Origin: Eledone cirrhosa
Taxonomy: Eukaryota
Direction: 5' to 3'
DNA length: 64,000 bases
NCBI GenBank assembly: GCA_964016885.1
Contig: OZ024743.1
Coordinates: forward strand, 85,498,001-85,562,000
This document shows, piece by piece, positions 1 to 64,000 of this stretch. The translations under genes and the position numbers were made by a program. Positions within the stretch are counted from its first letter, which is position 1. Each line of letters opens with the position of its first letter. The notes beneath the pieces were generated by a model, which made no database searches, was not told the origin of the DNA, and saw only the letters and a list, made by a program, of their open reading frames with translations.

Positions 1-2300
1 ACGTTTGGATCTGATTTGATGACATGGCCAGCCTTGAGTAAACATGGTGTAGGAAAATGCAACCAAAATGGTGATTCACTCCTTACTTTTTGCACTGAAC
101 ATCAGCTTGTGATAGCAAGTCCTTTCTTTCAACAAAAAAATAAATATAAAACAACCTGGATGCATTCAAGGTCTAAGCAATGGCATCTTATTGACTGTTT
201 TGGTATGCAAATCAGATTTGAAAGATGTCCACAGTATCTGAACTATGAGAGGAGCAGATTGCTGGACAGGCCATAGGCTAGTGAGAGGGAAGTGTAATTT
301 TTCAATCCATTCCAAAATTAGAAAGGAAGGCTTTAGCGTATCAAATGGAACATAGTGAACTTTAATTCCCCAACTTTATTGCAAAATTTTCATGATGCAA
401 TAAGAGGTGTCTCACTTGAACAAGAAAATCCATGGCAGAATTTCAAATTAAAAATCTATAATGCAGCATCTTCTATTTTGGGCTACACATCTAAGAGAAT
501 AGCAGATTGGTTTATTGACAATGACTTGGAAATTAATAATCTTCTTAAGGAAAAGCAACAACTAAGCAAAGCAAATTCTAACCAAGACATGAGATATAAA
601 TCAATTGAATTAAAAATTCAATATAGTCTCTGAAAAATGAAAGATAAGTAGTGGCACTTCAAGGAAAAGATGCAGAAGCTGGTATAGACCGTGAAGATAC
701 AAAAGCCTTCTTCTCTTATGTAAAAGAGTTTTAGGTCTTAGATCAATGTTTATAGTCCCAGTGAGATCTGTTGATGGCCAACATCTCTTTACTGTAATTA
801 CAGCCATACAAAAGTGACGGGTACAGCACTATTCTGATCTTCTCGATGGATGAACAAATGTAAATATGAGAATAATTGAGGAAATGTTTGACCTACCTGT
901 TGACAAAAAATATCTGTTGAGCCAATACAAGTTTATATTACAGCAACTGTAAAATAGCTGAATAACAATAAAGCCCCAGGTATTGATGGTATTAGTTCAG
1001 AAATGTTGATGTCTGGTGGGGAAAGGATGACTGAATTACTTTACTCCTTACTTGTATTGGAGAAAAGAGGAGGTGCTTCAAAACTGGGTTGATGCTATTC
1101 TCATTTCCTTACATAAATCTGGTCCCAATGACTTATGTGGAATATCTTAACTGTCAGTTATTGGAAAGGTGCTCTCTCATGTTCTCTTAGAGTGCCTTGA
1201 TAAATTTATTGTCTTGGGGGCAGTTTTAGAGTCAGAGTGTGACTTTCTCACCTCTCAAGGGACAGTTGGCATGATCTTTACTATCTGGTAGCTACAAAAG
1301 AAATGCAACGAATAAAAAATGGGCTTATACTATTGTTCTGTGGATCTTAGCAAAGCTTTTGACACATAAATGTTATATGGCTAGTGCTGAAGAAATTTGG
1401 CTGCCCTGAACAGTTTGTGAACATAACCAAAGCTCTCCATAAGGATATGAAGGTCCAGGTTTGGAACCCTATCGGAACCATTTCTTGTTGGAAATGGAGT
1501 TAAGCCAAGATGAACTCAAGGCACCAACACTTTTCTCCATATATTTTGCCATTGTGCTATCAAATACATTTCCAATTTCAACAAATGGCATCTATATATG
1601 ATACCACACTTTAGGTAATGTGTTTAATCTGACAAGAATGAGCTTCAAATCCAAAGTCTTTTCTTCTCTGATACATGATATTTTATATGCAGATGACTGT
1701 GACCTGATAAGTCACACTGAGCAAGGCGTACGGAACTTAATTAGTGCATTTGATTCTTCATGAAACATCTTACAATAAATTTGAAAAAAACTGTTGTAAT
1801 ACATCAACCTGCCCCCGGAGAACAAAGTGATGCACCTCAGATACTGGTTAAGAGTACAGTGCTTAAAGTTGTAAATTTCTTTGAATACCTGAGGAGCCTG
1901 GTATATGTTGATGGAAAATCACTTCTCACATTCAAAGGGCAGCAAAAGCTTTTGGCAGCCTAGAACCTAAATTCTGGTCAAAGTGCCATATCAAGGGTGA
2001 TACTAAGATCATAGTATGTCTCATCTATTATTTATGCTGGGAAAGAGAAAAAGTAGTAAGCCCAAGAAAAAATACAAAGATTCTTTAAAAGCAAATTTGA
2101 AATGTCTTAGATTTTGTTACAAAAGTCTTGAATCACTGACAGCAAACAGGGAAGCATGGTGAGCTACGATTTGGAGTGGTATGTCAACCTCAAGATTTTG
2201 AAGTTGACATAATAAAGCATACTGAAACAGAAAGAAAAGTTTGTAAAATTTAGATTAATAGCAATAGCTAGGAAAGAGCAGTTATAGGTACAAGAAGAGT
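1..2300 (+). mobile_element. Degenerate RTE-clade (BovB-like) LINE, endonuclease to C-terminus, many stops and frameshifts
   Basis: APE motifs GVGKCNQNG..LLTFC..HQLVI..FFQ..KYKTTWMH.RSKQWHLID (16-276); DWF..ND (355-633); NNKAPGIDG near 961; LYADDC at ~1683-1700; INLKKTVV..QP near 1775. Right boundary approximate. Confidence 0.85.
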
Positions 2301-2349
2301 TTAAGCTCTGCAATATGTGTGTACAGATAGATAGATACATGTATACATA

Positions 2350-2752
2350 ATCATCGTTTAACGTCAATTGTCCACATTAGCATGGATAGGACGGCAGTCC
2401 CTTTGTGACAGATCAGGTTGGAGGACCCTTTCTCGCTCAAACAGAAATGATTTGGGCTTGGTTTCTACAGCTGGATACCCTTCCTAATGCCAACCACATT
2501 TACAGTGTGGGCTTGGTGCTTTTTGTCATGTCACCTACATGACCACACTGTAGTGTGAGCTGGATACTTTTTGTCGTGACACCCACACAACTACTTTACA
2601 GTGTGGACTGGGCGTTTTTTGTCGTGACACCTACACGACCACTTTAGAGTGTGGACTGGGTGCTTTTGTCATGACTCCAGCTGAAGCATATGGGGATCTT
2701 CTGTAATACTGCATAACACCAGAGATCACGGTCCTGTGTCATCGCCTTAGCG
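2350..2752 (-). mobile_element. 3' UTR fragment of the RTE-PHD LINE family, with ~48-bp internal tandem units
   Basis: tcatcgtttaacgtc tail and ggtttctacagctggat.cccttcctaa..ccaaccac block shared with the fuller copies at 26-59 kb; 3-4 units of tacagtgtgg..ttttgtcgtgacacc at 2501-2675. Confidence 0.75.
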
Positions 2753-2778
2753 ATATATATATATAGGTTTGATGCCGG

Positions 2779-3476
2779 GTGCTGGACAGTGGAATGAAAA
2801 TCAGTACTGTGAACACTGAGAAACCCATCCTCTCAAGGAACCCAGTGCAATTCACACTACATCTGAGTGGAGTTCCACTGAAACAGGTCGAGAAGTTCAA
2901 ATATCATGGAGCTGTGTTCATGAGTGATGGAAGGCAGGAGGCTGAATTAAGTACAAAAATTGCCGGAGCTGCTGCAGAAATGTGCCAGCTTCAGCATTAG
3001 GTCATCAGACGAAGGGAAGTAGGTGTAAAAGCCAAACTCGCCATCTTTAATTCAATATTCATTCCAACCCTTGCCTATGGTCATACATTTTGTGTATTGA
3101 CCAAAAGAATACTATTTTGAATACAAGTGGCTGAAATGGGATTCCTCCAAAGGGTCTTTGGAGTAACATTACTTGATAGAGTACATAGCTCAGAAATCAG
3201 AGAGTCACTCCAAATAGAGCTATTTTTTTGAATTGAAAGATTACAGCTCCAATACTACTGGTATGTGATTAGAATATCTCAGAAAGAATCACTGGTCAGA
3301 TTTTACAGGCAAAACCAACCAGTAGTAAACCCAGGGGTAGACCACAAGCAAGATGGTTGGATAACATCTATGAACTCAGCTGGGAATCCAGCAGGATCAA
3401 TTAGTGATGGTTGCTTCTGATAGGACCTGCTGGAAGGAGTCCTTGAAAACCATGACCCTCCCAAGAAGAAGAAGAT
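2779..3476 (+). mobile_element. 5'-truncated RTE LINE of a different subfamily (RT thumb to 3' end)
   Basis: LKQVEKFKYHGAVFMSDGRQEAELSTKIAGAAA; downstream PTLAYGH and RGRPQARW-like remnants; (AAG)n tail at ~3463-3475. Confidence 0.75.
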
Positions 3477-3780
3477 AGTGGTGGTGGTGATGATAATTAT
3501 GCACACACACACACACACACACACATTTATAACAAATAGAAAAAGAAAGGGCAGTGACAGAATTTAAAATGTGAGAAAAAGAGAGAGAGAGTAAAATATT
3601 GCAGTAGTCAACTGTATTACACTCCTCCTTCCTCTCTGCAGTATGGTGAAGAAATATTCAAGGAAAATAACATAGAAAGATGTAACGTCTCCTGTAGTAC
3701 ATCATGGTAATTGAGTGGTGTGTGTGTGTACATGTATATATATATATATATACATACATACATACAGGCACGCACGCACG

Positions 3781-3814
<34 letters not shown>

Positions 3815-4142
3815 AATAATAATAATACTATTTATAGTTATGTATATAGTATAAACAACTATAAACAGGAAAAGTCAGTAATTTCCTACTACCTTATTAC
3901 CAGTAAGAGAAATAGCTCAATGCAAGAACATCAGTTGTTTTACAGAGCAGGAAAATAAAAAAAATATCTGTTGCATGTATTCCACTCTGTGCTTTTAATT
4001 TGAATTATTGTACAATTCTCGTTTAATATATGTCGCATCCAGTACACCCTGTAATTACGAAACTGTTGCTCATAACATCAATATATGTATCTATATGATT
4101 GTTCAGTTGAATAGGAGGTTAGTTATATGTACAAACATTGAT

Positions 4143-4194
4143 AATGCTCCGATGATTCCAAACGAAAGTTTGGAAGAAACGATTGTTAGTTATT
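4143..4194 (+). ncRNA. Degenerate type I hammerhead ribozyme (Penelope-type)
   Basis: gct-CCGATGA-ttccaaac gaaa gtttggaa (perfect 8-bp helix II)-GAAA-cgattg-TT-agt; the core carries U>C (CCGA) and helix I is weak. Confidence 0.5.
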
Positions 4195-4417
4195 AAATGA
4201 TTTGAACACAACTTTGATAATTGTCTAATTTATATATATCAATATATTATATATTTAAAACATATTTGTAATGTTATTTATACAATTGTGAATAAAAGTA
4301 TCAAATATATATATGTGTGTGTATGTAATTGAGAAGAGTTTCCAAAGAGTATCGAAAAGAAACCACAGATAATTACACATTTCAAACGAATGAAACAGTT
4401 CTAGTCGTGTAGAAGCC

Positions 4418-4492
<75 letters not shown>

Positions 4493-4539
4493 TTTATTTA
4501 TTTATTTGCCATAGGAATATCGGAGGAAGGAACTTTAAT

Positions 4540-4690
4540 GGTTTCTAATTTAGGCACGAAGGCCAGCAAATTTGATAGATGAGGAAAATCTATTTAAATC
4601 GACATTAGTATTCGATTAGTATTTAATTTATGATAATAACAATAATGGCGATAAAAAAATTGATTTCTGATCGAAGTTGAAGGTCAGACA
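4540..4690 (-). repeat. Fragment of an abundant SINE family (further fragments at ~13436-13600, ~17485-17580, ~18025-18060, ~18570-18716, ~23750-23850, ~24195-24250, ~25058-25180)
   Basis: Recurrent ggcacaaggccagcaa..gtcgatt..atcgac..actggtacttatttt..aggcaaagt..acct..ggatttgaactcag; the end is the reverse complement of a GTTCAAAT B-box. Confidence 0.6.
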
Positions 4691-4784
4691 TTTTGTGAAG
4701 AAGAATTGAGATTGTGTGACATTCATGCTTTTCTTGAAGGTTGAATAAATAATAGTTTATTTTTTAGTAAGACAACGTGCTTCG

Positions 4785-5180
4785 TGTGAGTCTGTGTCCG
4801 TGTGTGTGGGTCTATGTATATATGTTTGTGTGTTTGGGTCTGTGCCTCTGTATCTGTGTATGTCAATTTGAGCTTGTATGTGGGGATATATGTGCCTGTC
4901 CCTGACTATGTGCTCGTGTGTGTGTATCCGTGTATGTGGGTTTATATGCCTGTGTGTGTGTGTATTTTAGGCTCGAATGTATGGGTTTATGTGTGTGTAT
5001 TCGTATGTGTCTGTGTATTTGCGCTCGTATATGTGGGTCTATGTGCCTATGTATCCGTGTATTTGTGTTCGTATGTGTGGGTCTATGTACCTGTGTATCC
5101 GTGGATGTGTGCGGGTCTATCTGTCTCTGTATGTGTACGTCTGTATGTATGTGTCTTCGCGTGTGTGTGAGCGTGCGCCT
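4785..5180. repeat. Degenerate (TG)n/(TGTA)n low-complexity tract
   Basis: Directly visible. Confidence 0.85.
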
Positions 5181-7070
5181 GCATATATTTTAAAGACGAT
5201 ATATGATATAAGTACTTTTATCTGTTCTAAGCCTCTGTTATCCAAACTATAACATCAATTACAACAACAATAATGACTTATAATCAAGTTCTCTTGCGTG
5301 ACACCACAATCGAGAAAGACATAAAAGCCGCTGGCCCTCATTTACCGTTACATAAAACCTAACTAAAGCCGAAAGAAACCATTTATTATAATAATTAATA
5401 TTTTGAAAGAGAACTACACGAACGAAAGCCATAGCCGTTTTTATTTTTGACAGATGATCATCACAAGAGGCGGGAAATTATATATATATATATTTACAGA
5501 TATATATATATATATATATATTATATATCGACAGATGCGTGTAAATGTATATATGCAAATCTGTAAATGTATATATGCATATCTATATATATACACAAAT
5601 GTGTCACTACTATCGATGTTATTTCGTGTTCTTTACAATATATATATATATTTCTAATAAAAATAGGCATTAAAATTAAACTATGGATGGACTTTACTTT
5701 GGAATGTGAGAAAACCAGTATTTAAAATCTATACAACCACATATACACATCGCTAACAGTCACAATTCTCTTTTTGCTTTAAGGCAATTGTACCGCTTTA
5801 TGTGTGTATATATATATATATATAAATCTAAATTATATACACACACACACATTATATATATCTATATATATACACACACACATTATATATATATATATAT
5901 ATATACATAGACACACACATTATTTATATATATATGTGTGTGTGTGTTTACATATATTACTCACTGCTATACCGCCAGTAAGCAGACAATAGTTATTTCA
6001 GTGATCATCACTCGCACCTTAAAACAAATTGAGCGGAATTTTACTTCGTTTACCTTATTTGGTTCGGAAGAGACTTGAAAAAAAAACATGAAAGAAATAT
6101 ACATAACAGTCTGTTAATATATTACAACTGTTCTGGCGTGGCCAGAGTAGGATGTGTCACGGTTTCGCATCCCATTCTTGGTCATAAAACATTTATGGTG
6201 ATAATGTCTTTCAGAAAGGCATGAAAACCGCACAATCCCCGTTTCTCAGAGGAGCTTTTTTACGACCCGAAAGAATATTTAAAAAGATCACAAAAAATAA
6301 AATTCTAATTAAGAATGGTAGTGCCCTAACATGGCGTCAGCTTTTCTGTGAACAGTTTTGTTTTCTTTCCCGTCATTAATTACACCAGGGGAAGGGCATA
6401 GAAGTCACTACATCGGTCTGTATAGCCTCAAATCACAATATGCATATATATATATATGGGGGGGGGGGGTTAAATAGATCTAGCTGTCGAAACGAACAGA
6501 GCTCAGTCGTCGGGGTCCTGACTGTTCCCATAGATAGATGGATTGATATAGATAGCTAAATAATTATAGGTTTACAAGGTGGTGGTGATGGTGTGAGCTG
6601 TGTCGACAGAAGTAGATCGATGACATCAACCCACCCTACTACCTTAAACTGCAAGACGAAAGCAAGCAAGATGAAGAAGTGAGTGCGCGGTTTTGGAAAG
6701 AAAGAAAGACAAAAACGAAAGTGACACACAACATGGCGCCTCTTGCGGTTTGGTTCACCCAATATATTAGCCAGTGAGAATATACAGGATATTACACTGA
6801 TTACTGTAGTAGATTATAAACCAACATATACTGTATATATATTAAATAGATAGTTCACTAAATATCAGTATAATATATGTATATGAATATGTGTGTATAT
6901 AATGTATTTGTATGTGTGTGTGTGTATATATATATATATCAGATAAGGTGTGGTAAAAAACCAGCTAGACCATAACCCACCAGAGTACTCGATACTTGGG
7001 GTAGTAGAGTGGGTAATATGAAAAGATTCAGCCGTCAGGGTCCTGAATTTTTTCATATATATATATATAT

Positions 7071-7144
7071 ACAATATATTAATAAATGGAAACTATATTT
7101 ATAAAACCTTTATAAATATAGTTTCCATTTTTTAATATATTGTG
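7071..7144. repeat. Palindrome made from the end of the small element family seen at 46150-46335
   Basis: acaatatattaataaatggaaactatatttataaa / tttataaatatagtttccatttttttaatatattgt; the right arm matches 46302-46335. Confidence 0.7.
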
Positions 7145-7229
7145 TATTTACTCCACTAATTGTTGAGTGCTTTATATCAGTTATAAAATGTTTAAGCTTG
7201 TTGAATCCCAACAAATTAAATATAACCTC

Positions 7230-7265
<36 letters not shown>

Positions 7266-7324
7266 GAGATAGAGAGAGAGAGAGAACACTGGAAGGTAAT
7301 ATCCGTAATAGTAGAGCACTCAGT

Positions 7325-7402
7325 CCATGGGACGAGTTAGGTAGAAGTGGTAACACAACAGTTAGGGACGAGTTAGGTAGAAGTGGTAACACAACAGTTA
7401 GT
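7325..7402. repeat. Exact 39-bp tandem duplication
   Basis: gggacgagttaggtagaagtggtaacacaacagtta twice in tandem (period approximate). Confidence 0.75.
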
Positions 7403-7543
7403 TCACCATACCGAGAACATATATACGTATCATACATGAATATATATGTATACATACATAGATATACATATATATACATATAATTTATATGTATACATAC
7501 ATAGATATATATACACACACACACACACACATATGTATATATA

Positions 7544-7576
<33 letters not shown>

Positions 7577-8187
7577 GTATGTATACATATAAATTCATGT
7601 ATGATACATACATATATATATATCGACCCATCCTCTAATCATTTAACTACGATATCCATTGAATAAGTAGCGTGGTGTATGTATATATATATATATATAG
7701 ATGAGAGGTATAGAGATTGTTTTAGCGAGAAGCTAACAGCATTCTATAACATATATATATATATATAAGTGTGTGTGTATGTATGCATATATGTTTGCGT
7801 GTTTGTATATTTCTAACACATTTCATTTATTTACAGGCATTCATAACTATACACACAATTTATAAACAGGTGCTTATATATTTTATGAATGAAATGGTAG
7901 AGCAGTATGGTTTCATAATATATATAATAAACACGAAGATAATATGTGGCTTTCATGCTGCGTCTAAACAGCAACAAAGGAAGGAGCCTCTCCCTGATCG
8001 CTCTGCCTGTTAGAGCAGCTAAATCACTTTTACATCACACCCTACCGTCTCAAAAAACAGAGAGGACGAATCATGTCTAACCTAGGGTTAAACAACAACA
8101 AAAGTAATCAGAATCTGAGGCATTAGATCGATTCCTGTCGTCATCATCATTACCATTACCATCATCATCGTTACTACTACTATACTA

Positions 8188-8223
<36 letters not shown>

Positions 8224-8996
8224 AATCATCATCATTGTAGTCATGAAATATAACTATAGCGATATGTTTAGATAGATATAATGCTGGAGCGTGGGGAAAG
8301 GAATGGGATGTTGTAAGTTTCATTCGCTTTCCACTGCTGTTTACGATATCCCATTCACAACTTCCCATATACTAGCAATGATACCTGGCGCTGCCCAGAT
8401 GCCAAATATGTAGGAAAATCGTTTAACATACTGATAGTTTTAACAGTCAAAGTAGCAAGCACAAGCATAGTATTGGTAACAGACACATGCTCTCAGTTAT
8501 TGATATATATATATATATATATAACAAATTCGAATGATATCTCTTCTATATTTCAATCTGACATAAACCCATTGAGCTTAAATATATTTATTGATTGGCA
8601 ACTTTAATTCTCTAGTTAAATCTATGTATATATATTTTCATATGTATGTATATATGTATATACATATTGTGTGTGTGTTCCAATAAGTGTTGTAGTTGAT
8701 TCAATCAACGAAACAGTCTGCTTGTGAAATTAATGTGCATGATACTAGAGTTAGAAGAAAAATATGTTGTAATTGTATTATATACAGAAGAGATTGTATT
8801 ACATATACATCTTGTGTTTATATATATGTATATACATATATATATATATGTATATATATATATGTATATATATATGTATAGGTCTAACCCATGCTAGCGT
8901 GGAAGATGGACGTTAAACGAAGATGATGATGATACACACACACGTTTATGTATTTGTTCTGCAAGATTCTTGATGTGAAATCATGTGTTGAAACCG

Positions 8997-9222
8997 ATAT
9001 TGTTATAATTGTGGATGGTCATGTTGCCAATATTGGCAATTGAAAGAAAAAGAGGAGGCATAAAACACATAATCATTAAGGAGGTCACAGAATGTGCGAC
9101 GAAAGAACTTTGATAAACAAATAAATAACAAACAATAAAGATAAAGTGAAGATTATATGGTGCGTGTTTCTTTCTATTGGCAATATTGGCTACATGACCA
9201 TCCCCAAATATAACTATATATA
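8997..9222. repeat. Imperfect inverted repeat (~75-bp arms)
   Basis: atattgttataattgtggatggtcatgttgccaatattggcaattgaaagaaa ... tttctttctattggcaatattggctacatgaccatccccaaatataactatat. Confidence 0.7.
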
Positions 9223-9674
9223 TATATACACATATATATATTATTCAGTTGATGAAAGTTGGTTGATCAGATAATTTACCGACTTTATCGTAAACAGATG
9301 TAAAGTACTCAACAATTTGTATTCTTTAGGATTTCTCTATAAGGTATCAATTGGGTGTTTCTGGCTGGTTTTCTACAGCTGGATGCCCTTCCTAACGCCA
9401 ACCACATTGACAGTGTGTGTTAGATGCTTTTTACTGTGTCTTTTACACATCAACTTTACAGAATGAGCACTCAATATCAAAGTAGAAGTGAATAATATTC
9501 TCTATTATGGCTAAGTAATGAGTCTTGTTACTCTGAACTTTTACTTATGAACTCACAGGATCAGTCTGATGATACTGTGAATATACAAGTGAAACTTCAG
9601 AACAACAAGCCATAATGAAGAATATATATACATATGTAATGGAATATTATAAATTGTTATACATATATAAGTAC

Positions 9675-9960
9675 ATCATCATTCTTTTGTCTGCTTTTCC
9701 ATGCTTGCATGGATTGGGTAGTTCTTTCTTAGCATGGCATCTCTCCACTTGTCGCGTTTCTTCGTCATTTCCTCAGTCAGTCTTAGCGATTTGAAGTCCA
9801 CTCTCACAACCTCTGTCCAGGTCTGTCTTGGTTATCCTCTATTGCGGCTTCCTTCCACTGGGATTTCCTGGCATTTCTTCACCCATCAGTCATTGTCCAT
9901 ACCAATGCTGTCTTCTCTCCTGCACACCATCTTGGATTACCCTTAAGCCCAGCTTCTCTT
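9675..9960 (-). mobile_element. Old RTE LINE 3' fragment
   Basis: Minus-strand GSRNRG*PRQTWTEVVRVDFKSLRLTEEMTKKRDKWRDAM, then the gcatggaaaagcagac..gatgatg tail. Confidence 0.7.
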
Positions 9961-10207
9961 TCAGCTCGTCCAAACCACACACACACATACATGTATATAT
10001 ACATACATCATCATCATCATTTAACATCTATTTTCTTATGCTTGCATAGGTTAGACAGGTTGTCATGTTATGAGACAAGTCAGTTCAGGTAACCCACATC
10101 TTGCTCATACAGATTTATATATATAGATGAGAGAGAGGTATGTGTCATCATCATCATCATCTTCGTTTAACGTCCATTTTCCACGCTAGCATGGGTTAGA
10201 CGGTGTG

Positions 10208-10253
<46 letters not shown>

Positions 10254-10956
10254 AAATTGTTCAAGACCCCGACGACAGAGCTCAAGCCGTTTCGACGACT
10301 ATTTCTATTACCACACTTCCTTCGTTATATATATATAGAGAGAGAGAGATTGGTAGTTATCAGTTTAGACTAGTAAGATCATTGTATGGTTAAGTACTCA
10401 ATACTTGGGAAAGTAGAGTTTAGGTATTATAATAGACTCAGTGCCTGACTGCTGAGCTCCTACCATTACAAAATGGTAAGAGCTCAGCCATTGGGCACTA
10501 ATTCTTCACAGTATATATAAAATCTTTTAATGATTTCAGTCACTAGAAACAACCTACATGTAAGCTGCCTATCACTGTCTCTTTTCCTGTTATTATCATT
10601 CTATTTCAACCATTATTTAATTTTCTTCCTGTTTATTATAATAAATAGTTGTGTAAATATAATGTTCTTTCAGTTTAGCTATTGATATGAGAGAGAGAGA
10701 GACTTTTATTTAGAGATGGAATTTAAGGAGTGGCAAAATAGAGATTCTTTACTTATGCATTTTTTTAAGGTCAATAAGTTCCCAGGAAGGTGTGTTGAAT
10801 AAGTAAGGTAGGTTGGTTAGTGATGTAATTTTTTATTGAGAAGGATGTGTAGTGTTTAGACATGGTGTTGCATTAAGGTGTCTGAAAATGAAGGGAGCGG
10901 AATGATGATTAGTCGTGGCTTCATAGAGTTTATATGTATGTATGTATGTGTGTTAT

Positions 10957-11500
10957 GTCAAGTCGCTCTCCAACACTAATGGTAACATGTAACCCAGTAC
11001 AACCTGTGCAAGGATGAGTCGTCGGTGACTAAACCAGAAACCCCACCAAGCTTGCTTGGTGAGGAGGGTCATTTTTGACACCCTGCAGGATGAAAAACAA
11101 GACCAGTCAAAGAGTGGAGGAAATCAGGAGAGCCAACAGCCACTAAATAATTTTTTTTTGTGTGTAGCGAGAGACTCCTAGTCTTCATTAAGACATCTCT
11201 CTAGGAGGAGGTCACTCTGATATAAATCCTGTCACTTTGTTTGTATCCAATAATGTAGACCAGTCCCTCTTTTTGGGCAAATGTATTCGATGTTCAGAGA
11301 GTGGGATTGGCCTCCTTGCAAAGCCTTTCCTCACTTGAAAAAACTTCAAGTACAGGCATCACTTGATATGTGACACTTTTTGCAATGCATGGCATTGCTG
11401 GCCATAGGCAAGCCCCTAGCAGGACTAAAATGCCACATCTGTGAGGTTCATGCTTAAGTATCAAGTGATGGATTTACTCAAAATTGAGTTGCAGCCATCA
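10957..11500 (+). mobile_element. Old copy of a non-autonomous RTE-derived element (5' UTR joined to 3' end)
   Basis: gacaccctgcaggatgaaaaacaagaccagtcaaag, ctaggaggaggtcactctgatataa and the 3' end ctcaaaattgagttgcagccatc match the copies at 50092-50588 and 25571-25762. Confidence 0.6.
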
Positions 11501-12369
11501 TGTATGTGCAGAATCAAGGAGGAAAAACAACACAGGAGAAGATATAGTAGAATGGAGATATGTTTGTTTTACACTTGAAGTAGTAGGAAAAGTGTCTTAA
11601 TGTTTCAGATGTTAGTCTTTCATTAAGTGATTGAATATAAGATAGAGGAAGAAAACTTTTTACAAAATACATGACAGCTGCAGTTTGATAGTGTCTTCCT
11701 CATTAGGTGGCTGTCGCGGTCTGATTACGTATGCCGAGTTCGAGAGGATGGGTGGTTTGCATTTGATTTGCCAAATTTAGAGGATGAGTACAGTTTGGTT
11801 TGGCAGGAGTGATGGGTACAAGTTGGTGTTCAGTTTAGGGTGTTTACTGAGTGGCTGTAGACTGATTGGATCAATAACGGTCTTATTTACACACATATTG
11901 TCATCAACCTTATCACCATTTAACATGTGTTTTTCTCTGCTAACAAGGGTTGGATGGGTTGTTATTGGCTAAGTTAGTTAATCAATGCTACTAACCTTAT
12001 CTGACTTTATGCTGCAAGCAACAAAACCTTATTTGCTAAGGTCAAGAGTTGCATTCTTTTTCGGATCATCCACATATAGGCAGTGCCACACTTAGGACAA
12101 ATGAGGCTTTGTGCTAGTTAAATTATGAGGCCCTTTACTCGTAAAAATTTTTGTTGGCAGAAAGCTGAGCACCTCCTGACCAACGGGGCACACCTAAGCA
12201 CAATAGTATATTTGACAATGCAGGCAGGGTTTGCACAGCTCCTGTAAAGAAGGTTAATGTGGTAAATGTTTCTTCTCTAGAGGTCATTGCATACTTCTGA
12301 CAGCAACTTGGCACTGTCCTTCTTGACTTTGAGACCCTTGTCTGTAGGAGACTGTAGTAGCTGTGTTAC

Positions 12370-13220
12370 AGATGTCCTGGTATTTAACAATCACAAACAC
12401 CGAGATTGGTTCAACGAGAACTATACAGCTGTATTGTAACTGCTTGATCAACACCTACATCATCATCATCATCACCGTTTTACGTCCGTTCTTCCACGCT
12501 AGCATGGGTTAGACGGGTTGTCCTGTTGTAAGCAGTGTCTGGTCGGCTGACCATGCTTTGCTCATACAGGAACTGATTTGGCTTGATTTCTACAGCTGGA
12601 TGCTTTTTCGTGATGCCTACACGTCCACTTTACAGTGTGGGCTGGGTGCTTTTTTGCCGTGGCACCCCCACGACCACCTTGCGGTGGGGGGTGTGGGGGC
12701 ATATTGTCTATATCACGTCAACTATATCAATGACAAAATCACAATTTTGATGAAAGTCATACTTGCCATTACATCAAGCAAGCACCACAGAATGATGGAT
12801 CAATGGTGGATTAACAGAGTACCAAACCTTTTGGCTGCAGTTGACAGGAAGGAATGACATGAAGGTGTTCTATAACAGCTTTAGAGTGGTCTATGGCCCA
12901 ACATCCAAGGAAAAAAACACACCTGTATATTGTCAATGCACTTATCAAGACCTTATTACTAATATAGAGGTGCTGAAGAGAAGTAAACAGAGACTACTGA
13001 CTGACACCATCACTGAAAGGCACCTGAAACTGGCAGGACATATTCTGTGCATGTCAGAGTACTGGAACCCCTCTGTGGCAAGTGGAAAAAAGGAGACCCA
13101 AGATCTCCAGAGGATTGGACTGGACTGGGAAACTATGCAAGATACCACAGCTGATTGTGTAAATTAGAGAAGACTCATTGCCCAATATGCCCCAGGGCAT
13201 AGGAGGACCTAAGACCTAAG
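12370..13220 (+). mobile_element. Old RTE remnants interrupted by an RTE-PHD 3'-end fragment (12458-12712, -)
   Basis: HRDWFNEN, QWWINRV..DMKVFYNSFRVVYGP, RHLKLAGHILCM; cctaagacctaag tail at ~13208-13220; the insert matches the 3' UTR at 32880-33180. Confidence 0.65.
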
Positions 13221-13762
13221 ATATTGCCAGTGATGACCAGATCAGTAACACCAACTAAGTACTGATGTGGTTGGTAATGACCTGTCCAAACCTTGCTAAC
13301 AGGGAAAAATGGATGTAAATTGATAATTACACACACACATATCTATATTGATATACATGTGTATATCAATATAGATATGTGTGTGTGTAATTATTCAAAA
13401 GATCCCGTTATACATGTGTATATATATATATTATTTTCTGATTTCAGCACAAGCCCAACAATTTTGGGGGAGGGGAAGTTGATTAAATTGATCCCAGTGC
13501 ATTACTTTTTTGACACCATGAGGATGAGAAGCAAAGCTAACCATGTCAGGATTTGAACTATAAGCCATAAAGCATGTTGTCTGACCCTCTACCGAAACTG
13601 CCAATCCACATCATCATTTAACATTCACTTTCCTTGCTAGGAAGAGTTGAACAAAAAATATCTTCCGCCCAGTTTGGGACACAAACTCACATTTGTATTA
13701 TCAGCATATATATTCTTTTACTCTTTTACCTGTTCCAGCCATCTTGCTGGGGCACCGATATA

Positions 13763-27350: not shown

Positions 27351-29945
27351 ATCATCATCATCATCATCGTTTAACGTCCATTTTCCACGCTAGCATGGGT
27401 CTGGACGGGAATTGTCCACTTGAGGCAAGATTGGTTGTCTTGCTTAGGACTGTCTGGCGGGTTTTCTACGGCTGGATGCCCTTCATAACACCAACCACGT
27501 TTACAGTGTGGACTGGGAGGTTTTTGCCGTGTTACCTACACGGCCACATTACAGCGTGGACTGTGTGTTTTTTTTTTGTCGTGACACCTACACGACCTCA
27601 TTTGTTTCGGACTGGATGTTGTGGTACCAACATAATTTCACATTTTAAGGGGTGGTGTGGATGGGGTGGGGGTAGTGGGACGGGGGGTGCATTTTGTTAG
27701 AGGTGCCTACCGACTGTAGGTTTCGCTTTGTACTTAGGCAAGATCTCGGTCCAGTGACATTGTCTTGGAGAGGTGAAAGTGTGTGAGGTCGGAATTTATC
27801 AAGTCGTCCAGGTTTTTCTGTACCGTCTATAAAAATAGACGGTAGCCACTCCGTGGCTACCGTCTATTTTTATTGCTCTGCACTTTTTTATACAGCTGTC
27901 GTCTTTCATGTGCATCACATGACCATACCAACGTAGTCTTCTCTCGAGTAAACAACATCTGATCCCTCTTATTCCTAATTTCTCTCCTAGTTCGTTTATG
28001 CTTTGCCGTTCACGTATATTACTATTACACATCCAGCGGAGCATGCAAGCTTCGTTTCTCTCCAGTCTGCGTATATCCTCTGCACACAATACCCAGGTCT
28101 CACTGCCATGTAACATTGCTGTTCGCGTGCAGGCATCATACAGCCTGCCTTTCATTTTTAGAGAAAACCCTTTAGCGGCCAATAGTGGTATAAGCTCTCT
28201 GAACTTTTTCCATCCCGTTCTGACTCTAGCTACTGTACTTTCAGAGCACCCTCCCCCACTGCTGATTTTGTCACCCAGGTAACGGAAGCTGTCCACTATT
28301 TCTATAGAAACATCTGTGCAATGGAATGAGCTAGTATTCCCTGGGCACTTGCTGCTACCGATTGTACCAGAGCACCGGCCACATATAAAATCTATATTCT
28401 TAGTTAGCTTACCTGTGATCCCACTACATCTTTTATGCACCCATACTTTGCATTTTGGACATAAAATGGAGTTTCTGCCTACTCCTTTCCTACACACTGA
28501 GCATGGCCATTTCTCAGATGGGACCGGTGCCCTATTTTCCTTCCTACAAACTAGAACTTTAGTCTTAGACAAGTTAACTTTAAGGCCTTTTGATTCTAGA
28601 CCATGCTTCCATGTTTGGAATTTCTTCTCTAGTTCCGCCATTGATTCAGCTATGAGCGTTAGATCATCGGCATATAGGAGTTCCCATGGGCAGCTGGTCT
28701 TGAACTCCTCTGTTATAGCCTGAAGGGCAATAATTAATAGTAGGGGGCTAAGGACGGAGCCCTGATGAACACCAACTTTTACATTAAACTCTTCACTATA
28801 TTCGTTGTTAATTCTAACCTTGCTGACGGTTTCTTTATACATGGCTTGTATAGCTCTCACAAGCCATTCATCAACACCTAGTTTTCTAAGAGCCCACCAG
28901 ATAATCGAGCGGGGTACTCTGTCAAAGGCTTTCTCCAAGTCAACAAAGGTAAGTATAGGGGTTTACTTTTAGCTAGGTACTTCTCCTGTAGTTGTCGTAC
29001 AATGAAGAGAGCGTCTGTTGTACTTTTACCTGACACAAACCCGAATTGCATTTCGTCTAGATCAATTCGCTCTCTGATTAGTTGCGCTATTACTTTTTCT
29101 GTGACCTTCATGACCTGGAAGGTCATGAATTAATTTGATGCCTCTATAGTTTCCCCTATCTAGGTCATCACCTTTACCCTTGTAGCAGTTAATGATAATG
29201 CTGCTGCGCCAGTCCTTCGGAACAACCCCATTCTGTATAACTTGGTTTACTATCCGAGTGACCATAGTGTGTTCCACCGTTCCAGATGCTTTCAGCATTT
29301 CAGCAACTATTTCCGAAGGCCCGGCTGCCTTCCCCGTCTTCATGTCTTTGATCGCCTTACTTATTATACTACCTTCAACTTGTACTGCTGGTCCCTCTAT
29401 TGGGTCGATGTGGGGGAGACTGTCTTTCGCCCAATTATTCTCCTCATTTAGTAGCCTTTCGTAGTGACACTTCCAAGCTTCCTTCTTATCAGCGTCAGTG
29501 ATGGCAAGTACACCATCATCATTAAGGACACACTTCTCCCCGACAATATCACTGTTTTCCTTGACACACTGCCTAGCAATCCTGAACACCTCACGTTTTT
29601 GGTCCTCGCGTTGTAGAACATGCTTGAACTTTCTTTCCTCTGCTTCCCTTCTTGCGAAGTACACTTGTCTCCTAGGTTCTCTCCTGGCCACTTGATAGTC
29701 TTCTCTACTTCCCCCATCCCGCCATACTTTCCAAGCTTGCTTTTTGGCCTTAATTGACTCCTCCACCTTACTGTTCCACCACCACGTTACTCTCCTCCTG
29801 CCTATAGGCCTGCTCCAGCCACAGACTTCATCTGCCGCCTTCAGCAGGTTAGCTTTCAGGAATTCCCACTGTTCCTCCATATTGTACGACTCTAATTGCT
29901 CTTCCTTACTGTCAAAAACATCAAGTAATATGCTTTTATATTTAA
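27351..29945 (-). mobile_element. RTE-PHD LINE subfamily A, 2.6 kb, frameshifted
   Basis: ORFs 29062-29880, 28878-29126, 27799-28938: [42 protein letters not shown] finger, FRYLG. Confidence 0.96.
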
Positions 29946-30184
29946 AATATGTGTATGTATGTATGTGTGTATGTATATATATATATTTATATATATATAT
30001 ATCTTTTTTTTATTTTTATTTTATTTTTTATTTATTTATTAATTTTTATTTTTTCTCCTCGTGCAATGGCCATACTCGATAACGAGGGGGCAGCCATCAT
30101 ATCTGTATGTATGTTTGTGTATATATATATATGTATGTATGTGTAAATATATATGTATGTATGTATGTGTATATATATATATAT

Positions 30185-30594
30185 CCGGGAGAGATGACCC
30201 CCTTAGCCTTTGTCAAGGCAGAATTCTAGAAGGAAAACTCTGATATAACACCTGCAACCCTGATGGTATCCAATGATGTTGACTTGTTCTTCTTTTTGGT
30301 AAATATCATCTTGGTTAAGAGAGTGGGACTGGCTTTGTGCAGTGCCTTTGGTCACTATAAAAGCTTCACGGCACAGGCATTGCTTTATATCTGGTGATCT
30401 TTCTGCACTTGTCCTCACATGGTACCATGGGCCCAGCACTATGTGTCAATAATTGTCACAAGTGTAGTGTTTGTACCAGAGTTTTCAAGTCGCTGGCTGG
30501 ACTAAAAAGTCTCACTCGTTCAGCGCATCGGTAGGGGTTCTCCTACATGGATATAAAGTAGTGGCCATACTCGAAAACGAGTTGGCAGCCACCA
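30185..30594 (+). mobile_element. Non-autonomous RTE-derived bimodular element (5'-truncated relative to 50092-50588)
   Basis: Near-identical to 50176-50588; 3' stem-loop ctcg-aaaa-cgag; an isolated 3' tip also occurs at ~30062-30098. Confidence 0.85.
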
Positions 30595-30614
30595 TATATA
30601 TATGTATGTATGTG

Positions 30615-30647
<33 letters not shown>

Positions 30648-30736
30648 GTATGTGTATATATATATATGTATGTATTTGTATATATAGATATATGTGTGTA
30701 TATATATATATGTATGTATGTGTATATATATATATG

Positions 30737-33583
30737 CAGTGGCGTAGCTAGGGTAAACGGCGCCCAGGGCAAGCATCAAAATTGCCCCCCCTCAAAAAGT
30801 CAAGATCCACCAAGACGAAATTGCGATAGAATTTATAATAAAAAAACAAAAAACGGTTACAATTTGATTTTTCGGGCTTTTAATGAGGCAAACTTTTTGA
30901 TAATTTCCTCGAAATTAGTTCGTTCAAACTCTTCGATTTCTACACTCAAAAGGCCAAGGTCAGTCAGCCGTTGTTGGCCCATTGAGATTCGCAAATACTA
31001 ATGTATTAGCTTTAGCTTGCTGAACGACCTCTCGTAACTGGCAATTGAAATAGAAATCGTCAACATTATTTGAATGCTGTGGATTGGCAGTATCGGTAGA
31101 GGGTCGGACGCCATGTCTCTGTTTCATCATCACTAATTTTTTCGAGAACTTGAACAATCAGCGTTAAATAATTTGCCACCGGTCTGACTGCGGTACATCT
31201 AGCACTCCACCGCGTGTCGGAAGGATATTTAACAACTACTGGAGCAACTTCTTTAAGGGCTTCCCATCGTCGTGTTGAACAAGAAAAAAAGTTGTATAAC
31301 GAGTCAATGCAACTGAAAAAGTTCATCATAGCAGAATCGTTTTTCGCTGCATGAAGACCAGCCAGATTAAGTGAATGGTTATCGCAAATAACGAAGTGAA
31401 TCAAATTATTCTTCTTTCTCATTCTCTGCTGAACCCCACTGCGGTGCCCAGCATTATGGCAGCATTGTCGTAGCACTGCGATTGACAGTTCTGCAGTGGT
31501 GGGTCATCTTTTTCTAGCTCTGTCACGATTGTTTCAACAAGGCTTGCGGCATCTTTTCTGATTACTTGAATGAATCCAAGAAAAGATTCCCTCCCAACGA
31601 CTGTCTTCATATTGAAATCAACATCGACATATCACACAACTTTTGACAGTTGTTCTCGGTGCGCCTGGTCAGGGGTCGAATCAATCAGCAGACCATAGTA
31701 TGTTGCTTTTTGGATACGATTTAGTAAATTCTGACGAACTGTATTATAGAAGAAAACATTGAACCATCTAAACTGGAGTCGTATTGAATTCCTAATAGAA
31801 GCGATCTGATCCTATCTGGCCATTTGGATTATGATACCTTTTCTTATGTACCAGTTGTAAAAGACAAACTACTTTGTTTTGTAAACCAGCTTCATAATTA
31901 TAATTATCCCATGGGAACTCCTGTATGCTGATGACCTCGCACTTATAGCTGAATCTATGGTAGAACTAGAGAGGAAATTCCAAACTTGGAAGCAGGGACT
32001 AGAAAGAAAGGGTCTCAAAGTCAACATGACAAAGATTAAGGTCCTTGTAAGTAGACAAGAAAACAGAACCCAGATCCCCTCAGGGAAATGGCCTTGCTCA
32101 GTATGTAGGAAAGGTGTAGGTAGGAACTCCATTCTCTGCCCCAAATGCAAACAATGGGTACACAAGAGATGTAGCGGGATCTCAGGATGCTTAATTAAGA
32201 ATGTAGGCTTCACATGCAACAGCTGTGCTGGGACAGCAAACGGCCACAGGAAACAAGTACCACCAATCTCTGGGAGGGCTCTGTAGAAACAGTAGACAGC
32301 TTCTGCTACCTAGGTGACCGAATTAGCAGCGGAGGTGGGTGTTCAGAAAGTACAATAACTAGGGTAAGAACGGGATGGAAGAAGTTCAGGGAACTACTGC
32401 CACTGCTAGCTGCAAAAGGCTTCTCCCTCAAAATGAAAGGCAGACTGTATGATGCGTGTATCCGAACAGCAATGTTACATGGTAGTGAGACCTGGGCGCT
32501 GAAGGTGGAAGACTTACGTAGATTAGAAAGAAACGAAGCCTGCATGTCCGATGGATGTGTAATAGTAATATAGGCGAACGACAAAGCATAAATGAATTGA
32601 GAGAGAGACTGAGCATAAGAGGAATCAAATGCTGTGTGCAGGAGAGGCGGTTGCGTTGGTATGGACATGTGATACGTATGAAGGATGACAGCTGTATAAA
32701 AAGGTGCAGAGCACTAGAAGTCGATGGAAACCGCGGAGTGGGGAGACCCAAGAAGACCTGGGATGAGGTGATAAAAGCCGACCTTACCCAATTACACCTC
32801 TCAAAGGTGATGACACACGACCGTGACCTCTGGCCTCGCGCAGTAATACAGAGTACCCGACCTCCCATGGGTACAAGCTGAAGCATATAGACAATATGCC
32901 CCCACACCCTCCCACTGCAAGGTGGTCGTGGAGGTGCCACGGCAAAAAAGCACCCAGCCCACACTGTAAAGTGGACGTGTAGGCGCCACGGAAAAAGCAC
33001 CCAGCACTCACTGTAAATGAGGTTGGTGTTAGGAAGGGCATCCAGCTGTAGAAATCAAGCCAAAATCAGTTCCTGTATGAGCAAGGCATGGTCAGCCGAC
33101 CAGACACTGCCCACAACAGGACAACCCGTCTAACCCATGCTAGCATGGAAGAACGAACGTAAAATGGTGAGGTTGATGATCTTGTATTGGTCATTGCAAT
33201 GCATTGCTAAAAATAGCGCCTGCGTGTCCACCAGTTGCACGTTCAAAACTACGTCCCTTCAGTCAGTGTGGGGTGGGGGGCGGTTTTGTGAGGTCAAGTG
33301 AGGTTTTGCAATGTATAGCTAAAAATAGCGCCCGCATAATTCCAACTCACCCTGCTGTCAGTGTGGAGGAGGGGGGGGGGGGGGCATTTTTGTGAAGTCA
33401 AATCAGACATCTGCTCTGTCTAGTGCACTAGACATGGCGTGGAAGTTGGCTATCAAGAATCACATGCTTCATTTTTGGTTTTTATTTTTAAAAATGATAA
33501 AAACGACATGGATGTAGTTGCGCCCCCCTAAATATGACGCCTGTGGCATGTACCCTGCTTGCCACACTCTAGCTACGCCACTG
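30737..33583 (-). mobile_element. Internally deleted hAT DNA transposon (Tip100/ZMYM1-like) carrying an RTE insertion
   Basis: 15-bp TIR CAGTGGCGTAGCTAG / CTAGCTACGCCACTG; 8-bp TSD tatatatg; transposase remnants YYGLLIDSTPDQAHREQLS, ESFLGFI, QCYDNAAIM, FVICDNHSLNL, DTRWSAR, QQRLTDLGLLSVE, FEEIIKKFASLKARK (30850-31740). Confidence 0.95.
31908..33180 (+). mobile_element. RTE-PHD LINE subfamily B, 5'-truncated, nested in the hAT
   Basis: PWELLYADD start, PHD finger, [21 protein letters not shown], distinct 3' UTR, gatgat tail. Confidence 0.95.
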
Positions 33584-33596
33584 TATATATGTATGT

Positions 33597-33628
<32 letters not shown>

Positions 33629-33689
33629 ATATATATGTATATATATATATATGTATGTGTGTGTATATATATATATATGTATATATGTA

Positions 33690-36257
33690 TTTAGCAGGAT
33701 GGAGTATCAGTAGTCGTGGTCGCCAATTCCAGCAGCATGGGTTATATATGTTATTGAGACACGAGTAACATAATAATGATTTCAACAGCAGTAATTAGAG
33801 ATGAAATGTATGTTTATTTTTGATGTAGTACAAACAATGTTTGTTAACTTCTATGGTTGAAGTTACAGATAAAAAGAGGTTACAAAAGGGAATGTGCCAT
33901 TGCGCCGTTAAGCCGGCGAGGCTAGGGTGCAATATCTCACTGTTACATTAAGCATGTTGCTGGCTTGAAGTTTCCGGTACAAGAGAGAGATTCTTCAAAT
34001 CTTCGCGGGGAATTTCTTCCTCAGGGCGCGTAGGGATACATCCTCTTCTACTGGCGCTGATTGGCTGAACTGAGCCAAATCATGCACAGAGAATGTATGT
34101 GAGCCCGCGGAATGTAGGTCACTACATCACCTCCGACCAGATTTTCAGCCGAAAATCGATAACGAAGAAACCAAGGACCCACAAGGAAGTCGATACAGAT
34201 TATTGAATCAGCAAGAACAATTGCTGAAAGAGCACATCAGTGAAAAAATAATTGAGCAGAAAGATTCATGCAAGAACAAAAAAATAATTAGGCGCGACGG
34301 GCCGTGTTGAGCCGCTGTCAAATGACTAGCTGTTTTGTAGTTTAAACGAGACCCTCAAGGGCCTACCAGAAAACAGATAAAGTCTGACATGGGCGAAGTT
34401 GCTGTCCTTGCATTAAATGTTAATGGTAAGCGTTGTACCAGTAGCTGTGAACGAAGCTATTATGGTAGTTTACCAGTGCTGGCGAGAAAATGATGGCCCT
34501 CAGAGATGTATTGTCGAATGTGATGCGGAACCAGGAAAAAATGGCTGGTTGCTTTGTAAAGAAAAAAAAAAGCAAGTTTAATCTGTAGGTGGGTTGCAGT
34601 GTAAATTCCATAATTCGGGCGAATCCACAGAAGTGGCCGAAATGCTGACAAGTTCAGTTCAATTTGTTGCTTTCCCAGCGAGTCGGGCGAAAACAACAAG
34701 ACGGATGGCCGTCATGGACGATCAGTGTGCAACGAGATGCGAAGCTGTTTGAGTTCAGCTGCAATTAGTAATCTCGTGTTGCGGTGCCTGTTTGAATCCA
34801 GTGGATTAAGCTCTGTGAGTTGCTAGCATGTGACAGCATCTCAACCAGGTGAAAAGGGACTCGCAGAATATTACGTTTGAAGAACATATACCAAGAACAT
34901 GTTGGTGTGTGATAAAAAAAATGTGTGCATATGCAGGCATGTTAAACAGCAAAGAATGTGAATGAACAAAAACCATGAGCAAGCAAATAGCAAAAGAGCA
35001 CAAAACAAGTAAATGCATTCTACAAAGAAATATGTGAATGTAACAAACTGATAATTCAAAGTCAATCTAAGGGAGCAGAGAAATTGCTCAATAAGTTCAA
35101 AGTTTTTCAAAGTCAAATAGTTCACACATCACCAGTGTACAGACACTAGTTCTATCTGAAAACTGAAAAAGAAGTTTGTTAATGCCGTTAGGGGTTAGAT
35201 GTATGGTGTTTTTGTGAGTTTTCGTGGCCATCTTGTGTGGCATAAGGTTGTGTTGCTTATTGTTAAAGCAAAGTCAAAGAATCTTCTGTAGAGTAGGAGT
35301 CACCAAATATGGCAGCCACGTCTGACGCCATAATGGTGAGAAAACTACTGTCTCAATTTCTCGAGTCCCTGTGGTAACGAGACAGAAGGTATGGTGGTTG
35401 CGTCGGTAAGGCTATGAAGCTGCCACTCACTGTTCCCTGTATTGGTCAGTGGTTAAACAACGCTGTCGCTGCTGCTGTCGTTGTTGTTGGTAGCCATCTT
35501 GAAATTTCTTTGTGGCGAAAAGTTTTTGAAATACTGCTAATTTTTCAAAAATCTTAAAAGGAATATTTTTTATTTTCGCAAGTTGCGAAAAGGTTGGCAA
35601 CGTGGCAATAAAAGTTCAACTGAATAAAAAAGAAGGGCTGCGTTAAATTCTTACGTCGGTCACCACTTTAGCAGTCTTGGTTATAGAGTAGTCGTGGTCG
35701 CCACTTTAGCAGGGTGGTAGATTGATTGAAGGTCGTTAGTTGCCAGTGTGGTAAGTGATAGTATCCTCGTTGGATTATCTTGTTGACATAGACGTGAGGG
35801 AAGGTCCCTTGATCTATTTACCATCTATTTACAATATTCCTTTCGTCAGGTCGCCAATTCCAGCAGCATGGGTTATATATGTTATTGAGACACGAGTAAC
35901 ATAATAATGATTTCAACAGCAGTAATTAGAGATGAAATGTATGTTTATTTTTGATGTAGTACTAACAGTGTTTGTTAACTTATATGGTTGAAGTTACAGA
36001 TAAAAAGAGGTTACAAAAGGGAATGTGCCATTGCGCTGTTAAGCCGGCGAGGCTAGGGTGCAATATCTCACTGTTACATTATGCGTGTTGCTGGCTTGAA
36101 GTTTCCAGTACAAGAGAGAGATTCTTCAAATCTTCGCGGGGAATTTCTTCCTCAGGGCGCGTAGGGATACATCCTCTTCTACTGGCGCTGATTGGCTGAA
36201 CTGAGCCAAATCACGCACAGAGAATGTATGTGAGCCCGCGGAATGTAGGTCACTACA
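33690..36257 (-). mobile_element. Non-autonomous LTR retrotransposon (3' LTR ~33690-34126, 5' LTR ~35667-36257)
   Basis: ~410-bp near-identical direct repeats (33718-34126 and 35849-36257) starting TGTAG on the minus strand; PBS TGGTGACCGACGT at ~35653-35665; purine-rich GGTCGGAGGTGA before the 3' LTR; TSD tgta(t); no recognisable gag or pol ORF. Confidence 0.85.
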
Positions 36258-37141
36258 TGTATGTATATATGTATATATATATCATCATCATCATCATCAT
36301 CGTTTAACGTCCATCTTCCACGCTTGCATGGGTTTGGACGGGAACTTTCCCACTTGAGGTAAGATTGGTTGACTTGCTCGTATAGGACTGTCTGGCGGGT
36401 TTTCTACGGCTGGATGCCCTTCCTAACACTAACCACGTTTACAGTGTGGTCTGGGAGGTTTTTACCGTGTTACCTACACTGCCATATTACAGCGTGGACT
36501 GTGTGTTTTTTTTGTCGTGACACCTACACGACCTCATTTGTTTCGGACTGGATGTTGTGGTACCAACATAACTTTACATTGAAAAGGGTGGTGTGGGTGG
36601 GGTGGGGGTAGTGAAACGGGGGGTGTATTTTTGTTAGAGGTGCCTACTGACTGTAGGTTTCGCTTTGTTCTTAGGCAAGGCGGGTCTTCTGTATTACTGT
36701 GTAGCGCCAAAGATCTCGGTCCAGTGACATTGTCTTAGAGAGGTGTGAGGTCGGAATTTATCTAGTCGTCCCAGGTTTTTCTGGGTCTGCCTACTCCGTG
36801 GCTACAGTCTATTTTTATTGCCCTGCACTTTTTTATACAGCTGTCGTCTTTCATGCGCATCACGTGTGACCGTACCAATGTAGTCTTCTCTCGAGTAAAC
36901 AACATCTGATCCCTCTTATTCCTAATTTCTCCCTTAGTTCATTTATGCTTTGCTGTTCACGTATATTACTATTATACATCCAGCGGAGCATGCAAGCTTC
37001 GTTCTTCTCCAGTCTGCGTATATCCTCTGCACACAATGTCCAAGTCTCACTGCCATGTAACATTGCTGTTCGTATGCAGGCATCATACAGCCTGCCTTTT
37101 ATTTTTAGAGAGAACCCTTTAGTGGCCAATAGTGGTATAAG

Positions 37142-37497
37142 TATAATGAAAAATGTAAGTCGTTAGATCAGAAGGCATTAAATAGACAAACTCCATTACA
37201 AATATGTACTTCATTTATTCTTGCTTCACACTGTGAAAGTCATTTTGCCTGTATTTCCATGTGTGAGATACGACAGGATATGACGTGTCGAAGAATCAAC
37301 GTTCTGACGATAGCAGATTTATCTGGAGACTGGTCTTCTGTCTTAACTTCCGTTCTCTGGTCTAAGTAGTCCAGTTACTTGTATCGTTACGCCGAAGGTT
37401 TTGATTGGCTCACACTTCAGCCGATTTACTTCCGTAACATTTTTCTTCCGCCGAAGGAAAATACATTTAATTACAAAGGATATATATTACTGCTACA
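37142..37497 (-). repeat. 3' LTR (356 bp)
   Basis: Direct repeat of 41816-42142. Confidence 0.95.
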
Positions 37498-37750
37498 TTA
37501 CCCCCTGCTTAGGCTGAAAGCCGACAGAAAAAAGGGTAGCAGTTGCAAGAAAGAAAAAAAAATATATATATAACAGTAAATATATAATAAACAATATCAA
37601 TTCACAGGAATGTCTGCGTTTTGCTTCAGAGAAAAAGAGGAACATAAAAACTGAGCAGCAGAAATAGTCCAAAGTTCACATTAATTAATGCATTTAATAC
37701 AAATACAAGAGAGGACAAGAACTCAAAAACCTTGCTCTATATAGCATAGT

Positions 37751-40700
37751 TCATATATATAGAGTCTTGCAAAGCTTTTTGGGCCAATGTACTCGGCGAC
37801 CACTACGTGCGGTGGTGACATATGTAGGTGTAGGTGGAGAAGGTGTGTGCAATGTTGCATGTGTAGCGTGTGTTGGCTGATGCAGAGTATATGTAGGGGG
37901 AATATGGGGCTCTTGTGTGAGAGTGTCTGTAAAGGCCCGTTTCACCCTATCGATGGATACAGTCTCTTTTTTACCACCAATGTCCAGGGTGATCAGTTTA
38001 TCTGTGCGTGCAAGCACACAATAAGGACCGGTATAAGGTGACGTGAGAGGAGCTCTCACGGCATCCTTACGTAGAAAGACGTTGGTCCACGAAGCAATGT
38101 CTGTCGGGACCAAAGACTTTATTGTCTGTTGCCGAGGGTTCATAGGCGGAAGATTGTCAAAATAAGATCGCAGTCTGTCCACATACAGAGCTGGATCTGT
38201 TTCAGGTAAATCCATTGGAGTCAACATCTGACCCGGCAAAGATATAGGTACTCCGTAAACCAGTTTAGCTGGGAAGTATCCTAGATTCTCCTTGATAGCT
38301 GCACGACAGCCAAGAAGGACAATTGGTACATACTCGCTCCATTGTTGTTGATCCGGATAAGCGCGCAATGTGGCTTTCAATTGGCGGTGGAAGCGCTCTA
38401 TCATTCCGTTCGAAGCTGGATGAAAGCTAGTCGTTCGGATGCGCTTAATTCCCAGGATCCTTGAAAGTTCTCGAAAAAGAGATGAGACTCAAACTGTCCA
38501 CTACAGTCCGTGGTGACAGTGGTTGGAACTCCGTAACGCGATATCCAACCCGATACTAGAGCTCACGCTACAGATTCTGCCGAAATGTCACTTAAAGGAA
38601 TGGCTTCAGGCCAACGTGTGAAGCGATCAATACAGGTCAGGAGATAGGTAAATCCTCGGCTGACCGGCCATGGTCCAATGAGATCTATGTGGACATGACT
38701 GAACCGAGCGTCTGGAAGGCTGAAAGTTCCGAGGGGTTTGCGGATGTGTTTGTGCACCTTTGACTTCTGGCAGGACAAGCAAGAACGTGTCCAGGCAGTG
38801 ATGTCACGCCTCATATTCGGCCAGAAGAATCTAGCCGAAATGAGCTTCACTGTGGTCGATATTCCAGGGTGTGCTAGACCATGCAAGGTCTCGAAAACTG
38901 CACGACGATGAGTCGCTGGAACTAGAGGACGAGGTGAATCCGTCGAGGTGTCACAAATAATCTGTGTGTCTGAAGTGGGCACAGGTTGATATGAAAATTT
39001 GCCATTTGCAAATTCAGGAGACGAAAGATCCAAGGTGTCCAGGGGTGGCTGTTCTGTGGCCATCCATTGAAGGTCAATATCCGAAGTTGATGACAGGGAA
39101 TTGATTGGGAGGCGAGACAAGGCATCTGCCGCCGCATTCTGCTCACCGGAGATGTGTCAGATATCGCTGGTAAATTGCGAAACGAAGTCCAAATGACGAG
39201 TTTCGCGAGGTGAATATTTGTCCGGCTTAGAACGTAGTGCAAACGTAAGCGGACGATGATCAGTGTAGATCGCAAATTGACGACCCTCCAGTGAATGCCG
39301 AAAGTGTTTCACTGCGAGGTACATAGCCAGGAGTTCACGGCCGAACGTGCTAAATCGTGTTTCTGCAGGTTTCAGTTGTCTCGAGAAGTACGCGAGAGGT
39401 TGTAATTGTTGTTGGTGATGCTGTTGCAAAACTGCACCTACAGCTGTACCCAATGCATCAACGACCAGTGAAAACTGGGCACCAGACACAGGATGTACAA
39501 GCAGTGATGTCTCCGAGTTTCTGCTTCACTTCGTTGAAGGCTTTTAGCTGACTCGTGTCCAGTGTGATGGATTCATTTTTCCTTTTCCTGTTACGTAACA
39601 GGTCGGATAAAGGAGACAGGAGATCCGCACAGTGTGGGATAAAACGTCTGTAGTAGTTCAGCAGACCAAGGAAATGTAGCTGGCGAAGTAAAGTGGGTGG
39701 TTGAAGATCTTGCAGAGCTTTCACTTTGTCAGGCAGTGATGAGATTCCCTCAGGGCTGATAACGTGGCCCAAGAAGACAAGTGAAGACGCACCGAAAACA
39801 CATTTCGCCGGGTTGATTCGCACCTGATACTGCTGAAACCGCTCAAACAGTAGACGGAGGTGAGTGACATGTTCCTCGGGTGAGGCACTTGCCACGAGAA
39901 TGTCATCAATGTAGTTATACACGATCCAAATCGCACACAACTTCAGCCATGAAACGTTGGAAAGTACTGGCTGCGTTTCGCAAACCGAAAGGCATAGTCA
40001 GAAATTCGAACGCTCCGAAAGGAGTTGTTACAGCAGTTTTAGGTATATCTGACGGGTTCATTGGAATCTGGTGGTAAGCCTTGACCAAATCCAATTTGGA
40101 GAATGTCTTACGTCCATGAAGCGAAGACGCGAAATCTTGTATGTGTGGGATCGGGTAGCGATCGGGTACTGTCATCGCGTTTAACTGGCGAAAGTCCCCA
40201 GTGGGACGCCAATCACCGGAACGCTTTGGAACCAAATGCAAAGGAGCGGCCCACGGACTTGAGGATGGGCGTATGATTCCCAGCTGTAGCATGTGGTTAA
40301 ATTCAGCCTTTGCTGCTTTCAATTTCTCCGCAGGGAGGCGGCGAGGGCAAGAAAATACAGGAACGCCAGAAGTTTCGATATAATGTTTTGTGGAGTGAGT
40401 AGGCTTGCTCACCACAAACTTCAAATTTGTCAATTCCGGGAAAGAATTTAGAAGTGACTGGAAAGGGTCCTCTGAAGCGGTGATGAAGAATACCGGGCTG
40501 ATAGATGAGACAGTAGATTTCAAACCCGGAACGGAGAGTTCCGTATTAGCATCCAACAACCGGCGTCTGCGCATATCCACTAAGAGGTTATAGTGGTGCA
40601 GGAAATCCATGCCTAGAATAGGGTAGGCAAATCAGCGACCGTGAAAATCCACGTGAAGTCTCTTCGCAATTCCAGTTTCAAAGAACGAGAAATTTGACCA

Positions 40701-40915
40701 TACGGGGAGATAGGAGAATGATTTACGGCTTGCAGAGAAATGGATGAAACTGGCGGCTTCTCTTTGAGAAGTTTTAGCGGCCATATGCTGCAAGCAGCGC
40801 CTGTATCCACTAGACATCGAGCTTGGGAAAACGTGTCAGTTATAAAGAATGCACGATTATTTGGGAGCGTCAGAGGAGATTGTGCCGTGCTCAGATCTCC
40901 TGAAATCCATTTCCC
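37751..40915 (-). pseudogene. pol: Frameshifted Gypsy pol (PR-RT-RNase H-IN)
   Basis: Consecutive ORF pieces 40613-40810, 39915-40610, 39458-39940, 39157-39489, 38563-39120, 37751-38404. Confidence 0.95.
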
Positions 40916-41310
40916 TGGATGGAAAACGAACAGGGCTGGTTACAAGAGCGTGCCGCCACGCCAAAACGGCTGTGGTAGTAGCACAGTCCTGGCTTGCTTG
41001 TGTGGCGGCGGTGTGGCGAGGGCGAACGGCTCTGGAAGCGACGTCTGGGCGATTGAGCCCTGGAGGTACTCAATTTTCTCACCTCTTTGGTGAGTTGCTC
41101 TATGGCTTGAAGTATTGCCACAGGCACAAGTGAGTGATCGGTGTGGACGGCAGCTGCAGGAGAGAACGAAGAGACCGCAGCCGGTGGCTGAGGTGCAACA
41201 TAGGAGGCAGGGTTTCCAGTGAAACTTATAATTTTGTCGGCCGAAGCCGCTAGCTGGTCGACTGTGGTGGTCTCCATCTAAAATCGCCTGAACACCGGGC
41301 AGCAGAGAGG
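40891..41310 (-). pseudogene. gag: Truncated Gypsy gag C-terminus
   Basis: LAASADKI, RSPS basic patch, CHCC knuckle, QGN slippery site. Confidence 0.9.
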
Positions 41311-41815
41311 AAAATGTTAAGAATTAAAAAAAAAGTTTTTCTTATATTTTTCAAAAAGGCGTTGCCTTTAAATCAAATTGGCTGGCAAACAAACGCAGAA
41401 GACGTATAATGGCCATTCGTAACGCTCCGGAATACAGGCAAATTTTTGAAGATTGCGTCACCCAATCAGAATCCAGGAGGATTTATGTGCAAAATACAAA
41501 TTTTGAGACCCAGTGAAAAAAAAAAATTATAACGCACGATGGAATAATTTACTGATAATATTTTTTAGTTTTTTTTTTTAATAATGCATTTCGATGTAAT
41601 ACATGTCGATACAAAATGTGTTTGTGCATGCAGGCAAGTGATAAATATAACGACAACGAAATAATTGTTCTAAACAACAAAACGTTCAGTTTTTTTCTTC
41701 TTTGTGACAGCGTTCTTTCTTTCTTTCATATTTGTTGAACAAAAATGCTTGTTTGTTTCTTGTCGGTTTGCGAATATGATTTATTGCATGTTTGTTCAAG
41801 TCGCAGGTCACCATT

Positions 41816-42142
41816 TATAATGAAGAATGTAAGTCGCTAGATCAGAAGGCATTAAATAGACAAACTCCATTACAAGTATGTACTTCATTTATTCTTGCTT
41901 CACACTGTGAAAGTCATTTTGCCTGTATTTCCATGTGTGAGATACGACAGGATATGGCGTGTCGAAGAATCGACGTTTTGACGATAGCAGATTTATCTGG
42001 AGACTGGTCTTTTGTCTTAACTTCCGTTCTCTGGTCTAAGTAGTCCAGTTACTTGTATCGTTACGCCGATTTACTTCCGTAACATTTTTCTTCCGCCGAA
42101 GGAAAATACATTTAATTACAAAGGATATATATTACTGCTACA
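41816..42142 (-). repeat. 5' LTR (327 bp, 29-bp deletion)
   Basis: Direct repeat of 37142-37497 followed by the PBS. Confidence 0.95.
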
Positions 42143-44506
42143 TAAGCTCTCTGAACTTTTTCCATCCCGTTCTGACTCTAGCTACTGTACTTTCAGAGCA
42201 CCCTCCACCACTGGTAACGGAAGGTGTCCACTATTTCTATAGAACCATCTGTGCAATGGAATGAGCTAGTATTCTGTGGGCACTTGCTGCTACTTATTGC
42301 ACCTGAGCACCGGCCACATATAAAATCTATATTCTTAGTTAGCTTACCTGTGATCCCACTACATCTTTTATGCACCCATACTTTGCATTTTGGACATAAA
42401 ATGGAGTTTCTGCCTACTCCTTTCCTACACACTGAGCATGGCCATTTCCCAGATGGGACCGGTGCCCTATTTTCCTTCCTACAAACTACAAGTTAACTTT
42501 AAGGCCTTTTGATTCTAGGCCATGCTTCCATGTTTGGAGTTTCTTTTCTAGTTCAGCCATTGATTCAGCTATGAGCGTTAGATCATCTGCGTATAGGAGT
42601 TTGCGTGGGCAGCCGGTCTTGAACTCCTCTGTTATAGCCTGAAGGGCAATAATAAATAGGAGGGGGCTAAGAACGGAGCCCTGATGAACACCAACTTTTA
42701 CGCTAAACTCTTCACTATATTCGTTGTTAATTCTAACCTTGCTCACTGTTTCTTTATACATGGCTTGTATAGCTCTCACAAGCCATTCATCAACACCTAG
42801 TTTTCTAAGAGCCCACCAGATAATGGAGAGGGGGACTCTGTCAAAGGCTTTCTCCAGGTCTACAAAAGCTAAGTATAGAGGTTTACTTTTAGCTAGATAC
42901 TTCTGTAGTTGTCGTACAATGAAAAGAGCGTCTGTGTTACTTTTACCTGACACAAACCCGAACTGCATTTCATCTAGATTAATTCGCTCTCTGATTAGTT
43001 GCGCTATTACTTTTTCTGTGACTTTCATGACCTGGTCGATTAATTTAATGCCTCTATAGTTACCCCTATCTAGGGCATCACCTTTACCCTTGTAGCAGTT
43101 AATGATGATGCTGCTACGCCAGTCCTTCGGAACAACCCCATTCTGTATGACTTGGTTTACTATCCGGGTGACCATACTGGGTCCCACCGTTCCAGATCAT
43201 TTCAGCAACTATTTCCGAAGACCCAGCCGCCTTACTCGTCTTCATATCTTTGATTGCCTTACTTATTATACTACCTTCAACTTGCACTGCTGGTCCCTCT
43301 ATTGGATCGATGTGGGGGAGACTTTCTCCCATTTATTCTCCTCATTTAGTAGCCTTTCGTAGTGACACTTCCAAGCTACCTTCTTATCAGCGTCAGTGAT
43401 GGCAAGTACACCATCATCATTAAGTACACACTTCTCCCCGACAATATCACGGTTTTCCTTGACACATTGCCTAGCAATCCTGAACATCTCACGTTTTTGG
43501 TCCTCGCGTTGTAGAATATGCTTGAACTTTCTTTCCTCTGCTTCCCTTCTTGCGAAGTACACTTGTCTCCTAGCTTCCCTCCTGGCCACTTGATAGTTTT
43601 CTCTACCTCTCCCATCCCGCCATACTTTCCAAGCTTGCTTTTTGGCCTTGATCAACTCCTCCACCTTACTGTTCCACCACCACGTTACTCTCCTCCTGCC
43701 TATAGGTCTGCTCCAGCCACAGATTTCATCTGTCGCCTTCAGCAGGTTAGCTTTCAACAATTCCCACTGTTCCTCTATATTGTACGACTCTAATTGCTCT
43801 TCCTTACTGTCAAAAGCATCAAGTAATATGCTTTTAAATTTATTACTGGCTGTGGGGTCCTTTAGCTTCCATATTTTTCTCCTAAGGCTAGTCCTCCTCT
43901 GTTGTTGAATATGTCTCGTCCTGACTATGAGATCGCTGACTATGAGGCTATGTTGGGTGGTGCATTCTTCATGGGGGAGGGATTTAGTGTTTACAACAGA
44001 CACTCTGTCTCGTCTTCTGGTAAGGATATAATCTATCTGACTGGCGTGTTCCCCTGATCTATAGGTGATCAAGTGATTCTCGTTTTTTGAAGTTTGTGTT
44101 ACAGATAGTTGAGTTATTTGCGTCACAGAATTCCAGGATTCTGGAGCCTTCCTCATTTCTCGTACCAAACCCATAGCCTCCATGGATTCCGTCATAGCTG
44201 TCACAATGTTGTCCAACGTGACCATTTAGGTCGCCAGCAATAATTATATAGTCACTGTCGGTTATTTGGGAGGTAGTGAGCATTAATGTCTCATAGAATC
44301 TGTCTTTTATAATGCCAGGCAGCCCGGGTTGGGGTGCATACACAGATATTATTGTCACAGTAGTTCTATTGAGGACAAGTCTTATTTTAGTTATTCTGTC
44401 GTTCACTCTATATATATATATGTTTGTGTATATATATATATGTGTATGTTTGTGTATATATATATATGTGTGTTTGTGTATATACATATATGTGTGTTTG
44501 TGTATG

Positions 44507-44561
<55 letters not shown>

Positions 44562-44571
44562 GTGTGTGTGT

Positions 44572-45351
44572 ATCATCATCATCATCATCGTTTAACGTCC
44601 ATCTTCCACGCTTCCATGGGTTTGGACAGGAGTTTACCCACCTGAGGCAAGATTGGTTGTCCTGGTCGTATAGGACTGTCTGACGGGTTTTCTACGGCTG
44701 GATGCCCTTCATAACACCAACCACGTTTACAGTGTGTACTGGGAGGTTTTTACCGTGTTACCTACACAGCCACATTACAGTGTGGACTGTGTGTTTTTTT
44801 TTTTTTTTGTCGTGACACCTACACGACCTCATTTGTTTCGGTCTGGATGTTGTGGTACCAACATAACTTCACATTTAAGGGGGTGGTCTGGATGGGGTGG
44901 GGGTAGTGGGACGAGGGTGTATTTCGTTAGAGGTGCCTACTGACTGTAGGTTTCGCTTTGTACTTAGGCAAGGCGGGTCTTCTGTATAACTGCGTAGCGC
45001 CAAAGTTCTCGGTCCAGTGACATTGTCTTGGAGAGGTGTAAGTGTGTGAGGTCGGATATTACTGTCACAGTAGTTCTATTGATGACAAGTCTTATTTTAA
45101 TTATTCTGTCGTTCACTCTATTTACGTCTATTATCTTATCTGCCCACTTTTCTGCTACCATGATTCCTACTCCACCCAGCCCATTGTCATTTCCCACCCA
45201 GAAAAGCTTATAGCATCGTTCTTTACCCACGATGAATCTAGTAGACCCACCCCTCCACCTGGTCTCTTGAATACAACAAACAACGATCTCCTTACGTTCA
45301 AGCATTTCTACAACCTCGTTAGACCCTTTAAGGTGTCTACATCCATGGTAC
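44572..45351 (-). mobile_element. Internally deleted RTE-PHD copy (endonuclease N-terminus fused to the ORF C-terminus and 3' UTR)
   Basis: CCIQETRWRG..GGVGI..RIIKIRL..TVIS|[19 protein letters not shown] in one frame (44964-45443). Confidence 0.9.
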
Positions 45352-45416
45352 ATATATATATTTATATATATGTTTGTATGTATATATATATATGTTTGTG
45401 TATATATATATATATG

Positions 45417-46075
45417 TGGAAAAAAGGAAATTTCATTTTTCACTCTTAGTACGGCTGATACTTAAATATAAGTATGTATACAGACGTACAGTAGTATGTA
45501 TATACATACATACATGCACGCATATATATATATGTATGTATGGGTTTACCGAACATTTATTATAATGTTCGGTTTGTTTGTAAACAAACAGCCCGAATTA
45601 AGCCGTACAGTGTTCGGAAACCATCGTTGGCCTTTTGTTCAACACTGACAAAGGAACGATGAACTAGTTTCTAGCTTATTAGCTGTCATCAGCACCGTAT
45701 ACCTTCCTGTCAGTCGATTGAACGTTTGAAAGTACATACTTTCCTTATGCATATTAACGGCTGAGCAGCCTAATTTGCATATCGAGTGAGTTAGTCGGCC
45801 AGGCGTACCAAAAACGATAAATGGAAAAAATGAAATTTCATTTCTCACACTTAGTACGGCTGATACTTAAATATAAGTATGCATACGTACATACATATAT
45901 GTATACGGACGTACAGTAGTATGTATATACATACATACATGCACACACATATATATATATATATATATGTACGTATGGGTTTACCGAACATTTATTATAA
46001 ACCCATACGTACATATATATATATGTGTGCATGTATGTATGTACATACATACTACTGTACGTCTGTATATATATA
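45417..46075 (-). mobile_element. Non-coding Penelope-like unit (~405 bp) with partial tandem copy and terminal inversion
   Basis: 45417-45564 repeats at 45822-46000; 46000-46070 is the reverse complement of ~45905-45982; contains a hammerhead; related fragment at 56214-56260. Confidence 0.75.
45656..45698 (-). ncRNA. Minimal type I hammerhead ribozyme
   Basis: acggtg-CTGATGA-cagct aata agcta-GAAA-ctag-TT^catcgt; helix I 6 bp, palindromic CTAG helix III. Confidence 0.8.
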
Positions 46076-46230
46076 TGTATGTATGTATACATAATTATAT
46101 ATATATGTTTGTGTATATATATATGTTTGTATGTATATATATATATATCTATATCCGGGAGCTTCCAACAGTAATGGTTGCATTCTTTAAGGGTATGTCA
46201 ATATTTATTTATAAAACTGCTCTATATTAT

Positions 46231-46293
46231 ATTTTATCTGATGAAAGCACACCATAATTTAACTTGGTGTCCTTGAAATATGTATAATGAAAT
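46231..46293 (+). ncRNA. Type I hammerhead ribozyme
   Basis: attttat-CTGATGA-aagcacacc..ggtgtcctt-GAAA-tatgta-TA^atgaaat. Confidence 0.75.
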
Positions 46294-46391
46294 AAATATG
46301 GTTTTATAAATATAGTTTCCATTTGTCAATATCGTATATATATATATATATATATATGTTTGTGTATATATATATGTTTGTATGTATATAT

Positions 46392-47289
46392 ATCATCATC
46401 ATTGTTTAACGTCCATTTTCCACGCTAGCATGGGTCTGGACGGAAATTGTCCCACTTGAGGCAAGATTGGTTATCTTGCTCAGGACTGTCTGGCTGACTT
46501 TCTACGGCTACATGCCCTTCCTAACACCAACCACGTTTACAGTGTGGATATATATATATGTTTGTATGTATTTATATATATATATTACACCTCTCAAAGT
46601 CAATGACACACGACCGTGACTTCTGGCGTCACGCAGTAATACAGGGTACCCGACCTCCCATGGGTACATGCTGAAGCATATAAACAATATGCCCCCCCCC
46701 CCCACCGCAAGGTGGTCGTGGAGGTGCCACGGCAAAAAAGCACCCAGCCCACACTGTAAAGTGGACGTGTAGGCGCCACGAAAAAGCACCCAGCACTCAC
46801 TGTAAATGAGGTTGGTGTTAGGAAGGGCATCCAGCTGTAGAAATCAAGCCAGATCAGTTCCTGTATGAGCAAGGCATGGTCAGCCGACCAGACACTGCCC
46901 ACAACAGGACAACCCGTCTAACCCATGCTAGCGTGGAAGAACGGACGTAAAATGGTGATGATGATGATGATGATGATATATATATGTCAATATTTATATA
47001 TATATATCATCATCATCATCATCGTTTAACGTCCATATTCCACGCTTGCATGGGTTTGGACGGGGGTTTTCCCACTTGAGGCAAGAGTGGTTGTCTTGCT
47101 CGCATAGGACTGTCTGGCGGGTTTTCTACGGCTGGATGCCCTTCCTAACACGAACCACATTTACAGTGTGGAACTGGGAGGTTTTTACCGTGTTACCTAC
47201 ACGGCCACATTACAGCGTGGACTGTGTGTTTTTTGTCGTGACACCTACACGACCTCATTTGTTTCGGGCTGGATGTTGTGACACCAACT
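46392..47289. mobile_element. Three RTE-PHD 3'-end fragments: 46392-46547 (-, A), 46586-46976 (+, B), 47006-47289 (-, A)
   Basis: Match the 3' UTRs of the longer copies; each has a (GAT)n tail next to (TA)n. Confidence 0.88.
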
Positions 47290-48023
<734 letters not shown>

Positions 48024-48030
48024 GAAAACT

Positions 48031-49600
48031 AGCTCTTAGAAAACTAGGCGTTGACGAATGGCTTGTGAGGGTTATACAAGCCATGTATAAAGAAACAGTC
48101 AGCAAGGTTAGAATTAACAACGAATATAGTGAAGAGTTTAGCGTAAAAGTTGGCGTCCATCAGGGCTCTGTTCTCAGCCCCCTACTATTTATTATTGCCC
48201 TTCAGGCTATAACAGAGGAGTTCAAGACAGGCTGCCCATGGGAACTCCTATACGCAGACAACCTGACACTCATAGCGGAATCAATGGCCGAGCTAGAGAA
48301 GAAATTCCAAACATGGAAGCACGGCCTAGAGTCAAAAGGACTTAACATTAACCTGGCTAAGACCAAAGTACTAGTTTGTAGGAAAGAAAACAAGGCGGCG
48401 GTCCCTTCTGGGAAATGGTCGTGCTCGGTGTGTAGGAAAGGCGTAGGTAGAAACTCCATTTTATGTCCTAAATGCAAAGTATGGGTGCATAAAAGATGTA
48501 GTGGGATCACAGGTAAGCTAACTAAGAACATAGATTTTACATGTGGCCGGTGTTCTGGTGCAATAAGTAGCAGCAAGTGCCCACAAAATACTAGCTCTTT
48601 CAATTGCGCAGAGGGTTCTATAGAAATAGTGGACAGCTTCCGTTACCTGGGCGATAAAATCAGCAGTGGGGGAGGGTGCTCTGAAAGTACTGTAGCTAGA
48701 GTCAGAACTGGTTGGAAAAAGTTCAGAGAGCTTATACCACTATTAGCTGCTAAAGGGTTCTCCCTAAAAATGAAAGGCAGGTTGTATGATGCCTGCATAC
48801 GAACAGCAATGCTGCATGGCAGTGAGACCTGGGCATTGTGTGCAGAGGATATACGCAGACTAGAGAGGAACGAAGCTTGCATGCTCCGCTGGATGTGTAA
48901 CAGTAATATACGTGAACGGCAAAGCATAAACGAACTAAGGAAAAAATTAGAGATAAGAGGGATCAGATGTTGTTTACTCGAGAGAAGGCTACGTTGGTAT
49001 GGACACGTGATGCGCATGAAAGTCGATAGCTGTATAACAAAGTGCAGGGCAATAAAGATAGACGGTAGTCACGGAATAGGCAGACCTAGAAAAACCTGGG
49101 ACGGGCTGATAAACTCCGACCTCACCCACTTACACCTCTCCAAGACAATGTCACTGGACTGAGACCTTTGGCGGTACTCAGTAACAGAGAAGACCCGCCT
49201 TACCTAAATATATAGTAAAACCTACTCCAGCCAGTAGGCATCTCTAACAAAATACACCCCGTCCCACCACCACCACCCCCACCCCATCCACACCACCCCG
49301 TTCTATGTAAAGTTATGTTGGTGCCGCGCCATAGAGGCCGAAACAAATGAGATCGTGTAGGTGTCACGACAAAAAAACACACAGTCCACGCTGTAATGTG
49401 GCCGTGTAGGCAACACGGTAAAAACCTCCCAGACCCACACTGAAAATGTGGTTGGTGTTAGGAAGGGCATCCAACTGTAGAAAACCTGCCAGACAGTCCT
49501 ATGCGAGCAAGACAATCACTCTTGCCTCAAGTGGGACTACCCCCGTCCAAACCCATGCAAGCGTGGAACACGGACGTTAAACGTTGATGATGATGATGAT
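48031..49600 (+). mobile_element. RTE-PHD LINE subfamily A, 5'-truncated
   Basis: ORF 48065-49162 (YADN variant, PHD, premature TGA near the end), 3' UTR, (GAT)n tail. Confidence 0.96.
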
Positions 49601-50009
49601 ATATATATATGTTTGTATGTTTATATATATATATATATGTTTGTATATATATATATATATATATGTTTGTATATATATATATATATATGTTTGTATATAT
49701 ATATATGTTTGTATGTATGTATATATATATATATATTTGTATGTATATATTTATATATATATATTTGTATGTATATATTTATATATATATATTTGTATGT
49801 ATATATTTGTATGTATATATTTGTATGTATATATTTATATATATATATTTGTATGTATATATTTGTATGTATATATTTGTATGTATATATTTATATATAT
49901 ATATTTGTATGTATATATATTTGTATGTATATTTGTATGTATATATATTTGTATGTATATTTATATATATATATATTTGTATGTATATATTTATATATAT
50001 ATATATTTG

Positions 50010-50044
<35 letters not shown>

Positions 50045-50091
50045 ATGTATATATTTATATATATATATATTTGTATGTATATATATATACA

Positions 50092-50588
50092 TGACTTTGG
50101 ACATCCTGCAGGACTAAAAACAAAACCTGTCAAAGGGCAAAGGAGCTCTTAAGAGTCAATGGCCATCCAAAATCACCGGGAGAGATGACCCCTTAGCCTT
50201 TGTCAAGGCAGAATTCTAGGAGAAGGAAAACTCTGATATAACACCTGCAACCCTGATAGTATCCAATGATGTTGACTTGTTCTTCTTTTTGGTAAATATC
50301 ATCTTGGTTAAGAGAGTGGGACTGGCTTTGTGCAGTGCCTTTGCTCACTATAAAAGCTTCACGGCACAGGCATTGCTTTATATCTGGAGATCTCTCTGCA
50401 CTTGTCGTCACATGGTACCATGGGCCCAGCACTATGTGTCAATAATTGTCACAAGTGTAGTGTTTGTACCAGAGTTTTCAAGTCGCTGGCTGGACTAAAA
50501 AGTCACACTCGTTCAGTGCATCGGTAGGGGTTCTCCTACATGGATATAAAGTAATGGCCGTACTCGAAAACGAGTTGGCAGCCACCAT
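50092..50588 (+). mobile_element. Non-autonomous RTE-derived bimodular element with a C2H2 zinc-finger remnant
   Basis: RTE-like 5' UTR blocks (aaaaacaaaacctgtcaaagggc; ctaggagaaggaaaactctgat) joined to [23 protein letters not shown] (50456-50527) and a ctcgaaaacgag stem-loop. Confidence 0.8.
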
Positions 50589-50711
50589 ATGTTTGTATGT
50601 ATATATATATATATGTATGTTTGTATATATATATATGTTTGTATATATATATACACATATATATATATATATTTGTATATATATACATATATATATATGT
50701 TTGTATATATA

Positions 50712-52681
50712 TCACCAACACCACCACCTTCCAGGCTCCCAACGGCCACTCTCTCTCTGTCCGGCATGCCTTCCGCTGCACCTCCTCCAACCTATTCTAC
50801 GGACTTCGCTGCAAGGAGTGCAGCGCGACTTATGTCGGACAGACGGGACGTCGCCTGGCGGACCGATTCACTGAGCACCTACGGGATATTCGTCTCGGTG
50901 GTAGTTCCCCCATCGCCCGCCACTTTGGTGGCCCTGGACATTCCGCACGCCATCTCACAGTCTGTGGCCTACTCCAATGCCACGGAACACCCACCAATCG
51001 CCTTAGAGTCGAACAAAGAACTATCTTCATCTTACAGACCCACACTCCCCTCGGCCTGAACTCCCCACCCTTATTCCTTTAGCCTTCGACCGCCCCCTCC
51101 CCCCACACTTATCCCCCACTAACACCACTAACACACCCCTCCTTTTCACCGCCCACCCCACAACTAACAATACTAACACCTCCACTCCACCCCTCATCCG
51201 ACCACCCTTCCCCAACTAACATACTAACATCCCTCCCTTCTTCTCCTCCTCCCCCTCCTTATCACACGCACACACCCACCGGCACATATATACATGCGCT
51301 CACACTAAACACACACCCTACTACCACCACTAACTCTCACCCCCACACCTCCATCCCACCACCCCGCAACTAACCTCACTAACACCCCCTGACTCCAAGC
51401 ATACGAACACATGCACCCACTTACACCACCCACCCCACACGCAACTAACATCACTAACACCCCCCAACCCCACGCACACGTACCCACACACCCTCGTACA
51501 CCACCAACTCTACACGCCCTACCCCCACTAACCCCCACTCACACCTGCATTCAACCCTTTCCCCACCTCCCGTATACTAACACCCACCAACACCCCCTTC
51601 ATCAAACTACACACACACACCAGTACACCACACTCCCTCCATAGAACTACACACACCCTTCTCTCCCCGCTCCACCCACACCCTCGCTCCACACTCACTC
51701 ATCCCACTAACACCTCTACTAATATACACACACACCCTCCTCACTCCAACTTTCACACCTACCCATCCTCGCCCCTTTACCGTTCCACCGACTGCTGCTA
51801 TGCCCTCTGACCACCTCCCAGCACAAACAATCACACAGCACTCCCACCGCTTGACCACTTCCTGTTGCGCGCGCACCCCACATCTCTCCTCTTACGACCA
51901 TCTCTTCATGGAATACTCGTATGTGGAACTTGACCACCACAGAATCCACTAAACATCATAGGAATTTTCCAACTTTTCAACCATCCTCTTACGGAATCAC
52001 CTATATAACTCACCCACACACACACCCCAAAAAATTTTTTTCTCCCACACGCCACCTACACCCACAACACGCTTAAACCCCACACACACGTGCTTTCCAC
52101 CACATATTTACACCCTCAGCCTCCTGATTCCTCCCCCCCCTCTATCCACACATGCACAGACACTCCGACCTACAACCCCCCCCACACACACACACACCTC
52201 TTCCTGAACATGCAAACCCATTCTTCCCCCAACCCTTACTTTCACATACACACACACACACACACACGTACACCTACACACACACGCCACCTTCAGCCGT
52301 CCCCGCTCGGACACCCCGTCTCCCACTCCACCTGCCACGACCCCTACATACCCAACACCCTTCCACCACCTGTTTTACCCCTTTTTAATTTCAGTTTATT
52401 TTGATCATGCTTTTATATTTAATTTTATTTCATTCCTTGTATTTTGATCATGCTTTATTTTTATTTTTATTTTTAATTTCATTCGTACCGTTTCCTTTCC
52501 CTATATGTCTCTCCACCACTCCCCTACACACCCTTTGAACTCTGTTCCCACACACTTCTCACCTGAGGAAGGGCTTATGCCCGAAACGTCGTTCCCCACC
52601 ACCACCCCACTCTCCAGAGCGTGAAATTAATAAACATTCGTTGTACTCCCTCTCTGTTTTGTTCCTGTTCAAATTTTTCCA

Positions 52682-52684
<3 letters not shown>
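50712..52684 (+). mobile_element. 5'-truncated Penelope-like element (Neptune-type GIY-YIG endonuclease, long C-rich 3' UTR)
   Basis: [61 protein letters not shown] ending at 51082; hammerhead at 52560; aataaa at ~52629. Confidence 0.93.
52556..52596 (+). ncRNA. Penelope 3' hammerhead ribozyme core
   Basis: CTGAGGA-a-gggc ttat gccc-GAAA-cg-TC; ACGT palindrome; helix I not convincingly paired. Confidence 0.75.
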
Positions 52685-52724
<40 letters not shown>

Positions 52725-52984
52725 TGTATGTATGTATATATATATATATATGTTTGTATGTATGTATATATATATATATGTTTGTATGTATGTATATATA
52801 TATATATGTTTGTATGTATGTATATATATATATATGTTTGTATGTATGTATATATATATATATGTTTGTATGTATGTATATATATATATATGTTTGTATG
52901 TATGTATATATATATATATATGTTTGTATGTATGTATATATATATATATATGTTTGTATGTATGTATATATATATATATGTTTG

Positions 52985-53020
<36 letters not shown>

Positions 53021-53258
53021 TGTGTGTGTATATATATATATGTTTGTATGTATATATATATATATATGTTTGTATGTATATATATATATATATGTTTGTA
53101 TGTATATATATATGTTTGTATGTATATATATATGTTTGTATGTATATATATATATATGTTTGTATATATATATATATCTTTGTATGTATATATATATATA
53201 TATATATATGTTTGTATATATATATATATATATGTTTGTATATATATATATATATGTT

Positions 53259-53297
<39 letters not shown>

Positions 53298-53301
<4 letters not shown>

Positions 53302-53805
53302 TCATCATCATCATCATCAACGTTTAACGTCCGTGTTCCACACTTGCATGGGTTTGGACGGGGGTAGTCCCACTTGAGGCAAGAGTGATTGTCTTGCTCG
53401 CATAGGACTGTCTGGCAAGTTTTCTACAGTTGGATGCCCTTCCTAACACCAACCACATTTACAGTGTGGGTCTGGGAGGTTTTTACCGTGTTGCCTACAC
53501 GGCCACATTACAGCGTGGACTGTGTGTTTTTTGTCGTGACACCTACACGATCTCATTTGTTTCGGCCTGGATGGCGCGGCACCAACATAACTTTACATAG
53601 AACGGGGTGGTGTGGATGGGGTGGGGGTGGTGGCGGGACGGGGTGTAGTTTGTTAGAGATGCCTACTGGCAAGGCGGGTCTTCTCTGTTACTGAGTACCG
53701 CCAAAGGTCACGATCCAGTGACATTGTCTTGGAGAGGTGTAAGTGTGTGAGGTCGGAGTTTATCAGCTCATCCCATGTTTTTCTAGGTCTGCCTATTCCG
53801 TGGCT
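53298..53805 (-). mobile_element. RTE-PHD subfamily A 3' fragment
   Basis: Near-identical to 58300-58835 apart from a small deletion. Confidence 0.92.
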
Positions 53806-53856
53806 ATAGATATATATATATATATATATATATATGTTTGTATGTATATATATATG

Positions 53857-64000: not shown

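Follow-up and report, generated by a model that had tools for sequence, protein, structure and literature searches.

Anatomy of the element and its surroundings

The window analyzed here, a stretch of 64,000 nt, carries on its minus strand an LTR element of 2,568 bp (36257 to 33690) with TACA repeats on both sides. These repeats may represent the target-site duplication (TSD) of the element, with a 5′ copy at 36258–36261 and a 3′ copy at 33686–33689, both read on the minus strand; readings as a 4-bp TACA or a 5-bp ATACA fit equally well, and because the repeats lie inside a TA/CA microsatellite, a chance match is possible. The 5′ LTR has a long form that begins with TGTAG and probably ends with CTGCTAAA at 35705 (35705–36257, minus strand, 553 bp), an end point suggested by a step in read depth and by a contig from another organism, both described below. 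The 3′ LTR has a short form of 437 bp (33690–34126, minus strand). The two LTRs differ at 8 of their 409 common bases—consistent with a preliminary description of this DNA, in which the roughly 410 bp of LTR outside the unit array were called near-identical—and they diverge only past these shared bases, at a stack of modules that each combine an LTR end with a tRNA primer-binding site (PBS). The LTRs start with TG and end with AA (CTGCTAAA), departing from the TG...CA rule; PMC8220671 treats TG...CA termini as usual rather than obligatory. The LTR contains a single AATAAA (35944–35949, minus strand), which is likely to serve as the poly(A) signal, and its position therefore suggests that all of the stacked units lie in U5 or in the leader.

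The interior of the element (34135–35652, minus strand) is noncoding: its longest stop-to-stop frame is 86 aa, none of the 16 interior frames of at least 45 aa matched a Pfam family, and a search of Rfam with the element returned no match. A short purine-rich tract, GGAGGTGA (34127–34134, minus strand), lies ahead of the 3′ LTR and is the likely PPT. DIRS and Ngaro elements have split or inverted terminal repeats, without a TSD or a tRNA PBS. The element has instead plain direct LTRs, a PBS, and a purine tract, and the 25 longest inverted repeats listed include no long one that belongs to it. Together with the lack of any detected gag or pol gene and its presence in multiple copies, these features identify the element as a gene-less, multi-copy LTR retrotransposon of the nonautonomous kind; a second copy is absent from the 64,000-nt window.

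Several other features were observed in the surrounding sequence. LINE fragments in opposite orientation lie on both sides of the element (32393–33062 and 36393–37142) and are approximately 75–83% identical to each other. An intronless 14-3-3 gene (21717–22502, minus strand) is positioned head-to-head with an intronless 374-codon frame (approximately 22709–23728, plus strand) that has no match in Pfam or PDB; about 200 bp separate the 14-3-3 gene from the first ATG of this frame, and the region is otherwise filled with repeats. A tRNA-headed, SINE-like repeat, with a tail similar to the 3′ end of an abundant LINE, occurs at 15500–15838, 24480–24833, and 62880–63210. The first of these copies includes a weak Rfam tRNA match (15505–15562), the only one obtained; the window yielded no tRNA gene.

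Stacked LTR-end and PBS units

The preliminary description placed three units in the 5′ array, and all of their motifs were located at the minus-strand positions given for them; a fourth, decayed unit that starts at 35745 had been overlooked. Read along the minus strand, unit 1 (35839–35866) lies inside U5 and joins a degenerate end signal (CTGCTGGAAT from 35866), which has only CTGCT in common with the true LTR end, to a PBS-like site of the Arg type that pairs with a 2-nt bulge (TGGCGACC from 35856). The body of spacer 1 follows (35746–35838, minus strand), and then the fourth unit, here termed unit 1.5 (35705–35745, minus strand), for which alignment to the other units suggests a decayed PBS head, a variable tail, and a CTGCTAAA end signal. 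Unit 2 consists of CTGCTAAAG from 35712 and the PBS TGGCGACCACGA from 35703 (35692–35703, minus strand). Beyond it, spacer 2 contains a second CTGCTAAA end signal (35667–35691, minus strand) and leads into unit 3, in which CTGCTAAAG from 35674 is followed by TGGTGACCGACGT from 35665, a PBS of the tRNA-Trp type with a 2-nt bulge (35653–35665, minus strand). In the 3′ LTR, the terminal module (33690–33725, minus strand) opens with TGGCGACCACGACTACT at 33725 and comprises an intact 12-nt Arg PBS (33725–33714), a tail of its own, and the terminus CTGCTAAA at 33690. All of these modules can be aligned to one another, each being composed of a PBS head, a tail of approximately 15–20 nt, and a CTGCTAAA end signal.

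The core motif TGGYGACC occurs three times in 2,130 nt, a number reached in none of 5,000 first-order Markov simulations; at least one copy appeared in 155 of the 5,000. An inverted anti-PBS copy was not found within the element. Spacer 1 also holds, in its segment 35793–35755 (minus strand), the motif CAACGAGGAT near 35770. We take this motif to resemble a decayed Ser-type PBS, which may be either a further relic or a product of chance. The spacers had previously been called unique, and the 135-nt spacer 1 is indeed unique within the window; it is, however, a family-wide U5 sequence that organisms B and C also carry (see below), and is covered in all four of the sequencing runs that were mapped (X1, X4, X6, and X8).

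Pairing with tRNA 3′ ends

Pairing was scanned over 2,546 windows of the element using published 3′ ends of human tRNA-Arg and tRNA-Trp, which may differ from those of the host (tRNA-Arg from PMC11905727, correcting a Trp label discussed in PMC4724089; tRNA-Trp from 10.1101/400127 and PMC5029493). Unit 2 and the 3′-LTR unit each match the human tRNA-Arg end at 12 of 12 positions (dG −24.0 in both cases), and unit 1 pairs with the human Arg 18-mer through a 2-nt bulge (dG −23.9 to −24.1); these three are the best Arg sites among the 2,546 windows. The best human-Trp site in the element is unit 3, with its 2-nt bulge (dG −19.7 to −19.9), by a small margin over an interior site at 35306 (dG −19.2). 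With these human ends, then, the earlier assignment of the motifs to tRNA-Arg and tRNA-Trp PBSs is borne out. The Arg and Trp cores are one base apart within their first eight, and unit 2 matches human Trp at 10 of 12 positions, as against 12 of 12 for Arg; as judged from these alignments, the division of units 2 and 3 between Arg and Trp rests on few bases. Priming probably takes place mainly at unit 2 (Arg), with unit 3 (Trp type) as a likely spare farther downstream, in the leader.

The presence of several tRNA-complementary sites in the 5′ leader lends plausibility, and only plausibility, to a different role for the additional PBS-like units, namely as decoys or targets for 3′ tRNA fragments with an LTR-silencing function. 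Complementarity is, however, lost in the upstream units (the PBS pairing of unit 1.5 is weak, with a dG of −11.7), and each unit is linked to an integrase-type end signal that would be superfluous in a decoy. We consider such a role very unlikely.

Representation of the family in public reads

Six sequencing runs, from three organisms (designated A, B, and C) and two studies, match part of the stretch. Reads or contigs of four of the ten runs listed were mapped to 34128–36257, comprising 1,626 contigs from X1 that extend over all 30 bins, 14 contigs from X4, 2 from X6, and 6,922 RAD reads from X8. The runs listed as matching included no RNA data, which carries no information on expression. A 483-nt contig of organism C covers 35731–36199 and ends 13 letters further on, and contig 14 of organism B covers 35400–35875, from which it departs by 23 substitutions and 44 gap letters, one of the substitutions lying within unit 2 (35697). 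Because the organism B contig runs across the stack, the stack is not private to the copy in the window. The long arrangement appears common to most of the family.

Depth in X1—a summed contig depth, and as such a rough guide rather than a copy number—is 19,913–144,598 in the bins of 35761–36257, 10,873 at 35690–35760, and 3,718–6,484 over 35406–35689. Per-position depth in spacer 2 (2,259–3,244) equals that in the leader (2,340–3,012), and depth drops to 174–597 at 35697–35724, where short contigs fail to map. The step at 35690–35760, together with the interior-level depth of spacer 2, suggests that the usual LTR end of the family is probably at 35705 (553 bp), just before unit 2, with unit 3 in the leader, as far as summed depth permits a rough placement. 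This profile favors one main end over the freely alternating LTR ends that had been proposed. The tail before 35705 is highly variable, with substitutions at 35722 and 35724 in both X4 and X8 and loose ends at 35723 (185 X8 reads) and 35731 (X6). Pile-ups of X8 reads at 35856/35859, 35927, 34607, and 34267/34270 were considered as candidate LTR ends and rejected, since they fall on AATT and CATG restriction sites, at which the RAD library was cut.

Joints that skip units were observed at 35674>35716, in one X1 contig with a depth of 17.5, and at 35665>35785, in 14 X8 reads with two start places; each is defined by the positions it joins. That the number of units varies among copies, as the preliminary description held, is thus upheld by skipping joints outside the window copy, but both joints are rare and the long form appears to predominate. 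At the opposite end of the element (34127–34191), the LTR is joined in two or more ways across the family: as in this copy (36257>34128), or through shorter 3′ ends with different G-rich purine tracts (36257>34185–34191). These differing 3′ ends point to subfamilies.

Units 2 and 3 were both found in organisms A and B, as might be expected if the stack were a selected multi-primer cassette of Arg and Trp modules. Such a cassette would allow priming from either tRNA, mobilization by different helper families, and alternative LTR lengths; its modules would be reshuffled at the shared core between co-packaged variants, and U5 would record past primer switches. The 9-nt end signal is the same in units 2 and 3 although their tRNA partners differ, unit 3 shows no difference among the 40 best-supported variants listed (spacer 2 shows three), and for HIV both dual PBSs and dual initiation have reportedly been described, all of which is in keeping with selection. 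However, unit 3 is only 22 nt long, which makes its constancy weak evidence, and the mapping yielded 366 further substitutions, as well as 55 indels and 329 loose ends, beyond the variants listed. Spacer 2, moreover, is found at interior rather than LTR depth, so that ends at unit 3 seem uncommon, and a bulge is a common property of Trp sites in CsRn1-like loci. On this evidence, a selected cassette appears unlikely.

Origin of the difference between the two LTRs

The 3′ terminal module is identical to unit 2 over 17 nt; of the next 12 columns, 6 depart from spacer 2, and the last 8 nt are again alike; at the rate observed across the LTR pair (8/409), six differences in such a tail have a probability of 4.7e-8. 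Compared with the tail of spacer 1 in its own element, the 3′ tail scored no better than chance (941 of 2,000 shuffles reached the score). Compared with the corresponding tail of organism C, it agreed at 11 of 13 letters, a score reached by 12 of 5,000 shuffles in what is a short comparison with a single contig. Because the tail is unlike both tails of its own 5′ LTR, neither deletion route from that LTR yields the 3′ end. The fusion of unit 1 to unit 2 in the 3′ LTR had been placed correctly in the preliminary description, but the "different spacer" reported there is akin to the spacer-1 end of organism C.

These comparisons bear on a simpler account, in which the family has a fixed long U5 with one working PBS, direct repeats in the 3′ LTR of this copy gave rise to a deletion after insertion, error-prone repair altered the tail, and the extra units are neutral relics. 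The long form does appear to be the common one, the switch in the 3′ LTR falls precisely on the 8-nt TGGCGACC repeat, with the first 17 nt equal to unit 2, and the surrounding region is heavily rearranged and rich in repeats. A single post-insertion deletion, the competing explanation raised at the outset, nevertheless does not explain a tail that departs from spacer 2 at half of its columns, resembles its own spacer-1 end at chance level, and yet matches organism C; unit-skipping joints, in addition, are present in other copies. We regard this account as improbable.

The remainder of the LTR pair suggests a common source. Both LTRs carry an allele at 35960 that is missing from 53 of 54 X8 reads and from 6,169 of 7,215 X1 depth, and this shared minority allele indicates that U3/R of both LTRs was derived from one template; the LTRs are also identical over 35962–35849. 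Both observations stand against a chimeric element, in which two separate insertions would have been joined by ectopic recombination in the interior or by an assembly error, as does the presence of the interior-to-LTR junction in X1 (depth 1,239) and X8 (94 reads). The TSD, being located in a microsatellite, is weak evidence for a single insertion, and no mapped piece extends across the whole element, but a chimeric origin is nonetheless highly improbable. The distal U5 of the 3′ LTR, by comparison of its tail with those of other copies, is likely to have come from a second, shorter family variant.

The 3′ LTR contains a 12/12 Arg PBS located 24 nt inside its end. An intact PBS in this position is the most direct sign that a PBS has been absorbed into U5, and to this extent it supports the earlier proposal that U5 grew by absorbing former PBSs; the history of that growth is one that we infer.

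A CsRn1-like neighbor and related loci

A neighboring Gypsy element (42141–37142, minus strand) is full-length but broken, with a CHCC gag at 40983, an RT, and an integrase. It interrupts an RTE-type LINE, is flanked by a clean TSD of 4 bp (CTTA), and has a single PBS of the bulged Trp type; its LTRs end in ATA, not CA, and its 5′ LTR is without 29 nt that are found in the 3′ LTR. PMC2582038 gives a Trp PBS, a 4-bp TSD, and a CHCC gag as features of CsRn1, and on these hallmarks the neighbor can be described as CsRn1-like. The CsRn1 clade has been reported in cephalopods (PMC8220671).

Querying with the neighbor's RT identified nine related metagenome loci, four of which were readable, with a PBS upstream of gag; the others (L005–L009) had no clear PBS there and were left out. 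One of the four readable CsRn1-like loci, L003, contains an independent junction duplication, in which a 14-nt core of LTR end and PBS is repeated at a spacing of 21 nt (600–634); the duplication is absent from L004, an 88% relative. The recurrence of a junction duplication in L003 makes a neutral origin of such structures plausible and lowers the surprise of the stack. A search of viral contigs with the same RT returned no confirmed relative, and the exact two-unit pattern had no match among metagenome contigs.

Proposed mechanism

We propose that the LTR-end/PBS junction was duplicated in tandem, that upstream modules were turned into U5, and that variants subsequently recombined, all within a gene-less element mobilized by a Gypsy helper; we consider this history reasonably probable. 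In LTR replication, minus-strand synthesis copies everything upstream of the used PBS into both new LTRs. Several tandem duplications of the junction would have supplied a second usable end and PBS, and priming at the downstream PBS would then have copied the upstream module into U5, where decay would follow. Units 1 and 1.5 may represent outcomes of such decay within absorbed modules, the former now lacking its end signal and the latter its PBS.

The crossover between family variants would have lain in the TGGCGACC core that they share. Under the standard replication model, a difference confined to the distal U5 is expected when strong-stop DNA starts on one of two co-packaged RNAs and is finished on the other. 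The exchange may have taken place in this way, during reverse transcription, or afterwards through gene conversion that replaced one end; the two routes are not separable here. Mobilization may have depended on a CsRn1-like Gypsy helper, although the clade is a guess, since no DNA or protein similarity was detected between the element and its CsRn1-like neighbor.

If this history is correct, the element illustrates the migration of an LTR end and the growth of U5, and past switches of tRNA primer remain readable in a natural family. Where 5′ and 3′ LTRs disagree in U5 alone, the disagreement would then not necessarily mean age, and annotation tools may misplace LTR boundaries and PBS calls in elements of this kind. 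Should both the Arg and the Trp modules be used, the element would represent a dual-primer parasite occurring in nature, on which the co-evolution of primer choice and integrase ends could be studied.

Comparison with known systems

The element works like an ordinary nonautonomous LTR element, to which the stacked junction and the unequal ends add an unusual twist. No report of stacked LTR-end and PBS modules in a natural family was found in the literature covered, which left most subscription journals and Repbase/Dfam outside. Li et al. are said to have described HIV-1 with dual PBSs in 1997, and Voronin and Pathak reportedly observed dual initiation in two-PBS vectors in 2004. These systems resemble the element in having more than one PBS on an RNA, and two PBSs can reportedly be kept and used there whether they bind one tRNA or two; they are, however, laboratory retroviruses or vectors, whereas the element belongs to a natural family.

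Members of the CsRn1 clade (CsRn1, Kabuki, Boudicca, and PwRn1; PMC2582038) resemble the element in their TGTAG start and short purine tract; a short TSD would also be shared on the preferred 4-bp reading of the TACA repeats, and unit 3 may correspond to their bulged Trp-type PBS. In contrast to these, the element has no gag or pol, and thus neither the CHCC motif, which is present only in the neighbor, nor an RT by which it could be placed; its main PBS is apparently of the Arg type; and it carries four stacked modules of LTR end and PBS, with a PBS inside the 3′ LTR. The element may be a nonautonomous member of the Ty3/gypsy group, possibly within the CsRn1 clade.

Drosophila Gypsy, with its bipartite PBS, likewise has more than one tRNA-binding site per element, but the two sites described in PMC1635307 lie one at each end of the genome, 5′ and 3′, share a single tRNA, and do not form tandem, end-linked modules. 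A further parallel at the PBS region is given by cqgypsy_1 of Culex quinquefasciatus, an element of the Osvaldo lineage, in which a 26-nt duplicate of the LTR end is associated with tRNA-related sequence (Marsano et al., 2012; PMC3286476). In cqgypsy_1, two whole tRNAs (149 bp) lie between the duplicates; the element described here differs in having short PBS modules only, which are stacked and occur family-wide.
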